Source: Acholeplasmataceae bacterium
GTDB lineage: Bacteria; Bacillota_I; Bacilli_A; Acholeplasmatales; UBA5453
Direction: 5' to 3'
Length of the DNA stretch: 64,000 nucleotides
Assembly: GCA_012522345.1 (NCBI GenBank)
Contig: JAAYKO010000040.1
Span: 386 to 64,385 of the forward strand
Part shown: positions 1 to 64,000 of the stretch, in pieces
How the letters are laid out: the number at the start of each line of letters is the position of its first letter
Numbering within the stretch: position 1 is the stretch's first letter
Program-made: the position numbers and the translations under genes
The notes under the pieces: model-generated
What the model saw: the letters and a program-made list of their open reading frames with translations, nothing else
The model's database searches: none
Told to the model about the DNA's origin: nothing

Positions 1-853
1 TCTCTAATTTAAGCATCCAGTAAACTAAGGCAAAACCAACAAAAAGTAAAGCTGCACCAATAATCCACTGAGGATAATTAAATGAAGTGATTTTAAACTG
101 TTTATTCAGTAAAATCATAATCGCAAAAGGTGAAGCAAAAAGCATTCCTGTCACACTAAAATAAAATTGTGATTCAAATTTTGTTAATAAAGCTTTTACA
201 GCTTTTAAAGCGAATATTACACCGATTAAAAACCCAACTACTAAAACTACAAAAGGTAAAATGTAGGGAATAATTTCTTTAAATTGAAAATAAGCTAGAT
301 GGGTGAAAACACTTTTACCCATCGCTAGGATGTGACCATAATAGCCTAATATCACAAGCATCATTGAGCCGCTTATTCCGGGTGCTATTGCTGAAAAGGC
401 AACAATTAAACCGAGGATAAATAAAATTAGATAATAAAGAAAACCATCATGAATTTTGGAAGATGAATTTAATAGTGGTAAAGTTATTATTACTGCAAAG
501 CTAATGATGAGAATTACAATATTTAATAGATTAAAATTGTTTTTTAACTTGTTTAAAATTGGTTTTATGCCTCCAAACAGCAGGCCAATAAAGAGTAATG
601 AAAGGGCTAATGGATATGCTTCATAGGCATAACTTAAAAGAATGAAACTACCTAAGATGCCAAGAAAAATTCCAACCAAGATTTCCCAGACAGAGAGAAT
701 CGCTTTGATTGGATGTTTTAAAAAAAGGTTAGCAGCGTTGACTAAACGTTCATAGAGTTCAAAAATAACCATTAAAGTGCCGCCGCTAACTCCAGGTATT
801 ACATTGGCTGTTCCGATTAAAAACCCTTTTATTCCTGAAAATAATTTATTCAT
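1..853 (-). CDS. DUF368-family polytopic membrane protein (PopT-type polyprenyl-phosphate transporter family); the 3' end runs off the window
   Basis: My own translation from the ATG at 853 gives MNKLFSGIKGFLIGTANVIPGVSGGTLMVIFELYERL..., with a second half-repeat ...SAIAPGISGSMMLVILGYYG... The duplicated PG(V/I)SG(G/S) motif in a very hydrophobic protein is the DUF368 hallmark. It is absent from the ORF track because it has no stop codon in the window. Its start overlaps the HPr stop. Confidence 0.7.
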   Translation of the reverse strand, partial: MNKLFSGIKGFLIGTANVIPGVSGGTLMVIFELYERLVNAANLFLKHPIKAILSVWEILVGIFLGILGSFILLSYAYEAYPLALSLLFIGLLFGGIKPILNKLKNNFNLLNIVILIISFAVIITLPLLNSSSKIHDGFLYYLILFILGLIVAFSAIAPGISGSMMLVILGYYGHILAMGKSVFTHLAYFQFKEIIPYILPFVVLVVGFLIGVIFALKAVKALLTKFESQFYFSVTGMLFASPFAIMILLNKQFKITSFNYPQWIIGAALLFVGFALVYWMLKLE

Positions 854-1121
854 CAATTTTTGCTAGTCCATTTTCAATTAAAAGATTTTTGATTTTCTCC
901 ATCGCTAACTGCTCATCGCCGCCATTAATCTCAAGAGTAAAAGATTGACCTCGATACATCCCGAGGCTCATTAAGCCCATGATTGATTTCATGTCAATAG
1001 TACGGTTGTTAGCAGTCACTTTTATTTCCGACATAAACTGATCAGCTACAATAACAAGTTCTGTTGCTGGTCGAGCATGGATTCCTTTTTCACTAACTAC
1101 TACAAAATTCTTTTTTATCAT
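846..1121 (-). CDS. ptsH: Phosphocarrier protein HPr
   Basis: 91 aa. Contains the His15 motif KGIHARPAT and the Ser46 regulatory motif KSIMGLMSLG. The RBS GGGGGA lies upstream. Confidence 0.95.
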   Translation of the reverse strand: MIKKNFVVVSEKGIHARPATELVIVADQFMSEIKVTANNRTIDMKSIMGLMSLGMYRGQSFTLEINGGDEQLAMEKIKNLLIENGLAKIDE

Positions 1122-1471
1122 AATATCCCCCTTAAATCTTTAACTATTTCTTCTGTGTTTGTCTTAAAGGTTACAACAAGTCTATTTTTTGAAGTAAATA
1201 TTCCATTAGTATATTCTTTAAGCTCTTCCAATTTAACTCTTTTTAAATCTTTTACTTCGATTCTAACTCGACTTTGAACTTGTTCTACACTAACGATGTT
1301 GTCCCGGCCTATTAATCCAATAATCGCTTCTGTTTCTACTAATAAAGGCTTTTTTGTTTGGCTAGTCTTTTTAAAGAAAAAAACTAGCAAGAAAACAATC
1401 CCAACCAATAATAAAAGGCCAATAACGCCAAGAGCAATTTTTAATTCAATTGATATCAATGCAGAAATCAT
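1118..1471 (-). CDS. Membrane-anchored PTS EIIB(Glc)-like domain protein lacking the active-site Cys
   Basis: An N-terminal TM helix (LKIALGVIGLLLLVGIVFLLVFFF) is followed by IIGLIGRDNIVSVEQVQSRVRIEVKDLKRV. This aligns residue-for-residue with the EIIB signature N-I-x5-C-x-T-R-L-R, but with Val where the Cys should be. The likely start is the ATG at 1471, 9 nt after the RBS GTGAGG. The track start at 1486 is a GTG inside that RBS. An ATGA overlap links it to ptsH. Confidence 0.6.
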   Translation of the reverse strand: MISALISIELKIALGVIGLLLLVGIVFLLVFFFKKTSQTKKPLLVETEAIIGLIGRDNIVSVEQVQSRVRIEVKDLKRVKLEELKEYTNGIFTSKNRLVVTFKTNTEEIVKDLRGIL

Positions 1472-1580
1472 ATTTTGCAACCTCACTTTATTATAATTAA
1501 AAATTTAAATATTTACAAGTGAAATTCTTTGTTGTAGTGTTATAATAGTAATTAATAGATAAACTAATAGGAGTAATTCA

Positions 1581-2402
1581 ATGACCACTTTTATTGAGTA
1601 TTTAAAATACGCTTTATTGGGATTAATTCAAGGAATCGCTGAAATTCTTCCAATCTCTTCTTCAAGCCATTTAATGTTGTTTCAACATCTTTTAAAAGTT
1701 GACTCACCGGGACTAACATTTGAAATGTTTACCAATATGGCTTCTTTTATAGCTTTATTAGTTTTTTTTCGCAAAGAAATTCTTTCACTGCTTAAAAGTT
1801 TTTTTTCTTACATTTTTAAGAAAAATGAACGCTCTGAAAATAAAAAGCAATTCTATTATGTTATTAAACTAGTTATCGCAATTCTTCCAATTGGGATTTT
1901 AGGATTAATCTTTAAAGATCAAATTGAAAATCTTAAAAGTTTACTCTTTGTTGGAATTGGTCTTTTTATCACAGGTTCACTGCTTCTAGTTACTTATTTT
2001 ACTCGTAATTTAAGAAAAGAACTCGCTGAGGTTTCATTCGCTTCAAGTGCTTTAATCGGTTTTTCTCAAGCTTTTTCACTACTACCTGGGATTTCACGAA
2101 GTGGTTCAACTATTGTAAGTGGTAGAGCTACTAATCTTTCTTTAAAAACAATTTTAACTTTCTCTTTTTTATCGTATGTTTTAATCAGTTTGCCGATAAG
2201 TGTTTTAAGCATCTACGATGCGTTAAAAGCGAGTGAACAGATTAATATTGGTGGCTTTATTACAGCCTTTATCATTACATTTTTAGCGACATTTTTTACT
2301 GCTAAGATAGTAATGAAAAGACTTAAAATAAAACATCTAATTTATTTTGGAATCTATTGTCTTTTAATCAGCAGCCTAGCGCTTGTTTTACACTTTATTT
2401 AA
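1581..2402 (+). CDS. uppP: Undecaprenyl-diphosphate phosphatase (BacA/UppP)
   Basis: 273 aa, polytopic. Contains the BacA motifs AEILPISSSSHL and LPGISRSGSTIVSG. Confidence 0.9.
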   Translation: MTTFIEYLKYALLGLIQGIAEILPISSSSHLMLFQHLLKVDSPGLTFEMFTNMASFIALLVFFRKEILSLLKSFFSYIFKKNERSENKKQFYYVIKLVIAILPIGILGLIFKDQIENLKSLLFVGIGLFITGSLLLVTYFTRNLRKELAEVSFASSALIGFSQAFSLLPGISRSGSTIVSGRATNLSLKTILTFSFLSYVLISLPISVLSIYDALKASEQINIGGFITAFIITFLATFFTAKIVMKRLKIKHLIYFGIYCLLISSLALVLHFI

Positions 2403-3411
2403 GAAACATTGCATCGCCAAAAGAAAAGAAACGGTAGTCTTTTAAAATAGCTTCTTGATAAGCCTTTAAAATATGTTCTTTAGTTGAAAAGGCACTAACT
2501 AAAAGTAATAGTGTTGATTTTGGTAAATGAAAGTTTGTTATTAAAGCATCGATAACCTTAAATTTATAGTTGGGATAAATGAAAATATCTGTTGTAAAAA
2601 AACCAGCTTTAAAACCACCATTAAAGTTTGATTCTAAAGCGCGAACTACAGTAGTGCCAACAGCAATCATTCTTTTTTTGTTTTTTAAGGCAGCATTTAA
2701 TTTGTTTTTAACATTTTCACTAATATAATAGCGTTCACAATGCATTTTATGATTAGCGATATCTTCTTCTAAAATAGGTCTAAATGTCCCCAATCCGACA
2801 TGAAGAGTAATTTCAATAATCTCTACTCCTAAAGACTTTATCTTAGTCAATAATTCTTTTGTAAAATGAAAGCCTGCTGTTGGAGCGGCAACACTTCCAG
2901 GATTTTTCGCATAAACTGTTTGATAGCGCTCTTTATCGACAAGTTTTTCATAAATATAAGGTGGTAACGGCATTTGACCAAGTTGCTCAAGGACTTCTAA
3001 AAATATTCCTTGATAAATCATTTCATATAAAATAATCCCTTCACCTAAATTTTCTAAACATCGCGCCTTTAGAAGGCCATCCCCAAAACTTATTATTTGG
3101 TTTTTCTTAACTCTTTTGGCTGGTTTGGTTAAACACTGCCAGAGATTGTTTTCATTTTCTAAGAGTAGTAATTCAACAACACCACCAGTATCTTGTTTCT
3201 CACCGATCAATCGAGCCGGAATAACTTTACTGTTGTTGATGATTAAACAGTCATTTTCCGTAAATTCTGCTAAAACTTGATAAAATAAATGATGCTCAAT
3301 CATCCCAGTCTTTCGATCCATTATCATTAGCTTTGAGTGGTCCCGCTTATCTGTCGGATGTTGAGCTATTTTTTCTTGTGGCAAAGGATAATCAAATTCT
3401 TGAGTTTTCAT
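2395..3411 (-). CDS. queA: S-adenosylmethionine:tRNA ribosyltransferase-isomerase
   Basis: 338 aa. Shows a QueA-like N-terminus ([14 protein letters not shown]), the PLPPYI motif and the FFSFGDAM C-terminus. It sits upstream of ruvB as in Bacillus. Confidence 0.9.
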
Positions 3412-4421
3412 TCTTCAAATAATCCTTTAAAATACTTGATATTTAATAATTGATAGCTTTTTTCAAGCGCCACACGCCCCCGAGCAGTTCTTTTAATAAA
3501 ACCTTCTTGGAGTAAATAAGGTTCATAAACATCTTCGACTGTTGTTGGCTCTTCACCGATTGAAGCACTAACCGATTCAATACCTACTGGACCACCATCA
3601 AATTTTTCAATAATCGCTTTCAGGTAGCGTTTATCAGTATGATCAAGTCCGGAATCACTAATGCCGAGTTTCCCTAATGCATGATTTGTAACTTTTAAGG
3701 TAATCTTTCCGTCACCAATAATTTCTGCAAAATCTCGGACTCTGCGAAACAATCTATTAGCAATTCTAGGAGTTCCTCTACTTCTTTTAGCTAGTTCAAT
3801 TACCGCTTTTTCTGCGATTACTGTTTCATAGACACCAGCCGTTCTTCTAACTATTTGACTCAACTCATCTTGATTATAAAATCCTAATCGCATTACAACT
3901 CCGAAACGTTCTCTAAGCGGCGCACTTAAATCACCAAATCTCGTGGTGGCTCCGATTAAAGTAAAAGGTGGCAAATCAATTCTAATTGACCTCGTTTGAG
4001 CATCTTTGCCAATCAAAATATCAATGACATAATCTTCCATCGCTGCATATAAGACCTCTTCAACAATTCGTGGTAAACGGTGAATCTCATCAATAAATAA
4101 GACATCTCCAGGATTTAAGCTTGTCAAAATAGCTGCCAAATCACCGCTTCGTTCAATTGCAGGTCCACTTGTAATTTTAATTGAAACATTCATTTCATTG
4201 GCAACAATTTGGGCAAGCGTGGTTTTACCAAGCCCTGGGGGCCCATAAAACAAAATATGGTCAATTGTCTCGCTCCGCTTTGTCGCTGCCTTAATATAGA
4301 TATCAAGCATCTCTTTGATGTCTTTTTGGCCAATATATTCAGTTAATCGTTGAGGACGAAGTGTTTTTTCTTCATCTTCTTTTAACATTAGACTTGTTAC
4401 AATCCGATCTTCTTTTTTCAT
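3408..4421 (-). CDS. ruvB: Holliday junction branch migration ATPase RuvB
   Basis: Walker [12 protein letters not shown], Walker [10 protein letters not shown], and an RuvB C-terminal winged-helix region. Overlaps queA by 4 nt. Confidence 0.96.
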
Positions 4422-4428
4422 ATTTCAC

Positions 4429-4980
4429 CTATTTTATTAGAAAGGCCAAAGCCTGCTTAATCATCTCTTCAATTGGTAAGGTATTATCAATTCTTTTTAT
4501 TGCTTTATTGATTTCTGTCCTAGAGTAACCTAAAGAAGATAGCGCCTCAATCACTTCGCTAGTTTGAAGGTTGATTATAACAACCTCTTTTGCCAGTTTA
4601 CCCTTTAAATCCAAAATAATTTGTTGAGCACTTTTAGGACCGATACCAGGAAATTTTGTTAAGTACTTTACATCTTCAACTTCAATTGCATAAATTATTT
4701 TATCTGGTTCTCCACTTGCCAAAATTGAAAGCGCACTTTTAGGACCAATGCCACTAACGCTAATTAATTTAATAAAAAGATCTCGTTCTTCTTTTGAGAG
4801 AAATCCATAAAGATTATTGATGTCTTGTCTTACATAGTGATGCGTAAAAATTGTAACTTCATTTTCTAGCTGATAGCGATAACTATTAGGAGTGATAACT
4901 AAATAGCCAATGTCGTTATTTTCAATAATTACAAATGTTGGTTCAACACCTTTAATGACACCTTTTATATATCCATACAT
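4429..4980 (-). CDS. ruvA: Holliday junction DNA helicase subunit RuvA
   Basis: 183 aa. N-terminus MYGYIKG, plus the HhH repeats SVSGIGPKSALSIL and FPGIGPKSAQQI. Adjacent to ruvB. Confidence 0.92.
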   Translation of the reverse strand: MYGYIKGVIKGVEPTFVIIENNDIGYLVITPNSYRYQLENEVTIFTHHYVRQDINNLYGFLSKEERDLFIKLISVSGIGPKSALSILASGEPDKIIYAIEVEDVKYLTKFPGIGPKSAQQIILDLKGKLAKEVVIINLQTSEVIEALSSLGYSRTEINKAIKRIDNTLPIEEMIKQALAFLIK

Positions 4981-5144
4981 TTTATCAACCTCTTTTACTA
5001 TTATATCATTTTTAAAATGTTCTTTGTTGAGAATCTTACCTAGTTTAGTTTAAGTAACTATTTCAAATTAATTCCTTGTTTTATGATAACTAGTGATGTT
5101 TTGTTTATTTAGTCACATATAATTATACCAAATAACAACAGATA

Positions 5145-5153
5145 TGTTATAAT
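5145..5153 (+). promoter_or_regulatory. Extended -10 promoter element (TGtTATAAT) for the coiled-coil gene
   Basis: TGTTATAAT lies about 27 nt upstream of the strong RBS AAAGGAGGG. The -35 region is weak. Confidence 0.4.
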
Positions 5154-5179
5154 TATTAGAGAAAAGGAGGGACATTTAA

Positions 5180-8100
5180 ATGACTGAGATTGCAAAAAAC
5201 TATCTTACTTCTCAACTCAAGCGTTTGGATGAGCTTTTTAATAATGTCCCTACCGCAAAACAGGCTTGTATCGACTTAAATCATACCTTTAAAGATACAG
5301 TTAATCAAATTGAATCCTTAAAAAAGCAAATTGAAATGTTTGATGCTGAGTTTAATGCTGCTCAAATTGAGATTATTAAAAGTCGCCATCTCTCAGTACA
5401 ACAAATTGAAAACAATTATCAGCAAGCAATTATTAGCCAAAATGATTATTATCAAGTTGAATTTGGCAAATTACCAATTCGACAAAAAGAAAATCACCAA
5501 AAAACTCAAAAAGCGATATTAGATTTAATAAAAGACCGCCGCGCCTACGGGAGTTTGATTCAAAAGGAAATTGCGGGATATAAGCGTGATAAAGCCGCAA
5601 ATGAGCAGAGTCTGGAAAAATCATTAGCTGAAAAAAAAGATAATTATTTGACTGTTCTCAGTACACTTTATGATAAGAAAACAAGCGAAACCTTTAAAAT
5701 TAACGCGAGTTATCATGAGTTGCTAACTGATTATCACCATGAAAATAAAACTCGCTTAACTCAAGAAACACTTCAACTTAATGAACAAGACCAAGTCCTT
5801 GATGAATCATTAAAATTTCATGAAAAGGACAATGTCATTGCTAGGCAAGTGTATTTTAACACCTTAACCAAGTTAAACAATAAAATAACTCAAACGCAAA
5901 ATCTATATAAGAAAATATTGAAGAAAATTGAAAAAACTTATCAAACAAAAATTGAGCAAGCTTTAAAAGAACTCGAAGCAAAAAAAGCTGAAATTGATGA
6001 GCAGACTTTAGAAATTCAAAATAATTTTGAAACTGCATTTAAACAAATTGATAACAAAAGTGATCAATTAAAAATTGAGTCAAACGAGGAAGAGCTTAAA
6101 CTTAAAAACAAATATAATCGCGATGTAACCGCGATTAATATTGAATTTCATAAGCAAAAAGATTCACATGATCAAAATTTAATTGATTTAAAGGCAGAAT
6201 ATGATAAAGCTGTCGGTCTAAATATCGATTACAAAAGAGCAGTTCGCAGTTTTAGAAATGATTATCAGCGACGCAAAAACAAAATGTTAAAGGTCTTTAG
6301 AGTTTTAGAGTCAGAGACTGAAAAACAGTTGAAAGTTCTCAAGAAAAAATATTTAGAACAAAGAATTGCCCAGAGCAAAGAAAATATTAAAAAACATGAA
6401 CAATACCGTTATCAATTGAACCTTTTAGATAGAAACAAAAACAACTCTTTAAAGTATAAAAAAGGGCTTTTTAATCATCATCAACAAAATTATGATAAAC
6501 AAATCTGTATTTTCAACAAAAAGCGAGAATTAGAAGAAAATATTATTGATGGTCGAATGCAACTTGAAATTATTCCACTCGAAAGCCAAGCATCTCTTGC
6601 AAACCATATTTATGATCTAGAAGCGAACTATCAAAGTGTGGAACAAAACTTTTGGCGTGAAAACAATCAGCGGCAAAAAGCTTTAATTGAAAAGAAATCA
6701 AAACATGCCGAAATTGATTTGATGAAAAACCGAGACAAAATTAATATAAAACATAATTATGATATTAAAATTGTTGAAATAAACAACTATTTAGACATGG
6801 AAACAGAAAAGAACAATTTAGTTTTATTAAAACGAGTTCTCCGTTATGATAAACAGATTAATGAAGCCGATTACAATATCAATGCTTTAAAAAGCAAACA
6901 TAAACAAGAACTTAAAGCTGAAAAAAGTCTTACTGAGGAAGAAAAACTTAATACCTTACAGAAAATTACTGATGAAGAGTTTAATTTAAAGGGAGCTCTT
7001 TTAAGTGCTGCCTTAGCCCACAGCATTAATAAATCAAAACTAACTTACCAAAGAGAGTTGGGCTTTGTAACTACAAAAGAGACAGTAAAAAGTGCTAGCA
7101 TCGATTACGCACGACAACAAAAAACACTCTCAAGTTATTTCCAAGTACTCAATCTTATTTGGCAAGAATCAAAAAGAATTCTTATGGCTATTAAAGATAG
7201 TTATTATTTAATCAATGACACAAAAGAGTTTAACGAAGCACTTAATTCATTTTATGAACTTCTTCTCCTGCAAAAAGATTTGCGCGATAACACAATGGAT
7301 TTTGTTAGAGAAAAAATCATCGCTCAAATGAAAACTAAAATTGAGGAACTAACTATCTCAAAATATCAAAAACAACACCAAAGCGTTTTAGATGAATATG
7401 AGAAAAATAAAAAAGCAACTTTTGAAGAAACTGCTAATTTAGAAAAGCAAATTATTGCCTATCGTGATGAAGCGAGCGTATTACAACAAAAAGCAGCAAC
7501 CCTTGAAAATCAAAACGATTTGGTTTTGCAAAATATAAAACTTATTAGAAACCAAGTCAGACAATTAAAGCGAACTAAAATCAATAAGCAACGCACCAAA
7601 ACTATTAAAAATCTTAGGACTCAGGTTAAAGCTTTTAAAAAGCAAATAGAACAAACAAATAGCGAAATAAAGCTTTTAAACTATCGAGTCGAACAAACCA
7701 AGACCCGGATTTTGATGATTGACAATTTCATCCAGTTGCAGGATACAAAATTAATAGAAATTGAAAAAAATAAAGAAAAGGCAGAAAAACAATTAAAAAT
7801 AAACCAATATTATGAAGGCGAAATCTATTATAAAAGCATTCAAAGCATTACAGATTATTATAAAAATTTCAAACAGGAAACTACCGGCTTTTTAATAACA
7901 GTTGACAATTTGTTTGACAAGTTAAAATCTAGTAAAACTACTAAAAAATCATTTCAAACACAATACCTCCGTTTACAAAGAGTTTTTAATCGGCAGCAAT
8001 CTGTTAATTCCTATTTTCAGCAAAAAATTGGCACTTTAATTGAAAAACAATATTTAGCCATCAATACTGAGCAAGAAAAGATTTCAGTCAATTTAAAACA

Positions 8101-8800
8101 AGCTCATCAAAAAACTTTATTTCATTTAACTAATTCTTACAAGAAAAAGACCCAAAAAATTAATAAAAACATCAAACAATTAAACTCTTATCGCGCAAGT
8201 GTAGTTAAATTAGCTGATTTCAAACTAAAAAAATCACTTGCAATTTTCAAAGAAAAACAAACCATCGAATTAGAACAAATGCTTAAAAATAAAGCAGAAA
8301 TTACTGCCCAAAAGAAAGCCTTAATTCAAGAACATCAAGAAATTTCTAAAGCTTTTCAACTAAATCGCAATGAACTATTATTAGCAGAAAATAACACTTT
8401 AAAAGAAAGTCTCAAAAAATCATCAAAGGCAAGCAATCTTGATGCAAAAAAAGCACAGTTAGAAATTAATCAATTAACTGAAGAGATTTACTTCGCATCA
8501 AGACGCTATTTAAAGCAATTAAACTTTTTCGCTGATAATGATGATAGCGGAAGAAAAAAACTAATTGCTAATCAAGCTTCTCAAATCAATAGGCAAAAAT
8601 CAGGCATTAGAAAAGATAGCTTAGAACTTCCAAACTATGATCGAGAACTTTCAAAAATTAGTCTTAACAGTCAAAAAGCGCAACTAAAACTTTTGCAGAA
8701 AAAAACAAAAAGCGATAAAACTATCGCCTTTGTCGAAAGAGTTCGTTATTTAATTGCTTTAGGAAAAAGAATTCTTAATATTAAAAAAGAACTATCGTAA
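5180..8800 (+). CDS. Giant coiled-coil protein of unknown function (1206 aa)
   Basis: A single uninterrupted ORF with a strong RBS (AAAGGAGGG, then 7 nt to the ATG). Composition is dominated by K/Q/E/N/L/I throughout. I see no Walker motif, signal peptide or TM segment. It is followed by a perfect hairpin terminator. Confidence 0.85.
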   Translation: MTEIAKNYLTSQLKRLDELFNNVPTAKQACIDLNHTFKDTVNQIESLKKQIEMFDAEFNAAQIEIIKSRHLSVQQIENNYQQAIISQNDYYQVEFGKLPIRQKENHQKTQKAILDLIKDRRAYGSLIQKEIAGYKRDKAANEQSLEKSLAEKKDNYLTVLSTLYDKKTSETFKINASYHELLTDYHHENKTRLTQETLQLNEQDQVLDESLKFHEKDNVIARQVYFNTLTKLNNKITQTQNLYKKILKKIEKTYQTKIEQALKELEAKKAEIDEQTLEIQNNFETAFKQIDNKSDQLKIESNEEELKLKNKYNRDVTAINIEFHKQKDSHDQNLIDLKAEYDKAVGLNIDYKRAVRSFRNDYQRRKNKMLKVFRVLESETEKQLKVLKKKYLEQRIAQSKENIKKHEQYRYQLNLLDRNKNNSLKYKKGLFNHHQQNYDKQICIFNKKRELEENIIDGRMQLEIIPLESQASLANHIYDLEANYQSVEQNFWRENNQRQKALIEKKSKHAEIDLMKNRDKINIKHNYDIKIVEINNYLDMETEKNNLVLLKRVLRYDKQINEADYNINALKSKHKQELKAEKSLTEEEKLNTLQKITDEEFNLKGALLSAALAHSINKSKLTYQRELGFVTTKETVKSASIDYARQQKTLSSYFQVLNLIWQESKRILMAIKDSYYLINDTKEFNEALNSFYELLLLQKDLRDNTMDFVREKIIAQMKTKIEELTISKYQKQHQSVLDEYEKNKKATFEETANLEKQIIAYRDEASVLQQKAATLENQNDLVLQNIKLIRNQVRQLKRTKINKQRTKTIKNLRTQVKAFKKQIEQTNSEIKLLNYRVEQTKTRILMIDNFIQLQDTKLIEIEKNKEKAEKQLKINQYYEGEIYYKSIQSITDYYKNFKQETTGFLITVDNLFDKLKSSKTTKKSFQTQYLRLQRVFNRQQSVNSYFQQKIGTLIEKQYLAINTEQEKISVNLKQAHQKTLFHLTNSYKKKTQKINKNIKQLNSYRASVVKLADFKLKKSLAIFKEKQTIELEQMLKNKAEITAQKKALIQEHQEISKAFQLNRNELLLAENNTLKESLKKSSKASNLDAKKAQLEINQLTEEIYFASRRYLKQLNFFADNDDSGRKKLIANQASQINRQKSGIRKDSLELPNYDRELSKISLNSQKAQLKLLQKKTKSDKTIAFVERVRYLIALGKRILNIKKELS

Positions 8801-8826
8801 AGGCACTGATCGAGTGCCTTTTTATT
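8800..8826. terminator. Bidirectional intrinsic terminator between the coiled-coil gene and glpK
   Basis: AAGGCACT-gatcg-AGTGCCTT, with T-runs on the plus strand and A-runs on the other side, between convergent stop codons. Confidence 0.8.
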
Positions 8827-10270
8827 TGTATGTTCTCGCGCTTTTTACAGCTTTTTGCCAGCCTTGATATTCCGCTGTCGCCTCAGAAAAACTCATCTTT
8901 GGTTGATACTGTTTTTTAACTTTTTGATGTTTCTTAATGTATTCTAAATCTGGGAATATAGTTCCCAATCCAGCTAAAAAAGCGGCACCGAGAACAGTTA
9001 TTTCCGTGTTTTCTGGCTTGATTAAAGGACACCTTAAGAGATCAGATTGAAACTGCATTAAATAACCATTATTAGAAACCCCACCATCAATATAGACCTT
9101 TTCAAGTGGTATTTTTGATTCTTTAATCATCACATCCACAACATCTTTAACTTGGAAAGCAATCGCGTTTAAAGTTGCCTTAACAAGATCGCATTTATTA
9201 ACATCAGCAGTAATGCCAAACATCGCACCCCTAACATCGGTATCCCAATAAGGAGCTCCTAAACCAACAAACGCAGGAACGAAATATATCTTTTTATGGC
9301 TTTGAAGAGCCAATTTTTCACTTTCTTTACTTGAGGCAATAATTCCCAGTTGATCTTTAAGCCACTTGACGCTTGATCCAGCAACAAAAATAGAACCTTC
9401 TAGGGCATAGATCGGTTTTCCATCAATTTGAAAAGCGATAGTTGAAATTAACCCCATTTGTGAAGGAAAGACTTTGTTTCCTGTATTCATTAAAATAAAG
9501 GCACCAGTACCATAAGTTACTTTCATTGTGCCTCTTTCAAAAGCTAGATGCCCAAACAGAGCTGATTGTTGGTCTCCAATCATTGCCGTAATCGGAATAT
9601 TTTTATAGTAGCCAAAAACAGTTTTATTGGGCTTTACTTCCGGCAACATCTTTAAAGGAATATTAAAGAGATTTAATAGTTTGGAATCATATTTTTGTTT
9701 TCTTAAATCAAACAAAAGCGTTCTAGAAGCATTTGTTACATCTGTATAATATGATTTTCCATCAGTTAATTTGTATAGTAAAAATGTATCCATAGTTCCA
9801 AACAACGCATTATTATCGTTTGCATGTGATAAAACATTCTCGTCTTCCAAAAGGTGAGCCATTTTTGAAGCACTGAAATAAGGATTAATCGGTAATCCTG
9901 TTATTTTTTTAGCATAATCTTCATAGCCTAGAGCCTTCCAGGTGTCGCAGATTTCTTTAGTATGTTTTGATTGCCAACCAATAGCATAAGTTATTGGATT
10001 ACCCTTTTTATCAAAAACAACTGTTGTTTCACGTTGATTAGTAATCCCAATTGATACAATATTTTCAGGCTTATATTTCAAGATTGCGGCATCTAAGATT
10101 TCCTTAACACCTTCATAAATAACCTTGGCATCTTGTAAAACAGCATCATTATTTATCATCTGCTCAAAATTATGACAAAAAATTTCCACTAACTCAGCTT
10201 TTTCGTTAACTACTGCAACAACACTGGATGTTGTCCCTTGATCGATTGCTAAGACATATTTAGATTTCAT
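8822..10270 (-). CDS. glpK: Glycerol kinase
   Basis: 482 aa in the FGGY family. Contains the N-terminal AIDQGTTSS motif. Full-length similarity to GlpK is visible in TNQRETTVVFD, YFSASKMAHLL and GGVSNN. Confidence 0.95.
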   Translation of the reverse strand: MKSKYVLAIDQGTTSSVVAVVNEKAELVEIFCHNFEQMINNDAVLQDAKVIYEGVKEILDAAILKYKPENIVSIGITNQRETTVVFDKKGNPITYAIGWQSKHTKEICDTWKALGYEDYAKKITGLPINPYFSASKMAHLLEDENVLSHANDNNALFGTMDTFLLYKLTDGKSYYTDVTNASRTLLFDLRKQKYDSKLLNLFNIPLKMLPEVKPNKTVFGYYKNIPITAMIGDQQSALFGHLAFERGTMKVTYGTGAFILMNTGNKVFPSQMGLISTIAFQIDGKPIYALEGSIFVAGSSVKWLKDQLGIIASSKESEKLALQSHKKIYFVPAFVGLGAPYWDTDVRGAMFGITADVNKCDLVKATLNAIAFQVKDVVDVMIKESKIPLEKVYIDGGVSNNGYLMQFQSDLLRCPLIKPENTEITVLGAAFLAGLGTIFPDLEYIKKHQKVKKQYQPKMSFSEATAEYQGWQKAVKSARTYK

Positions 10271-11030
10271 TTAACCACCCCAAAATATCATTATAGACTT
10301 TTTCTTTGTCTAGCTCATTTAAAATCTCATGATACATATCTGGATACAAAATAAGTTTTTTGTTTTTGTTGTCAATTAAATCAAAGATACGCTCGCTATG
10401 TTCTTTAGGTACTATTTTGTCCTTTTCACCATGAAGAATTAAAACCGGTTTCTGGAGTTTTTCGAGATTGTTATTTAAGTGCTTGACACCGCGATAAAAC
10501 ATCTCACCTGCTAATCTAACTGTAAAGTACTTGCTGACAAGCGGATCTTTTTTATACTGCTCTTCAATCGCTTTATCGTGAGAAAGACTGTCATCTGCAA
10601 AGTTGTTCTTTCTTTTCACCCAACCAAACCAACGAAAGCCCGTATATTTTAAGATTTTAACATCTTCTAAATAATCAGTCGGTGCCCCTGATGCAATAAA
10701 GCGATCAACTTTTGGATTTAAAATCATGTATAAATAGCCGATTAAACCTCCCATTGAATGGCCTAATAGAATTTGCTCAACTTTAGAATTTTGGTATTGA
10801 TCAATAACTTTTGTCAAGTCAATTAGATGGTCAACAAAGTGTTTGATATAAACTCTTCTACCTTCACTTTTCCCATGACCTCTTAAATCATAAGTGATTA
10901 CCGAAACACCTTTTTGATTTAACCACTCAGCAAAGCTTTGATAGCGCCCACTGTGTTCGCAAATCCCATGAATAATAAATAAACGTTTCTTTTCATTTTC
11001 AACAATATATGGTTTAACATAAATATTCAT
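10260..11030 (-). CDS. Alpha/beta hydrolase, lysophospholipase/monoacylglycerol lipase family
   Basis: 256 aa. Contains HG (IIHGICEHSGRY), the nucleophile elbow GHSMGG, and C-terminal H (MYHEILNE). Overlaps the glpK start by 11 nt. Confidence 0.75.
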   Translation of the reverse strand: MNIYVKPYIVENEKKRLFIIHGICEHSGRYQSFAEWLNQKGVSVITYDLRGHGKSEGRRVYIKHFVDHLIDLTKVIDQYQNSKVEQILLGHSMGGLIGYLYMILNPKVDRFIASGAPTDYLEDVKILKYTGFRWFGWVKRKNNFADDSLSHDKAIEEQYKKDPLVSKYFTVRLAGEMFYRGVKHLNNNLEKLQKPVLILHGEKDKIVPKEHSERIFDLIDNKNKKLILYPDMYHEILNELDKEKVYNDILGWLNEI

Positions 11031-11095
11031 TTTCTCACATCCTCATCTTTAATTATATTACATTTTTGCTGCCAATGGAGATTTATCTTCATTAA

Positions 11096-11119
11096 AACAA
11101 AAAAAGTAGCCATTAGCTA

Positions 11120-11121
<2 letters not shown>
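11096..11121 (-). terminator. Intrinsic terminator after obg
   Basis: The minus strand reads GTAGC-TAATG-GCTAC followed by T7. The stem overlaps the obg stop codon. Confidence 0.7.
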
Positions 11122-12388
<1,267 letters not shown>

Positions 12389-12423
12389 TTAAGTCTTCCC
12401 CCAATAAAAAAGGATAAGCGCAC

Positions 12424-12702
12424 TTATCCTTCATAGACTGATACTTGAGTTCTTGCTTTACCAAGACGCTCATACTTTACAATTCCCGAAATTTTCGCAA
12501 ACAATGTATCATCGCCACCTTTACCAACATTTTGGCCTGGATGAACTTTTGTTCCGCGTTGACGATAAATAATTGCTCCAGCTTTAGCATACTGACCATC
12601 AGATAGCTTTAAGCCCAGTCTTTTTGAATGAGAGTCGCGTCCGTTTCTTGTGGAACCTGCACCTTTTTTAGATGCAAATAATTGAATGTTTAATTTTAAC
12701 AT
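12424..12702 (-). CDS. rpmA: 50S ribosomal protein L27 with an N-terminal propeptide
   Basis: [24 protein letters not shown]... This is the Firmicute-type 9-aa extension ending in F, before the mature ASKKG end that Prp generates. Confidence 0.95.
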
Positions 12703-12703
12703 A

Positions 12704-13009
12704 TTATCGCTCCTTTTGATATTTAATGAAGTGGGGATACTGTTTTTCTAATTCTTTAAGGGTCCAAACTAAATTTTGGATAATAACTTTAATATTATTA
12801 GTCTGTTTTAAAACTTTAAGGTGAAAATATCCATCCGCTTCTTTTAATTCAACATTTTCTTTTTCTTTTAATCTTTCAATTAAATTGGCAGATAAAATAA
12901 CTGCTGTAGACACACTTGCACAAACTATATCTTCTCCTAGTTCAGCAAATTCTGCATGTCCTTTAACCTCAACTTCGCTGAGATCTTCTTTGACTTGGTA
13001 AATAATCAT
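12704..13009 (-). CDS. prp: Ribosomal-processing cysteine protease Prp
   Basis: 101 aa between rplU and rpmA. Contains the GHAEF...VCASVS His/Cys motifs typical of Prp/YsxB. Confidence 0.85.
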
Positions 13010-13011
13010 AA

Positions 13012-13320
13012 TTACACATTAATCGCTTCGATAACTAACTTTGTGTATGGTTGACGGTGACCTTGTTTGCGGTGATAGTTTTTCTTCGCTTTAAACTTAT
13101 AAACAATAATCTTTTTTGAACGACCTTGTTTAAGTACTTTCGCAACAACATTTGCACCTTCTACTAGTGGCTTGCCGATGATTGTTTTAGGACCACCGAC
13201 TAATAAAACTTCTTCAAAAGTAACTTTTTGATCAACTTCCACATCAAGTTTTTCAACAAATATTTCTTGACCAACTTCAACTTTTATTTGTTTTCCACCT
13301 GTCTTAATAACTGCATACAT
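13012..13320 (-). CDS. rplU: 50S ribosomal protein L21
   Basis: [14 protein letters not shown]... The ATG at 13320 is preceded by the RBS AAGGAGGTG. The track start at 13350 adds 10 non-conserved residues. Confidence 0.95.
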
Positions 13321-13339
13321 TAAAAACACCTCCTTATAA

Positions 13340-13430
13340 AATGAAGACACACTATTGAGGTAACCAAACGGTATTTAAGACCTTTTCTATGTGGTTCTTT
13401 CTATGCAACGGTTACATTTTACCTCATTTA
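13340..13430 (-). promoter_or_regulatory. Possible L21-leader-type structured 5' UTR of rplU-prp-rpmA
   Basis: A long-range stem, GAGGUAA (13419-13425) pairing with UUACCUC (13357-13363), encloses about 55 nt directly upstream of the rplU RBS. The position matches the known Firmicute L21 leader. I could not verify the consensus. Confidence 0.35.
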
Positions 13431-13479
13431 TAAATAAATGTCAATTAAAAAATCGTGATTTTATTTGTTCTTGAAGTTG

Positions 13480-14940
13480 TCATCTGTTTTTTCGCAACAA
13501 TATTCTAAATAGAACGACAACTAACCCCGTACCTAGCACGAATCCTCCTATTAGGATAGCGATTTTAAAATTGTCAGTAAATTCAAAAACTCTTATTTCT
13601 GGTCGATAGCGAGCATTATAAGTTGTATCTGTTGTTATTTTTTCAAGATTATAATTCCAACCCTCAAAAACAAACCCTTCTTTACCTGGAACATCCGGTT
13701 CAACAGGATAATTATTATATTCAACCGTTTGACTGCTGATTAAAATGTCATCTGCATAAAAATTTACTCTAAATTTCTTGATGACATAAGTTCCGTAAAA
13801 TGACTGTTCGCTTGTAATTTCGGTTGTCTCTGTTGTAAATATCAAATCATAACCTGTCTTTTCTAGATTACGTGGAATAACTAAATCTCCACCTGATGTT
13901 ATATAAACAGTTTCTTTTTTTACCTCATCAATATAGATATCTATTTTGTAAGCCGGAATGTTATCAAATTTTGCGGTCGCAAAGGGGGTTGGATTAACAT
14001 TATCAGGATCTATTTTCCGCTCTTCGGAATCAAGATTTGGAATTAAAAAGTAATCGTAGCTGATATAATCGATTGGAGCACCTACCGGATCATCCCATGT
14101 AACGTCAATTAAATACCACATATTGCCTAATTTTACATTATTCCAAGCATGATTTTCAAAAACTCCATTACCATCACTAGCCTCCCCAGTTATATAAACT
14201 GCATTTAAATTTGCTCGATAGGCTAAAATTAAAAATGCCTCCGCATAAGCTTCACAGACCGGGCCAGCTCGACCTTCAAGAAGAGCAGCGATTGGAGTAT
14301 GTGACAAATCACTAGTTTTCTCATAACTGTTGTTTAAAACAAGCCAATCATGAATATATTTAAACTTCTCATACTCTGTGTTAAGCGCATTTACATCGTT
14401 AGTTATTTGGTTTAAAACAACTAACATGTTTGCTAAATCTTCAGCAATTAAAGCCATTTTTATTTGATTATCAACAGTTAAATAAGATTCTATAATATAA
14501 ATCTCGCTTAAAAATTCAAATATTGGACTATTAACTGTTCCTGAAACATTCATTGAAACACTATAGCCCCCATACCAAAAAAATTCTTTATGTTCTTTTA
14601 AAAAAGCACCTAAAGCATCAAATATTTCATTTTGGATTAGATTTCCTTGTTCTTCAGTTATATTTCGATATTCAAATATTATTGGTTCACCGATTGGATT
14701 CTCAACAATAAAATCTAAAAAGTAATCATAATATGCTTTTCCATCGTCAGAAAGAGCTTGATAATGCAGCTGACTCTCTTCTGGAATTTCAGTCACTAAA
14801 AGTGCAATCATCTCGTTTAGAGTTAAATCTTCATCTGCTACAAGTTCTCCTTTTTGTAATCTAAATGCAGATAAAAAGATTAAACTTATAACGATTAAAA
14901 TTATACCTTTTATCTTTTTCATAATTATATCTGTAATCAA
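13480..14940 (-). CDS. Surface transglutaminase-like cysteine protease-fold protein with a Listeria/Bacteroides-type repeat, membrane-anchored at both ends
   Basis: N-terminal signal anchor KKIKGIILIVISLIFLSAF. Cys/His/Asp core: GPVCEAYAEAF ... ENHAWNNV ... IDVTWDD. Flg_new-like repeat: FRVNFYADD...GKEGFVFEGWNY...YNARY. C-terminal TM: IAILIGGFVLGTGLVVVLF followed by RILLRKNR. The start may instead be the ATG at 14922. Confidence 0.65.
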   Translation of the reverse strand: MITDIIMKKIKGIILIVISLIFLSAFRLQKGELVADEDLTLNEMIALLVTEIPEESQLHYQALSDDGKAYYDYFLDFIVENPIGEPIIFEYRNITEEQGNLIQNEIFDALGAFLKEHKEFFWYGGYSVSMNVSGTVNSPIFEFLSEIYIIESYLTVDNQIKMALIAEDLANMLVVLNQITNDVNALNTEYEKFKYIHDWLVLNNSYEKTSDLSHTPIAALLEGRAGPVCEAYAEAFLILAYRANLNAVYITGEASDGNGVFENHAWNNVKLGNMWYLIDVTWDDPVGAPIDYISYDYFLIPNLDSEERKIDPDNVNPTPFATAKFDNIPAYKIDIYIDEVKKETVYITSGGDLVIPRNLEKTGYDLIFTTETTEITSEQSFYGTYVIKKFRVNFYADDILISSQTVEYNNYPVEPDVPGKEGFVFEGWNYNLEKITTDTTYNARYRPEIRVFEFTDNFKIAILIGGFVLGTGLVVVLFRILLRKNR

Positions 14941-15866
14941 GCTGTAGTCGCTTGTTTATCTCCTTTTTTAAAAATATTCTTTATTTTATCCGGAAATGAT
15001 TTAAAGGCATCTTTAATTATTATTGGAATTGTTTTAATTGTTTCAATAAACGCTCCTTTTCTAATCGCTTGTTTAGTTAATTCTTTACTATCAGCAAATA
15101 AATATTTTCTAGTAACGATCACTATTCTAAGAGTTAAAATCGCATTTGAAATTCCTTGTGCAATTGAGTTAGTAACAACTTTCGCAAAAGGAATATTTTT
15201 TAAAACATTTTGCGTACTGCTCGGTAAAAGCTCTGAAAACTCAATATTTTCTAAACCTTCTGCAATTAATGAAGTTGAGAAAACATTTAATGTTAACTTA
15301 GCTAAATTTTTAAAGTTTGGCCGGAACCCACAGGCAACCACAATCTCTTTAATCATCCGAAGGTTTACGCTTAAAGTCGCATAAAAATCCAATCTGCCAT
15401 TTTGACTAATTGCAGTGGAAATTAAGACAGTTTTTGCGTGTCTAAAAATTATTTTATTTACTCTTTTTTTCAGCGTCGTATTATAAAGATGTTGCAAGTT
15501 TTTTTGCAATTCATCAGGCTTAGCCATCGCAGCCTTTAATGCCTCTTTTTCGCGCTGACTGATGTCTTTATTCTTAATTAAGTTTTTACTAACTTTTTTG
15601 TAAGTTAAATAACGCTTTTTAGAAGGTTTGTCTAGGACAGTTTCAATATTAAATGCCGGTGACAATACAATTATCCTAATTGGATTGATAACTAGAAAAT
15701 AGACAAGCAAACCACTTAGGATATAAAATCCATACGCTAAATAAGGATGAATAACGCTAAGTCTTTCGCCTAAATTAATTATCGAAGCTAAAATCATTAA
15801 TCCGATAATAATTAAAACTCCAATCGCGGCTGCAATCCATAATCCTTTTGTTGTTTTTTCCTTCAT
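14937..15866 (-). CDS. Membrane protein, possibly DUF697/YcjF-like
   Basis: 309 aa. Two N-terminal TM helices precede a large, mainly helical region with further hydrophobic segments. The family assignment is tentative. Confidence 0.35.
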   Translation of the reverse strand: MKEKTTKGLWIAAAIGVLIIIGLMILASIINLGERLSVIHPYLAYGFYILSGLLVYFLVINPIRIIVLSPAFNIETVLDKPSKKRYLTYKKVSKNLIKNKDISQREKEALKAAMAKPDELQKNLQHLYNTTLKKRVNKIIFRHAKTVLISTAISQNGRLDFYATLSVNLRMIKEIVVACGFRPNFKNLAKLTLNVFSTSLIAEGLENIEFSELLPSSTQNVLKNIPFAKVVTNSIAQGISNAILTLRIVIVTRKYLFADSKELTKQAIRKGAFIETIKTIPIIIKDAFKSFPDKIKNIFKKGDKQATTA

Positions 15867-15894
15867 CTCTCCACCACCTTGACTATATTATAAC

Positions 15895-16581
15895 CTAAAA
15901 TTGATATTTTTTATTCGCGATGATTGAAAAACACGAATTATTGCCAATAATAACATGATCTAATACACTTACACCAATCATTGCAGCACCTTCGATTAAT
16001 TTTTTTGTAGTCATAATATCGGCTTGGCTTGGACATGGATCACCCGAGGGATGATTATGAACAAAAATCACTTTAGGAGCATTAAAGCGTATTGCATATT
16101 TAAATACATCTCTTGGATTGACTACACTCGCTGTAAGACCGCCAACAAATAGTCTTCTTTTAGCAATCAGTTTATTTTTAATATCTAAATATAGACAATA
16201 AAAATGTTCTTCTTCTAAAGTGGTTAATTCACCTTCAAAAAGATAATAGACATCTTTTGCATCAACAATATTACTTCTTTTTTTGTTGTAATCATTAAAT
16301 AAGCGCTTATAAAGTTCTAAACCTGCAATAATAGTGCTTGCTTTAGCAATTCCAACACCTTTTATCAACATTAACTCTTCTAAAGTAATATTTAACAAAC
16401 TGCTAGGCCTGTTTAAAGTCCACAAAATTCTTTTCGCTAATTGTAATACTGATTCGCCTTTATTGCCAGTCTTTAGCAATAGTGCCAAAAGTTCAATATT
16501 ATTTAACGCTTTTGCCCCATATCTAGCTAGCCTTTCACGGGGTCGTTCTTGATTTGGAATGTCTTTTATTAAATATTTCAA
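15895..16581 (-). CDS. radC: RadC-family JAB/MPN domain protein
   Basis: LKYLIKDIPNQERPRERLARYG at the N-terminus, an HhH motif (IKGVGIAKA), and the JAMM motif HNHPSGDPCPSQAD. The likely start is the TTG at 16581, 6 nt after the RBS GAGGTG. The track start at 16608 is further upstream. Confidence 0.85.
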   Translation of the reverse strand: MKYLIKDIPNQERPRERLARYGAKALNNIELLALLLKTGNKGESVLQLAKRILWTLNRPSSLLNITLEELMLIKGVGIAKASTIIAGLELYKRLFNDYNKKRSNIVDAKDVYYLFEGELTTLEEEHFYCLYLDIKNKLIAKRRLFVGGLTASVVNPRDVFKYAIRFNAPKVIFVHNHPSGDPCPSQADIMTTKKLIEGAAMIGVSVLDHVIIGNNSCFSIIANKKYQF

Positions 16582-16780
16582 TAGTCTCACCTCTATCAAT
16601 ATATACAAACGAAACTACATAAAAAAAAGAAAATAAGCAAAATCAATTTAAATTACAAAAAAATATTATAACTTTTCTTTATCTCAAATATCTAAAGTGC
16701 TATAATTATTATAGTAATTCTATTTTTAAAATCTTTAACATGTTTGTTAATAATAGAAATTGCTAGAAAGAAGGCTAGAG

Positions 16781-17356
16781 ATGAAACAAAGAGTAATTAT
16801 TTATGCTCACCCATATGAAAAAAGTTTTAATCAAGCAATTTGCGACAAAGTAGTCGAAACTTTGGCAGAACAAAAAAAATCTTACCAGTTAATCGATTTA
16901 TATCGAGATAACTTTAACCCCGCATATACAAAAAAGGAACTAGAACTTTTCGCCTCAGGGAAGACGACAGATGTTTTAGTGGAAAAATATCAGCAAGCAA
17001 TTTTAGCTGCAGAAAAATTGATTTTTATTTTCCCAGTTTGGTGGAATGATCTGCCTGCAATTGTTAAAGGATTTATCGATAAGGTAATGAAAAAAGAATT
17101 TGCCTATGAAATTACTAACGTTGGCATTAAAGGCAAATTAAATAATATTAAAGAGGTTGTTGTTTATACAACCGCTACCTCGCCAAAATGGTACTTAAAG
17201 TTTTTTGCTGGCAACGCAATTAAAAAAGTTTTCCTAAAAGCAACAATTAAACAAATAGGTATAAAGAAAACTCGCTGGTATCATTTAGGTAAAATCAATA
17301 GTATTTCTACAGAAAAAAGAGTCGATTTTTTAAACAATATTAAAAAAAATATTTGA
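16781..17356 (+). CDS. Flavodoxin-like fold NAD(P)H dehydrogenase (quinone) family protein
   Basis: VIIYAHPYEKSFN ... FIFPVWWNDLPAIVKGFIDKV, typical of the Flavodoxin_2/MdaB-KefF type. Starts at the ATG at 16781 and ends with TGA. Confidence 0.65.
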   Translation: MKQRVIIYAHPYEKSFNQAICDKVVETLAEQKKSYQLIDLYRDNFNPAYTKKELELFASGKTTDVLVEKYQQAILAAEKLIFIFPVWWNDLPAIVKGFIDKVMKKEFAYEITNVGIKGKLNNIKEVVVYTTATSPKWYLKFFAGNAIKKVFLKATIKQIGIKKTRWYHLGKINSISTEKRVDFLNNIKKNI

Positions 17357-17399
17357 ATCTTCATAAAAAAACATTTTCATTATGGGAAAAAATAAAAAA

Positions 17400-17427
17400 G
17401 GCATCTCATTTTTTTTGGGATGCTTTT
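17400..17427 (+). terminator. Intrinsic terminator
   Basis: GCATCTC-loop-GGGATGC followed by T5, between convergent genes. Confidence 0.6.
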
Positions 17428-17478
17428 TATTTTGATGTTTGATAAGTTTGTTGACAATTTTTTAAATAATTTAAATTA

Positions 17479-18723
17479 TCATAACTCATTTTCAGCAAGC
17501 AAATAATGGCTAATTTTACTGACTAAAAATATTGATCCTGTAATCACTAAAACATCATTGATAGTAAGTTTAGAAACTAGTTCTTCAAACCCGGCAATCG
17601 GATTAAAATAAATTTTATATTGCCCTTTCATTTCAGGAGAAAATGTCGTTAAAGCTCGCGGGTAATCTAAAACTGTTAAATTGATATTTTGCGAGATTTC
17701 GTTTAATATTTTCAACATTTCATTATAAGGTTTGTCTGCCATACTTGTAAATAAAACTATAACATTTTTATCTTTGAAAATTGTTTTTACGCTGTTAGCA
17801 AGTTCTAAAACAGCTTCAGCATTGTGAGCTCCATCTAAAACAATAAATGGATTTCGGCTAACAATTTCAAATCTGCCAGCATTAGTTGTTTTTTTTAGGC
17901 CTACATTTATTATTTTAGTTGTAATCTGAGGGAAAAGCAGTTTAATTGCTTTAACCGCAAGACTTGCATTTTTAGCTTGATATAATCCTTGTAAACTGGG
18001 TGTATAGATTGCGTTTTCAAATTCAAACGTTAAGGGGAAAGATTGAATTATTTTCAAATCGTTATCTGTAATATAAAAGACTTTAGCGCTTTTGGCTTTT
18101 GCATAAGAATCGATTGTTTCCTCGTAGCCATTAACTGCCGTAATAAGCGTTGCTGATGGTTTTAAAATCCCCAATTTTTGGTTTAGTATTTCTTCAAGAG
18201 TATTACCTAGTTGAGGGCGATGATCAAGGCCGATTGAAGTTATAATTGAAAGTTTTGCGTTAACTACATTAGTCGCATCTAAAAGCCCTCCAATCCCAAC
18301 TTCAATAATTGCGTAATTAACTTTCTTATCACTAAAATACTTAAATGCGATTATTGTTAACAATTCAAAAAATGAAAAGCTCTCATTATAAGATTGATAA
18401 TATTCTTCGTCAAATTCTTTAGCCCATAAAATATATTCTAAAAGCTCAGCATCAGCAATTTGTTGGTCGTTTATTTGAATTCGCTCATTAAACTTGATGA
18501 CATAAGGACTAGTAAACAAGCCTACACTTTCAAACTGGCTGATGATGCTCGCTAAATAATGGGCAACCGAACCTTTTCCGTTTGTGCCGCTAATATGGAT
18601 TGTTTTAAAATCATTTTGCGGATTATTTAACAACTCTAAAGCGTGAAATATTTTATTGAGGTCAGTTCTAACTTTGAACTTTGGTTTAGTTTCTAACCAT
18701 TTAATGGCTTCATCTAGTTTCAT
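17479..18723 (-). CDS. folC: Folylpolyglutamate synthase/dihydrofolate synthase
   Basis: Mur-ligase P-loop SGTNGKGS and 414 aa length. It lies downstream of and overlaps valS, the conserved valS-folC synteny. Confidence 0.88.
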   Translation of the reverse strand: MKLDEAIKWLETKPKFKVRTDLNKIFHALELLNNPQNDFKTIHISGTNGKGSVAHYLASIISQFESVGLFTSPYVIKFNERIQINDQQIADAELLEYILWAKEFDEEYYQSYNESFSFFELLTIIAFKYFSDKKVNYAIIEVGIGGLLDATNVVNAKLSIITSIGLDHRPQLGNTLEEILNQKLGILKPSATLITAVNGYEETIDSYAKAKSAKVFYITDNDLKIIQSFPLTFEFENAIYTPSLQGLYQAKNASLAVKAIKLLFPQITTKIINVGLKKTTNAGRFEIVSRNPFIVLDGAHNAEAVLELANSVKTIFKDKNVIVLFTSMADKPYNEMLKILNEISQNINLTVLDYPRALTTFSPEMKGQYKIYFNPIAGFEELVSKLTINDVLVITGSIFLVSKISHYLLAENEL

Positions 18724-21271
18724 AGTGTTTTAAACGTTCCTTTAATGTTTGATATTGTTTTAAATAATTTTTTTGTTTAGCTTTCTCCAACTTAACTTTC
18801 TCTGGATTAGCTTTTTCTAAAAATGCTTTATTCGACAACATTTTATCGCTTCTCATAAGTTCTTTTTCAAGTATTTGAAGGCTCTCTTTAAGTTCTTTTA
18901 TTTCATCTGCAAGGGAGATAACATCACTCTTTAAAATATACAAATTATAGTCTTTCCCTGTCAATAAAAAGGTATTATCTTCTTGTCTCTGTTCAGTTAT
19001 TTTTAAACCTTGACTTCCTAGGAAATGGGTTAATAATTGGTGCTGCTCAACCAATGTTTGGTTGGTTGTTGTAAGCCAAATCTTTAAATCTTTTCTGCCA
19101 AGATTATGTTCACTTCTAAAATTACGAACATTTCGAATTAGATCATTTAAAATATCTAAATCAGCTGCTGCTTCAGAATAATGATAACTGCTCTTTTCAG
19201 GCCACTTTGCAATCATAATTGATTTTTCATTAGTAAGTCTTTGATACAAATGCTCGGTAACAAAAGGCATAAATGGATGGAGTAGTTTTAAAATAACTTT
19301 AATCGTATAACACAAAACTGCTTCAGTGGATGCTTTAGTTTCTTCTTTTACTAAGTTCAATTTAGCATATTCAATATAATTAGAAGCGAAATAATCCCAG
19401 GTGAAATTATAAATATAACGAGCTGCTTCACCAAAATCATAACGTTCAAAATGATAATTCGCTTGTTCAATTAAATTGTTTATTCTAAATAATAAATCTC
19501 GATCAAAAACATTTAAGTCAACTGCTGATAGTGGTTGAGGATCTTTAATGTTTAAATTTACAAATCTTGCAATATTCCAAAGTTTATTGATAAAGTTCCA
19601 AGTCGATTCAACTTTTTCCATTTCAAAACGCATATCTTGTCCTGGCGTTGAATTGGTTGCGAGAAAATATCTTAAGGCATCAACTCCATAATCTTCAATA
19701 ATATCCATAGGATCGATTCCATTTCCTAATGATTTACTCATCTTACGTCCTAAATTATCACGAATTAAGCCATGGATTAATACTTCTTTAAACGGAATTG
19801 TCTCAGTAAACTCAAGTCCTTGAAAAATCATCCTTGCAACCCAAAAGAAGATAATATCATAACCTGTGACTAAAACATCGGTTGGATAATATCTTTCGTA
19901 TAGTTCTGTTTTCTTAGGCCAGCCTAAAGTGGAAAACGGCCAAAGGGCGGATGAAAACCAAGTATCTAAAACATCTTCATCTTGAACCCACCCCACTCCA
20001 GGTGATTCTACTTGAACTTTGATTTCATCACCTCGGTACCAAACAGGAATCCGATGTCCCCACCACAATTGTCTACTAATACACCAATCTTCAATTCCTT
20101 CTAACCAATTAGTAAAAATTTTTTCAAATCGTGCAGGAAAGAATTTTACGGTTGATTTTTCTAATGCCGCTTCAGCAAGTGGCTTCATTTTTACAAACCA
20201 TTGTAGCGAAAGTCGCGGTTCAACAACAACTCCTGTTCTCTCGCTATGACCAACACTATGAGTGTAATCTTCTACTTTCTCTAACAAGTTGTTTTCTTTT
20301 AAATCAGCGACAAATTTAGTTCGACATTCAAAACGATCTAAGCCTTCATATTGAAATGCCATCTCATTCATCTTACCTTTTGAATCCATACAAAGCGGCA
20401 TCTCTAAATTGTGTCTTAAACCAACTTCAAAATCATTTGGATCATGAGCTGGTGTGACTTTAACTGCTCCTGTTCCAAACTCGATATCAACAAATGAATC
20501 GGCAATTATTTTTAGTTTGACATCGGTTAAAGGTATTAGTGCAGTTTCACCGATTAAATGACGGTAACGCTTATCATCGGGATGAACCATAATCGCTTGG
20601 TCAGCAAAACATGTCTCAGGTCTTGTTGTGGCGACGACTAGATATTCATCGCTATTTAAAAGTGGGTACTTCATATAATAAAGTTTTGCTTTAACTTCAT
20701 GGTGGTCAACTTCAATATTTGATAAAGCCGTGTTCGCTTCAACATCCCAGTTGATGATTCGATGTCCGCGATAAATTAAACCCTTCTCGTAAAGCTTTAG
20801 AAAAACTTCATTGACAGCCTCATTTAAATCGTCATCTAAAGTAAATTTAAGATGATTATAGTCAACGCTAATCCCTAAACTCTTCCACTGATGATAAATG
20901 TGGCTTTGATATTCTTCTTTCCAAGCCCAAGCCTCTGCTAAAAATGCCTCTCTACCTATTTCGAAACGGTCAAGGCCTCGCTCCCGAAGACTTTGATCGA
21001 CAACTGCCTGAGTTGCAATTCCGGCATGATCAGTTCCCGGTAGATAAAGGGCATCATAACCTTGCATTCTTTTGCGTCTAATAATAATATCTTGTAAAGT
21101 ATTATCCATCGCATGACCTAGATGAAGCTTACCAGTTATATTTGGTGGCGGAATAACGGTACAGAAAGGTTTTTTTGTTAAATCACCTGAAGCAAACAAG
21201 TTATGCTTTAGCCAATATTCATAGAGATTTTTTTCAACTTTTTTATGATTATATTTGGTCGTTATTGCCAT
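18710..21271 (-). CDS. valS: Valine--tRNA ligase
   Basis: HIGH region PPPNITGKLHLGH, KMSKS motif and a C-terminal coiled coil. 853 aa. Confidence 0.97.
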   Translation of the reverse strand: MAITTKYNHKKVEKNLYEYWLKHNLFASGDLTKKPFCTVIPPPNITGKLHLGHAMDNTLQDIIIRRKRMQGYDALYLPGTDHAGIATQAVVDQSLRERGLDRFEIGREAFLAEAWAWKEEYQSHIYHQWKSLGISVDYNHLKFTLDDDLNEAVNEVFLKLYEKGLIYRGHRIINWDVEANTALSNIEVDHHEVKAKLYYMKYPLLNSDEYLVVATTRPETCFADQAIMVHPDDKRYRHLIGETALIPLTDVKLKIIADSFVDIEFGTGAVKVTPAHDPNDFEVGLRHNLEMPLCMDSKGKMNEMAFQYEGLDRFECRTKFVADLKENNLLEKVEDYTHSVGHSERTGVVVEPRLSLQWFVKMKPLAEAALEKSTVKFFPARFEKIFTNWLEGIEDWCISRQLWWGHRIPVWYRGDEIKVQVESPGVGWVQDEDVLDTWFSSALWPFSTLGWPKKTELYERYYPTDVLVTGYDIIFFWVARMIFQGLEFTETIPFKEVLIHGLIRDNLGRKMSKSLGNGIDPMDIIEDYGVDALRYFLATNSTPGQDMRFEMEKVESTWNFINKLWNIARFVNLNIKDPQPLSAVDLNVFDRDLLFRINNLIEQANYHFERYDFGEAARYIYNFTWDYFASNYIEYAKLNLVKEETKASTEAVLCYTIKVILKLLHPFMPFVTEHLYQRLTNEKSIMIAKWPEKSSYHYSEAAADLDILNDLIRNVRNFRSEHNLGRKDLKIWLTTTNQTLVEQHQLLTHFLGSQGLKITEQRQEDNTFLLTGKDYNLYILKSDVISLADEIKELKESLQILEKELMRSDKMLSNKAFLEKANPEKVKLEKAKQKNYLKQYQTLKERLKHYETR

Positions 21272-21780
21272 GGTAATAGTCTCCTTTCAAAATCAACTTT
21301 TTTAAGTTCATATTCATAAGTTTTTACAATCTTATCTTTAAGTTCAGTTTGTCCTTCATGAGAAAATTTAAAGCCTAACTTTTCTAAAACATTTTGACTG
21401 CGTAAATTATCAATAAAAGTGCTTGCATTAATTACAATATAATTTGTATAACAAAACAAATAAATTATTACCGCTTTACAAGCTTCATGCATAATCCCTT
21501 TTTGCCAATAATCGCGTCCCAAAACATAGCCTAAATAAACTTTGCCATTTTGCTGATGAATCCCAATTGTCCCGATCATTTTATTTTGATAAATAATCCC
21601 ATAAACATTGTTTTGTTTGACCATCATTTCAATAATCATTTGAGTTTCAACAAGGTTTTTATGTACAGACCAACCAGCGTTAGGTCCAACCTCCGGATCT
21701 TGAGCATAATCAAACATATCGGAAGCATCGGTTAATTCGATATTTCTCAATTGCAATCTAGGTGTGTAAATTTTTATCAT
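21262..21780 (-). CDS. GNAT N-acetyltransferase, RimJ/RimL-like
   Basis: MIKIYTPRLQLRNIELTDA... WQKGIMHEACKAVIIY... NLRSQNVLEKLGF. The ATG at 21780 lies 6 nt after the RBS GAGGTG. The 3' end overlaps the valS start by 10 nt. Confidence 0.75.
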   Translation of the reverse strand: MIKIYTPRLQLRNIELTDASDMFDYAQDPEVGPNAGWSVHKNLVETQMIIEMMVKQNNVYGIIYQNKMIGTIGIHQQNGKVYLGYVLGRDYWQKGIMHEACKAVIIYLFCYTNYIVINASTFIDNLRSQNVLEKLGFKFSHEGQTELKDKIVKTYEYELKKVDFERRLLPWQ

Positions 21781-21796
21781 TCCATTCACCTCTTTT

Positions 21797-21995
21797 AAAA
21801 AAAACGCCCTTAGAAAATCTAAGGACGTTAACTCAACGTGGTACCACCTTAGTTCTGTAAATATTACAGCACTTATTATGTCAATAACGGAACAACCCGT
21901 GCCCTCTTACTCAACTTCAGAAGACCACTCCCTAGTGACTTCAACAAAACAGTTTGTATGCCCTCTCACCACACGAGCACTCTCTTGAACTCTTA
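21797..21995 (-). promoter_or_regulatory. T-box riboswitch with a valine (GUC) specifier
   Basis: On the minus strand I read:
- the AGAGAG box (21977-21987)
- GGUGAGAG
- the specifier loop GAA-GUC-A (GUC is the complement of 21937-21939)
- the T-box sequence AAGGUGGUACCACG (21837-21850)
- the terminator AACGUCCUUAG-AUUUU-CUAAGGGCGUU plus U8 (21797-21829). Confidence 0.85.
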
Positions 21996-22047
21996 TTTTG
22001 CTTACTACTCTAGTTCATCGCTTTATTTAAGTATAATCTAAATGATT

Positions 22048-22905
22048 TTATTTTTCAAGATATAAAATTCCAATCGTTCCTGCACCGCAATGTGTTGAGA
22101 TAACTACTCCAGCATGTGAGACAATTAAGTTTTGAATTTTAAGACCTGATTGTTTAATTTTTTGAATGATATATTTTTCCATTTTCGGGGCAAACGAATG
22201 AGTAATAAAAACAAATTCAGAATCTAATTTACCCATCTCAGCGACAGCGAAAAAATCGTTTAACATATGATCTACTGCCCGGCTCATCTTACCGACACTT
22301 TTTTTATAAACATCTAGTTTTCCATCAAACATTTTAATTTGAGGTTTTAATGCTAAAACTGTTCCCAGAAGTCTTGCAAGTGCACTACACCTTCCACCTT
22401 TATGGAGATACTCTAAAGTCTTAATCACAAATTGAGTATGCATTTTAGGAACTAATTTATCTAGCTCCTGGCCAATCTCAACAGCACTCATACCTTGGTC
22501 GCGATATTTTACTGCCTTCAAAGTTAAAAGTGCCAAAGCACCAGATAAAGATTTGCTGTCTACTACTACAACTCTACCCTGTTCATATTCTTGACTTGTT
22601 AAATAAGCATTTTGAAAAGTCGAAGATATTTTTGAACTTAAAGTTAAACAAACAATATCATAATCTTGTTCAATAAATGAATCGAAATGCTTTTTCCATT
22701 CCAAAGGCGTGATTGCAGCTGTTTTAGGCAAAATCTTATTTTTCTCAACCATTTCATAAAGTTTTGGAGTCGTTATATCAACACCATCACGATATGTCTT
22801 TTCACCAAATAATATAAAATACGGAACAATATAAATATTATGTTTAGCAATTAAATCTTTAGGAATATCAGAACCTGAATCAGTAATTATTTGAACTTTT
22901 CTCAT
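22048..22905 (-). CDS. DegV-family fatty-acid-binding protein
   Basis: 285 aa. N-terminal VQIITDSGSDIP motif and DegV-like length and profile. Confidence 0.85.
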   Translation of the reverse strand: MRKVQIITDSGSDIPKDLIAKHNIYIVPYFILFGEKTYRDGVDITTPKLYEMVEKNKILPKTAAITPLEWKKHFDSFIEQDYDIVCLTLSSKISSTFQNAYLTSQEYEQGRVVVVDSKSLSGALALLTLKAVKYRDQGMSAVEIGQELDKLVPKMHTQFVIKTLEYLHKGGRCSALARLLGTVLALKPQIKMFDGKLDVYKKSVGKMSRAVDHMLNDFFAVAEMGKLDSEFVFITHSFAPKMEKYIIQKIKQSGLKIQNLIVSHAGVVISTHCGAGTIGILYLEK

Positions 22906-23474
22906 TTTTCCACCTCATCAAATATTTTAAATAATAAATCTAAACCGATATTTTTAACAACCGAAGTTAAAATAACTTGATTAGTTTGAAAATGTTGCTT
23001 AAATCTTTTTTTAGCAGCACTTGTCTCTTTTTGATTTAATTTGTCTATTTTAGTCGCGACAACAACAACTTCAAAGTCAAAATGTTTTAAATAATCATAC
23101 ATTATTAAATCATCTTTTGTCGGTCCAACCTTATAGTCAATTAAAAGACAAACTTTTTTCAACTGACTGCGCGATTTTAAATATGTTTCAATCATTTGAC
23201 CAAAACTTGCAATGGCAGATTTAGATCGCCGTGCATAACCATATCCTGGTGCATCAACCAAATAAAATGTCTCATTAATCAAATAAAAATTAAGCGTAAT
23301 TGTTCGCCCTGGAGTTTTACTAATTCTTGCCAGATTTTTCCTCTTTGTTAAAAAATTAATTAAACTTGACTTACCAACATTAGATCTGCCCAAAAATAAA
23401 TATTCGTTTTTAAAATCTTGAGGAAATTGTTCTTTGTTCACTGCACTTAAAATAAATTCTGCTTGTTTAATCAT
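22902..23474 (-). CDS. engB: Ribosome biogenesis GTPase EngB/YsxC
   Basis: G1 GRSNVGKSSLIN, G3 DAPGYG, G4 TKID. Lies downstream of lon as in Bacillus. Confidence 0.92.
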   Translation of the reverse strand: MIKQAEFILSAVNKEQFPQDFKNEYLFLGRSNVGKSSLINFLTKRKNLARISKTPGRTITLNFYLINETFYLVDAPGYGYARRSKSAIASFGQMIETYLKSRSQLKKVCLLIDYKVGPTKDDLIMYDYLKHFDFEVVVVATKIDKLNQKETSAAKKRFKQHFQTNQVILTSVVKNIGLDLLFKIFDEVEK

Positions 23475-23558
23475 ACCTTTATTATAACTTATATCAATTA
23501 GTTTTTGCCAATTATAGTATTTTTTTTATATTCATAATAAAAAAGGCGAATTAATCGC

Positions 23559-25868
23559 CTATTCTACAAATATTTGACCAACCACATCATCAATGTTAGC
23601 GATTGGAACAATTTCTAATTTTTCCTTAACCTCTTCCGGTACTTCTTCAATATCGTGCATATTGTCGCGAGGAATAAATATTTTTTCTAATCCGCTTCGA
23701 TGAGCAGCTATACTTTTTTCTCTAAGTCCGCCGATACTTAAGACATACCCTCTTAAAGTCATCTCCCCAGTCATTCCAATTTTGCGGTTAACCTTTTTAC
23801 CTGTCGCAGCACTTATAATTGCGCAAGCAATGGTGATTCCCGCAGACGGTCCATCTTTTGGAATTGCTCCTTGCGGCACATGAATATGAAAATCATTTTC
23901 CTTAAAAATGTTTTCCGGAATCTTAAACCGGTTTTGATTAGCCTTAACGTACGATAGAGCAGTCTCAGCTGATTCTTTCATCACTTCGCCGAGTTTTCCA
24001 GTTAAATGAATTTTCCCAGTTCCCTCATAATAATTAACTTCAATTGGCAGTGTATCCCCACCAAATTGAGTGTAGGCAAGTCCTGTAACAACTCCCACTT
24101 GGTCTGTTTGGTCTAAGATGTTGTGGCGGTATTTCGGCTGACCTAAATATGATTCTAAATTACTATCAGTAACTGAAACACTAGCAATTTTATCGACTAA
24201 AATCTCTTTAATACCTTTTCTAATCAGGGTGCCAACAACGCGATTGACTTCTCTTACACCAGCTTCGCGAGTATAATTTTGAATAATTTTATAAATCGCT
24301 TCATCCGTAATTGAAAATTCATTTTCCTTCATTCCATGGGCTTCTAACTGCTTTGGAATTAAGTGCTGTCTTGTAATATTAAATTTCTCAAATTCCGTAT
24401 AACTAGAGAGTTCAACAATTTCCATTCTATCCTTTAATGGAGCTGGAATGTTTTCCAAATAGTTCGCGGTTGTAATAAATAAAACTTTCGAAAGATCATA
24501 AGTCTCTTCTAAATAATTATCACTAAAATGAGAGTTTTGTTCAGGGTCTAAAACTTCTAACATCGCGCTAGCAGGATCTCCTCTAAAATCTCTTGACATC
24601 TTATCAATCTCATCAAGAAGGAAGACAGGGTTAATCGTTCCAGCGTCTTTCATTCCTTTTAAGATTCTTCCTGGCAGGGCTCCGATATAAGTTCTTCTAT
24701 GACCTCTAATCTCAGCCTCATCTCTAATTCCACCTAAAGATTGCTTAACAAATTTTCTGCCCAATGCATTCGCAATTGAAACACCTAAACTGGTTTTTCC
24801 AGTTCCCGGTGGACCAACAAGACATAAAATAGTTTGCGGATTTTTCTTTGTTTTAATTTTAACTGCTAAATATTCAATAATTCGGTCTTTAACTTTATCG
24901 AGACCATAGTGATTCTCATCAAGTTTCTCCTGAACTTTTTTAATTGAATTAACGTCTTTGCTCTGTTTGTGCCAAGGTAAATCAATTAAAAAATCAAGAT
25001 AAGTCTTTATAATGCTCGATTCAGCCATCATCGGATTCATCGATGAATATCTCGCCAATTCTTGCAGTGCCTTTTCCTCAATTTGCTTTGGCATTTTAGC
25101 CTTTTCAATCTTTTCTCTTAACTCTTCAATTTCATCTTCACGCTTAGCTTTATCGCCCAATTCATTTTGAATTGCTCGCATTTTTTCTCGCAAATAATAT
25201 TCTTTTTGCGATTCGTCAATTGATCGTCTGACTTCTTCATTAATTTCTCTTTCTAAATCGCTAACCATCTTTTGACGTGCGATATCTTCAAGGATGTATT
25301 GGAGCCGTGCATTTAGATTCAATTCACTTAAATACTTATATTTATTCATCTCATTGCCTTTGAGTCCATAGACAATGATGTCAGCCATTTTTTCAGTTGT
25401 AATTCCGCTCTGCGCACTTCTTAAAATTTCTTGCGGATTGTTTAAAACAGCATTAGCGTTTGTAATCGCTTCATTTAAAACCATTTTTGTTAGTGTTGTT
25501 TCTTTATCAAAATCGTCACTAATTGTATTAACTTCTTCATATTCGCAGACGAAAAATGGATTAGTTAAAAAATAATCCAGGATTTTTACTCTTTTGAGAA
25601 TGCTGAATTTCGCTTTAATATTACCATTGGGAAGTTTTACTTTCATCGTAACTTTAGCTAAAGCACCGTATTCCTCAATATCACTTGGAGTTGGGTTATC
25701 AATTAATGGGTTTTTTTGCACTAAAATTAAGATTTGGTTGTCAAATGCTTTTTCGGCTTCATCTAAAGCTTTTAAAGACATCGGTCTACCAATATCACTT
25801 CGAAAATCATTATTTGGAATCGGGACAATACCCCTTACAGCAAAAGCAGGTAAATTTCTTCTATCCAT
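23559..25868 (-). CDS. lon: ATP-dependent Lon protease
   Basis: Lon N-domain, Walker A GPPGTGKTS, and the protease Ser motif PKDGPSAGIT. The likely start is the ATG at 25868 (MDRRNLPAF). Confidence 0.97.
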   Translation of the reverse strand: MDRRNLPAFAVRGIVPIPNNDFRSDIGRPMSLKALDEAEKAFDNQILILVQKNPLIDNPTPSDIEEYGALAKVTMKVKLPNGNIKAKFSILKRVKILDYFLTNPFFVCEYEEVNTISDDFDKETTLTKMVLNEAITNANAVLNNPQEILRSAQSGITTEKMADIIVYGLKGNEMNKYKYLSELNLNARLQYILEDIARQKMVSDLEREINEEVRRSIDESQKEYYLREKMRAIQNELGDKAKREDEIEELREKIEKAKMPKQIEEKALQELARYSSMNPMMAESSIIKTYLDFLIDLPWHKQSKDVNSIKKVQEKLDENHYGLDKVKDRIIEYLAVKIKTKKNPQTILCLVGPPGTGKTSLGVSIANALGRKFVKQSLGGIRDEAEIRGHRRTYIGALPGRILKGMKDAGTINPVFLLDEIDKMSRDFRGDPASAMLEVLDPEQNSHFSDNYLEETYDLSKVLFITTANYLENIPAPLKDRMEIVELSSYTEFEKFNITRQHLIPKQLEAHGMKENEFSITDEAIYKIIQNYTREAGVREVNRVVGTLIRKGIKEILVDKIASVSVTDSNLESYLGQPKYRHNILDQTDQVGVVTGLAYTQFGGDTLPIEVNYYEGTGKIHLTGKLGEVMKESAETALSYVKANQNRFKIPENIFKENDFHIHVPQGAIPKDGPSAGITIACAIISAATGKKVNRKIGMTGEMTLRGYVLSIGGLREKSIAAHRSGLEKIFIPRDNMHDIEEVPEEVKEKLEIVPIANIDDVVGQIFVE

Positions 25869-25898
25869 AACATCACCTCTTAACAATACTTTACCATT

Positions 25899-25947
25899 AG
25901 TCTACCACAAATAGATTTTATTTGCAATCGATATGACAGAGTGCCAA
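25899..25947 (-). promoter_or_regulatory. lon promoter overlapped by a CIRCE-like (HrcA) inverted repeat
   Basis: TTTGCAATC-N9-GAGTGCCAA (25921-25947) matches the CIRCE consensus TTAGCACTC-N9-GAGTGCTAA at 15 of 18 positions. The -35 TTGCAA (25922-25927) lies inside the repeat, with a 17-nt spacer to the -10 TAGACT (25899-25904). Confidence 0.5.
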
Positions 25948-25987
25948 TCCGCTTATTTGCGAACTAATGATAACTTAAATTTATTAC

Positions 25988-27280
25988 TTATTCTTGATCA
26001 ATTTCTTTAATATTTTCCTCAAGAAAATCAATCGTTTTAGAAAATCTTACTTCTTTGATAATAACTTCTTCAGTTAATTGCTTTTTAACCTCTTTAAGAT
26101 CCATATTATAGAGTTTTGCAATCTCTTCATATTTATCCTTAATCTCTTCTTCAGCAACCGGTAAAGCCTCTTTTTCAGCAATCGCATCAATAACTAAGCT
26201 TGTTAAGACTCGTTCCTGTGCTTGTCTACCAATTTCTGCCTCAAACTGTTCCATAGTCATCCCACTAAACTGAACATACATTTCAAACTCTATTCCGTAT
26301 TGTTTGGCTTGTTGTTCTATTGAACTGCGAATGTTTTTTTGTTCTTGTTCAATCATTTCAAAGGGAATATCAACATTCGCATTGTCGACCGCAAACTTAA
26401 CAGCGGCGCCGACGATTCGATTTTTTTCACTAGTTGTTTTTTGAGCAGCTAAATTCTCTTCAATGTCTGTCTTTAGCTGGTCAACAGTTTCAATTTTATC
26501 TCTTTTTAATGATTTTACAAACTCATCAGTCAATTGCTCTTTAACTTCTTGTTTAATCTCATGTAATTTAACCTTAAAAACTGCTTCTTGACCAGCCAAA
26601 CTCTTTTCATGATAATCTTTAGGAAATTCCACCTTAATCTCTTTTTCTTCGCCAGTATTCATCCCGACTAATTTTTCCTCAAAACCAGGGATAAATTGAT
26701 TTGATCCGATTTTAAGTTGATGATTTTCTGCTTTACCGCCAGCAAAAGCTTCGCCATCAACAAAGCCTTCAAAATCAATAATTGCGGTGTCGCCATTTTC
26801 TAACGCGCCTGCTTCTTTTAAAACCAGCTGACTGTTTCGCGACAATAACATTTGAATTTCCTGTTCAATTTCTTCCTCGCTTACAGTTAGATCTTTCTTT
26901 TCAACCTCAGCTCCTACATAAGCTCCTAATTTAACATCGGGCTTAACCGGGAAAGTTAAACTAACCTCAAAAGGTTTTTCAAGAGTTATTTTTTTAATAT
27001 CTACATCAATTTTTGGTTCACCGACAATAATAACTGTTGATTCTTCAAACACTTTTTGATAATTTTGTGCAATTACATAATTTAATGCTTCTTCATACAA
27101 AGATTCAACCCCAAATCTATTTTCATAAACATTTCTTGGGACATGACCTTTTCTAAAACCTTTTACTTCAATGTCTTTCTTCACTTTATCAAAAGCGTAA
27201 TCAAGCCCTTCAGCAAAGACTTTCGGCGTAATTTCAAATGTAAATTTCGCATAATTGGTTCCTAATTTTTCAAATTTCAT
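25988..27280 (-). CDS. tig: Trigger factor
   Basis: 430 aa. Ribosome-binding motif GFRKGHVPRNV, followed by the FKBP-type domain and the C-terminal domain. Confidence 0.95.
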   Translation of the reverse strand: MKFEKLGTNYAKFTFEITPKVFAEGLDYAFDKVKKDIEVKGFRKGHVPRNVYENRFGVESLYEEALNYVIAQNYQKVFEESTVIIVGEPKIDVDIKKITLEKPFEVSLTFPVKPDVKLGAYVGAEVEKKDLTVSEEEIEQEIQMLLSRNSQLVLKEAGALENGDTAIIDFEGFVDGEAFAGGKAENHQLKIGSNQFIPGFEEKLVGMNTGEEKEIKVEFPKDYHEKSLAGQEAVFKVKLHEIKQEVKEQLTDEFVKSLKRDKIETVDQLKTDIEENLAAQKTTSEKNRIVGAAVKFAVDNANVDIPFEMIEQEQKNIRSSIEQQAKQYGIEFEMYVQFSGMTMEQFEAEIGRQAQERVLTSLVIDAIAEKEALPVAEEEIKDKYEEIAKLYNMDLKEVKKQLTEEVIIKEVRFSKTIDFLEENIKEIDQE

Positions 27281-27435
27281 ATTTATATTCCTCCATAACC
27301 TTTACTATTATAGCATGAACTTATGCAATTATAACTTTTTTATCCGAAAAATAATAACAAAGCGCTCTTATTAGTTTAAATTATAATCTTTTTAGACTAT
27401 AATAACAGTAGAATCATAGATAAGGAGGTTAAATA

Positions 27436-28668
27436 ATGAGACGCTTTGAAAAGATTATTAATTGGATTATAGTGGCACTAATTGTCGTTATTTTGGCTTT
27501 TCAACTTCCTTATAAAGAGATAAAAAATGCGACTAAAAGGTTTTTTAATACTATTCACCAATTAATTGAAAATATTGCTGATAATACTTCCTTTGACCGC
27601 GATTCTACAAGTGATAAATATGTTTTTAATATTGACTTTGAAGTTAGCGATGAACAATACTATTACGCAACAATTAAATTTAAGACAATTGATGTTCAGA
27701 AAATAACTGCAATTGAAATAAACAATGTTTTCTTTTTCGATTTTAAAGAAGTCGATTCCAGCGCTAAAACTATTGTTGTCGATCTCAACTTAATAATCAA
27801 TCCTGCCTTAACTTTTGAAAAAATATCGATTGGTAGTATCGTCACTGAAACAACAACTTTCCAAAGTAAATTTGAAACAACCTTTTTCAAAGCGATTGAT
27901 TATCAAATAATAAATGAAAAAAGACAAAGCATTATTGGAATATCCGCTGCTAAAGCAACATTCTTTCCCTTTGTCAGTGATAACTCTGTTTGGGGAAGTG
28001 GGATAATATTTAAAAAGAGCGAAATAATAGTTAACAATTCTGTGGTCGCTTATGAATACCTTATTTTAACAAATGCCCATGTCGTTGAAAAAAAGGACGA
28101 TTTTACAATCCATTATCAGAAAATGAATAATAAATATCCTAAAAGAGGACGCTACGAGTCCGTTGAACTACTGGGAACATATATTTATCATACCGACTTA
28201 GCCATTTTAAAATTAACAACAAAAGATGATTCATTGGTGAGTTTAGAAGATGAACAATTCATCACTAAAACACCTGTTTCAATCGAAGTTGGTCAAGTTG
28301 TTTTCTCGATTGGCTCTCCTGTGATTAAAAATGAAATTATGTTTAACCAAGAAAAAATCGGAATTATTAAAGAACTCAATCGATCAGTTCGTTTAAAAGA
28401 CTCAGACGAAATCTGTCGCGATGGTTGTAACGCCTTTCAAACTTCTACTTTTCAAGGTCAAGGCTCTTCTGGTGGAGGAGTTTTCGATGTCAACGGAAAT
28501 TTAATTGGAATTCACTTTGGTGGCCGTGAAGAAACAATGATTTCTTCAGAAATCCCAATGGAGAAAATCTTAGAAGCCATCGAATATATTTTAGGTGTTT
28601 ATGAAGCAAAAAGAAGTCACGTCGACTTCTTTTTTTTATCGGAAAACTTCATGATGATTCTCGCATAA
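27436..28668 (+). CDS. Membrane-anchored trypsin-like (S1) serine protease
   Basis: N-terminal TM IINWIIVALIVVILAF. Catalytic triad context LTNAHVV / TDLAILKL / GQGSSGGGVFD. The N-terminal domain of about 170 aa is unassigned. Confidence 0.7.
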   Translation: MRRFEKIINWIIVALIVVILAFQLPYKEIKNATKRFFNTIHQLIENIADNTSFDRDSTSDKYVFNIDFEVSDEQYYYATIKFKTIDVQKITAIEINNVFFFDFKEVDSSAKTIVVDLNLIINPALTFEKISIGSIVTETTTFQSKFETTFFKAIDYQIINEKRQSIIGISAAKATFFPFVSDNSVWGSGIIFKKSEIIVNNSVVAYEYLILTNAHVVEKKDDFTIHYQKMNNKYPKRGRYESVELLGTYIYHTDLAILKLTTKDDSLVSLEDEQFITKTPVSIEVGQVVFSIGSPVIKNEIMFNQEKIGIIKELNRSVRLKDSDEICRDGCNAFQTSTFQGQGSSGGGVFDVNGNLIGIHFGGREETMISSEIPMEKILEAIEYILGVYEAKRSHVDFFFLSENFMMILA

Positions 28669-28694
28669 AATGTTGAGATTAAGCCACAAGTTGT

Positions 28695-28886
28695 TTAGCC
28701 AATTTGATAGCCTATATCAATTATTGTCTGCTCAATTAATTGTGAAGAAACATTTTTATTTTCTTTAAAAGTTACAATGCCTGAATCTAAATCAACTTTG
28801 ACCTTTTTCAAGCCCAATTCTTTTAAAGCTGCACTGACTCTTTTACTGCAGTGCATACAGTTCATTCCACTCACTTTGATTTTCAC
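28695..28886 (-). CDS. copZ: Copper chaperone CopZ
   Basis: 63 aa HMA domain with GMNCMHC. Overlaps the copA stop by 4 nt. Confidence 0.85.
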   Translation of the reverse strand: MKIKVSGMNCMHCSKRVSAALKELGLKKVKVDLDSGIVTFKENKNVSSQLIEQTIIDIGYQIG

Positions 28887-31114
28887 AAACTCACCCCTTT
28901 ATAACGTTTTAATCTTAGAGCATTTAAAACTACGCTTACACTTGAAAAACTCATCGCAAGAGCTGCAATCATTGGGTTTAATAATGGTCCGCCAAATAAA
29001 GCTAACAGTCCCATTGCAATCGGAATTCCAATTACATTGTAGAAAAACGCCCAAAATAAGTTCTGTTTAATATTTTTAACTGTTTGCGCTGATAAATCGA
29101 TTAAACTTAAAAGCCCTGACAAATCATTTTGCATCAAAACGACATCTCCAGCAACCATTGCGATATCTGTTCCACTAGCCAGACCAACTCCGATATGAGC
29201 TTCTTTTAGTGCGATTGCATCGTTGATTCCATCCCCTACCATCATGACCTTGTGGTCTTGTTTTAAATCTTTGATAATAACTTGTTTATCTTCTGGTAAA
29301 AGCGAACCATAATAAAGGTCAATTCCAACTTGCTTAGCGATATATGCTACCGTTTCTTGATTATCGCCTGAAAGTAAAGCGGTTGTTATATTTTTCTTTT
29401 TCAAACTTGCTATTACTTTTTTGACTCCTACCTTTAACTGATCAGCAATACTAATTATTCCAATCAATTCTGTTTCGGTTGCTAAATACAAAGCGCTTTT
29501 TCCTTGGGCTGAAAACTCAGCAGTAATTTTAGCAGTTTGTCCTAAAGAAATCTTTTGTTTGTTTAAATGTTTGGCATTGCCTAGAAAATAGATCTTACCG
29601 GCAATTACACCTTTAATTCCTAAACCAGGATAGTTTTCGAACTCGGCTAGTTTTAATAATTTATATCCTAATTCTTGAGTTTTAGCCATTAAGGCTTTTG
29701 CAATTGGATGATTTGATTTTTGTTCTAAAGAGGCTGCGATTAAAAGAATTCTTTCTTCTTTAAGGTCTTTTGTTGAAATAATATCGACAACTGCAGGCTT
29801 TCCTTCAGTAATTGTGCCGGTTTTATCAAAGGCAACTAGGCTTGCCTTGCTACTAATCTCAAGAGCATCCCCAGAGGCGATTAGAACACCATGTTTAGCT
29901 GCTGAACCGCTAGCGGTCATAATTGCAGTTGGCGTTGCCAAACCAAGAGCACACGGACAAGCGATTACTAATACTGAAACAAAGATATTAATTGCGTAAC
30001 TAAAATCGCTTTGATAAAAAATCCAAAAAACAAAGGCAATTATTGCTAAACTAAAGACTATTGGCACGAAGACACCGCTAATTTTATCTGCTAGTTTTTG
30101 AATCGGTGCTTTTTTCATTTGAGCTTCGCTGACTCGTTTGATAATATTTGAAAGAACAGTATCTTCACCAACATGAGTTACTTCAATTAAAATCGCTCCT
30201 GTCACATTAATTGTTCCTCCAACAACTTCATCATTAATCGTTTTGTCTTTTGGTAGTGGTTCTCCGGTCATCATCGATTCATTTACCGCAGTAGAACCAT
30301 CGACAATAAGGCCATCTGTAGGAATTACATCACCGGGTCTGACTAAGAGTTTGTTGCCTACCAAAACCTCATCGAGAGGAATTTCTAAATAAGTGTTTCC
30401 ATCAAATAGTAAGGCTGTTTTAGGTTTTAAATCCATTAGCTTTTCTAACTCAGAAGTTGTTTTAGTTGTTGATTTTTGTTCCATAAATTTACCAATCATT
30501 ACTAAAACTAAAATAACAGCACTACTCTCAAAATAAAGCATCTCAGCAAAAACTGTTTGACCTCTAGCAATCATAATAAGTCCATAAATCCCATAGAAAA
30601 AACTCGCTAGAGTTCCGATTGCGATTAATGAATCCATATTTGGATGAGCTCTAAAAATGTTTTTAAAGCCGTTGACATAATAACGATATCCGATTATCAT
30701 CACTGGAACAGTGAATAAGAGTTGAGCTAAAGCGAAACCGAAAGGACTGTTCTTTTGAGCCATAAATTTAGGCAGTGGGAGTCCAATCATATGTCCCATT
30801 GAAATATACATCAGTGGTAACAAAAAAATTAATGCGTAAATAATTTTAATGCGCATTTGTTTTAACTTTCTTGCCTGTTTTATAGTGAGTGATTCTTCGT
30901 CATCATAAACTTCAATTTTAAAGCCTGTTAATAAGATATTTTTAAATAATTTCGCCTCATCAAAAGTTGGATCAGCTACTATCCGAAGTTGTTCTGTGGG
31001 GAGGCTAGCATTTGCTTCAAGGACTCCACCAGTTTTAAGCGAAGCTTTTTCAACAGCGCTTACACAAGCCGCACAAGTCATTCCTTTTATATCATACATT
31101 AATATTTTATTCAT
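28883..31114 (-). CDS. copA: Copper-translocating P1B-type ATPase
   Basis: HMA domain GMTCAACV, TM CPC motif, DKTGTIT and GDGINDA. The likely start is the ATG at 31114, after the RBS GAGG. Confidence 0.95.
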   Translation of the reverse strand: MNKILMYDIKGMTCAACVSAVEKASLKTGGVLEANASLPTEQLRIVADPTFDEAKLFKNILLTGFKIEVYDDEESLTIKQARKLKQMRIKIIYALIFLLPLMYISMGHMIGLPLPKFMAQKNSPFGFALAQLLFTVPVMIIGYRYYVNGFKNIFRAHPNMDSLIAIGTLASFFYGIYGLIMIARGQTVFAEMLYFESSAVILVLVMIGKFMEQKSTTKTTSELEKLMDLKPKTALLFDGNTYLEIPLDEVLVGNKLLVRPGDVIPTDGLIVDGSTAVNESMMTGEPLPKDKTINDEVVGGTINVTGAILIEVTHVGEDTVLSNIIKRVSEAQMKKAPIQKLADKISGVFVPIVFSLAIIAFVFWIFYQSDFSYAINIFVSVLVIACPCALGLATPTAIMTASGSAAKHGVLIASGDALEISSKASLVAFDKTGTITEGKPAVVDIISTKDLKEERILLIAASLEQKSNHPIAKALMAKTQELGYKLLKLAEFENYPGLGIKGVIAGKIYFLGNAKHLNKQKISLGQTAKITAEFSAQGKSALYLATETELIGIISIADQLKVGVKKVIASLKKKNITTALLSGDNQETVAYIAKQVGIDLYYGSLLPEDKQVIIKDLKQDHKVMMVGDGINDAIALKEAHIGVGLASGTDIAMVAGDVVLMQNDLSGLLSLIDLSAQTVKNIKQNLFWAFFYNVIGIPIAMGLLALFGGPLLNPMIAALAMSFSSVSVVLNALRLKRYKGVSL

Positions 31115-31241
31115 ATTATCCCTCAAAAGAATTATAAGTCTTAGGAAGCCTTTCTGCAAATGTTTTACTTTTTCGCAACTGACATAAGTTAATGATTAAA
31201 CCTCTCACAATTGAAATCGCGAGTGTTCTCGTCTAGTTCAT

Positions 31242-31280
31242 AAAAAAAGTCTAGCACTAGATGAAATTAAGTACTAGACT
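31242..31280 (-). terminator. Intrinsic terminator after the alarmone synthetase gene
   Basis: The minus strand reads AGTCTAGTACT-N10-AGTGCTAGACT followed by T7. Confidence 0.7.
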
Positions 31281-31365
31281 CTAAATTTTTATTTTCTTAT
31301 AATATGGAGCGGTTTAGAGATTTTTATAATTAAAAGCTTTAAACAAAATTTAGCAACTTAAGTCT

Positions 31366-32031
31366 TTAAACATCGTACTCGCTTAATTTTGATTTAATGT
31401 TTTGCATTTTAGTTTCAACATCACTGATTATTTCTGAACATTCTTTGAGTTCTACTTTCAATTCTTTAAAACTTGAATTGGTCTTATATTTCATATCGTG
31501 TTCTAAAGAAGCCCAAAAGTCCATTGCGATAGTTCTGATTTGAACTTCTACTTTAGTATCAATTTTTTCATTTGAGAAAAAGACAGGTACTTCAATAACC
31601 AAATGTAAACTTCGATAACCATTTTCTTTTGGCTTTTTTATGTAATCTTTGATTTGTATTAATTTAACATCATCTTGTTGAACTAACATATTAGCCACTT
31701 CATATAAGTCTTCCAAATATGTTACTACTACTCTCACACCAGCAATATCATTAATTTTAGTTAAACTAGCTGTTGTTTTTTTTAAGCCATGGTCAATTAA
31801 TTTTTTCATAATTGACTCTGGGTTTTTTAATCTCGCTTTAATAAATTCAATTGGATTTCTTTTAGCATTTACATGCAATTGATCTGATAATATTTCTAAT
31901 TTAGTGTGAACCATTTTTATCGCTGCATAATAGTTCATCATTATTTGGCGATATAAGTTTGCCTCTCGTTTAAATTGCTCTGGCACAGCATAATTTGGCT
32001 CTTTTAATTGAATCTTATTTAAAGTCATCAC
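31366..32031 (-). CDS. Small alarmone synthetase (RelQ/RelP-type GTP pyrophosphokinase)
   Basis: 221 aa, synthetase domain only. Motifs DIAGVRVVV, YRSLHLVIEV and EVQIRTIAMDFWASLEHDMKYK. Confidence 0.85.
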   Translation of the reverse strand: MMTLNKIQLKEPNYAVPEQFKREANLYRQIMMNYYAAIKMVHTKLEILSDQLHVNAKRNPIEFIKARLKNPESIMKKLIDHGLKKTTASLTKINDIAGVRVVVTYLEDLYEVANMLVQQDDVKLIQIKDYIKKPKENGYRSLHLVIEVPVFFSNEKIDTKVEVQIRTIAMDFWASLEHDMKYKTNSSFKELKVELKECSEIISDVETKMQNIKSKLSEYDV

Positions 32032-32121
32032 AATCTCTTCACCCCTAGATATTATAGCACAAATTGTAAGCGCTTTCTATATTAAGGGAAAACTTCGACA
32101 ATTTATATTAAAAAATATAAG

Positions 32122-32589
32122 TTAAATCTTACATTTTGCACGATTAATTAAAACGCTTTGAACGACTAATGCCAAACTGAGAATAACTAAACCAAGAATC
32201 TTGTAAGGCAGGTTGTGAAGCGGCAAAACATAAATTCCAAAACTAATCCCTATGACCCCTAAAAAGGTAATCATGCAACTAGTACAACCATAGGTGAAAA
32301 AGCCTAATAAAACACTTAGAAATGACAAATATCCGGTCGCTTCGCCTCTTTTTGTTAGAGAAACTTGAGCAGTTGAGAAATTAAACATTAAAGCTGAAAT
32401 AAATGACATTGCAATATTTAATAAAACATTAATAACAACCAAATAAATTCCATAATCTTGGATCATAGGCAAATAGCCACCGCTTAAATAATCGAGCATA
32501 AAATAAATTATTGAAAAAACGAGTAAATAACCAATTAGAGAAAAGATATATTTTTTTTGTTTCTGCATGCTCAGTACTAGTTTAAACAT
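32122..32589 (-). CDS. Small polytopic membrane protein with an intramembrane CxxC
   Basis: 155 aa with about 4 TM helices. GCTSCM lies at the start of a TM helix, and the C-terminus is AKCKI. I do not recognise the family. Confidence 0.5.
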   Translation of the reverse strand: MFKLVLSMQKQKKYIFSLIGYLLVFSIIYFMLDYLSGGYLPMIQDYGIYLVVINVLLNIAMSFISALMFNFSTAQVSLTKRGEATGYLSFLSVLLGFFTYGCTSCMITFLGVIGISFGIYVLPLHNLPYKILGLVILSLALVVQSVLINRAKCKI

Positions 32590-32618
32590 TTTATCACCAC
32601 TACTATTGTATGAGATAA

Positions 32619-33170
32619 CTATTGTTTTTTATACCGATTTGCTTGAAGTTGCTCTTGTTCAATCATCCCTTGTCTTTTACCCTCTAAATAAAATTGCAAT
32701 TTATCGAGAAGTACAAAGATCTCTTTTTCAACTTCGTCGACGGCGATAACCTTTTTAACTTTATATCTTTTGGTCGGTGTTCTTAAAATTAAGGTTCCGA
32801 AAACTTTCTTCGCTTTTTTACCACTTTTGATTTTTGTTTTAATGCTTTTTAATTCTACCATCGGCACTACAATCTCTTTTTCCGCTGTTTTACAAATATA
32901 AATGTTGTTTAAGTCGCTTTCTAAAATAGCCCAAGGTCGTGTCAATCTTAAAATTAAATAAAAGAGTAATAATGTAAAAACAAACACTATTATTGAAAGA
33001 CTATAAACAAATGTTTTTTTATCTTGAGTTGTTAAATTAAATTTATCTTTATAAACTAGCAACAAAGCTGCAGCAACAATAACTGCAATTACTAAAAAGA
33101 TTGTAATTACAGTCGGTTTAATTCTTCTTTTGGCTAATTTTTTTCGTTCATATACATCAATTTTTGTCAT
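32619..33170 (-). CDS. Membrane protein with a possible bacterial PH-like cytoplasmic domain
   Basis: 183 aa. Basic N-terminus, two TM helices, then a beta-rich K-rich segment (ICKTAEKEIVVPMVELKSIKTK...LILRTPTKRYKVKKV) and a terminal helix. The family call is tentative. Confidence 0.45.
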   Translation of the reverse strand: MTKIDVYERKKLAKRRIKPTVITIFLVIAVIVAAALLLVYKDKFNLTTQDKKTFVYSLSIIVFVFTLLLFYLILRLTRPWAILESDLNNIYICKTAEKEIVVPMVELKSIKTKIKSGKKAKKVFGTLILRTPTKRYKVKKVIAVDEVEKEIFVLLDKLQFYLEGKRQGMIEQEQLQANRYKKQ

Positions 33171-33637
33171 AATTCTAGGCTTTTTTCTAATTTTAGTAGT
33201 TGCTCTTTTACCTTTAACCCTGATGAAAATCCTCCTAAAGATGTTTTACCCACAACTCGGTGACAAGGAACAAGCAATAAAATATTGTTCCTGCCTAAAG
33301 CGTTACCGACAGCTCTACTACCGCCTTCTTTTCCAATTAAATATGCAATATCACTATAGGTTAGTTTATAACCATAAGGTATTTCTGCTAAAACATCATA
33401 TACTTTCTTTTGAAAGGGAGTGGTCTCTTGCTTAAAAGGAACTGTAAATTCTTTTCGTAAGCCTTTTAAATACTCGCAAATCTCAGTTTTTGCTTGAATT
33501 AAAAGCTCAGTTTCTTTTAACGTTAAACCAGATACATCAATTGAAGTTATGCTGACATTCGTAATGAAATTATCACTACTTTGAACTAAAGTAAATTCGC
33601 CGATAGTACTATTAAACTTAAGATAATATTTATCCAT
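33167..33637 (-). CDS. ogt: Methylated-DNA--protein-cysteine methyltransferase
   Basis: Active-site LVPCHRVVG, TYSDIA and GGSRAVGNALGRN motifs. 156 aa. Confidence 0.88.
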   Translation of the reverse strand: MDKYYLKFNSTIGEFTLVQSSDNFITNVSITSIDVSGLTLKETELLIQAKTEICEYLKGLRKEFTVPFKQETTPFQKKVYDVLAEIPYGYKLTYSDIAYLIGKEGGSRAVGNALGRNNILLLVPCHRVVGKTSLGGFSSGLKVKEQLLKLEKSLEL

Positions 33638-33651
33638 TTTATTTCTCCATT

Positions 33652-34710
33652 CTACGTTAACACAATTTTTAAAGATACAGGATTATGATCGCTATTTACG
33701 AATCCCAAATCGTGAGTTTGAATTAAATTGACTGTAATATTGTCAGAAACGATGAAACCATCAATTATATAGTGTTGATGATTACTGTTTTCGTAAGGTT
33801 TATTTAAAAGTCGACAGGTTGGGATAGTTAAGTCGATTTGAAAGGAAAACCCTTCTGGTAAAAAATCTTCAGCAATAATTGGCGGTGTCCAAAGTCTTTC
33901 TCCTACTGGATAGAGGTTTTGGGCGATTTGTGGGGTTTGATTGAAATCACCACCAACGACAATATAATTTCCTTTCTCTTTTTCGGCAATTAAAAACTCT
34001 TTTAAATATTGCATCTCTTTTGCGCGCATACTTCCATCATCATACGCAGAAAGATGGACATTAACCACTACTAATTGTTTATCACTATTTTCAATTTCGT
34101 AATAGTTAACTAAAAGTGCTCGCTTTAAATTAACTGTTCGAATCGGCCAACTAAAAGAACCTGGTAGTTGATGGCGATAGGCCTTATCAATCTCATAATT
34201 ACTCAACGTTTGAATACCACTATTTACTTTACCAAAATAATCAGTAAAAGAAAAGGGGAAAGGGACAAACCTTGCCTTGTAATTTAAGGCAAATGTTGAA
34301 TTATAATTTTCAAATAAATCAGCATAAGCTGTTATTTGGTCAGTGTAATAACTCCGTCTTGAATTATAATCCACTTCTTGAATTAAATAAAAGTCGTGTT
34401 CTTCTGCTTCAAAAAAGTCTTTAATTCCGGCTAAATATCCCAAGACAACCTCTTTATTATCAGCCCGCCCTTTTATACCACCATCCATCACAAAATCCTC
34501 TATTTTCCCTAACGATGCATAACCAGTATTATAGATGACAAAAGAAATCTCTTCGCCTATTTTGACTTTTCCTAATGCATTACCTGTAGGCTTCAGTGTC
34601 TCAAGTTTTTTTGGACGATATTCAGCAAAGGTTAAAAAACCTAAAAAAACCATCGCTAATAAAATAATAAAGCTGATAATTGTTGCAAAAATCTTTAATA
34701 CTTTTTTCAT
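33652..34710 (-). CDS. Membrane-anchored endonuclease/exonuclease/phosphatase (EEP) family protein
   Basis: N-terminal TM, then EEP motifs IQEVD, VVNVHLSAYD, GGDFNQ and NSDHNPV. Confidence 0.7.
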   Translation of the reverse strand: MKKVLKIFATIISFIILLAMVFLGFLTFAEYRPKKLETLKPTGNALGKVKIGEEISFVIYNTGYASLGKIEDFVMDGGIKGRADNKEVVLGYLAGIKDFFEAEEHDFYLIQEVDYNSRRSYYTDQITAYADLFENYNSTFALNYKARFVPFPFSFTDYFGKVNSGIQTLSNYEIDKAYRHQLPGSFSWPIRTVNLKRALLVNYYEIENSDKQLVVVNVHLSAYDDGSMRAKEMQYLKEFLIAEKEKGNYIVVGGDFNQTPQIAQNLYPVGERLWTPPIIAEDFLPEGFSFQIDLTIPTCRLLNKPYENSNHQHYIIDGFIVSDNITVNLIQTHDLGFVNSDHNPVSLKIVLT

Positions 34711-34806
34711 CTGTTATCTCCTTAAAATTGATTTGCTAATTTTTTGACAAAATCTCAATAAATGATATAATAAGAAACCAGATTAATTAAGAAAAGGAGG
34801 AAAATT

Positions 34807-35331
34807 ATGGATTATCTCGAACAACAAAAGACTTCTAATCGTCTTAATGATCCAAAAAAATATGGGATTGTTAAAGAGCGTTTAGCTGAACGAGGAGTAA
34901 TCCCTCTTGATATTGCGAAATTAACATTGGATTTACAAAAACCTTATTTAGAAAATGTTACAATTGAACTCTGCTTAGAACACGTTGATAAAGTATTATT
35001 AAAACGCGAAGTTCAACATGCTATTTTAGTCGGAATCGAACTTGATGTTTTAGCTGAAAAAAATCTTTTAAGCGAACCACTTTTAACCCTCGTAAAAAGT
35101 GATTATGGACTCTTTGGAATCGATGAAATATTAGCTCTTTCAATAGTCAATGTTTATGGTTCTATTGGATTAACTAATTTTGGTTATGTCGATAAACTTA
35201 AGCCTGGAATAATTGGTGTTTTGGATGATGAAGGAAAAAAAGAGGGTCGCTGCAATACTTTTTTAGATGATATCGTTGGCGCAATTGCAGCCTCTGCAGC
35301 CAGTTCACTGGCCCATCGCTTTGCAGTTTAA
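34807..35331 (+). CDS. Phosphatidylglycerophosphatase A family protein (YutG-like)
   Basis: The string ERGV..DIA ... KREVQHAIL.GIELDVLAE ... YGSIGLTNFGYVDKLKPGI ... TFLDDIVGAIAASAASSLAHR matches the B. subtilis YutG/PgpA-like family as I remember it. Confidence 0.7.
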   Translation: MDYLEQQKTSNRLNDPKKYGIVKERLAERGVIPLDIAKLTLDLQKPYLENVTIELCLEHVDKVLLKREVQHAILVGIELDVLAEKNLLSEPLLTLVKSDYGLFGIDEILALSIVNVYGSIGLTNFGYVDKLKPGIIGVLDDEGKKEGRCNTFLDDIVGAIAASAASSLAHRFAV

Positions 35332-35355
35332 TAAAGTGGTCATTTGGCCATTTTT

Positions 35356-36333
35356 TTATGCTTTATTCAACCGATAAGTAATAAAATGATAGTAATTCTC
35401 ATCCTTGTCCCAAACGGCATCATTTAAAAAAGGATAAAATATTCCTCCAGGTTCATATTCACACTCCAACGCAATTCCACAATAAGGCTCTTTTTGAAAG
35501 TAGGCAATATCATCTGGCGATGAAACATTGTGAGTATAAACGACAACTGATGGATAGCTTGTTGAAATATTTAAATTAATTTTTGATTGAGGGCTATATA
35601 GATTGACTTCTCCCTCTTCTGCTAATAAAAAGATATTATCAAAACCTTTAAATGCCGTATTTGAAAGTCTATTTAGAGGTTTTTTTAATTGAGTTGGTTT
35701 TCTTAAATCATAAGGAGTGTCATTAACTGGACTTACTCCTAGAACATTGAACTGGTCATCAAAAACAACATACTTATCTGCATCAATTTGTAAACTATGG
35801 TCTAAAATAGTCTTACTGCCATCGAGATTAAAATAACTATGATTAGTAATATTGATTAGAGTTTTTTCAGTCGCAACCGCAAAATATTCAACTAAAAGCG
35901 TATCCGCTTTTAAAGTATATCTAACCTTTAAAGTTACATCTCCTGGTAGACCATCATCTTTTTGGCTGCCGATAAGAGTAAAAATCGCTTCATTATCTTG
36001 ACTTTGGTGGTAAGTGAAATAACGTTTAGAATAACCATTTTTCCCACCATGGATCGTTGTTGCGTGGCCTTTATATGCTGGTAGTTCAACTTGTTTTTCA
36101 CCAATAATCAAGCCATTTGTAAAAAGTCTACCACTAAACCTACCAACAGTTTTACCGTAATAATGATCAGGTTTAATAAAATCAGACATTTTTTTAGGTC
36201 CTACGACAATATCAACACCGCGATAGATAAATTTAAAGATACTAGCACCAACATTCAATAAATGAAGTTCAATATTATCATTTTTAAGTATTATTTTTAT
36301 TAATTTGTCAGTGACTTTAATTTCTTGTTTCAT
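35356..36333 (-). CDS. Aldose 1-epimerase (mutarotase) family protein
   Basis: 325 aa. Motifs TIHGGKNGY, NITNHSYFNL and IALECEYEPG are typical of galactose mutarotase-like proteins. Confidence 0.8.
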   Translation of the reverse strand: MKQEIKVTDKLIKIILKNDNIELHLLNVGASIFKFIYRGVDIVVGPKKMSDFIKPDHYYGKTVGRFSGRLFTNGLIIGEKQVELPAYKGHATTIHGGKNGYSKRYFTYHQSQDNEAIFTLIGSQKDDGLPGDVTLKVRYTLKADTLLVEYFAVATEKTLINITNHSYFNLDGSKTILDHSLQIDADKYVVFDDQFNVLGVSPVNDTPYDLRKPTQLKKPLNRLSNTAFKGFDNIFLLAEEGEVNLYSPQSKINLNISTSYPSVVVYTHNVSSPDDIAYFQKEPYCGIALECEYEPGGIFYPFLNDAVWDKDENYYHFITYRLNKA

Positions 36334-36449
36334 ATTTGCCTCTACTTTTTATAAACACCTGTGATAAACTATAAAAATCTTTTAGTCTCTATAAATTATT
36401 ATAATACATCTTAAAACTCATTTCATTATTTTTTTACTTGATGATGAGT

Positions 36450-36480
36450 AAAAAAAACACTTTCTAAATTGCGAAAGTGT
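36450..36480 (-). terminator. Intrinsic terminator ending the riboswitch-antiporter-PII-like unit
   Basis: The minus strand reads ACACTTTC-gcaattta-GAAAGTGT followed by T7, about 9 nt after the stop at 36489. Confidence 0.8.
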
Positions 36481-36488
36481 CTTTTAAA

Positions 36489-36839
36489 TTATTTTTTGGC
36501 TTTTAAAGGATAAATTCCTGAAACTGGCAAAGTGAACATAAAACCAATTGTTTTTTGCCGAGAATTTTCTAAAGCACTTTGAATATCATCAATTAAGTCA
36601 CAAACAATTTTTTCATCTGGAATAACACTAAAAATTGTCTTTGAACTTGCAGGGCTTTGAGCTACGCTTTGCGCAAATGGACCTCCCAGCAACATTCCTA
36701 AGCCTTCATATTCCAAAACCGCTTTTGCCATTCCTTCACTATCGAGAATTGTCGCTCCACGTACTTTATGTTTTATAAAGAGTTGTAAAATAGTCTCTTG
36801 ATAACTTAAATCATTTAAAACAATAAATAAGATTTGCAT
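36489..36839 (-). CDS. PII-like-fold small protein, paralog 1 (116 aa)
   Basis: MQILFIVLNDL...VRGATILDSEGMAKAV...SKTIFSVI...GFMFTLPV. The residue pattern suggests beta-alpha-beta x2. It is about 40% identical by eye to the 38392..38721 product. The ATG at 36839 is 2 nt after the antiporter stop, and its RBS GGAAGGAG lies inside the antiporter's 3' end. Confidence 0.55.
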   Translation of the reverse strand: MQILFIVLNDLSYQETILQLFIKHKVRGATILDSEGMAKAVLEYEGLGMLLGGPFAQSVAQSPASSKTIFSVIPDEKIVCDLIDDIQSALENSRQKTIGFMFTLPVSGIYPLKAKK

Positions 36840-36840
36840 A

Positions 36841-38163
36841 TTATGCTCCTTCCATTTCAATACCTTCAATTGAGGAAATTAAATCCAATTGATCAAGACC
36901 ACCAACCTCACCCGCTTTTGTAATAGCAATTTTGGCAAATATTGGACCACTAGTCTCAAAAAATAATATACTTAACATAATAACCGTTGAAATCACAGGA
37001 TAAAAGTCATACATTTGAGCGAATACTACGACTAATAGCCCCAGTGAAATTCCCCCTTGTGGCAATAAAGCTATACCTAAATATTTTTTTACTGCTGGTT
37101 TTTGTTTTGTAACATGTGAGCCTGTATAAGCTCCTAAATATTTTCCGCCTGCTCTAGCGATTATAAAGACTAAAGCCAACACAATAATTAAAGCTGAGTT
37201 TTTCAATATTCCAAGATTTAACGAAGCTCCTGCTAAAGTAAAAAACATCACATAAAACGGAGTCGTAAAATCATTGACACTACTAAAGATTTGGTCACTT
37301 CTTTTGGCGTAGTTAACTATTATCATTCCAGTTGCCATATTAGCTAAAAGTGCTGAAAGAGCCAAGTTAAAGGTTTTAAAATAATTATTAATTATAAAAA
37401 TACTTCCCGTAGTAATCAAGACAGCAATAATTGTTAAGATTTGTAAATCATCTCGTGTTTTTTCCTGCTTACCGATAGCTTTTGTTAGTAAAAAGCCAAT
37501 AAGAATTCCCAAAAGTAATGATCCGATAACTTCAATAAAAGGTTTCGCAATCATTAAAAATAAGGGTATTGTTGATGTGGTGACTAAGATTTGGGCAAAT
37601 GAAATGAAAAAACCAAAGACTATAATTCCGTATATATCATCGAGTGCCGTTATTGGCAACACTTTTTTTGTAAGTGGTCCATAAGCTCGATATTGTCTCA
37701 TTACCATCAGAGTTGCGGCAGGTGCAGTGGCAGCACTCATTGAAGCCAAAACTAATCCGACTGCAATATTATTTTTACTAAAGGGTTGATAACCATTCAT
37801 AATTGGAGCTGGTTTAGGGATGAAAAAAAGTGCTAAAAACACGATTGCAACAACAAATCCAACTTCAAATATTGTAATTGTGTTGATATCTTTGCCACTC
37901 TTTCTCAAAGCCTTTAAATTAAATTCACTACCGATTGAAAAGGCAATAAACGAAAGTGCTATTTCACTAATAAACCTTAAAGTATCTTGATCTTCAGTTG
38001 TTATAAAGCCTTGATATCCTGGAATAATAATCCCAAGTGAAGGTCCAAGCAGTAATCCTAAAACCAAATATCCCGATACATTGGGCAGTTTTAGCTTTTT
38101 AGCAATTAAACCACCAATAAATCCAATCAGTAATATAATTGCTGCTTTAAACAATAAATCCAT
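36841..38163 (-). CDS. CPA2-family cation:proton antiporter, membrane domain only
   Basis: 440 aa. N-terminus LLIGFIGGLIAKKLKLPNVSGYLVLGLLLGPS is typical of Kef/NapA-type exchangers, with about 12 TM helices. The short tail (about 25 aa) has no RCK/TrkA domain. Confidence 0.85.
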   Translation of the reverse strand: MDLLFKAAIILLIGFIGGLIAKKLKLPNVSGYLVLGLLLGPSLGIIIPGYQGFITTEDQDTLRFISEIALSFIAFSIGSEFNLKALRKSGKDINTITIFEVGFVVAIVFLALFFIPKPAPIMNGYQPFSKNNIAVGLVLASMSAATAPAATLMVMRQYRAYGPLTKKVLPITALDDIYGIIVFGFFISFAQILVTTSTIPLFLMIAKPFIEVIGSLLLGILIGFLLTKAIGKQEKTRDDLQILTIIAVLITTGSIFIINNYFKTFNLALSALLANMATGMIIVNYAKRSDQIFSSVNDFTTPFYVMFFTLAGASLNLGILKNSALIIVLALVFIIARAGGKYLGAYTGSHVTKQKPAVKKYLGIALLPQGGISLGLLVVVFAQMYDFYPVISTVIMLSILFFETSGPIFAKIAITKAGEVGGLDQLDLISSIEGIEMEGA

Positions 38164-38185
38164 TAACTAAATCCTCCTTTAAAAG

Positions 38186-38210
38186 TAAAAAAAGCATAAA
38201 ATATACGCTT
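38186..38210 (-). terminator. Expression-platform terminator of the c-di-AMP riboswitch
   Basis: RNA AAGCGUA-UAUUU-UAUGCUU followed by U6, immediately 3' of the aptamer P1 strand and 5' of the RBS AAAGGAGGA. Confidence 0.7.
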
Positions 38211-38324
38211 AATAACTCCGATGAGGTTAGCTGCCGGGTTAAGAACATTAAGTATCCTTTCATAAGCTACTATGATTCACCCCTATTATTGGGTTCCCCA
38301 CTCATTTTCATGATTAGGAGAGTT
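38211..38324 (-). promoter_or_regulatory. ydaO/yuaA-type c-di-AMP riboswitch aptamer
   Basis: The minus-strand RNA reads CUCCUAAUC-AUGAAAAUGAGU-GGGGAACCCA-AUAAUA-GGGGUGAAUCA-...-AACCCGGCAGCUAACCUCAUCGGAG. This lines up with the B. subtilis ydaO leader as I remember it: CGCUUAAUC...GGGGGACCCA...GGGGUGAAUCC...AACCCGUCAGCUAACCUCGUAAGCG. P1 pairing is CUCC/GGAG. Confidence 0.85.
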
Positions 38325-38333
38325 ACTATGATA

Positions 38334-38362
38334 ATATTAGCATAGACACTTTAGATTATCAA
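38334..38362 (-). promoter_or_regulatory. Sigma-A-type promoter for the riboswitch-antiporter transcript
   Basis: The minus strand reads TTGATA, a 17-nt spacer, then TAATAT, about 10 nt upstream of the aptamer. Confidence 0.55.
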
Positions 38363-38391
38363 CTCGATAAATTGCTTTTTTACAAAAGATA

Positions 38392-38721
38392 TCATAAGAC
38401 AACGTTTACAGGGATTGTAAACATATAACTTATCGCTTTTTTTCCAGAATAATCTAATACTTGTCTAATTGTTTTCGTAATTATATTAACACTCTCTTTT
38501 GCAACAACAGAAAAAATTGTCTTTGAGACTTCCGCCTCTGTTGGAATTGCTCGATCAATTGGACCTTTCATTAAATAACTCAGTTTAGCAGAATCCCTTA
38601 ATGCCTTAGCCATACCGTAGGAGTCAAGGATTGTAGCTCCCTTAACATTTAATTTTACAAACACTTCTAATAAATCATCTAAAAAATCTAAATCATTTAA
38701 AACAATAATAATCGCTTCCAT
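38392..38721 (-). CDS. PII-like-fold small protein, paralog 2 (109 aa)
   Basis: MEAIIIVLNDL...VKGATILDSYGMAKAL...SKTIFSVV...SYMFTIPV. The ATG at 38721 follows the RBS GGGGAG. It lies upstream of, and outside, the riboswitch-controlled unit. Ends with TGA. Confidence 0.55.
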   Translation of the reverse strand: MEAIIIVLNDLDFLDDLLEVFVKLNVKGATILDSYGMAKALRDSAKLSYLMKGPIDRAIPTEAEVSKTIFSVVAKESVNIITKTIRQVLDYSGKKAISYMFTIPVNVVL

Positions 38722-38740
38722 AGGCTCTCCCCTTCTCTTA

Positions 38741-39490
38741 TCAAAGGTCAAAATAGGCGTTAAAAGTAAAAGCTCTTTCTTTTTTTGTTAAATTAAAAAT
38801 TTGATAAGTGTTGGTTTTTTCATTTAATCCTTTCTTTACTACAAACCGATCAGATTTTTGCATTTCTTTATGAAAATATAACTCTATTCGCTTTAAGTTT
38901 TTTAATTCTTTAATTTGACTTTCACTAAAACAATCATAAACAAATTCACTATACCGCAAATTATTAACATGTCCTAGCCCATCGAGATGACTGTTTTCAA
39001 TTTGACCTTCTTTTATGTCAACAAACTCAAGATTTTGTTTAAATGTAGGATTAGCTTCAACTAAGTGCGTTAACTCTTCAGTTAAAATCTCAAAAGGTAG
39101 CTGTCTTTGTTTATAAATTGATCTATTTTCTAAATCAAGTAATACAGAATATGAAGCTCCTTTACAAATTGTTTGATTATTTTTATCGACAACATTATAT
39201 TCTCTGCGGAAAAAGGGACCTCTTCTTCCTGAATACCATGTACTACCGATTAATTGTTGGGATTCAGTGAGAGGTTTTTCAATAACAAGACTCATTGACA
39301 CTAAAACCCAAGCATATTTATTAGCTAAAACGACTCCTACGCCTTGATCGGTGCTTGAGAGATGTTTATCTGCTAAAATGTTAAAAAGTGCTTGATATCC
39401 GTATGGCTTAAGCTCTAAATTTTCATTAAAGTGCTCGAATGGTGGTTCTAAAATATATTTTTTTCGCATTTCGCTTTTCATCTTTTTCAT
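38741..39490 (-). CDS. Acyl-ACP thioesterase family protein
   Basis: 249 aa double-hotdog-like protein. The DGLGHVNNLRYSEF motif and overall layout resemble the FatA/B-type bacterial thioesterases. Confidence 0.65.
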   Translation of the reverse strand: MKKMKSEMRKKYILEPPFEHFNENLELKPYGYQALFNILADKHLSSTDQGVGVVLANKYAWVLVSMSLVIEKPLTESQQLIGSTWYSGRRGPFFRREYNVVDKNNQTICKGASYSVLLDLENRSIYKQRQLPFEILTEELTHLVEANPTFKQNLEFVDIKEGQIENSHLDGLGHVNNLRYSEFVYDCFSESQIKELKNLKRIELYFHKEMQKSDRFVVKKGLNEKTNTYQIFNLTKKERAFTFNAYFDL

Positions 39491-40407
39491 TCCTCTTGTT
39501 TCATTTTATAATATTTGCTCGCTATTCGGGCTCCTAATTTAGCATTGCTATAAATTAACTCTAAATTAGCCTTTAATGTTTTTCCTTTTGTTTCTAATGC
39601 TAAATCTTGAAGTAAAAAAGGGGTTAATTTTTTACCCATTATTCCTTTGATTTGAGCTTTTTGATGACTTTTATCAATAATTTTCGCCAATTCATTATAA
39701 TCAAGTTCAAATTTTCTTTCTAATGGATTCGTTACTAAAACACCTGTAGTTAAAGCTAGTTTTTCTTGAACAATAACAAAACGGGCTAATTCAGTTACTG
39801 TGTCAAGTCTTAAATTAAGCTTAAATGGACTTTTTGAAGAATAAAATGCAGGTAAATAATCTGTTTTGTATCCGATAACTGGTACTCCTTTTGTTTCAAG
39901 ATACTCAAGTGTTTTACCCAAATCTAAAATTGATTTAATCCCAGCAGAGACTACTACTACCGATGTTCTTGCTAACTCTTCTAAATCCGCTGAAACATCC
40001 ATAGAACTATTGTAGTCTTGATGAACTCCTCCAATCCCTCCTGTCACAAAAAACTTTATTCCGGCTTTGTTTGCAATAATCATTGTTGCAGCTACAGTAG
40101 TAGCCCCAGAAAAGCCTTGGCTTACAACATAAGCTAAATCACTGCGCGAAACTTTTAAAACATTATCACTTTTCGCCAATAATAGAAGTTGATCCTCATT
40201 CAAACCAACATGAATTTTCCCCTCTATTATCGCAATTGTTGCTGGAATAGCACCATTAGATCTAATTATTGATTCAACATGTTGTGCCATCTTAAAATTG
40301 AGCGGCTCGGGCAGTCCATGACTAATAATTGTTGACTCAAGAGCAACTATTGGTTTTTTTTCTTGTAATGCTTGTTTAACTTCCTGTGATAAAATTAGTT
40401 CTTGCAT
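39487..40407 (-). CDS. psuG: Pseudouridine-5'-phosphate glycosidase
   Basis: Motifs PIVALESTIISHGLP, VTGGIGGVH and DVSADL. The ATG at 40407 follows the RBS AAAGGTGAGG. The 42-aa N-terminal extension in the track is not conserved-looking. Confidence 0.85.
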   Translation of the reverse strand: MQELILSQEVKQALQEKKPIVALESTIISHGLPEPLNFKMAQHVESIIRSNGAIPATIAIIEGKIHVGLNEDQLLLLAKSDNVLKVSRSDLAYVVSQGFSGATTVAATMIIANKAGIKFFVTGGIGGVHQDYNSSMDVSADLEELARTSVVVVSAGIKSILDLGKTLEYLETKGVPVIGYKTDYLPAFYSSKSPFKLNLRLDTVTELARFVIVQEKLALTTGVLVTNPLERKFELDYNELAKIIDKSHQKAQIKGIMGKKLTPFLLQDLALETKGKTLKANLELIYSNAKLGARIASKYYKMKQEE

Positions 40408-40533
40408 TTCAAACCTCACCTTTAATCTTAAAAACTTTGCAATGTTCGCATTGTTTTTGTGTAATATAAAACATATTATGTTAATATTATATGTTAGATA
40501 TAAAACAAAAGCGCTTGAATGCGCTTTATTCAT

Positions 40534-41052
40534 TTAAATAATATCAACATGAATAGCTTCTAAAACTTTTAGTGTTTTATCGTGCAATTTCTCATCAAAA
40601 CTCATTACAGCATCTTTTGCAACAACTATTCTTGACTCCGGTAATGCTGTTTTTGCAATAACTGCATTAGCTAGCACACACATGTTTGTCACCAAACCAC
40701 AGATTTCAACCTCTTGATAATTATTTTTCAAGAGATATTCTCCAAGTTCTAAAGAGCCAAAAGTATTTTTTGAAAAAATAACTTTCGCCTTATTTTCATA
40801 ATTTTTAATCTGACCATATAACTGATGTCCTTTTGTACCTTTAAGGCAGTGCTTTATTGGCAATCTTTTTCCTTCTTGGGTATTTAAATAATTATCATCA
40901 TGAGTATCAAGAGTAAAGATTAGATCACAATCACCCTTGAGGCACTCTTTGATTTTAGCCTCAATAATGCTTTCCAGTTCTTTGGCTTCTTTAAAGCCTA
41001 AACTACCTTCAACAAAATCATATTGATAATCTACTACTAATAATGCCTTCAT
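40534..41052 (-). CDS. pncA: Isochorismatase-family cysteine hydrolase, probable nicotinamidase
   Basis: Asp/Lys/Cys triad context LLVVDYQYDF / FSKNTFG / LVTNMCV, plus the PIKHCLKGTKGHQL motif typical of PncA. pncB lies 5 kb away. Confidence 0.65.
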   Translation of the reverse strand: MKALLVVDYQYDFVEGSLGFKEAKELESIIEAKIKECLKGDCDLIFTLDTHDDNYLNTQEGKRLPIKHCLKGTKGHQLYGQIKNYENKAKVIFSKNTFGSLELGEYLLKNNYQEVEICGLVTNMCVLANAVIAKTALPESRIVVAKDAVMSFDEKLHDKTLKVLEAIHVDII

Positions 41053-41074
41053 CGTTTTACACCTCGTTTAATAT

Positions 41075-42871
41075 TTAATTTAATAATTTGTTCATCGCTT
41101 CTTCAGTTTCAAATTTTAAAGATTCTAATGCTCTTTTTGGGCTTAATGTATAATCAGGGAAAATTGGTTTTCCGATATTGACAATCATCCGTTCTTTAAT
41201 TTTGTTTTTTGAGTTTCTCCGCTCCTGGATATTAATTCTTATCGGTACTATTGGAACTGATGACTCAACCGCTAATTTAAAAGCTCCGCGTTTAAATTGA
41301 CGAATATTTTTATCTCCTTCAATTAACTCTCCTTCTGGAAAAAAATGAATAAATTTACCGTTGCGGGCTTTTTTAGACAATTCATTGAAAAAGATTCGGT
41401 TTTCAGTAATGCTTTCTGGCGTTGGGACAGTTCCTAACGCTCTGACAATTTGCCCAACTACTGGCTTTTTAAAGTTTGCTTTAATGGCCGTAAAGACGAC
41501 CTTTTTTGGAAAAGCAGCTAAGCCTGACATCACTGAATCTAAGGTGTGAACATGATTTGAAACAATTACAGCTCCCCCTTTAATTTTTTTAAGATGATGT
41601 TTGTTATTAATCTTAGCCTTTAGGTAAGCTTTATTATAAGCCATCAAAAGCGGAACAACAATATAATAAAAAGCAGTTGTCAACGTTTTTTCAACTCGTC
41701 CTTTTTTAATTGTTTTTCTAATCGGCTTACCTCTTTTACTAGTTGCTAAAAGGTTGTTTTTATGATCAACAATTGCCTCTCTAACCATATCTTCAAAGCG
41801 ATTCACTGAATTTAATAAACTATATTTCTCACTCGATTTAGCATATTCTAACTCCATTTTGTGTCGCTCTTGGTCATTTGTCAACCAATATTCCATCTTT
41901 TCTTTTAAATCTTCGACATCGCCTGGCGCGAATAAGCTTCTTTCATCAAGAACAAACTGAACTGAAGCGCTATTTTTAGCATTTGCAATCAAGGGCACTC
42001 GGCCACAGGCAATCGCCTCTAAACATGAAATTCCTTCAATTTCTATATCTGAAGCATGAATATATAAGTCTTGTTGTGAAATCTTTTCGATTAAATCATC
42101 TTTTGAATAAAATCCAAACTCAACATTGACTTTTAATCTTTTTGCTAGTTGTACAAGTCGATCTTTTGTCGGACCGATACCAGCAAGAGTTAAAATTATT
42201 TTATCTCTATATTGACTCTTACCAATCGCTTTTATAATTATTTCTTGTCTTTTTTCATGAGCAAATCTGCCGATGGCAATTATATTAAAATGCTCTTTAT
42301 CTTTTTGAGGTTCGAAATATTTAAAATCACAACTCACACCATTTGAGATTACATGAAACTGATTTGGATATTGATAACTCTTTAATTTTGCCGCTGTCAA
42401 ACTTGAAGGACAATGAACATGTTTTACATTTTTAAAAAACCTTCTAAAGCGACGATATAACATTCCTTTTAAAGGCCAATTTAAAAACCGCAGTTTCGCA
42501 CCATAAATGATGCTTTCTGGCGGAACATGAAAGGCCGTCGTTACAGGAATATTCATTTTTTTTGCTATTTTTAATGCCATCTTAGATGTTTTCCAAGGTG
42601 TTATTAAATGAACAATATCAGCACCCTGAAGAGCTTCCTCTAAAACCTTTTTGTTTGGTTTTGAAAAAGTAACACCTTGTTTTTTCGCTACATAACTTAC
42701 TATTGGAATATGACGTGTTTTTAAGGTGTAGATATCTTGACCGACGACATCGTTGCTTACGATTCTTATTTCATGGCCAAGTTTTTTTAGTGCTTCAGTA
42801 AAACGGTAAGCTGTTATATTTGTGCCATTTGATAAATTTTTATAATTATCAATAACGAAAACAATTACCAT
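41075..42871 (-). CDS. Fusion protein: GT4 glycosyltransferase (diacylglycerol glycosyltransferase-like) plus PlsC/LPLAT-type acyltransferase
   Basis: The N-terminal 385 aa or so is GT-B/GT4, with EX7E (EIEGISCLEAIACGRVP). A hydrophobic linker follows (FYYIVVPLLMAY). The C-terminal domain carries the acyltransferase motifs VSNHVHTLD (HX4D) and FFPEGE. The ATG at 42871 follows the RBS AAGGGTGA. Confidence 0.75.
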   Translation of the reverse strand: MVIVFVIDNYKNLSNGTNITAYRFTEALKKLGHEIRIVSNDVVGQDIYTLKTRHIPIVSYVAKKQGVTFSKPNKKVLEEALQGADIVHLITPWKTSKMALKIAKKMNIPVTTAFHVPPESIIYGAKLRFLNWPLKGMLYRRFRRFFKNVKHVHCPSSLTAAKLKSYQYPNQFHVISNGVSCDFKYFEPQKDKEHFNIIAIGRFAHEKRQEIIIKAIGKSQYRDKIILTLAGIGPTKDRLVQLAKRLKVNVEFGFYSKDDLIEKISQQDLYIHASDIEIEGISCLEAIACGRVPLIANAKNSASVQFVLDERSLFAPGDVEDLKEKMEYWLTNDQERHKMELEYAKSSEKYSLLNSVNRFEDMVREAIVDHKNNLLATSKRGKPIRKTIKKGRVEKTLTTAFYYIVVPLLMAYNKAYLKAKINNKHHLKKIKGGAVIVSNHVHTLDSVMSGLAAFPKKVVFTAIKANFKKPVVGQIVRALGTVPTPESITENRIFFNELSKKARNGKFIHFFPEGELIEGDKNIRQFKRGAFKLAVESSVPIVPIRINIQERRNSKNKIKERMIVNIGKPIFPDYTLSPKRALESLKFETEEAMNKLLN

Positions 42872-43092
42872 AGTTTTCACCCTTTTTTGTTCTCTCAAGT
42901 ATTAATTTTATCATAAAGGAAAAATTATTCAATAAGTTAAGAAACTTTAACATATTTTAATTCTTCAAGTTTTTCCGTTTTTTCTCATGAAAAATCCTCT
43001 AAAGTAGATAAAATTAGAGTCTTTTAATTTATTTTTATAACTAGTAGAGAACACTAGTGATTTTAATCGAAAGAGTTTTAAAATTACCTTCG

Positions 43093-43953
43093 TTAAACCT
43101 TTTTAAAGTTAAACTGTTCTTCAATTTCAAAACTTGTGTTTTTCAAATTGCGAGGATGGATAAATTCAATCTTTTTAAAATGCAATAACATCCTCTGATG
43201 TTTGGTTTTGCCGTAAAGCGGATCACCAACAATTGGATGACCGATATGCGATAAATGTACTCTAATTTGATGGGTTCTACCACCGCTAATATAAATTTCT
43301 AGTTTACTCTTATTCTCAAATTGATCAATTACATAATATTCCGTCCGTGCTTCCCTACCTGAATCGAGAACGATGCGCTTATTGCTATGTCTATCTTTAC
43401 CGATTTTATGAGTGATTACTCCATCGAGTTCAGTAAAATAATTATCACAAATAGCAATATACATTTTTTTAATAGTTTGTTCTTCAAATTGTTTAGAGAA
43501 AAAGGAAAGTGCGATAAAGTGTTTAGCGTAGAGAACAAGGCCAGAAGTTTCATAATCAATTCTATGGGCTGGTAAAACAGGATAGTCATAGCCCTTTTGA
43601 TGAAAATAGTAACTTACGCGATTAGTTAACGTATCGGTTGTGTTACCATCTTCATGAATTAACATTTTTACAGGCTTGTTAACTATAATTATATCTTCAT
43701 CTTCATAAACAACATCAATTGATCCTTCAAAAGGTTCAATTACACGGTCAAATGGCGCTAATTTAAAAGCCAGCTTGTCGCCTTCTTTCAGCCGATAATT
43801 GAGCTTCGCATGACTATTGTTTACTCTAATTAAATTAAACAGTTCTTGTTGATAGATTGTTCTTTTTGAAACATTAAACAGCAAAAGAAATTCTCTTATA
43901 GTGAGATTGGTATGCTCTTCTTCAATTTTGAAATTCAAAAAATTGATCTGCAT
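43093..43953 (-). CDS. RluA-family pseudouridine synthase (RluD-like)
   Basis: S4-like N-terminus, catalytic HRIDYETSGLVLYAK, and GRTHQIRVHL. Confidence 0.85.
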   Translation of the reverse strand: MQINFLNFKIEEEHTNLTIREFLLLFNVSKRTIYQQELFNLIRVNNSHAKLNYRLKEGDKLAFKLAPFDRVIEPFEGSIDVVYEDEDIIIVNKPVKMLIHEDGNTTDTLTNRVSYYFHQKGYDYPVLPAHRIDYETSGLVLYAKHFIALSFFSKQFEEQTIKKMYIAICDNYFTELDGVITHKIGKDRHSNKRIVLDSGREARTEYYVIDQFENKSKLEIYISGGRTHQIRVHLSHIGHPIVGDPLYGKTKHQRMLLHFKKIEFIHPRNLKNTSFEIEEQFNFKKV

Positions 43954-43969
43954 TTGACCTCCTTACTCG

Positions 43970-45142
43970 CTATTTTACAAACGCTACAGTTTCCCTTGCT
44001 ATTAACACTTCTTCATTAGTTTTAATTGTAAACACTTTTACTTTACTATTAGGCGTCGAAATTAAAAGTGCATTTTCTTGATTTAGCTTTTCATCAACTT
44101 CAACACCTAAGGCTGTCAAACGATCACAGACAAGTTTTCTCAACTTAGGTGAGTTCTCACCAATTCCAGCTGTAAATGTAATCGCATCCAATCCTCCCAT
44201 ATAGACAAAATATGAGCCGATGTAATCAGCAATTCTTTTTGCTTGAAGATCAAAAGCGAGAATGCTTCTTTTATTACCCGCTCTAATTGATTTCTCTAAA
44301 TCTCGCGCATCACTTGTAATTCCTGATACGCCAAGATATCCACTTTTTGTATTTAAAATATCGTACATTTTTTCGGAAGAAATATTTAATTTCTTTTCCA
44401 TATAACTTAAAATTGCCGGATCAATAGAGCCTGTTCTTGTTCCCATGGGAATGCCTTCAAGAGGTGTAAATCCCATTGATGTTTCTACACACTTGCCATC
44501 TTTAACTGCTGTTATCGATGCTCCATTGCCGATGTGACAAACGATAATTTTTGTCTCTGATGTTTTTAATAGTTGATTAGTAACTTCACTAACATATTTA
44601 TGAGATGTTCCATGAAAACCATATTTTCGAATCCCATACTTTTCATACCATTCATATGGTGTTGCGTACATATAAGCATCTTCGCTCATTGTTTGATGAA
44701 AAGTTGTATCAAAAACTGCAACATGAGGTACATTAGGCATTACCTCTTTAAAAGCCTTAATCGAAATCGCATGAGCCATATTGTGAAGTGGAGCCATGTC
44801 ACTTAACTCAATAATTTGCTCAACAACTTTTTCAGTCGCTAGTTCATGTTTTTTAAAGATTTCGCCGCCATGAACAATCCGGTGCCCTACTCCATCAATC
44901 TCATCCATACTTTTTAAAACCTGGTGTTCAATTAAACCTTCAATAATTAGTTTTACCCCAAAGACATGGTCTTTAATAGGTAATACTTTTTGATTGTTGT
45001 TGCTGTTGAAATTAAGGGTAAAAGTTGCATCATCAAAGCCAATTTTTTCAACTTGTCCGCTTGAGATAACTTTTTCGCTAGGCATTTCAAAAAGTTTAAA
45101 TTTAATACTGCTCGAACCACTGTTAACACTCATAATTTTCAT
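43970..45142 (-). CDS. ackA: Acetate kinase
   Basis: MKIMSVNSGSSSIKFKLF, followed by the motifs GHRIVHGG and FHGTSHKY. The ATG at 45142 is 8 nt after GGAG. Confidence 0.95.
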   Translation of the reverse strand: MKIMSVNSGSSSIKFKLFEMPSEKVISSGQVEKIGFDDATFTLNFNSNNNQKVLPIKDHVFGVKLIIEGLIEHQVLKSMDEIDGVGHRIVHGGEIFKKHELATEKVVEQIIELSDMAPLHNMAHAISIKAFKEVMPNVPHVAVFDTTFHQTMSEDAYMYATPYEWYEKYGIRKYGFHGTSHKYVSEVTNQLLKTSETKIIVCHIGNGASITAVKDGKCVETSMGFTPLEGIPMGTRTGSIDPAILSYMEKKLNISSEKMYDILNTKSGYLGVSGITSDARDLEKSIRAGNKRSILAFDLQAKRIADYIGSYFVYMGGLDAITFTAGIGENSPKLRKLVCDRLTALGVEVDEKLNQENALLISTPNSKVKVFTIKTNEEVLIARETVAFVK

Positions 45143-45331
45143 GTTTAATTCTCCTAATTTTACTATTATGATTGGATGACAAAAACTGGTCATTTACTCC
45201 TGTTTTTCTAAATTAAAAAATCTTTGTTTAAAAAACAATAAAACATCCAACCTTAACCATTATAACACAATTTTAAGAAAATTTTTGTTTAATTTTGTTT
45301 TTAAAAAATCAAAAATAAAATGACTTTAGAA

Positions 45332-45862
45332 TCATTCTTCTTCACTTAAAAAAGAATCCAAATAGCCTTTGCCTTTTAAAGTTGCTGGTTCATAAATTTC
45401 TAAATCTAAAAAATCGTTTTGTCTTAAATATTCATAAACAACAATACTTACACTATTAGAAAGATTCAAACTTCTAATCTTATCATTTGTTGGAATCCGG
45501 TAAGTTTTGTCAATTTCTTGTGAGAGTAGTTTTCGGTCGACACCTGTCGTCTCTTTACCGAAAATCAAATAAATCTCTTCAGCAGTGTTTTTAAACTTAA
45601 TTTCTGTATAGATTTTCTTACCATAGCGAGTAATAAAATAGTATTGACCTTTATTAATTTTCTTAAATTGAGCAAAATCAGAATAGATTTGATAATTTAA
45701 ATATTTATAATAATCGAGTGCACTTCTTTTTAAATGTTTTTCATCTAAAGAAAAGCCCAACGGTTCAATTAAGTGGAGTTTAGCATTAACACCGACACAA
45801 GTTCTAATAATGTTTCCGGTGTTTTGGGGTATTAAAGGTTCATAGAGAACTATATTTAGCAT
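45332..45862 (-). CDS. trmL: SpoU/TrmL-type tRNA 2'-O-methyltransferase
   Basis: 176 aa. N-terminus NIVLYEPLIPQNTGNIIRTC, plus the C-terminal knot motifs LIFGKETTG and RSLNLSNSVSIVVYE. Confidence 0.8.
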   Translation of the reverse strand: MLNIVLYEPLIPQNTGNIIRTCVGVNAKLHLIEPLGFSLDEKHLKRSALDYYKYLNYQIYSDFAQFKKINKGQYYFITRYGKKIYTEIKFKNTAEEIYLIFGKETTGVDRKLLSQEIDKTYRIPTNDKIRSLNLSNSVSIVVYEYLRQNDFLDLEIYEPATLKGKGYLDSFLSEEE

Positions 45863-45913
45863 TTTTATTTCATTCCTTTTAAATAAAACCGCCTAAATTT
45901 GTGGTTTATAAGT

Positions 45914-47347
45914 TTAATTCTCATCTGCGAAAGCGGTTAAAAGAGTTTGCTTTAAATCCCAAAGCGCTTGTGAGTAATCAACATAGTAAAGATGGGGATT
46001 TTCAAATCTTTTTACTTCATCCCATAAAGTTGCTAGTTGTTCAGCGCAATAATTTCTAATTGCTTTTAATTCTGGTGAATGATAAACTTGCTTTCCTTTA
46101 ACAAAGATTGGTTTTAAGAGCTTAACCGCTTTAAAGTTCTCAACCAATTTTTGCTTCCATGGAAAGTTAGGATCAAACAATAAATAAGGTTGATTTTCAT
46201 CAATTATTTCCTCCTCCAGTGTTATGACATCTGCAATCGCTTTATTACTTTGATCAAAAAGACGATACAACATTTTATTACCTGGAATCGTTGTTTTTTC
46301 AATATTATCGCTGATTTTCATTTTAGGAATCCATTCACCATTTTCTTGTAATGCTGAAAGTTTGTAGACGCCACCAAAAACTGAATCACTTTTCGAAGTA
46401 ATAAGCCTTTCTCCTACTCCGAAAGAATCAATTTTTGCTCCTTGGCGAATCAAATCTTGAATAATATATTCATCGAGCGAACTTGAGGCGGTAATTTGAC
46501 AATCAAAAAGCCCCGCATCATCTAACATCTGGCGCGCTTGTTTAGAGAGATAAGCTAAGTCGCCTGAATCAATTCGAATTCCCTTAAGTCGGTAACCATG
46601 AGGCTCTAAATAGTCCTTAGCAACTTTAATCGCATTAGGGACTCCTGAGTTTAATGTTGAATAGGTATCAACTAATAATAATGTGTTTTTTGGATAGGTT
46701 TTAGCATATGTTAAAAACGCTTCATATTCAGTTTCAAAACTCTGGACATAAGAATGAGCCATTGTCCCAATAGCTGGAATTTTATAAAGCCTGTCGACTA
46801 AAGTGTTGGCAGTACCAACCGCTCCAGCAATATAAGCAGCTCTTGCGCCAAAATTAGCAGCATCATAGCCTTGAGCGCGTCTACTGCCAAATTCCATAAT
46901 GCTTCTCCCTTGAGCTGCGTGAACAATTCTACTAGTTTTAGTCGCAATTAAACTTTGATGATTAATTGTTAAGAGCAACATCGTTTCAATAATTTGACAT
47001 TCGATAATTGGGCCAGTTACTCTTAAGACAGGTTCATGAGGAAAGATTGGTGTTCCCTCTTCTATTGCATAAATTGTCGAAGTAAACTCAAAATTTCGCA
47101 AATAATTTAAAAAGCCTTCATCAAATGTGTCTTTGCTTCTTAAATAAGCAATATCTTCATCACTAAATGAAAGCTCATTGATATATTGGATTACTTGTTG
47201 CAAACCCGCCATAATTGCATAACCACCACGATCTGGATTGTTTCTAAAAAACAAATCAAAAGTCGCCAATTCATTTCTCTGATTAACAAAATAACTATTT
47301 GCCATTGTCAGTTCATAATAATCAACAAGTAAACTTAAATTTCTCAT
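45914..47347 (-). CDS. pncB: Nicotinate phosphoribosyltransferase
   Basis: 477 aa. Motifs LLVDYYELTMANSYF, FGSRRAQG and GTMAHSYVQ. Confidence 0.9.
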   Translation of the reverse strand: MRNLSLLVDYYELTMANSYFVNQRNELATFDLFFRNNPDRGGYAIMAGLQQVIQYINELSFSDEDIAYLRSKDTFDEGFLNYLRNFEFTSTIYAIEEGTPIFPHEPVLRVTGPIIECQIIETMLLLTINHQSLIATKTSRIVHAAQGRSIMEFGSRRAQGYDAANFGARAAYIAGAVGTANTLVDRLYKIPAIGTMAHSYVQSFETEYEAFLTYAKTYPKNTLLLVDTYSTLNSGVPNAIKVAKDYLEPHGYRLKGIRIDSGDLAYLSKQARQMLDDAGLFDCQITASSSLDEYIIQDLIRQGAKIDSFGVGERLITSKSDSVFGGVYKLSALQENGEWIPKMKISDNIEKTTIPGNKMLYRLFDQSNKAIADVITLEEEIIDENQPYLLFDPNFPWKQKLVENFKAVKLLKPIFVKGKQVYHSPELKAIRNYCAEQLATLWDEVKRFENPHLYYVDYSQALWDLKQTLLTAFADEN

Positions 47348-47482
47348 CTTGTCACCTCTTTACGATTATACCACGATTCAAGTTAGATATAAAGAATTGA
47401 AACAAGTCTTTTCACAAGCTTTGACCGGTCTTTAATCTCAATCTTAAAAATCGTTTAAAGCTACTATTACTGTACTAATTTT

Positions 47483-47504
47483 AAAAAAAAGATGCCTAAG
47501 CATC
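47483..47504 (-). terminator. Intrinsic terminator after the DsbA-like gene
   Basis: The minus strand reads GATGC-TTAG-GCATC followed by T8. The stem overlaps the TGA stop. Confidence 0.7.
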
Positions 47505-48192
47505 ATTTTTCTCTTTGACATTCATCACCAATACATTCTGTTTTAGTTACTTCTGATTTTTGTTTGCGATAAAAACTATTTAACATTTCGCTAAATGCTT
47601 CCTTTGGTTGAGCGCCTAATAGATAATAGCTATTATCGACCACAAAAGCAGGCACTCCGGTTAAATTTAGGTTTTCAGCACGTTGATAATCAAGTCTAAT
47701 CTCATGAGTATACATATCAGTCTCACAGACAGCAATTACATCTTTTTCCACAAGACCAACAAGAGCGCCAATTTTTGCCAGCACCTTGGGGTCTGAAATA
47801 TCTTTGCCCTCTTCGAAATGAGCTTTAAACACATAGTCGATAAAAACACTTTGAGCGACTGAATCAGTAATTAACTTTAATACTTGATGAGCTTTTTTAC
47901 TAGTTGTTGGAATTAAATTGTCAAAATCAAGTTTAATATTCTCATGTTGAGCCATCACTGTTAGTCGATGGTGAACCTCTTGAGCTTTTTTATATGGAAT
48001 ATCTTTATGTTCTGATAAATACTGATGAGCATCAATACATAAGGTACCTTCGATATATGGTGCGATACAAAAACTATGAAAATATATATTCACATCTTTT
48101 TTATTAATATAATTGTTTACAGCTTTTTCAAACCGTCTTTTCCCTATATAAGAAAAAGGACAAGTAAAGTCAAACCAGATATCAATTCTCAT
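47503..48192 (-). CDS. DsbA/FrnE-like thioredoxin-fold protein
   Basis: N-terminus IDIWFDFTCPFSYIGKRRF (CPFS in place of CxxC), and GVPAFVVD near the C-terminus. Confidence 0.6.
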   Translation of the reverse strand: MRIDIWFDFTCPFSYIGKRRFEKAVNNYINKKDVNIYFHSFCIAPYIEGTLCIDAHQYLSEHKDIPYKKAQEVHHRLTVMAQHENIKLDFDNLIPTTSKKAHQVLKLITDSVAQSVFIDYVFKAHFEEGKDISDPKVLAKIGALVGLVEKDVIAVCETDMYTHEIRLDYQRAENLNLTGVPAFVVDNSYYLLGAQPKEAFSEMLNSFYRKQKSEVTKTECIGDECQREK

Positions 48193-48311
48193 CTTATCAC
48201 CACCTAAATTATAAGTTATTTGCGATTTAAAAACAAAAGATTTACAATCTTTAACTTAGGTTTAGTTGAATTGTCTTATTTTATAGTATAATTACTGTAG
48301 TAGGTGAGATT

Positions 48312-49701
48312 GTGAAAAAGATTCTAAAATTTTTGACTAACAAAATTACTATAATTGCTTTACTCACTATTGTGCAATTTATTATTTTTGCTGTTGCTGT
48401 AATAATACTCTCTAGCGAAGTTCCTTACTTTTTTTATCTATCATTTGCGATTAGTTTGGTCTTAATCGCTTTCATTTTAAGAAGTGATGAACCGGACATT
48501 TACAAAACTGCTTGGCTTATTCCAATTTTAATCGCTCCAGTTTTTGGCGGTCTTTTTTACTTAACATTTAAGCCTTTAAGATCAACAAAAAAGTTGAGTT
48601 TAAAAGCTCAACAAAAAGCTGAAAATAGAGAAAAACAAACTTTAAGTTTAATCAAACCTTTACCTGATATCGAGCAAATTTACAATAAACAAATTCAATA
48701 CTTACAACAAAACAATTGGGCTTACTTGGGAAAACATTTACCCAATCTTGGTTGAAAAAGCAAACCAGGGTGTTGACGTCCGCTTGATTTATGATGAATG
48801 GGGTAGTACCACGAGAATAAAGCGTGGCTTTAAAAAAAGAATGGAAGCTAGTGGGATTAAAACTGTCGCCTTTAATCCTTTAAAATTGCGGTTTGTTGTC
48901 GCATTAAATTATCGTACACACCGAAAAATGATTATCATTGATGGTAATGTTGGCTTTACTGGTGGGATAAATATTGCTGATGAATATGCCAACATAAAAA
49001 AACGCTTTGGCCATTGGCATGATGCAGCTGTAATGTTAAAAGGTGATGCTGTCTTTAATATGACTTCCTCTTTTCTTGAAACATGGGATTTTCACCACAA
49101 TCAAACAACTGATTTAAAGGCCTTTCAACCAACATTAAAATTTAGTAGTGATGGTATCGCTATTCCTTTTAGCGATTCACCATTTAGTAAAAGCTTTCTT
49201 TCTAAACATCTCTATACACAGATGATTTTCTCAGCAAAAAAAGCAATATATCTGACTACACCTTATTTTATAATCGATGATGATTTAATTAACGCTTTTA
49301 AAATCCAAGCTCAAAGTGGAGTAGAAATACATCTTATTGTCCCAGGCATCCCCGATAAAAAATTTGCTTATCGGGTTACTAAATACTATTTAAAACAACT
49401 AGTCACAATCCCCAACATCTATATTTATTCTTATTCTCCAGGCTTTGTTCACTCTAAGATTATTTATATCGATGATATGGTTGCTGCAGTTGGAACTGTG
49501 AACTTTGACTTTAGAAGCTTTTATTTGCATTTTGAAAATAATGTTTGGTTTTACAATACGCAAGCATTAACTTCCATTAAGGAATTTTTAAATTCCACAA
49601 TTGAGCAGTCAAAAGTTCTAAAGTTTGAAGATCTTCATACAAAAAATGTTTTTGCCAAAATATATGAAACACTCTTAATTTCACTTTCGTTCTTACTTTA
49701 A
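48312..49701 (+). pseudogene. cls: Disrupted cardiolipin synthase (frameshift plus apparent internal deletion)
   Basis: ORF A (48312..48755) encodes the two N-terminal TM helices and a linker, and stops at TGA. ORF B (48748..49701, next frame) begins at ...TWENIYPILVEKANQGVDVRLIYDEWGS and carries both HKD motifs (HRKMIIID, HSKIIYID). The roughly 45-aa segment normally found between these parts is absent from both frames. Confidence 0.7.
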
Positions 49702-49714
49702 ATCAGCTCTAAAA

Positions 49715-49742
49715 CAAAAAAGACTTAAATCAGTCTTTTTTC
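49715..49742. terminator. Bidirectional intrinsic terminator
   Basis: AAAAAAGACT-taaatc-AGTCTTTTTT between convergent stop codons. Confidence 0.75.
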
Positions 49743-49747
49743 TTTAC

Positions 49748-52700
49748 TCAAACAGCCTTCTCAACAAGTTTTAAAATTTCCTCAAAAGTGAATGTTTTAT
49801 CGACAATTTTACCTCGGATATAAGCAATTTTAATCGCTTGAAGTAAAGCTTTGTCCCGTTTAGTGTCGACAAAATAAACTATAAACTTCATCTCATGATT
49901 AAGTGAAAAATTATTTAACATCTCTAAATAACTAAGTTTTTTCTCATCTAATTCAGTTCTTTTATCGAGATAATGAAAGACTTTAATAAACTCATCCTTT
50001 AAATATGAAATATTAGTTGACCCAACAGTAATTCCGTAACTTGCTAACTCTTTTAACTTTAAGTATTCTTGCTGATGGTATTCTTTTAGTCGTGCAACTA
50101 TTTCCACAACTTCAAAAGGAATATCATAAGTTTTATAAAGGCCAATTAAAAATGCATTAAATTCTGGCTGGTTTAGGGTGTCACTTGAAATATTAATGCT
50201 GAGTTTAACATATTTGTTGGCTTCATTATAGAGGCGGTTTAAACGTTTAAAAGCTTGATTTAAAATATATTTTTCTAATTTTACTAAAAGTCCTCTTTTT
50301 TCTGCGACACGATAGTAATATTCTGAATAAATATTTAATGATTTACTTTCAACACCGACCTCGTAGGCATAAACTTTGTTAGTTTTTTGATTGACGATTT
50401 GAGTAAAATTAAGTCGCAGTTTTTCGCCTACAATAAGTCTGTCGATTTGCCGGATTATTTCTGTTTCAAAAAGGTCTTTTTGATAATCCGCAAAATCAAA
50501 GTAACAATACTGAATCACTCCGGATTTTGCCCGATTAAGACTGATGCTTAAATACTGATAAAACTTTTCCAAATTGGTCTCGCGCGTATTAATTGGATAC
50601 CTAATAATTCCCATCTCGACTTGAAAAACTTGTTCCGCCAACAATTTTGATTGAAATGCTTCTAAGGCTTGGTAAAACGTTTTAATTTTTCTTTCTACAG
50701 TTCGAATATCATTGACATCAAGCACAGCTAAAAGACTATTATTATCAAATTGATAAATTTGCTGATAAAATGGTTTAGAAAATTCAGCAAATTCTTTAAA
50801 AAACTCTTTCTTAAGCCTTTTCCCATATAAGAATTCGATTTTATCTAAATTGCTTAACTCCATTAAAATGAAAGTTGTTTTGCCTTTAATATAATTTGGA
50901 AACTCTACTTCAAACTGATGAAGAGTAAATAAATTATAAAGCGGATTTACAAATGCTTTTGCTTGCCATTCTCTGTGGGTCTTTTTGTATTCAGTATAAT
51001 CAATTAAGTTACCATATAGATAACCATCATTATAATAATGGTTTGCTAAATAAACTTTGTTTTGCCAGTTTAATTCGAGCGCAAACCTTTGTCTTTCGCC
51101 TCTTTTTAAAGCTTGAATTAAATTATTATATTTAACCTGTTTCTGAGGCGTAAACTTAGCAACTAGAGCTGTTATACTGTCATTTTTCTTAAGTTTAAAT
51201 AACTCATTAAATAATGGACTCCCGATGATGTTTTCTTTAGCAATAAAAGCGATTAAAAACTTAGAATCAAAGAGTTCGGTTATAATATCTTGTTTAGCCT
51301 TTTCTTTAGCTAAAAAATTATGAATTTTTAATTCATAAGAAATAAAATTACTCAAAACTTTAAAAGTTAAATCATCTAAATAAAGATCTTTTTCTTCTCG
51401 TTGGTAAAAGCAGACACTAGCCTGATTGCCCATCGCATAACAATAAACTTGTTTTACATTTGTCTTCGTCAAGGGTTGGTTTGAAATTAAATCATAATCA
51501 AATTTTAAATCTTCAGTTTTTTTAATTATGTCAACAAAATTATTGGCTGCTTCTCCTAGTATTGAACTATTTATTGTGTGCTGACTATACTTTTTTTCAT
51601 AGAGACGAGATTTTTTATAATGATAGACTAAAGGATTAAAATAAAAGACAACATCAGAAAAGTCAAAGTACTTCTCCATTAAAATACTTATCCTTCTAAC
51701 TCGTTCAAAAAAACTTAAACTTATGCTGAGAGCTGAAACTTCAACAATAAAACTATCAAGCAAAAACAGTTGTTCGCCTGGTGTTTTTCTAGTTGATGGT
51801 AAAGATTCTTTTTGGGTGTCTGATAAAACTTTTAAACTGCTTTTTGCTTGCGGAATTGTTATTTTAGGCTCAATTGCTTTTTTAGTAGCCTTTTCTTTTG
51901 CTAAAATTTTCTTTTCAAGTTCTTGCAGTTTAATTTCATAGTGTTCAACGCTCCGGAAATCTCGGTTTTCCTCATAAAATTTAACTAATTCAGAAAAAAG
52001 CGTTTTTTGTTGCAGCAAACTGAGCTCACTTAATTTTTGTTCACTTTCAGTTTCCAAGATCTGAACCTTTTTAAGTTCTTCTGTTCGAATTAAGGACCTT
52101 AAATTATAAAAAATTTGCAAACTTTCTTTTTCAGCATCTATTTCTTTTTGAAGAGTATCATTTTGTTCAGTCGCAAACAAATATTCAAAATAGCTGTTTT
52201 GAATTTCCTTTTTCTCTTCAAAATTAGGGTTTAACTGCAGTAAATAGTGATAAGTCTTAGTAATTTCATCATCATTACCAGCAGCAATTTGAGCTTTAAA
52301 ATTTGGAATATAGTAAGGAATCAAAGCTGTTTTATCAAACTGGTAGGCTTTTAAGACATTTAAAATGGCGCTATAATCTTCAGCAAAACTTTTTTTGAAA
52401 TTTAACATATCCAAATGATGTTTGTACATTTCAATTTGGGGCAAACTTTCTCTTCTTAAATTTAAATAATGAAGGGCTTTATTTTTGTCTTTAAGCAAAA
52501 TAAAACTCTCGATGATTAGACTAAGAGCTTGGTCGTAAAGTTCTAACTCTTTTTGTTCGGAAAGATAATTTAATTGTTTAAGTAAAACTTCTGTCGTCTC
52601 TTGATAATGACTATTTTCAAACAAAATTTCTGCTAATTTAATCGCGGCGTAAACAACTTCAGTTTTATCACTTGAAGTTGCGATTAATTCAAACAATAGA

Positions 52701-52756
52701 TTTACGGTTTTTTGATTGTTGGCAAGAGCAAACAATTCTCCTTTACGCAATTCCAC
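49748..52756 (-). CDS. 1002-aa multidomain signalling-type protein: TPR-like repeats, coiled coil, GAF/PAS-like region, degenerate GGDEF, degenerate EAL
   Basis: GGDEF-like block: VNPLYNLFTLHQF ... FILMELSNLDKIEFLYG ... IYQFDNNSLLAVL, where GGDEF has become DNNSL. EAL-like block: LRLNFTQIV...YAYEVGVE, KLSINISS, VEIVARL, ITVGSTNISYL, FHYLDK, FIVYFVDTK, IRGKI. Most metal and catalytic residues are replaced. Confidence 0.7.
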   Translation of the reverse strand: MELRKGELFALANNQKTVNLLFELIATSSDKTEVVYAAIKLAEILFENSHYQETTEVLLKQLNYLSEQKELELYDQALSLIIESFILLKDKNKALHYLNLRRESLPQIEMYKHHLDMLNFKKSFAEDYSAILNVLKAYQFDKTALIPYYIPNFKAQIAAGNDDEITKTYHYLLQLNPNFEEKKEIQNSYFEYLFATEQNDTLQKEIDAEKESLQIFYNLRSLIRTEELKKVQILETESEQKLSELSLLQQKTLFSELVKFYEENRDFRSVEHYEIKLQELEKKILAKEKATKKAIEPKITIPQAKSSLKVLSDTQKESLPSTRKTPGEQLFLLDSFIVEVSALSISLSFFERVRRISILMEKYFDFSDVVFYFNPLVYHYKKSRLYEKKYSQHTINSSILGEAANNFVDIIKKTEDLKFDYDLISNQPLTKTNVKQVYCYAMGNQASVCFYQREEKDLYLDDLTFKVLSNFISYELKIHNFLAKEKAKQDIITELFDSKFLIAFIAKENIIGSPLFNELFKLKKNDSITALVAKFTPQKQVKYNNLIQALKRGERQRFALELNWQNKVYLANHYYNDGYLYGNLIDYTEYKKTHREWQAKAFVNPLYNLFTLHQFEVEFPNYIKGKTTFILMELSNLDKIEFLYGKRLKKEFFKEFAEFSKPFYQQIYQFDNNSLLAVLDVNDIRTVERKIKTFYQALEAFQSKLLAEQVFQVEMGIIRYPINTRETNLEKFYQYLSISLNRAKSGVIQYCYFDFADYQKDLFETEIIRQIDRLIVGEKLRLNFTQIVNQKTNKVYAYEVGVESKSLNIYSEYYYRVAEKRGLLVKLEKYILNQAFKRLNRLYNEANKYVKLSINISSDTLNQPEFNAFLIGLYKTYDIPFEVVEIVARLKEYHQQEYLKLKELASYGITVGSTNISYLKDEFIKVFHYLDKRTELDEKKLSYLEMLNNFSLNHEMKFIVYFVDTKRDKALLQAIKIAYIRGKIVDKTFTFEEILKLVEKAV

Positions 52757-52806
52757 TCATTTCTCCTTTAAGTTTCAAATTTTTGCTGTTTGTTGAAATC
52801 TTTTAG

Positions 52807-53235
52807 TCAATATAAAAGTATTTCACCTTTATAATAAAGAGCATAGTTCCCATTCATTAAAGCGCCTGGATTTAATAAAATCAAATTATCAACTCTTGTT
52901 AAGTTTTGGCGATGAGTGTGACCATAAATACAAATATCAACTTTTAAACTTTTCGCAAAACTGATCAACTGCTTTAAGCCTGATTTAACTCTTTGATGAT
53001 GTCCATGAATTAGTAAAATCTTTTTCCCATCATAAGATAGAAGCCGATATTCAGGTAATTTAATAAAAAAATCTGTGTTTCCTTTTACTGAAACAATTTT
53101 TAATTGTTCTAAAAGTGCTACTGATAATTGAGAATCGCCTGCATCAATGTGATGATCGATGTCCGGATGTTTACTTAAAACAGTATCGAGCATTTTAGTG
53201 GCACGATGAAGATCAGAGGTAATCAAGATTTTCAT
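52807..53235 (-). CDS. YfcE/MJ0936-family metallophosphoesterase
   Basis: Motif series DLH / GDS / GNTD / HGH / GHTH. 142 aa. Overlaps rdgB as in many Firmicutes. Confidence 0.85.
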   Translation of the reverse strand: MKILITSDLHRATKMLDTVLSKHPDIDHHIDAGDSQLSVALLEQLKIVSVKGNTDFFIKLPEYRLLSYDGKKILLIHGHHQRVKSGLKQLISFAKSLKVDICIYGHTHRQNLTRVDNLILLNPGALMNGNYALYYKGEILLY

Positions 53236-53803
53236 TTAAAAACTCCTTTAGATTTTTAAGCGCTAACCCTCGATGAGAAATTTTAATTTTCTCTTCTAAA
53301 GTAAGTTCAGCGAGAGTTTTATTGAAACTTTTAAGATAAAATAAAGGATCATAACCAAAACCACCATCGCCTTTGAGGCTATAACTGATTTCACCTTCAA
53401 TAATTCCTTGAAAATAACTAGTTTGTTTAGTTTGAGGGTTGAAAAGCGCCAAAACAGTCCTAAATTGTGCTTTTCTCTCAGTTTTATTTTTAAGTTCAAA
53501 GAGAATTTTTTCATTGCGTTCTTCAGTTGTTTTTGCATAACGATGGGAATGGATACCTGGTTTCATTCCAAGCGAAAAAACTTCTAAGCCTGAATCATCA
53601 GCAAGAGCTAATATATTATGTTTTAGACCATAATATTGCGCCTTAATAAAGGCATTTTCAAAAAAGGTTTTACCGCCCTCATCAATTTCCTCACAATCAT
53701 TTAAATCCTTTAAAGATAAAATTTCCAGCTCAAAAGATTTTAAAACATTTTTAATCTCTTTGATTTTGTTTTTATTCTGAGTACAGATTAGTAATTGTTT
53801 CAT
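53213..53803 (-). CDS. rdgB: dITP/XTP pyrophosphatase (RdgB/HAM1)
   Basis: 196 aa. Motifs TQNKNKIKE, ALADDSGLEV, GGFGYDPLFY and SHRGLA. Confidence 0.9.
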   Translation of the reverse strand: MKQLLICTQNKNKIKEIKNVLKSFELEILSLKDLNDCEEIDEGGKTFFENAFIKAQYYGLKHNILALADDSGLEVFSLGMKPGIHSHRYAKTTEERNEKILFELKNKTERKAQFRTVLALFNPQTKQTSYFQGIIEGEISYSLKGDGGFGYDPLFYLKSFNKTLAELTLEEKIKISHRGLALKNLKEFLNENLDYL

Positions 53804-53910
53804 ATTATTATTATATCACGTACTTTGTAAAACTAAACAAGTGTAGTATAATACTTGATAAGAGTGCGCAAATAATCGAATTATAGTTGAAGCGTATCAA
53901 GGTAAAAACT

Positions 53911-54972
53911 ATGAAAAAACAAACCAATTTTACAACTAAAAAGGCTTTCTTTGTTTTATTTTTTTATTTTTTAATGATGTTTTTAATAGCAAGCTTTGTT
54001 GCTGTTTTTTTATATAGTTTTGATAAGACTACTTACGAATACTCAAGTACTGATGAAATAATTATTGAGCTTCAAACAGAGGCAGCCATCTCCTTTACAA
54101 CTTCAGAAGACCTTGATAAATCCTTTTATGGCACTAAATTTATTGATACCTATCCCCTTAAAAATAGTTTCTTTTTAATAACTACAAAGGATCTCTTCCC
54201 GCGTGATTTAGAAATTGATGATGAATTTGTTAAAACTGTCTTTGAAGAACATAAATATACTGTCGATTCTTTTAAAATTAAACGACTTGCTAAAAAAGAA
54301 GATAACTCCGAGTTTTACAATTTATATAATATCGTTACGCCACAAATTGAAAAAGAAATCACTGGCAGTTTTGGCTTAAATGAATTAGGTGAAATTATTA
54401 ATATTGTAGTTGTTTACATTTTAGTCTTTCTCGGTGTTTTCGCTTTTAGTTTTAAAATGCTAAAAGAAGAATTTCAAAACCTGCCGAAAGGCATTCTTTT
54501 TACTATCGGTGCGATTATTTTGGGTGTTTTAGTTGTTTATTTTGGTAATTTAATAAGCGCAATTATAAGTCAAATCTTATCTATTCTTTTCAAAGAAAAG
54601 ATTGTCACTTCCCTCAATCAAGCAACTATTGAGCGGCAACTCACTAGTCAGTATGGGGCTTTAATTATTATTGTTGTTGTTTTATTAGGGCCAATTGTCG
54701 AAGAATTAGTTTTTAGAAAAGCATTTTTTACGCTAATAAAAAACCAGTGGGTTGCACTGGTTGTCAGTTCTTTACTCTTTGGTTTAATTCATGTTGTAAC
54801 CGAAGCAAGCATCCATAGTTTTTTAATTAATTTAATCCCTTATTTAGTCTCTGGAATTGCTCTTGGTTTAATTTATATTTATAATAAGAAAAACATTGTT
54901 GTTTCAATGTTCACTCATATTTTAATCAATTTAATTTCGGTTATCATAGTATTTGTTAGCTATAGCCTTTAA
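53911..54972 (+). CDS. CPBP-family intramembrane glutamic protease (CAAX/Abi type) with an N-terminal extracytoplasmic extension
   Basis: Motifs EELVFRKAF, FGLIHV and FTHILINL in TM helices. There is an extra N-terminal TM plus a non-hydrophobic domain of about 120 aa. The ATG at 53911 is preferred over the TTG at 53887. Confidence 0.75.
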   Translation: MKKQTNFTTKKAFFVLFFYFLMMFLIASFVAVFLYSFDKTTYEYSSTDEIIIELQTEAAISFTTSEDLDKSFYGTKFIDTYPLKNSFFLITTKDLFPRDLEIDDEFVKTVFEEHKYTVDSFKIKRLAKKEDNSEFYNLYNIVTPQIEKEITGSFGLNELGEIINIVVVYILVFLGVFAFSFKMLKEEFQNLPKGILFTIGAIILGVLVVYFGNLISAIISQILSILFKEKIVTSLNQATIERQLTSQYGALIIIVVVLLGPIVEELVFRKAFFTLIKNQWVALVVSSLLFGLIHVVTEASIHSFLINLIPYLVSGIALGLIYIYNKKNIVVSMFTHILINLISVIIVFVSYSL

Positions 54973-55893
54973 ATATTTTTTGTTTTTTTCAAGATTTGCA
55001 TAATCATAACTGGTGAGGTGAAACTCATCTTTTTTATCTTCTATTCCTTGTTTTAAATATTGTGTTAACTTCTCATAATCTTTGTTGATAACCGCATACC
55101 TTAAAGGGTTCTTTTGGATGTTTTGTTTTACAAGCAAACTGTTTTGGAAAAATTTAAGTTTTTCAAGCATCATCAGATTATCGTTTTCTTCTGCAATCGA
55201 AAAAAGAGTTTCTTGATATTTGTTTCTGCCATCCAAATAACTTCCTTTTTTAAGCATCAATTCTAAGAGATTTAAGTTATTCATTCTCACTACTTCAAAA
55301 ATCGGGGTCTCTTCATAATTGTTTTTATAATGAGGATTTTCATTTGTTGATAATAAATATTCAACCATTTGAAAACCCCCAGCTTTACAAGCTAAATGAA
55401 GCAAAGTGTTATTTTTATTATCTTTTTTATTTAACATTGCAGATAGTTGATTAATCTTTTTAAAAACATTGACATCTCCACTTCTAATTGCGTAAAAGAG
55501 TAATGATTCACCATTATCATTTAAAGCTAAAACATCTGATCCACTTTCAATTAATAATTTTATTATTTTTAAATCACCTTTTAAGACTGCGTGGTGTAGA
55601 GGTGTTTCATTATAAATATTTCTAACTAAAACATTGCCATAATAATTAATTATTTTTAAAGTAGCTTCAAAATTTCCTTTTTTAACAGCCTCAAAAATTG
55701 CAGTCTCACCGCGATTGTTCTTTAAATTGGGATTAATATGGTTGGCTAATAAATAATTAATTATTTTTTTTGCCCCACCTCTAATTGCATAATGAAGAAG
55801 CGAATCTTGATTCTTATCTTGCATATCTAAGTGGATTGCAGTTGTTAAAAAATAGTCTAAATTGTTGTTACTCGCCTGTACAAAGGGATTCAT
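54931..55893 (-). CDS. Ankyrin-repeat protein (about 6-7 repeats)
   Basis: Repeated units include:
- DSLLHYAIRGGAKKIINYLLANHINPNLKNNRG
- ETPLHHAVLKGDLKIIKLLIESGSDVLALNDNG
- NTLLHLACKAGGFQMVEYLLSTNENPHYKNNYE
No signal peptide or TM segment is present. Confidence 0.8.
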   Translation of the reverse strand: MNPFVQASNNNLDYFLTTAIHLDMQDKNQDSLLHYAIRGGAKKIINYLLANHINPNLKNNRGETAIFEAVKKGNFEATLKIINYYGNVLVRNIYNETPLHHAVLKGDLKIIKLLIESGSDVLALNDNGESLLFYAIRSGDVNVFKKINQLSAMLNKKDNKNNTLLHLACKAGGFQMVEYLLSTNENPHYKNNYEETPIFEVVRMNNLNLLELMLKKGSYLDGRNKYQETLFSIAEENDNLMMLEKLKFFQNSLLVKQNIQKNPLRYAVINKDYEKLTQYLKQGIEDKKDEFHLTSYDYANLEKNKKYLKAIANKYYDNRN

Positions 55894-55991
55894 TTTATCA
55901 CCAAAAATATTATACCATAAAAAAAACCAGAAACTATTTTCACCTTTTAATAATTTCTGATCTTTTATTTTTCTTTAAATCACTAGCTGCT

Positions 55992-57128
55992 TTATTTTGT
56001 AAACATCCTTTTTTCACTATTAAACATTACAGTAAGTGAGAAGACTAAAAGTCCAGCAAAAGCCAAATTCGCGGTTGAACCAATTAAAAGATAAATCATA
56101 TTGTTGTGGCCTGAAAAAGCTCCTTTTAATAGTTGAGCAGTATTATAAATTGGAATTAAATATAAATATAGTTTATCTGTTGGTTTATGGTCATACATTG
56201 TCAACATTCCAACTACAATTGCAACAATCATTATTGGCGCTACTAACGAGGCTGCTTCTTTAACATTTCTTGCAAATGCTGAAATATTAGAAATTAAAGC
56301 TATTACGACCAAAACACTTGAAATTAAAACAATTAAAACAAAGAAATATGTTGAGGCCGTATAATTGAGTGAAGTTGCTCCTTCAATTGCCATCAGTTTC
56401 GGCAGAGATAAAATTATCCCAATAAAGCTTGAAAGTGAAGCTAAAACCGCTAAAATACTCAATGATAAAATCTTTCCTAAAGCAATTTGACTCCGTTTTG
56501 TCGGTGTTGCTAACAATGTCGCAATAGTACCGCGTTCTTTGTCGCCAGCAATGGATTCTGGTCCAACTGAAATCGCTCCTTGAAAAAGAAAAGTAATTAT
56601 TAACATCGGAAGAATCATCGACATAATATTCATCCCAACGCCAACTTCGGATAAATTGACATGTTCAAACCGAACCGACTCACCATCAATTAAAGTTTGA
56701 GTATATTCATTGCTTTGAAATACCGCATCGACTAATTGGACCAAGCCTAAAGAATTAATATTACTGTCATTATAATAATATTTCATCACATTTTGCGCTT
56801 TATCATAGTGAATTAGTAGCTGAACCATATCAGCTTTAATCTCTTGTTCAAGCTCAGGAATTCTCTCTACTTCCACAGTTTCAAAGATTAATTCTGTATC
56901 AACATATTCAGCTATTGAGATCATATCTGTTTTAATTTTTTCAGTTAAACCGACTTCTAAAATTGTATAGGTTTTATCTGGTTCAGCAATTTTCTCGACA
57001 GCTGCACCCATAATTGTATAGATTAAAAAGATAACTAAACCAGGTAGGATAAAGGTTGTAAAAATTAATTTTTTATCTTTAAAAACTCGTGCGAGTTCTT
57101 TTTTCATTACTATCCAAATATTTCTCAT
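55992..57128 (-). CDS. ABC-2-type transporter permease (NatB-like)
   Basis: 378 aa. N-terminal TM, a large extracytoplasmic loop, then 5 C-terminal TM helices. Overlaps the ATPase gene stop by 1 nt. Confidence 0.75.
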   Translation of the reverse strand: MRNIWIVMKKELARVFKDKKLIFTTFILPGLVIFLIYTIMGAAVEKIAEPDKTYTILEVGLTEKIKTDMISIAEYVDTELIFETVEVERIPELEQEIKADMVQLLIHYDKAQNVMKYYYNDSNINSLGLVQLVDAVFQSNEYTQTLIDGESVRFEHVNLSEVGVGMNIMSMILPMLIITFLFQGAISVGPESIAGDKERGTIATLLATPTKRSQIALGKILSLSILAVLASLSSFIGIILSLPKLMAIEGATSLNYTASTYFFVLIVLISSVLVVIALISNISAFARNVKEAASLVAPIMIVAIVVGMLTMYDHKPTDKLYLYLIPIYNTAQLLKGAFSGHNNMIYLLIGSTANLAFAGLLVFSLTVMFNSEKRMFTK

Positions 57129-57904
57129 TATATTTCTCCTGATTCTCGCTGATAAATCTCAAAAAAAACATCTTCTAAAATTCCTTGTTCTTTAAGATTA
57201 GCAACATCATCCTCTAAAACTAAGCGTCCATCGACAATAATTCCTACTCGATCACAAATTCTTTCAACTAAAGAAAATATATGCGTTGAAATAATCATTG
57301 TATAATTTTGTTCTTTTAATTCTAAGAGAAAATCAATAACTATTTTGGCAACTAAAACATCTAACCCATTTGTTGGTTCATCAAAGATAATTATTTTCGG
57401 ATCGTGAGCAAGCGAAATCGCTAGCGATGCTTTTTGTTTCATCCCAGAAGATAAATCTCCCACTTTAACCTCTTTAAAATCTGTGACATCAAATCTATCG
57501 AACAACATCTTTTTGCGTTTTTCTCTCGTATCAGGGTCAACGCCATGTAAATCACTATAAAAATTATATAAAAAATTAGGCGTGAAAAATTCTTCAAGTT
57601 TCAATTCACTCGTTAAAAAACCTATTTTCCGCCTGACCTCTAACGGTTCTTTTAAAGCATCAATTCCAGCAACAAAAATTTGTCCCTCATTAGGCTTAAT
57701 CAAGGTTGAAATCAATCTTAAAGCGGTTGTTTTACCCGCACCGTTGGGGCCTAAAAGACCATATATTTCGCCTTCGTAAACTTTTAAAGATACTTGATTA
57801 ACAGCTGTAAGCAACTTTTCTGAAGTTTTGTTTATTTTGCGCTGTTTTTTGGAAAGAATAAATCTTTTTGTTAGATCCCTTAATTCAATAACACTATCCA
57901 TCAC
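57128..57904 (-). CDS. ABC transporter ATP-binding protein (NatA-like)
   Basis: Walker A GPNGAGKTT, signature LSSGMKQK, Walker B IIIFDEP. Confidence 0.9.
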   Translation of the reverse strand: MMDSVIELRDLTKRFILSKKQRKINKTSEKLLTAVNQVSLKVYEGEIYGLLGPNGAGKTTALRLISTLIKPNEGQIFVAGIDALKEPLEVRRKIGFLTSELKLEEFFTPNFLYNFYSDLHGVDPDTREKRKKMLFDRFDVTDFKEVKVGDLSSGMKQKASLAISLAHDPKIIIFDEPTNGLDVLVAKIVIDFLLELKEQNYTMIISTHIFSLVERICDRVGIIVDGRLVLEDDVANLKEQGILEDVFFEIYQRESGEI

Positions 57905-58049
57905 TTCGCTCCTTTTAAAATATTTCGCAACGTTCTCATTATAACACTTTAATTTTAAATTTTAAAGGACTAATTGCTATTTATTATAAATAACTTAACT
58001 TTAATTTATATTTTATTAAATAAATATATCGATGTTCTTAAACTTTTTG

Positions 58050-58076
58050 AAAAAAAAAGACCAAGAGGTCTTTTTT
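58050..58076 (-). terminator. Intrinsic terminator after hup
   Basis: The minus strand reads AAAAGACC-TCTT-GGTCTTTT followed by a T-run. Confidence 0.8.
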
Positions 58077-58084
58077 ATCAAAAC

Positions 58085-58360
58085 TTAGGATTTTACAGCA
58101 TCCTTTAGGCCTTTTCCAGCTCTAAACGCTGGTGTTTTTTGGGCTGGGATGTGAATAGCTTCACCAGTTCTTGGGTCTCTACCGCTTCTTGCAACACGGT
58201 CTCTTACTTCAAATGTTCCAAATCCAGTAATGACAACTTTTTCTCCACCGGCTAATGTTTCAGCAATGGTATCTGTAATTGCCGCTAAAACTAATTCCGC
58301 ATCCTTTTTGGTTACTTCTGCTTTTTCTGCAACAACTGCAATTAGTTCTGTTTTGTTCAT
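58085..58360 (-). CDS. hup: DNA-binding protein HU
   Basis: 91 aa. MNKTELIAVVAEKAEVTKKDAE...GFGTFEVRDRVARSGRDPRTGEAIHIPA... Confidence 0.96.
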   Translation of the reverse strand: MNKTELIAVVAEKAEVTKKDAELVLAAITDTIAETLAGGEKVVITGFGTFEVRDRVARSGRDPRTGEAIHIPAQKTPAFRAGKGLKDAVKS

Positions 58361-58391
58361 GTCGAACCTCCTTTTTAATCATTATGTAGCC

Positions 58392-58420
58392 ATTATATCA
58401 CTTAAACTATGATATTGCAA
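58392..58420 (-). promoter_or_regulatory. Near-consensus sigma-A promoter of hup
   Basis: The minus strand reads TTGCAA, a 17-nt spacer, then TATAAT, about 25 nt upstream of the RBS AAAGGAGG. Confidence 0.6.
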
Positions 58421-58500
58421 CGTTTTTTATTATTTTTACATTTAATACGATAACTATGCACGTGAAAGCGTTTTTTAGGCTGTTTTTTGAAATGGTTTAG

Positions 58501-59499
58501 TTATTCAATTTTTTCCTCTTTTAATTCACTTGAAAGAATATTTGTTAAAGCTTCACTTATTGACATTTTATTAAAAATCACTTCATAAGCATAACAAATT
58601 ATCGGCAAATATATTCCTTCTTTTTTAGCTAAATGATAGAGAGCTTTAATCGAGCGGAATCCTTCAATTGTTTGCGGTTCTTGAGCATAGATTTCATCAA
58701 TAGACAAACCTTCGCCGATTCTTTTACCTGCCCTAAAGTTTCTCGAGTGTTCGCTACTTGCGGTTACAATTAAATCACCTATTCCGGTCAATCCAAACAC
58801 CGTTTCTTTATTTCCACCATAATACTCTACAATTCGAGCTATTTCTAAAATTCCTCTTGTTATTAAGGCAGCTCGGGCATTTTCTCCCATTCCGTAGCCT
58901 GTTGAAATCCCACTGACAACTGCAATTGCGTTTTTTGCTGCACCACCAACCTCTGAACCAGTAACATCAAATGAAGTATAAACTCGCATATAAGTGTTAT
59001 TGGAAAATATTTCTTGAATAGTTTTAGAAAGTTTTTCGTTTTCTGAGGCAGCTGTCAAGAGAGTAATTTTTCGCTTAATCACTTCTTCCGCATGACTTGG
59101 TCCTGTCAATACTGCATAGCCAGCCAAATACTTTGGATCTATCTCTTCTTCAACTAATTGACTAATCCTTTTTCCACTCTCTGGCTCTAAGCCTTTCGAG
59201 ACATCAATAAAATAAGTCTTTTTTGTTAAAAGAGCGTTGATCTGTTGTAAAACTGGCCGCATCACTCTTGTCGGAATTGCCAAAATTAAATAAGTGACTT
59301 TACTAGTTACAGCAGATAGATTGGTAGTTGCTTCTATTGAACTCGGTAACTCTACATTAAAAAAAGGATGTTGCCGATTATTGATTTTTTCAACATTTTT
59401 GATGTTGATATCATAAATAATAACTCGATGTCCATTATCTACTAAAAGTTGCGCTAAAGTGCTTCCCCATGCGCCGCCGCCAATAATGCCAATTAACAT
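58501..59499 (-). CDS. gpsA: NAD(P)H-dependent glycerol-3-phosphate dehydrogenase
   Basis: Rossmann motif IGGGAWGSTLA. 332 aa. Conserved der-gpsA synteny. Confidence 0.95.
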   Translation of the reverse strand: MLIGIIGGGAWGSTLAQLLVDNGHRVIIYDINIKNVEKINNRQHPFFNVELPSSIEATTNLSAVTSKVTYLILAIPTRVMRPVLQQINALLTKKTYFIDVSKGLEPESGKRISQLVEEEIDPKYLAGYAVLTGPSHAEEVIKRKITLLTAASENEKLSKTIQEIFSNNTYMRVYTSFDVTGSEVGGAAKNAIAVVSGISTGYGMGENARAALITRGILEIARIVEYYGGNKETVFGLTGIGDLIVTASSEHSRNFRAGKRIGEGLSIDEIYAQEPQTIEGFRSIKALYHLAKKEGIYLPIICYAYEVIFNKMSISEALTNILSSELKEEKIE

Positions 59500-59500
59500 T

Positions 59501-60808
59501 TTACTCGCTCCTTTTTCTAAATATCAGTTTAATTGGGGTTCCTGTAAAATCAAAAACTTCTCGCAATTTATTTTCTAAATATCTTTTGTAAGAAAAATGT
59601 ACAAAGTTGGGGTTATTAACAAAAATAACAAAAGTTGGTGGTTTAACTGCAACTTGGGTCATATAGTAAAAGTTTGCTAAATTCTTTTTATACATTTTTG
59701 GTGGTACCAATGATGTCATATCATTTAAAAAATTATTTAAAACTGGTGTTTTTAAAGTTTTGTTGTAGTTTTGATAAGCCTTTTGAATCGCAGTAAATAT
59801 TGTTTCAATCCGTTGATTAAGCAAACTTGAAACAAAACAAATTTCCGCAAATGGTAAAAATTGAAATTCTTCTCTCACCATTTTCTCATAGTTTTGCATT
59901 GCTTTGCTATCTTTTTCAACTAAATCCCACTTATTTACAACAATTACACATCCTTTACTATATTCAGTAATCAGACCTGCAACATGTTTATCTTGGTTGA
60001 TCAAATCCCGCGAAGCATCAATTAAAAATAAGACTATATCACTTCTTTCTGTCGCTTGAAGTGCTCTAAGAAGAGCATAACGATCTGTTGATTGATAAAT
60101 TTGTCCTCGTTTTTTAATTCCCGCGGTGTCTACTATCGTATATTTCTCGCCATCACGAGTAAACTTAGTGTCGATTGCATCTCTTGTTGTTCCTGCTATT
60201 TCTGAGACAATAACCCTCTGTTCACCTAAAATAGTGTTGACAAGGCTTGATTTTCCAACATTAGGATAACCAATTACCGCAAGTTTAATTGTGTCCATTT
60301 CCTCTTTTTGGCTTTCTTTAGGCATCAGTTCGACAATCTTGTCTAAAACGTCACCAAAGCCAATTCCATGTAGAGCTGAGACGGCAAATGGATCGCCAAA
60401 CCCTAAACTGTAAAAATCATAGATTAAATTGACCATCTCTTTATTGTCGACTTTATTGACCAAAACTAAAACAGGTTTTTGATAGCTATAAAGGATTTTT
60501 GCGATTTGACTATCTATCTCTGTAAGACCAGCTCTTGAATCAACAACAAATAAAATAAGACTTGCTTCATCGACCGCAAACAAGGCTTGTTGTTTAACTT
60601 GTTCTAAAAAAGGAGCATCGCCAATGTCGATGCCCCCAGTATCTATCAGACCAAAGGATTTAGTTAACCATGTTGCCCGAGCATAGATTCTATCTCTAGT
60701 CACTCCAGGCATTTCATCTGTTATCGCCTTACGATCTCCAATCATTCGATTAAAGATACTAGATTTTCCTACGTTCGGTCTGCCAACAATTGCAACATTA
60801 AATGGCAT
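59501..60808 (-). CDS. der: Ribosome biogenesis GTPase Der (EngA)
   Basis: Two tandem G domains (GRPNVGKSS and GYPNVGKSS) plus a KH-like C-terminus. Confidence 0.96.
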   Translation of the reverse strand: MPFNVAIVGRPNVGKSSIFNRMIGDRKAITDEMPGVTRDRIYARATWLTKSFGLIDTGGIDIGDAPFLEQVKQQALFAVDEASLILFVVDSRAGLTEIDSQIAKILYSYQKPVLVLVNKVDNKEMVNLIYDFYSLGFGDPFAVSALHGIGFGDVLDKIVELMPKESQKEEMDTIKLAVIGYPNVGKSSLVNTILGEQRVIVSEIAGTTRDAIDTKFTRDGEKYTIVDTAGIKKRGQIYQSTDRYALLRALQATERSDIVLFLIDASRDLINQDKHVAGLITEYSKGCVIVVNKWDLVEKDSKAMQNYEKMVREEFQFLPFAEICFVSSLLNQRIETIFTAIQKAYQNYNKTLKTPVLNNFLNDMTSLVPPKMYKKNLANFYYMTQVAVKPPTFVIFVNNPNFVHFSYKRYLENKLREVFDFTGTPIKLIFRKRSE

Positions 60809-60835
60809 TTTATCACACTACTTTATTATCTTGTC

Positions 60836-62266
60836 TTATTCTTCTTCACTCTCTAATACTTCTGCAAATAAGTCTCCAATTGTAGTTGTTTCATCAGTTT
60901 CGTCAACCAAATATTTTTCATATTCGCTTTTCTCTGCAACAATTTCAGCTTGTCTAATTGAAAGTCTTAAATGCCATCTTTTAGGATTTACATCCGTGAC
61001 AAGTGCTTTAAGTTTATCTCCCGCTGCGAACAATTTTTCAGGCTCTGTTACCCTTTGCCGCGAAAGTTCATTTAAAGGAATAAAACCGTTGACTCCTTTT
61101 GCTTCTACTGTAACTCCTTGTTCAGCAACTTCAACTACTTTACATTCAACCTCTTCACCGCGTTTAAACGAAACATCTTTCCAAGGATTATCTAACAATA
61201 ATCTTCTCGACAAACTTATTTTATTGCGTTTTGGTTCAATTAGCGTGATAACAGTTTCCACTTTATCGCCAATTTTAACATAACTTTGGAAATTATCATC
61301 CGGATTCCAAGAGTATTCACTGCGGTGCAATAAACCTCTAACTTGTTCTTTAAGTTCTAAAATTATTCCAAACGGCAATTTTTGAACAACTTCACCAATG
61401 ACAGTATCCCCCTTTTTATGCTTTTCAACAAAAGTTTCAAAAGGCGTTGGCAATAAAGCTTTAATTGATAAATCTAAAGAACGATCTTTTTTAATAACTT
61501 TAACAGTTACTGTATCGCCAACTTTTAACACATCTTTTATATCTTCAACTCTAGTATGTTTGATTTGAGAAATTCTTAATCTTCCAGCAACATTATTAAA
61601 TCTAATTAATGCCATGTGTCTTTCAATTCTTTCAACTCTACCGGTTAAGACATCACCAGTATTAATGCTTTCAAATTCCTCTTCTCTTAACTGTTGACGC
61701 TCTTCGCGCTCTTTAATTCTTCTCTCTTCAAAGATTTTTTTCCTTGAAGCAATAATTCTGGGGCGCTTACCAGGTTTAACTTCAATAATATGGACATCCA
61801 AATCTGTCCCTTTTAATTCAGCTTTTTTCTCCACAAGCTCATTATCTAAAAGACCATAAGGTAGAAAAGCAGAAAAACTGAGCACTTGTAAATGTAGTCC
61901 ACGACTGTCTACTCTTGTAACTTTAACATTAATTATTTCTTCGTTTTTGTAAATTTCTTTTACTTTTTCATATTCTTCATGTCTGACAATCGCATTTCGG
62001 TCAAGCAAAATTGAACTAATATCATCAGTTTCTGTTATTTGAGAAACAATTGCTTCAATTTTATCTCCCTCTTTTACTTCGTCGATAAAACTGTCAATTT
62101 TTTTCCCAAAATGATTGCGATACATTTTCGCTTCTGCATTATTTTCAAGTGTAATATAGATTAAATCCTCTTCCACTTTAAAAATAGTACCTGTAACTTT
62201 CTGTCCCCGTTTAACTCGCTTTATTACAACGTCTTCCATTGTAATCTCATTTTTCTCTTTTGCCAT
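60836..62266 (-). CDS. rpsA: 30S ribosomal protein S1 homolog
   Basis: 476 aa with several S1/OB repeats (G..V.G.V motifs) and an acidic tail. The RBS AAAGGAGA lies 6 nt before the ATG at 62266, which overlaps the cmk 3' end by 20 nt. Confidence 0.9.
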   Translation of the reverse strand: MAKEKNEITMEDVVIKRVKRGQKVTGTIFKVEEDLIYITLENNAEAKMYRNHFGKKIDSFIDEVKEGDKIEAIVSQITETDDISSILLDRNAIVRHEEYEKVKEIYKNEEIINVKVTRVDSRGLHLQVLSFSAFLPYGLLDNELVEKKAELKGTDLDVHIIEVKPGKRPRIIASRKKIFEERRIKEREERQQLREEEFESINTGDVLTGRVERIERHMALIRFNNVAGRLRISQIKHTRVEDIKDVLKVGDTVTVKVIKKDRSLDLSIKALLPTPFETFVEKHKKGDTVIGEVVQKLPFGIILELKEQVRGLLHRSEYSWNPDDNFQSYVKIGDKVETVITLIEPKRNKISLSRRLLLDNPWKDVSFKRGEEVECKVVEVAEQGVTVEAKGVNGFIPLNELSRQRVTEPEKLFAAGDKLKALVTDVNPKRWHLRLSIRQAEIVAEKSEYEKYLVDETDETTTIGDLFAEVLESEEE

Positions 62267-62924
62267 GATAGGTCTCCTTTTTAACTATTTCATTAATAAT
62301 TACTTGCACTGTGTCTTCAATACTATAATCTGTTGTATCAACTATAATTGCATCTTTAGGTATGATTAACGGCGATGCCTTTCGTGTTGAATCTTTTAAG
62401 TCCCGCATTTCAATATCTTTTATTACTGTAAGCAGATCAATCTCTAAACCCTTTTGGTGAAGTTCAAGCATTCTTCGTTTCGCTCTTTCTTCAACATTAG
62501 CAGTTAAAAATATTTTTAAATCTGCATCAACTAAGACAACACTTCCGATATCTCTACCATCCATTATAACATTTTTACCATTTGCTGCTTGTTTTTGGAT
62601 TTTAACTAAGTGTTTTCTAACAGTTGGAAAACTCGATACTTTGGAAACATTTTTAGTAACTTTGTCGCTTCTAATCTTTTCAGTTACATCTTCACCATTT
62701 GCATATATTTTATCATTGGTGTAATTTATTTTAACCATTTCAACAAAATCATAAGCTTGTTCATCATCTAAATCAATACCTTCTTTTAAGGCGACATATG
62801 TAATTGCCCGATACATCGCACCAGTATCGATATGAATTAAATTAAGCTCCTCTGCAACCCTTTTACTAATCGTCGATTTTCCACTACCAGCGGGGCCATC
62901 TATTGCAACATGAAAATTGGGCAT
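62247..62924 (-). CDS. cmk: Cytidylate kinase
   Basis: MPNFHVAIDGPAGSGKST... The ATG at 62924 follows the RBS GGAGG. The track start at 62948 adds 8 residues. Confidence 0.95.
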   Translation of the reverse strand: MPNFHVAIDGPAGSGKSTISKRVAEELNLIHIDTGAMYRAITYVALKEGIDLDDEQAYDFVEMVKINYTNDKIYANGEDVTEKIRSDKVTKNVSKVSSFPTVRKHLVKIQKQAANGKNVIMDGRDIGSVVLVDADLKIFLTANVEERAKRRMLELHQKGLEIDLLTVIKDIEMRDLKDSTRKASPLIIPKDAIIVDTTDYSIEDTVQVIINEIVKKETYHGKREK

Positions 62925-62995
62925 AAAAACCTCCGTATTTTCTACCATTATAACATTTATATTTTTAAATTGCTATTTATTATTGTTTTAAAATC

Positions 62996-63718
62996 TCACT
63001 TTTTCTTGTTTGCGTATAGCTTTTTGACTTCATGAATTTTTAGCTCACGATAACTCCCTCGCTTTATTCCTTTAAGTGTTAAAAAATCAAAACCTATTCT
63101 TGTCAAACTTTTTACTGGATAGCCAACCGCTTCAAACATCTTTTTTACTTGTTGATTTTTTCCTTCAATTAAAACTATTTCAACTAAAGAAGACTTTTGC
63201 TGAACATTGTGTTCTTTAACTCTAACTAATGTTGATCTACTTTGATAGTTCTCAATTTCAACACCTTGTTTTAAAGTTTTTATCGCTTGCCTACTAATCA
63301 AACCTTCAACTCTTGCTAAATATGTTTTAGGAACCTCATATTCAGGCCTTGTCAAAAGATAAGTTAGTTGGCCATCGTTGGTCAACAATATCGCTCCAGC
63401 AGTATCATAATCAAGCCTCCCGACAGGAAATATTCGTTTTTGCTTGTCCGCTTCTAAAAGGAAGTCAAGCACTGTTTTTCTTCCTTTTTCATCTGCAACA
63501 GAACTAATAACTCCGCGTGGCTTGTTGAGTAAATAATAAACTAAATGTTCTTTTTCTATCTTCATCCCCTGATAAGCTACAAGATCATTTTCTTTAACAT
63601 AATATCCTGGTTCACTAACAATTTCTCCATTGATTGTTATTTTACCAGCAGCGATTATCTCTTTGCTGCTTCTTCTCGATGCTACTCCCGCTTGAGCTAA
63701 ATACTTATCTAATCTCAT
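62996..63718 (-). CDS. rluB: RsuA/RluB-family 23S rRNA pseudouridine synthase
   Basis: S4 domain MRLDKYLAQAGVASRR and catalytic GRLDYDTAGAILLTNDG. Confidence 0.9.
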   Translation of the reverse strand: MRLDKYLAQAGVASRRSSKEIIAAGKITINGEIVSEPGYYVKENDLVAYQGMKIEKEHLVYYLLNKPRGVISSVADEKGRKTVLDFLLEADKQKRIFPVGRLDYDTAGAILLTNDGQLTYLLTRPEYEVPKTYLARVEGLISRQAIKTLKQGVEIENYQSRSTLVRVKEHNVQQKSSLVEIVLIEGKNQQVKKMFEAVGYPVKSLTRIGFDFLTLKGIKRGSYRELKIHEVKKLYANKKK

Positions 63719-63822
63719 GATTTACCACCCGAATAATTATATCATATTACAACTACAAAAAAACAATTAAACCTTTCACAATAAAAAGTCATTATTTTAA
63801 ATCAATTAGACCTTTAAATTTA

Positions 63823-64000
63823 TCATTTTTTTGTTGAAACAATTTTTTTGTTAGCTCTTTCGCGAATTTTTTCTTTATTTTGTTTTAGTTTTTTTTGAAT
63901 TGAATCAACCTGTTTTTGCTTTTGAATAATCAATGTTTTTTTCTGTTTATCAAAACTTTCCTCTTCTTGCTTAACATAGCTTTTCGCTTTATTCTCTTTT
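63823..64000 (-). CDS. 3' end of a K/E/Q-rich protein; the 5' end lies outside the window
   Basis: My own translation of the minus strand gives ...KENKAKSYVKQEEESFDKQKKTLIIQKQKQVDSIQKKLKQNKEKIRERANKKIVSTKK, ending with TGA at 63823-63825. No family recognised. Confidence 0.4.
   Translation of the reverse strand, partial: KENKAKSYVKQEEESFDKQKKTLIIQKQKQVDSIQKKLKQNKEKIRERANKKIVSTKK

What the first reader, a model, noticed from the sequence alone, without database searches (positions are those of the whole stretch)
36450..38751. c-di-AMP riboswitch controlling an RCK-less CPA2 antiporter flanked by two paralogous PII-like mini-proteins
Seen in sequence:
- A well-conserved ydaO-type aptamer (38211-38324, minus strand) has its own promoter and a terminator-type expression platform. 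It sits directly upstream of a 440-aa CPA2 cation:proton antiporter.
- The antiporter ends about 25 aa after its last TM helix. It therefore lacks the RCK/TrkA-C domain through which related transporters usually sense nucleotides. For example, S. aureus CpaA binds c-di-AMP through its RCK_C domain (established knowledge).
- Two proteins of about 110 aa bracket the unit instead. They share the motifs IVLNDL, GATILDSxGMAKA, SKTIFSV and MFTxPV, and have a beta-alpha-beta x2 residue pattern like PII/DarA-type signal proteins.
- Paralog 1 starts 2 nt after the antiporter stop, and its RBS lies inside the antiporter's 3' end. It is therefore riboswitch-controlled.
- Paralog 2 lies upstream of the riboswitch promoter, in the thioesterase transcript, and escapes RNA-level control.

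Inference: the mini-proteins may be detachable ligand-sensing subunits that replace RCK, possibly binding c-di-AMP or another nucleotide. That would give two-tier (RNA plus protein) control of cation/proton exchange. I do not know of a described system with this layout.
Basis: partly seen in the sequence, partly recalled or inferred. Interest (0 to 1): 0.72.

Follow-up and report, generated by a model that had tools for sequence, protein, structure and literature searches.

The report
Riboswitch-controlled antiporter with PII-like partner
A c-di-AMP-sensing RNA switch controls a two-gene operon for a cation/proton antiporter and a small PII-type signal protein; this pairing recurs across several bacterial phyla and I found no description of it, so it points to an unstudied way of regulating ion export.

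Summary
A c-di-AMP riboswitch (RF00379, 83.9 bits against a threshold of 38) lies at 38201-38330 on the minus strand. It has a promoter-like site and an intrinsic terminator. Downstream are a 440-aa CPA2 antiporter with no RCK domain and, 1 nt after its stop codon, a 116-aa protein. A 43%-identical paralog lies upstream of the riboswitch.

The small proteins are divergent members of the P-II family, not DarA/PstA. 42 of 46 relatives match PF00543 and none matches PF06153. The AlphaFold model finds PII, GlnK, PotN, SbtB and CPII as its best matches. The canonical PII signature motifs are absent.

The layout is conserved. In 76 of 79 loci from one-genome-per-species contigs, CPA2 lies directly upstream of the PII-like gene. 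48 of the 65 loci with upstream DNA carry the riboswitch. The hosts include Acholeplasmatales, Clostridia, Tissierellia, Halanaerobiales, Anaerolineaceae and a treponeme.

The best reading is that the PII-like protein is a dedicated regulatory partner of the antiporter, analogous to GlnK-AmtB and SbtB-SbtA. Its ligand is unknown, and c-di-AMP binding is untested. The upstream paralog is a duplicate confined to close relatives.

The terminator starts inside the pseudoknot strand and no antiterminator was found. This riboswitch subclass may therefore be an ON switch, but that is unresolved.

The parts
38334..38362 (-). Promoter-like site: -35 TTGATA (38362-38357), 17-nt spacer with TG, -10 TAATAT (38339-38334)
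   Evidence: Consensus scan and coordinates. This is a consensus match only; the transcription start was not measured.
38201..38330 (-). c-di-AMP riboswitch aptamer (RF00379, ydaO/yuaA class)
   Evidence: 83.9 bits against a gathering score of 38, E 4.6e-18, full-length model. 48 orthologous copies align, with 91.8% of cells paired.
38247..38252 (-). Pseudoknot 5' strand CTTAAT, in the loop of the last aptamer hairpin
   Evidence: Pairs with 38213-38208. Across 48 sequences the helix is 96.5% paired, and 3 of its 6 pairs show compensatory AU-to-GC changes.
38208..38213 (-). Pseudoknot 3' strand ATTAAG. Its last 3 nt (AAG) are also the first 3 nt of the terminator stem.
38187..38210 (-). Intrinsic terminator of the expression platform: stem AAGCGTA/TATGCTT followed by T7
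   Evidence: -5.6 to -6.0 kcal/mol, falling to -0.3 without the three pseudoknot nucleotides. The same arrangement occurs in 38 of 48 orthologous leaders.
38173..38180 (-). Ribosome-binding site AAAGGAGG of the antiporter gene
   Evidence: Read directly from the sequence.
36841..38163 (-). CPA2-family cation:proton antiporter, 440 aa, with no RCK domain
   Evidence: PF00999 E 6e-28 over residues 13-402, and TIGR00932 E 9e-15 (below its curated cut-off, 54.9 vs 238.3 bits). The D175-D176 pair is kept in 74 and 73 of 76 orthologs, and R337 and K341 are invariant.
36489..36839 (-). PII-like mini-protein 1 (116 aa). It is translationally coupled to the antiporter gene and is the conserved partner.
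   Evidence: AlphaFold pLDDT 81 with a beta-alpha-beta, long loop, beta-alpha-beta topology. The top Foldseek hits are all PII-family proteins. CPA2 lies immediately upstream in 76 of 79 loci.
36450..36484 (-). Terminator at the end of the operon
   Evidence: 12-bp stem, -12.9 kcal/mol, followed by T8. The consensus scan listed this inverted repeat on the + strand (36457-36480); the T8 run is on the minus strand.
38392..38721 (-). PII-like mini-protein 2 (109 aa), a lineage-specific paralog lying upstream of the riboswitch promoter
   Evidence: 43% identical to mini-protein 1. PF00543 E 0.071. Orthologs occur in only 6 of the 79 loci.
38741..39490 (-). Acyl-ACP thioesterase gene directly upstream of mini-protein 2
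   Evidence: PF01643 and PF20791. The same thioesterase-then-mini2 order is found in L009, L048 and L050.

Best explanation
The conserved unit is a bicistronic operon under a c-di-AMP riboswitch. It encodes a CPA2 cation:proton antiporter with no built-in RCK sensor, and a small protein of a divergent branch of the P-II family.

Shown:
- The RNA is a bona fide c-di-AMP aptamer, followed directly by an intrinsic terminator.
- The small protein has the PII fold, with an unusually long loop (residues 34-66) at the T-loop position. Most positions of this loop are conserved in the 46-sequence alignment, which is dominated by Acholeplasmatales-type relatives.
- The antiporter and PII-like genes are adjacent, on the same strand and usually overlapping or nearly so, in almost every genome that has the PII-like gene.

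Inferred:
- The PII-like protein, probably a trimer like other PII proteins, docks through its T-loop on the cytoplasmic face of the antiporter. It would gate cation/proton exchange according to a small ligand, as GlnK gates AmtB and SbtB gates SbtA.
- The ligand is unknown. An adenine nucleotide is the default guess, and c-di-AMP is possible.
- c-di-AMP therefore sets how much of the pair is made, and the PII-like protein sets how active the antiporter is.

The direction of the RNA switch is not settled. The terminator's left arm begins with the last three nucleotides of the pseudoknot strand, and I found no antiterminator. That suggests c-di-AMP may turn expression ON, which would fit K+ export at high c-di-AMP. 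Every characterised c-di-AMP riboswitch is OFF, so I put this at about 50%.

The second paralog is a recent duplicate in one Acholeplasmataceae lineage. It is expressed from a different promoter and its role is unknown.
For: - Riboswitch: RF00379 at 83.9 bits. Its pseudoknot is supported by covariation.
- PII identity: the AlphaFold model has pLDDT 81. The best Foldseek PDB hits are PII, GlnK, GlnZ, PotN, SbtB and CPII at E about 3e-5 and probability 1.0. 42 of 46 relatives hit PF00543, best E 2.6e-7.
- Coupling: CPA2 lies immediately upstream on the same strand in 76 of 79 loci, across several phyla. There is a 1-nt gap in the window. L066 carries three tandem CPA2-PII pairs. L081 has the order exchanger, PII, PII, exchanger, and L085 has PII then exchanger.
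- Riboswitch linkage: present in 48 of the 65 loci that have upstream DNA. In an independent sample of 112 metagenomic c-di-AMP riboswitches, 8 precede a CPA2 gene, and 5 of the 6 evaluable ones also carry the PII-like gene.
- No RCK partner.
- Conserved family-specific loop and motifs.
Against: - There is no direct evidence of a physical interaction. A complex could not be modelled with these tools.
- The canonical PII nucleotide-binding signatures are absent in all 46 relatives, so ligand binding itself is not assured.
- The T-loop region of the model has low confidence (pLDDT 52-72).
- More distant family members are not always next to an exchanger: P0300 lies next to a radical-SAM gene, and P0348 has none upstream.
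- 17 of 65 loci lack the riboswitch, including Acholeplasma laidlawii, so RNA control is optional.
- One riboswitch-CPA2 locus (L142) has no PII-like gene.
- The transported ion (K+ or Na+) is not determined.
Confidence: 0.6

Rival explanations
1. The mini-proteins are c-di-AMP receptors of the DarA/PstA or SbtB kind. c-di-AMP would then act twice, on the RNA and on the protein that gates the antiporter.
For: - They have a PII-type fold, and SbtB, a PII-like protein reported to bind c-di-AMP, is among the Foldseek hits (PMC8654305, found).
- The operon is under a c-di-AMP riboswitch in 48 of 65 loci.
- Known CPA2 systems (CpaA, KhtTU) are c-di-AMP targets through RCK_C (PMC10117811). That domain is missing here.
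Against: - 0 of 46 relatives match PF06153, the DarA/PstA family.
- No DarA/PstA structure is among the top 50 Foldseek hits.
- Nothing in the sequence identifies a c-di-AMP pocket.
- 17 of 65 loci have the pair without a riboswitch, so the pair is not strictly tied to c-di-AMP.
Confidence: 0.2
2. The mini-protein is an ordinary nitrogen- and energy-sensing PII (GlnB/GlnK type), or a general PII that happens to lie next to the antiporter gene. In that case it has no specific role in ion transport.
For: Some relatives are named 'P-II family nitrogen regulator' by their sources and carry precomputed PF00543 hits. The fold matches GlnB and GlnK.
Against: - The PII T-loop and B-loop signature motifs are absent in all 46, while the E. 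coli GlnB control matches both (patterns from memory).
- The window proteins score below Pfam's gathering score.
- The neighbour is CPA2 in 76 of 79 loci.
- The loop is about 10 residues longer than the GlnB T-loop and has its own conserved sequence.
Confidence: 0.05
3. The mini-protein is not a signal transducer. It would be a structural or assembly factor, or a small-molecule or ion carrier with a ferredoxin-like fold (as discussed for CutA), that the antiporter needs for stability or insertion.
For: - The canonical nucleotide-binding residues are missing.
- Tight translational coupling is also typical of obligate subunits.
- The family is fairly small (542 clusters at 50% identity).
Against: - The best structural matches are signalling PII proteins.
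- Much of the family-specific conservation lies in the T-loop and at the base of the cleft, where PII proteins bind ligands and targets.
- One riboswitch-CPA2 locus lacks the PII-like gene (L142), so the antiporter can exist without it.
Confidence: 0.12
4. On the RNA part only: the riboswitch is a conventional OFF switch. c-di-AMP would promote termination, so the antiporter pair is made only when c-di-AMP is low, for example for Na+ extrusion or K+ handling under hyperosmotic stress.
For: - Natural c-di-AMP riboswitches are described as OFF (PMC11963983; PMC9337991).
- Without the three shared nucleotides, most terminators keep a hairpin plus U-tract (median -4.75 kcal/mol).
- A leader in front of a lysine-2,3-aminomutase-like gene (L129), which is expected to be repressed by c-di-AMP, has the same abutting design.
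Against: - No antiterminator pairing was found for the terminator's 5' arm.
- The OFF switch validated in Dehalobacter, and the leaders in front of KtrA, KimA-like, OpuAC and aminomutase genes, have a spaced terminator whose 3' arm or loop is complementary to the pseudoknot tail. The tail windows compared were longer for the spaced leaders (23 nt) than for the abutting ones (10-14 nt), which by itself favours stronger predicted duplexes in the spaced group.
- Three leaders (L049, L015, L009) place the whole pseudoknot strand in the left arm of a hairpin followed by a U-run.
Confidence: 0.5

Closest known systems
GlnK-AmtB and SbtB-SbtA (PII or PII-like protein encoded next to, and plugging, its cognate membrane transporter); also PotN with the PotABCD spermidine transporter
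   Same: A small PII-fold protein is encoded in the same operon as a transporter. The T-loop position carries the family-specific conserved sequence. The Foldseek hits include GlnK, SbtB (7r32, 7r2y) and PotN (7o4x).
   Different: - The partner is a CPA2 cation:proton antiporter, a pairing I could not find described.
- The T-loop is about 10 residues longer and is predicted to be partly helical.
- The canonical ATP-binding B-loop and the uridylylation motifs are absent.
- The operon is under a c-di-AMP riboswitch.
- The interaction itself has not been shown.
c-di-AMP-regulated CPA2 K+/H+ antiporters: S. aureus CpaA (fused RCK_C), B. subtilis KhtTU(S), Streptomyces CpeABC
   Same: A CPA2 transporter is linked to c-di-AMP signalling, and in KhtTU and CpeAB the regulator is a separate soluble subunit encoded in the operon (PMC10117811).
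   Different: - In those systems c-di-AMP acts on the protein through an RCK_C domain. Here there is no RCK domain or RCK gene.
- The c-di-AMP sensor identified here is the RNA leader.
- The soluble subunit is PII-like.
- The antiporter has no match among PDB chain sequences by phmmer, even at E up to 10.
Characterised c-di-AMP (ydaO) riboswitches in front of kimA, ktrAB, kdpFABC, rpfA and ablA
   Same: The aptamer class is the same (RF00379) and includes the regulatory pseudoknot. Transcription is controlled through an intrinsic terminator.
   Different: - Those leaders control uptake or synthesis genes and are OFF switches.
- In the sample examined they have a terminator 43-72 nt after the anchor motif, with complementarity between the pseudoknot tail and the terminator's 3' arm or loop.
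- Here the terminator starts inside the pseudoknot strand and has no detectable antiterminator.
- This abutting design is also seen in front of Mrp-type antiporter genes (L180, L188).
DarA/PstA (PF06153, PII-like c-di-AMP receptor)
   Same: A small protein with a ferredoxin-like beta-alpha-beta x2 fold, in an organism that signals with c-di-AMP.
   Different: No sequence similarity to PF06153 in any of the 46 relatives. DarA/PstA genes are not reported to pair with CPA2 genes (my own knowledge).

Membership tests
Rfam RF00379 c-di-AMP riboswitch | Covariance-model score at or above the curated gathering score, over the full-length model | tested here: met
   83.9 bits against 38, model positions 1-134.
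Rfam RF00379 c-di-AMP riboswitch | Pseudoknot between the last hairpin loop and the 3' tail, kept by compensatory changes | tested here: met
   96.5% of cells paired, and 3 of 6 pairs change on both sides across 48 sequences. The changes follow clades, so they represent few independent events.
Rfam RF00379 c-di-AMP riboswitch | Binds c-di-AMP and changes gene expression | not testable with these tools
   Needs in-line probing, or transcription or reporter assays.
CPA2 cation:proton antiporter (PF00999 / TC 2.A.37) | Na_H_Exchanger transmembrane domain above the Pfam threshold | tested here: met
   98.2 bits against 26.2, residues 13-402.
CPA2 cation:proton antiporter (PF00999 / TC 2.A.37) | Paired aspartates in the ion-binding helix (the DD motif of CPA2, from established knowledge of NapA and Kef) | tested here: met
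   D175 is kept in 74 of 76 orthologs and D176 in 73 of 76. Assigning them to the ion site is by analogy only.
RCK-regulated CPA2 systems (CpaA, KefC, KhtTU) | A fused RCK/KTN domain, or an adjacent gene for an RCK protein | tested here: not met
   No TrkA_N or TrkA_C hit in the 440-aa protein. No KtrA-like ORF in the 64-kb window, and only 2 of 79 loci have one, about 5 kb away (a single-query phmmer search, so sensitivity is limited).
P-II family (PF00543; GlnB/GlnK) | PII fold: double beta-alpha-beta with a T-loop between beta2 and beta3 | tested here: met
   Model secondary structure E2-8, H11-23, E30-33, loop, E67-73, H76-89, E99-105. All of the top 50 Foldseek PDB hits are PII or PII-like proteins.
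P-II family (PF00543; GlnB/GlnK) | Pfam model score above the gathering score | tested here: not met
   Mini-protein 1 has no hit. Mini-protein 2 scores 13.9 bits against 25. 42 of 46 relatives hit at E up to 1, best 2.6e-7. This is a divergent branch rather than a core member.
P-II family (PF00543; GlnB/GlnK) | Signature motifs of the T-loop (Y-[KR]-G-[AS]-[AE]-Y) and the B-loop ([ST]-x3-G-[DY]-G-[KR]-[IV]-[FW]-[LIVM]) | tested here: not met
   0 of 46 match either motif, while the E. coli GlnB control matches both. The patterns and the control sequence were written from memory.
P-II family (PF00543; GlnB/GlnK) | Homotrimer that binds ATP/ADP (and 2-oxoglutarate) in the clefts between subunits | not testable with these tools
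   No multimer prediction or binding assay is available.
DarA/PstA c-di-AMP receptor (PF06153) | Sequence match to the CdAMP_rec model | tested here: not met
   0 of 46 relatives at E up to 1.
DarA/PstA c-di-AMP receptor (PF06153) | Binds c-di-AMP | not testable with these tools
   Needs DRaCALA or ITC.
Transporter-coupled PII-like proteins (GlnK-AmtB, SbtB-SbtA type) | Gene adjacent to, and co-oriented with, the gene of the transporter it regulates, conserved across taxa | tested here: met
   76 of 79 loci, and 5 of 6 evaluable loci in the independent sample.
Transporter-coupled PII-like proteins (GlnK-AmtB, SbtB-SbtA type) | Ligand-dependent physical binding to the transporter through the T-loop | not testable with these tools
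   A complex could not be modelled. The single-sequence model of the antiporter failed (pLDDT 42).

The most novel reading that the evidence does not exclude
The PII-like protein is the ligand-gated cytoplasmic plug or activator of a CPA2 antiporter. That would make this another transporter-PII pairing, alongside GlnK-AmtB, SbtB-SbtA and the PotN-PotABCD association, and an RCK-independent way of regulating cation/proton exchange.

In addition, the leader would belong to a subclass of c-di-AMP riboswitches that are natural ON switches. The ligand-stabilised pseudoknot would withhold the base of the terminator stem. High c-di-AMP would then induce cation export at the RNA level, mirroring what it does to CpaA and KhtTU at the protein level.
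Probability: 0.3. Interest if true: 0.85.

Novelty: new variant of a known kind. Interest (0 to 1): 0.68.

Why it matters
c-di-AMP is a central regulator of potassium and osmotic balance in many bacteria, especially Gram-positive ones. Its known links to CPA2 antiporters run through RCK_C domains.

This module, found in Acholeplasmatales, several Clostridia lineages, Halanaerobiales, an Anaerolineaceae MAG and a treponeme MAG, has no RCK domain. It combines an RNA sensor with a PII-type protein instead.

If the partnership is real, three things follow:
- The GlnK-AmtB and SbtB-SbtA principle extends to cation:proton antiporters.
- A set of several hundred 'hypothetical' or 'P-II nitrogen regulator' annotations gains a function.
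- There is a tractable system for asking what signal besides c-di-AMP gates ion export. Cultured hosts include Paracholeplasma vituli and Acholeplasma equifetale, which have the riboswitch, and A. laidlawii, which does not.

If the leader is an ON switch, it would be the first natural c-di-AMP riboswitch of that polarity that I know of. It would also be a ready-made positive biosensor scaffold, something that has so far had to be engineered (PMC11963983).

Tried and rejected
- Antiporter structure: I submitted the single sequence instead of an alignment. The model was unusable (pLDDT 42, pTM 0.25), so no fold search or docking was possible. That was my mistake.
- Sequence search of the antiporter against PDB chains: no hit, even at E up to 10. 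A profile of the PII-like family against PDB gave only one weak partial PII hit (E 0.48).
- Gene-fusion evidence: P0268 is a PrmC-like protein fused to a PII-like domain. P0272 and P0288 are CPA2 fragments joined to truncated PII-like sequence. All three look like read-through or chimeric gene calls, so I did not count them.
- Antiterminator search: folding the leaders up to the end of the terminator's 5' arm gave no consistent partner. Manual searches for alternative pairings were inconclusive.
- My automatic pseudoknot finder was too noisy. I replaced it with the terminator's position relative to the CCGNCAGCTAA anchor.
- A second weak model hit in L048 (27.7 bits) lies inside a coding region and has no Rfam support. 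I rejected it.
- Literature: seven full-text searches for PII-like with CPA2, antiporter, kefB or c-di-AMP riboswitch found no description of this pairing. Nelson 2013 and Block 2010, which list the gene associations of the ydaO motif, are not held. I could not check whether they list cation antiporters.
- Ordinary GlnB/GlnK and DarA/PstA identities were considered and rejected, as described under the rival explanations.

Full report
**What is there**

The window comes from an Acholeplasmataceae MAG. Mini-protein 1 is identical to a protein from such a MAG (GX149_02595).

On the minus strand the order of features is as follows:
- An acyl-ACP thioesterase gene (38741-39490).
- A 109-aa ORF, mini-protein 2 (38392-38721).
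- A promoter-like site (38362-38334).
- A c-di-AMP riboswitch aptamer (38201-38330; RF00379, 83.9 bits against a gathering score of 38).
- A short terminator hairpin with T7 (38210-38187).
- An RBS, then a 440-aa CPA2 antiporter gene (36841-38163).
- One nucleotide later, a 116-aa ORF, mini-protein 1 (36489-36839).
- A strong terminator (36484-36450).

The antiporter's Pfam domain covers residues 13-402. It has no RCK or TrkA domain. Its tail after the last hydrophobic segment is about 28 aa. The two mini-proteins are 43% identical (E 8e-23).

**What the mini-proteins are**

Neither window protein reaches Pfam's threshold. Mini-protein 1 has no hit, and mini-protein 2 scores E 0.071 against PF00543.

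The wider family places them clearly:
- 42 of 46 diverse relatives hit PF00543 (best E 2.6e-7), and none hits the DarA/PstA family PF06153.
- An AlphaFold model built on that alignment (pLDDT 81) has the PII topology, with a long segment at residues 34-66 where the T-loop sits.
- Its best matches among solved structures are all PII or PII-like proteins: GlnB, GlnK, GlnZ, PotN, SbtB and CPII (E about 3e-5, probability 1.0).
- The classical PII signatures (the uridylylation T-loop and the GDGK B-loop) are absent from all 46 (patterns from memory, with an E. coli GlnB control).
- The family has its own near-invariant motifs: LND, RGATI[LI]DSxGMAxA, EGLxxLLxGPF, SKTIF and IGFMFxxPVSGIYP.
- Many positions of the long loop are conserved in that alignment, which suggests a conserved binding surface.
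- The family is modest in size: 542 clusters at 50% identity with E up to 1e-3.

**Is the neighbourhood meaningful?**

A scan of one genome per species found at least 540 encoded relatives, and the best 79 loci were kept.
- In 76 of the 79 loci a CPA2 gene lies immediately upstream on the same strand. Of the three exceptions, one is an ortholog of mini-protein 2 and two are stand-alone genes.
- The hosts include Acholeplasmatales, Izemoplasmatales, Erysipelotrichia, Lachnospiraceae and other Clostridia, Tissierellia, Halanaerobiales, an Anaerolineaceae MAG and a Treponemataceae MAG.
- L066 has three tandem CPA2-PII pairs.
- A more distant relative sits in an exchanger, PII, PII, exchanger cluster, and another precedes its exchanger gene.
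- Two of the most distant relatives checked have no exchanger beside them.
- With a covariance model built from six aptamers, 48 of the 65 loci with enough upstream DNA carry a c-di-AMP riboswitch directly in front of the CPA2 gene.
- In an independent sample of 112 usable metagenomic c-di-AMP riboswitches fetched by a DNA pattern, 8 precede a CPA2 gene. Of the 6 with enough downstream sequence, 5 carry the PII-like gene after it.
- No KtrA-like RCK protein is encoded in the window. Only 2 of the 79 loci have one, about 5 kb away on the other strand.

The conserved unit is therefore riboswitch, CPA2 gene and one PII-like gene.

**The second paralog**

Orthologs of mini-protein 2 occur in only 6 of the 79 loci, all close Acholeplasmataceae relatives.
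- In three of them the gene follows the thioesterase gene, as in the window.
- In four loci (L004, L006, L048, L050) an opposite-strand gene of about 280 aa lies between it and the riboswitch. From its sequence it looks like an NAD-dependent dehydrogenase, but I did not scan it. That gene is missing in the window.

It is a recent duplicate and not part of the general design. Its loop differs from that of mini-protein 1 at positions that are nearly invariant in the main family (E45, G46, P54, F55).

**How it probably works**

By analogy with GlnK-AmtB and SbtB-SbtA, I infer that the PII-like protein is the dedicated cytoplasmic regulator of the antiporter, and that its conserved long loop is the contact element. 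This rests on gene order, translational coupling and fold. No interaction was tested.

The ligand is unknown. Nothing in the sequence supports it.

The antiporter keeps the paired aspartates typical of CPA2 (D175, D176) and invariant R337 and K341. Whether it moves K+ or Na+ cannot be told.

**The expression platform**

The pseudoknot between the last hairpin loop (CTTAAT) and the 3' tail (ATTAAG) is supported by covariation. It is 96.5% paired, and 3 of its 6 pairs show AU-to-GC exchanges.

In 38 of 48 leaders the terminator stem begins with the last three nucleotides (AAG) of that tail. The median hairpin energy falls from -8.55 to -4.75 kcal/mol when those three are withheld. In the window it falls from -5.6 to -0.3. 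In three leaders the whole pseudoknot strand lies in the left arm of a hairpin followed by a U-run. I found no conserved antiterminator.

Other c-di-AMP leaders look different:
- The experimentally validated OFF switch of Dehalobacter has its terminator about 75 nt downstream, and the terminator's loop and 3' arm are complementary to the pseudoknot tail (sequence from the supplement of PMC9337991).
- The sampled leaders in front of KtrA, a KimA-like permease, OpuAC, an ABC ATPase and lysine-2,3-aminomutase genes have the same spaced design, with strong predicted pairing between the tail and the terminator's 3' arm.
- That comparison is confounded: the tail windows were 23 nt for the spaced leaders and only 10-14 nt for the abutting ones.

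The abutting design also occurs before an Mrp-type antiporter operon (L180), a SulP transporter gene followed by an MrpE-like ORF (L188; the latter judged from its sequence only), a CitMHS-family transporter and a complex-I-like subunit. It also occurs before one aminomutase-like gene.

An aptamer that overlaps the left shoulder of a terminator is usually read as an ON switch. That would make biological sense if this is a K+ exporter induced at high c-di-AMP. Two points argue the other way. The overlap is only three nucleotides. And all characterised c-di-AMP riboswitches are OFF (PMC11963983, PMC9337991). I leave the direction at about even odds.

**Comparison with what is known, and novelty**

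The separate ingredients are known:
- c-di-AMP riboswitches.
- CPA2 antiporters under c-di-AMP control through RCK_C (CpaA, KhtTU, CpeAB; PMC10117811).
- PII-like proteins paired with transporters.

Two things appear to be undescribed:
- A PII-like protein paired with a CPA2 antiporter.
- That pair placed behind a c-di-AMP riboswitch.

Seven full-text searches found nothing on either. Subscription-journal papers and the two original ydaO gene-association papers could not be read.

I class this as a new variant of a known kind. There is an open chance that the riboswitch subclass has inverted polarity.

**Verdict**

Interest is 0.68.

Noticed in passing
window 21818-22027 (-): A full-length T-box leader (RF00230, 141.7 bits against a gathering score of 93). 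It is unrelated to the finding, and I did not examine the downstream gene.
   Followed up: no
L066 5416-10345: Three tandem copies of the CPA2 plus PII-like gene pair in a Tissierellia MAG, with no c-di-AMP riboswitch detected.
   Followed up: partly
L081 2727-6188 (also L082, L083): A cluster in the order Na_H_Exchanger, PII-like, P-II, Na_H_Exchanger. That is two pairs in mirrored gene order, followed by a ZIP transporter gene.
   Followed up: no
L180 (riboswitch near 12578; MnhE-like gene at 12668-13327) and L188 (SulP gene at 4516-6069, then an MrpE-like ORF): c-di-AMP riboswitches with the same CTTGGG/CCAAG pseudoknot and a terminator starting at AGCG lie in front of Mrp-type Na+/H+ antiporter genes and a SulP transporter gene. 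The abutting-terminator subclass may be a general leader for ion-exporting systems.
   Followed up: partly
Metagenome loci L088-L207: Among sampled c-di-AMP riboswitches that have a detectable terminator there are two designs. In one the terminator is spaced (starting 43-72 nt after the CCGNCAGCTAA anchor) and has complementarity between the pseudoknot tail and the terminator's 3' arm; these precede K+ or osmolyte uptake and synthesis genes. In the other the terminator abuts the pseudoknot (starting at +27 to +31). 65 of the 112 usable riboswitches had no detectable terminator; I did not examine those leaders further.
   Followed up: partly
L004 2600-3481, L006 7565-8410, L048 7512-8360, L050 5994-6827 (all minus strand): In related genomes a conserved gene of about 280 aa, which looks like an NAD-dependent dehydrogenase, lies between the mini-protein 2 ortholog and the riboswitch. 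It is absent at the corresponding place in the window (38331-38391).
   Followed up: no
P0272 and P0288 (protein representatives): Gene calls that join a CPA2 fragment directly to a truncated PII-like sequence. They are probably deletions, frameshifts or assembly chimeras at the gene junction, and I did not count them as fusions.
   Followed up: partly
L057 8600-8983 and L075 10001-10351: Two PII-like family members with no adjacent CPA2 gene. The one in L057 lies convergent to an ORF that looks like a heavy-metal P-type ATPase (judged from its sequence only).
   Followed up: no
L129 (leader in front of a lysine-2,3-aminomutase-like gene): The 3' tail carries two AGGG repeats (TAGGGAGGGTA), so the pseudoknot loop could pair in two registers. 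One register would free the terminator's 5' arm and the other would occupy it. This could be how an abutting terminator still gives an OFF switch.
   Followed up: no

What the first reader, a model, noticed from the sequence alone, without database searches (positions are those of the whole stretch)
41075..42898. Single polypeptide fusing a GT4 lipid glycosyltransferase to a PlsC-type acyltransferase
Seen in sequence:
- Residues 1-385 or so are a GT-B/GT4 enzyme with the EX7E motif. Its N-terminal layout is like the diacylglycerol glucosyltransferases of wall-less and Gram-positive bacteria.
- A hydrophobic or interfacial segment follows (FYYIVVPLLMAY).
- A complete lysophospholipid-acyltransferase domain then follows, with HX4D (NHVHTLD) and FPEGE motifs.

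Established knowledge: Acholeplasma-type membranes contain glucosyl-diacylglycerols and additionally acylated glycolipids (monoacyl-MGlcDAG).

Inference: the fusion could channel two consecutive steps. Options are acylation of a lyso-precursor followed by glycosylation, or glycosylation followed by O-acylation of the sugar. It is therefore a candidate for acyl-glycolipid synthesis. It may also be relevant that cardiolipin synthase in this same window is disrupted.
Basis: partly seen in the sequence, partly recalled or inferred. Interest (0 to 1): 0.58.

Follow-up and report, generated by a model that had tools for sequence, protein, structure and literature searches.

The report
Fused lipid glycosyltransferase–acyltransferase enzyme
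One gene encodes a membrane-surface enzyme that joins a sugar-adding domain, closely related to the Helicobacter pylori cholesterol glucosyltransferase, to a fatty-acyl-adding domain; it probably builds acylated sugar lipids, and the fused family is widespread in bacteria, with no functional study found in the literature searched.

Summary
An uninterrupted minus-strand gene (41075-42871, 598 aa from the ATG) encodes GT4 domains and a PF01553 acyltransferase, all above Pfam cutoffs. EX7E, HX4D and FPEG are invariant in 20 aligned relatives and kept across about 109 fused ones.

It is not an assembly artefact. The fusion recurs in Acholeplasmatales, Treponema and other spirochaetes, many Clostridia, and Micromonosporaceae.

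New points:
- The GT domain is not the Acholeplasma diacylglycerol (DAG) glucosyltransferase alMGS, which lies elsewhere in this genome. Its closest characterised relative is H. pylori Cgt (46% identity, TM 0.97).
- The acyltransferase has a PlsC fold but lacks the PlsC EGTR signature. A canonical PlsC-like paralog exists separately.
- The two domains co-evolve, and fused and GT-only forms interleave on the tree.
- Haploplasma axanthum makes an O-acylated alpha-glucosyl cholesterol. It carries a fused copy with a decayed GT half and an intact acyltransferase, plus an intact GT-only copy derived from a fused ancestor.

Best reading: a two-step synthase of O-acylated alpha-glycosyl lipids. DAG is the favoured aglycone and sterol is possible. 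The acylated position is not shown. The earlier scan notes retrieved did not record this protein on other DNA. I found no published characterisation. Interest is moderate.

The parts
41075..42871 (-). Coding sequence of the fused GT4-acyltransferase (598 aa plus stop); the mechanical ORF extends to TTG 42898
   Evidence: ORF list and translation. The start was chosen from homologue N-termini, identity to cluster P0002, and the RBS and promoter-like site.
42905..42932 (-). Promoter-like site TTGAAT-16 nt-TG-TAAAAT, about 34 nt upstream of the ATG
   Evidence: Consensus scan and sequence. This is a pattern match only; the number of sites in the region did not exceed shuffles.
42878..42884 (-). 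Ribosome-binding site AAGGGTG, 6 nt before ATG 42871
   Evidence: Read directly from the sequence.
42326..42829 (-). GT-B N-terminal (acceptor-side) Rossmann domain, Glyco_transf_4
   Evidence: Pfam PF13439, 77.5 bits. The Atlas model aligns the whole GT region to the Campylobacterota 'CapJ' (Cgt) cluster, 378 residues, TM 0.94.
41852..42313 (-). GT-B C-terminal (nucleotide-sugar) domain, Glycos_transf_1
   Evidence: Pfam PF00534, 90.1 bits. Against 3qhp (H. pylori Cgt catalytic domain): E 6e-45 by sequence; 46% identity, TM 0.97, rmsd 1.0 by Foldseek.
42017..42043 (-). EX7E motif EIEGISCLE (E277...E285 in 598-aa numbering)
   Evidence: Translation. Invariant in 20 relatives. An EX7E-like motif is present in 108 of 109 fused proteins.
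41621..41698 (-). Hydrophobic interfacial helix flanked by Lys/Arg-rich segments; probable monotopic membrane anchor, equivalent to the N-terminal helices of PlsC
   Evidence: Translation. AF2 places a helix at 392-417. The highest Kyte-Doolittle 19-residue score here is 1.22, below the usual TM threshold. The domain profile aligns to TmPlsC from chain residue 59, downstream of this helix.
41234..41614 (-). PlsC-fold (LPLAT superfamily) acyltransferase domain
   Evidence: Pfam PF01553, 76.5 bits. Profile against PDB: 5kym, E 8e-13. VIA-align: Z 17.1 to 5kym. AF2 domain model pLDDT 91.
41537..41557 (-). Block I catalytic motif NHVHTLD (HX4D)
   Evidence: Translation. N, H and D are invariant. 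All 109 fused proteins collected by this motif read NHVHxxD.
41324..41341 (-). Block III motif FPEGEL (no Thr-Arg, unlike PlsC FPEGTR)
   Evidence: Translation. Comparison with the genome's own PlsC-like paralog. Family counts: PEGEL in 63, none with PEGTR.

Best explanation
The gene encodes a bifunctional, monotopic enzyme at the cytoplasmic face of the membrane. It makes an O-acylated alpha-glycosyl membrane lipid in two steps.

Step 1 is inferred from homology to Cgt. The N-terminal retaining GT4 domain transfers a hexose, probably glucose from UDP-glucose, in alpha linkage onto the hydroxyl of a membrane lipid. Diacylglycerol is favoured as the family's general acceptor. A sterol taken up from the environment is possible.

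Step 2 is inferred. The C-terminal PlsC-fold domain uses its His-Asp dyad to transfer a fatty acyl group from acyl-ACP or acyl-CoA onto that glycolipid. The most likely target is a sugar hydroxyl, giving acyl-alpha-Glc-DAG or acyl-alpha-Glc-sterol.

The basic and hydrophobic linker helix holds both active sites at the membrane surface.

Shown here: the domain identities, conservation of both catalytic centres, co-evolution of the two domains, and the close relationship to Cgt. Not shown: the donor sugar, the aglycone, the acyl donor, the acylated position, and the order of the steps.
For: - Both domains score above Pfam cutoffs. G16, R202, E206, K207, E277/E285, H440/D445, P512-E513 and P540/P543 are invariant across 20 relatives of 36-64% identity. 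The motifs are kept in about 109 fused proteins.
- The GT half is close to H. pylori Cgt: E 6e-45; 46% identity, TM 0.97. The Atlas model matches full-length Cgt over the whole GT region at TM 0.94. Helicobacter orthologues are 43-44% identical over 330 aa. On the tree the Helicobacter clade nests inside this family, while the genome's own alMGS and Dgs-like GTs are very distant.
- The genome already has an alMGS orthologue, a Dgs-like GT and PlsC-like paralogs. The fusion is therefore an extra, specialised activity.
- The acyltransferase has a PlsC fold (Z 17.1). It has FPEG-E-L where PlsC has FPEGTR, and no Arg in block II, unlike the genome's own PlsC-like paralog. By established motif studies this argues against a phosphate-monoester acceptor such as lysophosphatidic acid (LPA).
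- Functional coupling: the GT and AT trees share the same subclades. Fused and GT-only forms interleave. In a GT-only genus the GT4 sits in a cluster with two stand-alone acyltransferases of this subtype and a GT2.
- H. axanthum makes alpha-Glc-(1-3)-(O-acyl)-alpha-Glc-(1-3)-cholesterol (PMC5884252; Mayberry & Smith 1983 as cited in PMC8168883). It carries a fused copy with an eroded GT and an intact AT, plus an intact GT-only copy that nests in the fused clade.
- The same two-step chemistry, alpha-glucosylation followed by 6'-O-acylation, is proven in H. pylori with an unrelated acyltransferase (PMC7069968).
Against: - There is no biochemical datum for any member of the fused family.
- PlsC-fold enzymes typically acylate a glycerol hydroxyl. 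Sugar acylation by this subtype is inferred, not demonstrated.
- Loss of EGTR only argues against LPA. It does not discriminate a sugar hydroxyl from the glycerol hydroxyl of a lyso-glycolipid or monoacylglycerol.
- The aglycone is unresolved. The only characterised relative uses cholesterol, but carriers include free-living Actinoplanes and Dactylosporangium and many Clostridia, which are not known to contain sterols (my knowledge).
- Four of 14 species in the A. granularum genus lack the gene, so it is dispensable.
- No neighbouring gene is conserved that would fix the pathway.
- The H. axanthum link is a correlation in one species.
Confidence: 0.55

Rival explanations
1. The acyltransferase works on the glycerol backbone rather than the sugar. 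It would re-acylate a lyso-glycolipid, or acylate monoacylglycerol to supply diacylglycerol. The fusion would then couple acceptor supply or remodelling to glycosylation, and the product would be an ordinary, not sugar-acylated, alpha-glycosyl-DAG.
For: The closest fold is PlsC, then GPAT1 and tafazzin, all glycerol-backbone acyltransferases or transacylases. The nearest NCBIfam hits are AGPAT and acyl-ACP-phospholipid acyltransferase models, below their cutoffs. Absence of EGTR fits a neutral glycerolipid acceptor as well as it fits a sugar.
Against: The genome has other PF01553 paralogs for backbone acylation. H. axanthum keeps the AT while its GT decays, and that species' documented product carries an O-acyl on glucose (PMC5884252). 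PatA, a sugar 6-O-acyltransferase, shares the same superfamily fold (Z 11.5; Foldseek tie with PlsC), so sugar acylation lies within the fold's repertoire.
Confidence: 0.2
2. In this organism the enzyme is a sterol-modifying system. It would make cholesteryl (or phytosteryl) alpha-glucoside and its O-acyl derivative from sterol taken up from the environment. This would be the one-polypeptide equivalent of H. pylori Cgt plus CGAT. It is a sub-case of the best explanation with a specific aglycone.
For: The only characterised family member is a sterol glucosyltransferase, and it is close. H. axanthum has family members and makes an acylated alpha-glucosyl cholesterol (PMC5884252). Acholeplasmas incorporate exogenous sterols (established knowledge).
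Against: The family occurs in free-living Micromonosporaceae and many anaerobic Clostridia. The Helicobacter clade is one nested GT-only branch, so sterol use could be a derived specialisation. Nothing in the window points to sterol uptake.
Confidence: 0.2
3. The two domains are functionally unrelated: a housekeeping LPA acyltransferase (PlsC) that happens to be fused to a glycosyltransferase.
For: Some automatic annotations call relatives '1-acyl-sn-glycerol-3-phosphate acyltransferase'. The fold is that of PlsC.
Against: TIGR00530 scores 63 bits against a cutoff of 103, whereas the separate C41 paralog scores 98 bits and has FPEGTR. No fused member among those scored has PEGTR. The domains co-evolve and recur across phyla. 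GT-only forms cluster with stand-alone ATs of this subtype.
Confidence: 0.04
4. The fusion is an assembly or frameshift artefact that joins two genes.
For: None found.
Against: The identical 598-aa protein was seen on 6 contigs. Full-length fused ORFs occur in complete genomes and in over 70 named genomes. The AF2 full-length model has pTM 0.86.
Confidence: 0.01

Closest known systems
Helicobacter pylori cholesterol alpha-glucosyltransferase Cgt (HP0421, 'CapJ'; PDB 3qhp), GT4
   Same: It is the closest characterised homologue of the GT half: E 6e-45; 46% identity, TM 0.97, rmsd 1.0 A over the catalytic domain. The Atlas model matches it over the whole GT region at TM 0.94. It shares the EX7E and GR..EK motifs. 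It is a membrane-associated retaining GT acting on a lipid hydroxyl (PMC10489377). On the tree the Helicobacter clade nests within this family.
   Different: Cgt is GT-only (389 aa). In H. pylori its product is acylated by an unrelated outer-membrane phospholipase-A1-type enzyme, CGAT/HP0499, with phosphatidylethanolamine as acyl donor (PMC7069968). The acceptor of the window protein is unknown, and most carriers are not known to have sterols.
Thermotoga maritima PlsC (PDB 5kym), 1-acyl-sn-glycerol-3-phosphate acyltransferase
   Same: It is the closest solved relative of the AT half: profile E 8e-13; Z 17.1, rmsd 3.0 over 180 residues. It shares HX4D, FPEG and the VPxxP block IV, and has a hydrophobic N-terminal helical membrane anchor.
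   Different: The window domain has FPEG-E-L where PlsC has FPEGTR, and no Arg in block II. It scores below the TIGR00530 cutoff. It is appended to a GT rather than free-standing.
Mycobacterial PimA (GT4) and PatA (acyltransferase) pair in phosphatidylinositol mannoside synthesis
   Same: The logic is the same: a GT4 puts an alpha-hexose on a membrane lipid, then a monotopic His-dyad acyltransferase of the same fold superfamily acylates the 6-OH of that sugar (PMC4792965). PatA is a fold match (Z 11.5; Foldseek E 7e-7). An 861-aa variant of the present family also carries a CDP-alcohol phosphatidyltransferase domain. From memory, this recalls the mycobacterial pgsA1-patA-pimA gene cluster.
   Different: PimA and PatA are separate proteins. 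PatA is more distant from this domain than PlsC is. PimA is only 14-18% identical, and its acceptor is phosphatidylinositol.
Acholeplasma laidlawii alMGS (alpha-monoglucosyl-DAG synthase, NF049988)
   Same: Both are GT4 retaining lipid glycosyltransferases of wall-less bacteria.
   Different: The GT domain is not an orthologue: 30 bits against a cutoff of 400. The genome's real alMGS is on contig C8 (422 bits) and is an extremely long branch away on the tree.

Membership tests
GT4 retaining GT-B glycosyltransferases | Two Rossmann-like domains matching the Glyco_transf_4 and Glycos_transf_1 profiles | tested here: met
   PF13439 at 77.5 bits and PF00534 at 90.1 bits, above cutoffs. AF2 fold matches to BshA, PimA and MshA.
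GT4 retaining GT-B glycosyltransferases | EX7E motif and the G-R-x3-E-K phosphate-binding motif in the C-terminal domain | tested here: met
   E277...E285, R202, E206 and K207 are invariant in 20 relatives. Translation confirmed.
Cgt (HP0421-type) lipid alpha-glucosyltransferase family | Close sequence and structure relationship to HP0421 over the whole GT region | tested here: met
   E 6e-45; 46% identity, TM 0.97. Full-length TM 0.94. Helicobacter orthologues are 43-44% identical. One tight clade on the tree.
Cgt (HP0421-type) lipid alpha-glucosyltransferase family | UDP-glucose-dependent alpha-glucosylation of the sterol 3-OH | not testable with these tools
   Needs an enzyme assay. The distribution in organisms not known to hold sterols argues that sterol is not the universal acceptor.
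alMGS (alpha-monoglucosyldiacylglycerol synthase, NF049988) | Score at or above the curated equivalog cutoff (400 bits) | tested here: not met
   30.2 bits. A different gene in the same genome scores 421.9 bits.
LPLAT / PlsC-type acyltransferase superfamily (PF01553) | Profile match, the HX4D catalytic dyad and the PlsC-like alpha/beta fold | tested here: met
   PF01553 at 76.5 bits. NHVHTLD. 5kym: E 8e-13 and Z 17.1.
PlsC proper (1-acyl-sn-glycerol-3-phosphate acyltransferase, TIGR00530) | Score at or above the curated cutoff (102.95 bits) | tested here: not met
   63.1 bits.
PlsC proper (1-acyl-sn-glycerol-3-phosphate acyltransferase, TIGR00530) | Block III EGTR (and a block II Arg), implicated in binding the acceptor phosphate (Lewin et al. 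1999, as cited in 10.1101/2022.08.18.504050; residue roles from my knowledge) | tested here: not met
   FPEGEL here. No fused protein among those scored has PEGTR. The genome's own C41 paralog has FPEGTR.
Sugar O-acyltransferase acting on glycolipids (PatA-like function) | Transfer of an acyl group to a hexose hydroxyl of a glycolipid | not testable with these tools
   Only fold-level similarity to PatA (Z 11.5). Circumstantial support from the H. axanthum lipid chemistry (PMC5884252) and its gene content.

The most novel reading that the evidence does not exclude
This family would be the long-missing enzyme for sugar-acylated glycolipids of wall-less and Gram-positive bacteria and spirochaetes. 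A single polypeptide would both attach an alpha-glucose to a membrane lipid and esterify that glucose. In host-associated carriers (Acholeplasma/Haploplasma, gut Clostridia, Treponema) it would convert host sterol into acylated steryl alpha-glucosides. That would make H. pylori-type cholesterol glucoside chemistry widespread among commensals, with Cgt itself a GT-only offshoot of the family.
Probability: 0.2. Interest if true: 0.75.

Novelty: new variant of a known kind. Interest (0 to 1): 0.5.

Why it matters
Sugar-acylated glycolipids are long-known membrane components. Examples are monoacyl-MGlcDAG of Acholeplasma, acyl-diglucosylcholesterol of A. axanthum, and acylated cholesteryl glycosides of Helicobacter and Borrelia. 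In pathogens they are immunologically active. I found no gene assigned to their acylation in Mollicutes, and the Borrelia acyltransferase is also still unidentified (PMC8168883).

This family gives a concrete, easily testable candidate. It ties the medically studied H. pylori Cgt to a large and mostly unstudied family found in gut Clostridia, Treponema and Acholeplasmatales. It also offers a natural separation-of-function experiment in H. axanthum, where one copy has a decayed GT and the other has lost its acyltransferase.

If the sterol reading fails, the family is still a new bifunctional route to acyl-glycosyl-diacylglycerols.

Tried and rejected
- Conserved neighbours: I clustered the ORFs of 80 related loci. 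The best neighbour family occurs in only 12 of 80, so no operon partner defines the pathway.
- In the window, the gene is probably co-transcribed with a pncA-like isochorismatase gene (22-nt gap; terminator-like hairpin after pncA). The acyl-ACP thioesterase two genes further on lies after that hairpin. Neither arrangement is found in relatives, so I give it no weight.
- Literature: four full-text searches found no paper that characterises a GT4-PF01553 fusion or identifies the monoacyl-MGlcDAG acyltransferase.
- The original Cgt paper (Lebrun et al. 2006) is not held, so I could not read its acceptor-specificity data.
- A. laidlawii: 10 of 14 species in the A. granularum genus carry the fusion. 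Genome handles are anonymous, so I could not tell whether A. laidlawii, the source of the monoacyl-MGlcDAG chemistry, is a carrier.
- Model coordinates are not exposed to scripts. The distance and relative orientation of the two active sites could not be measured.
- Some 'GT-only' metagenomic proteins on very short contigs (for example P0104) may be truncated fused genes. I therefore count about four robust fusion or fission events, not the six the tree statistic gives.
Full report

Yes. Coordinates 41075-42898 contain a single open frame on the minus strand.
- The mechanical ORF starts at TTG 42898. Every homologue begins at the equivalent of MVIVFV.
- An AAGGGTG ribosome-binding site lies 6 nt before ATG 42871. 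A promoter-like site, TTGAAT-16 nt-TG-TAAAAT, lies at 42932-42905.
- The gene is therefore 41075-42871 and encodes 598 aa, identical to database cluster P0002.

Pfam places three domains, all above their gathering cutoffs (607-aa numbering):

| Domain | Residues | Score (bits) |
|---|---|---|
| Glyco_transf_4 | 24-191 | 77.5 |
| Glycos_transf_1 | 196-349 | 90.1 |
| Acyltransferase PF01553 | 429-555 | 76.5 |

**2. Is the fusion genuine and under selection?**

About 100 protein clusters of roughly 600 aa carry the same three Pfam families. A scan of one genome per species found 541 related stretches. The best 80 are nearly all full-length fusions. They come from Acholeplasmataceae, Treponema, other Spirochaetota, a Leptospirales MAG, many Clostridia, Erysipelotrichaceae and Micromonosporaceae (Actinoplanes, Dactylosporangium, Hamadaea).

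In an alignment of 20 members sharing 36-64% identity, these residues are invariant:
- GT half: G16, R202, E206, K207, and the EX7E pair E277/E285.
- Acyltransferase half: N439, H440, D445, P512, E513, F526, G529, F531, P540, P543.

I collected 109 fused proteins by their HX4D motif. All read NHVHxxD, and 108 keep an EX7E-like motif. The AF2 model of the whole protein is confident (pLDDT 89.5, pTM 0.86). Assembly error is excluded, and both halves look catalytically competent.

**3. What is the GT half?**

It is not the Acholeplasma diacylglycerol (DAG) glucosyltransferase.
- The NCBIfam equivalog for alMGS gives it 30 bits against a cutoff of 400.
- A different gene on contig C8 scores 422 bits and is the real alMGS. 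A Dgs/IagA-like GT lies on contig C2.

The closest solved structure by far is 3qhp. [quoted passage not shown]
- By sequence: E 6e-45 over 162 residues.
- By Foldseek: 46% identity, TM 0.97, rmsd 1.0 A.
- The next GT4 structures are only 12-19% identical.
- PMC10489377 uses the CapJ knockout as the CGT knockout, and PMC8168883 calls HP0421 the only other characterised bacterial cholesterol glycosyltransferase.
- The protein Atlas's own model aligns the whole GT region to the 389-aa Campylobacterota CapJ cluster (378 residues, TM 0.94).

A search restricted to GT-only lengths returned 659 relatives. Named hits include Helicobacter species (43-44% identity over 330 aa), Treponema brennaborense, Hallerella and Haploplasma axanthum. 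The H. salomonis protein scores 181 bits against 3qhp, against 157 for the window protein.

On a maximum-likelihood tree of 62 GT domains (quick search, SH-aLRT support only):
- The fused and GT-only proteins form one tight family.
- The Helicobacter clade nests inside that family.
- The genome's own alMGS and Dgs-like GTs sit on branches of 6.7 and 10 changes per site.

**4. What is the acyltransferase half?**

A profile of 28 domain sequences finds Thermotoga maritima PlsC (5kym, E 8e-13) and, weakly, tafazzin. The domain modelled alone (pLDDT 91) gives these VIA-align Z-scores:

| Structure | Z |
|---|---|
| PlsC (5kym; rmsd 3.0 A over 180 residues) | 17.1 |
| GPAT1 | 15.7 |
| Tafazzin | 14.5 |
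| Squash GPAT | 12.8 |
| PatA | 11.5 |
| LpxM | 9.9 |

Foldseek ties PlsC and PatA at E 7e-7.

The domain is a bona fide LPLAT-superfamily enzyme but not a PlsC orthologue.
- TIGR00530 scores 63 bits against a cutoff of 103.
- Block III reads FPEGEL rather than FPEGTR, and block II has Asn-Phe with no Arg. The genome's separate 272-aa paralog on C41 has NHKSGTD and FPEGTR and scores 98 bits.
- Family-wide, PEGEL dominates (63 proteins) and PEGTR never occurs.
- From established motif studies of glycerolipid acyltransferases, these Arg residues contact the acceptor's phosphate. Their absence argues against lysophosphatidic acid (LPA) as the acceptor.

The helix before the domain (598-aa residues 392-417) is hydrophobic but below TM threshold (KD19 1.22). 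It is flanked by Lys/Arg-rich segments. This fits a monotopic anchor like the N-terminal helices of PlsC.

**5. Are the two halves functionally coupled?**

Several independent lines say yes.
- The AT-domain tree reproduces the subclades of the GT-domain tree: an Acholeplasma-type clade, Actinoplanes with its relatives, a Treponema pair, and an Oscillospiraceae/Pelethousia group. A single origin of the fused AT is not excluded.
- Fused and GT-only forms interleave on the GT tree. Starred branches force six changes. I count about four as robust after discounting possibly truncated metagenomic proteins.
- In the window's order, about 21 of 151 sampled genomes have the full fusion and about 44 have a GT-only form.
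- In four of 20 GT-only loci examined, all from one genus, the GT4 lies in a cluster with a 257-aa and a 262-aa stand-alone acyltransferase of this subtype and a GT2.
- One lineage has an 861-aa protein that adds a PgsA/ClsA-like CDP-alcohol phosphatidyltransferase domain, another lipid head-group enzyme.
- No neighbouring gene is conserved across the 80 fused loci, so the protein looks self-contained.

**6. The Haploplasma axanthum case**

Its sequence is encoded letter for letter in locus L101 from that genome.

G072 holds two family members.
- The GT-only copy keeps every GT motif. It nests with 95% support inside the clade of fused Acholeplasma proteins.
- The fused copy (L110:5989-7716, minus strand) has lost the NGT loop and the GR..EK, ISNG and EX7E signatures. 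Its Pfam GT scores have collapsed: 41.5 bits, and 26.3 bits, which is below cutoff. Its GT branch is 3.89 against a median of 0.41.
- The AT half of that fused copy is intact (NHVHMLD, YPEGEL, 67.7 bits) with an ordinary branch of 0.68.
- It sits just downstream of a GtrA-family gene.

This pattern fits duplication of a fused gene followed by complementary loss. It implies that both activities are still needed.

A. axanthum is reported to make alpha-D-Glc-(1-3)-(O-acyl)-alpha-D-Glc-(1-3)-cholesterol (PMC5884252, citing Mayberry & Smith 1983; also cited in PMC8168883). That product needs alpha-glucosyl transfer and O-acylation of glucose. This is a correlation in one species, not proof.

**7. 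Mechanism**

The best reading (confidence 0.55) has two steps.
- The GT domain puts an alpha-hexose on a membrane lipid hydroxyl.
- The AT domain then esterifies the product, most likely on the sugar, from acyl-ACP or acyl-CoA. Both sites are held at the cytoplasmic membrane surface by the linker helix.

H. pylori does the same two reactions, but with an unrelated outer-membrane phospholipase-A1-type acyltransferase that takes its acyl group from phosphatidylethanolamine (PMC7069968). A wall-less or Gram-positive cell has no such compartment.

The aglycone is unresolved.
- The breadth of carriers, including free-living actinomycetes and many anaerobes, favours DAG as the general acceptor.
- Sterol remains possible in host-associated lineages.

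Main rivals:
- The AT acylates a glycerol hydroxyl of a lyso-glycolipid or monoacylglycerol (0.2).
- The enzyme is sterol-specific here, a sub-case of the best reading (0.2).
- The two halves are unrelated, with the AT a housekeeping PlsC (0.04).
- The fusion is an artefact (0.01).

**8. Novelty and verdict**

The domain architecture is visible in databases, with generic names such as 'glycosyltransferase'. I found no functional study of it. Nor did I find any gene assigned to the sugar acylation of Acholeplasma glycolipids. The earlier scan notes retrieved did not record this protein on other DNA.

It is best described as a new variant of a known kind: a fused form of the known two-enzyme logic (Cgt/CGAT, PimA/PatA). 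Interest is moderate at 0.5. The candidate is well supported and easy to test, and it links H. pylori Cgt to a large unstudied family. The chemistry it would perform is already known.

Noticed in passing
L006:1393-3479 and L005:715-1779 (own genome, contig C8): The genome's true alMGS orthologue (399 aa, NF049988 at 422 bits) is preceded by a TIGR00374 flippase-like membrane protein (296 aa). About 0.9 kb downstream lies a 354-aa ORF that carries a weak PF01553 match in the genome search (26.9 bits) but gets no Pfam hit as a whole protein. This could be a second, separate glycolipid-acylation candidate.
   Followed up: partly
L003:1315-2100 (own genome, contig C29): A 261-aa stand-alone acyltransferase resembles the fusion's AT subtype (NHLHPID, RPFKKGAF) but has YPETSL instead of FPEGEL, so the Gly of block III is lost. 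Similar stand-alone proteins of about 260 aa occur in most species of the A. granularum genus.
   Followed up: partly
L090:1166-7137: In a GT-only genus of the same order, the minus-strand genes run Cgt-like GT4, AT-like (257 aa), GT2 (427 aa), PF01553 AT (262 aa) and a HI0933-like flavoprotein. A divergent HTH regulator gene lies between the GT4 and the first AT. It looks like a multi-step acylated-glycolipid locus.
   Followed up: partly
P0127 (861 aa; no locus fetched): A triple fusion: GT4 (15-345), PF01553 AT (435-561) and a PgsA/ClsA-like CDP-alcohol phosphatidyltransferase (664-816; TIGR00560 at 76 bits, below cutoff). Its cluster has 86 members. It hints at a phosphatidylated or acylated glycolipid, or at a phospholipid-linked acceptor.
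   Followed up: partly
L110:5989-8214: The Haploplasma axanthum fused gene, with its decayed GT half, lies immediately downstream of a GtrA/DPMS-family membrane protein gene (141 aa). That family is proposed to flip lipid-linked sugars.
   Followed up: partly
Atlas cluster, (no locus): Basidiomycota have a 733-aa 'PIG-A' cluster (69 members) that combines GT4 (PF00534, PF08288) with PF01553. This appears to be a convergent eukaryotic GT4-acyltransferase fusion in the GPI-anchor pathway.
   Followed up: no
window 40508-40533: A terminator-like hairpin (7 bp stem, 4 G-C pairs, T-rich tail) lies right after the pncA-like gene and inside the first codons of the listed psuG ORF (39487-40533). The Pfam match in psuG starts only at residue 51, so the true psuG start is probably further downstream. 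The fusion gene and pncA would then form their own transcription unit.
   Followed up: no
G076:C1:894684-895847 and G019:C1:331947-333083: Some GT-only copies carry in-frame stops. G076 has one TAG and one TAA, and it also has an intact fused copy. G019 has one TGA. This suggests ongoing decay of redundant copies.
   Followed up: no
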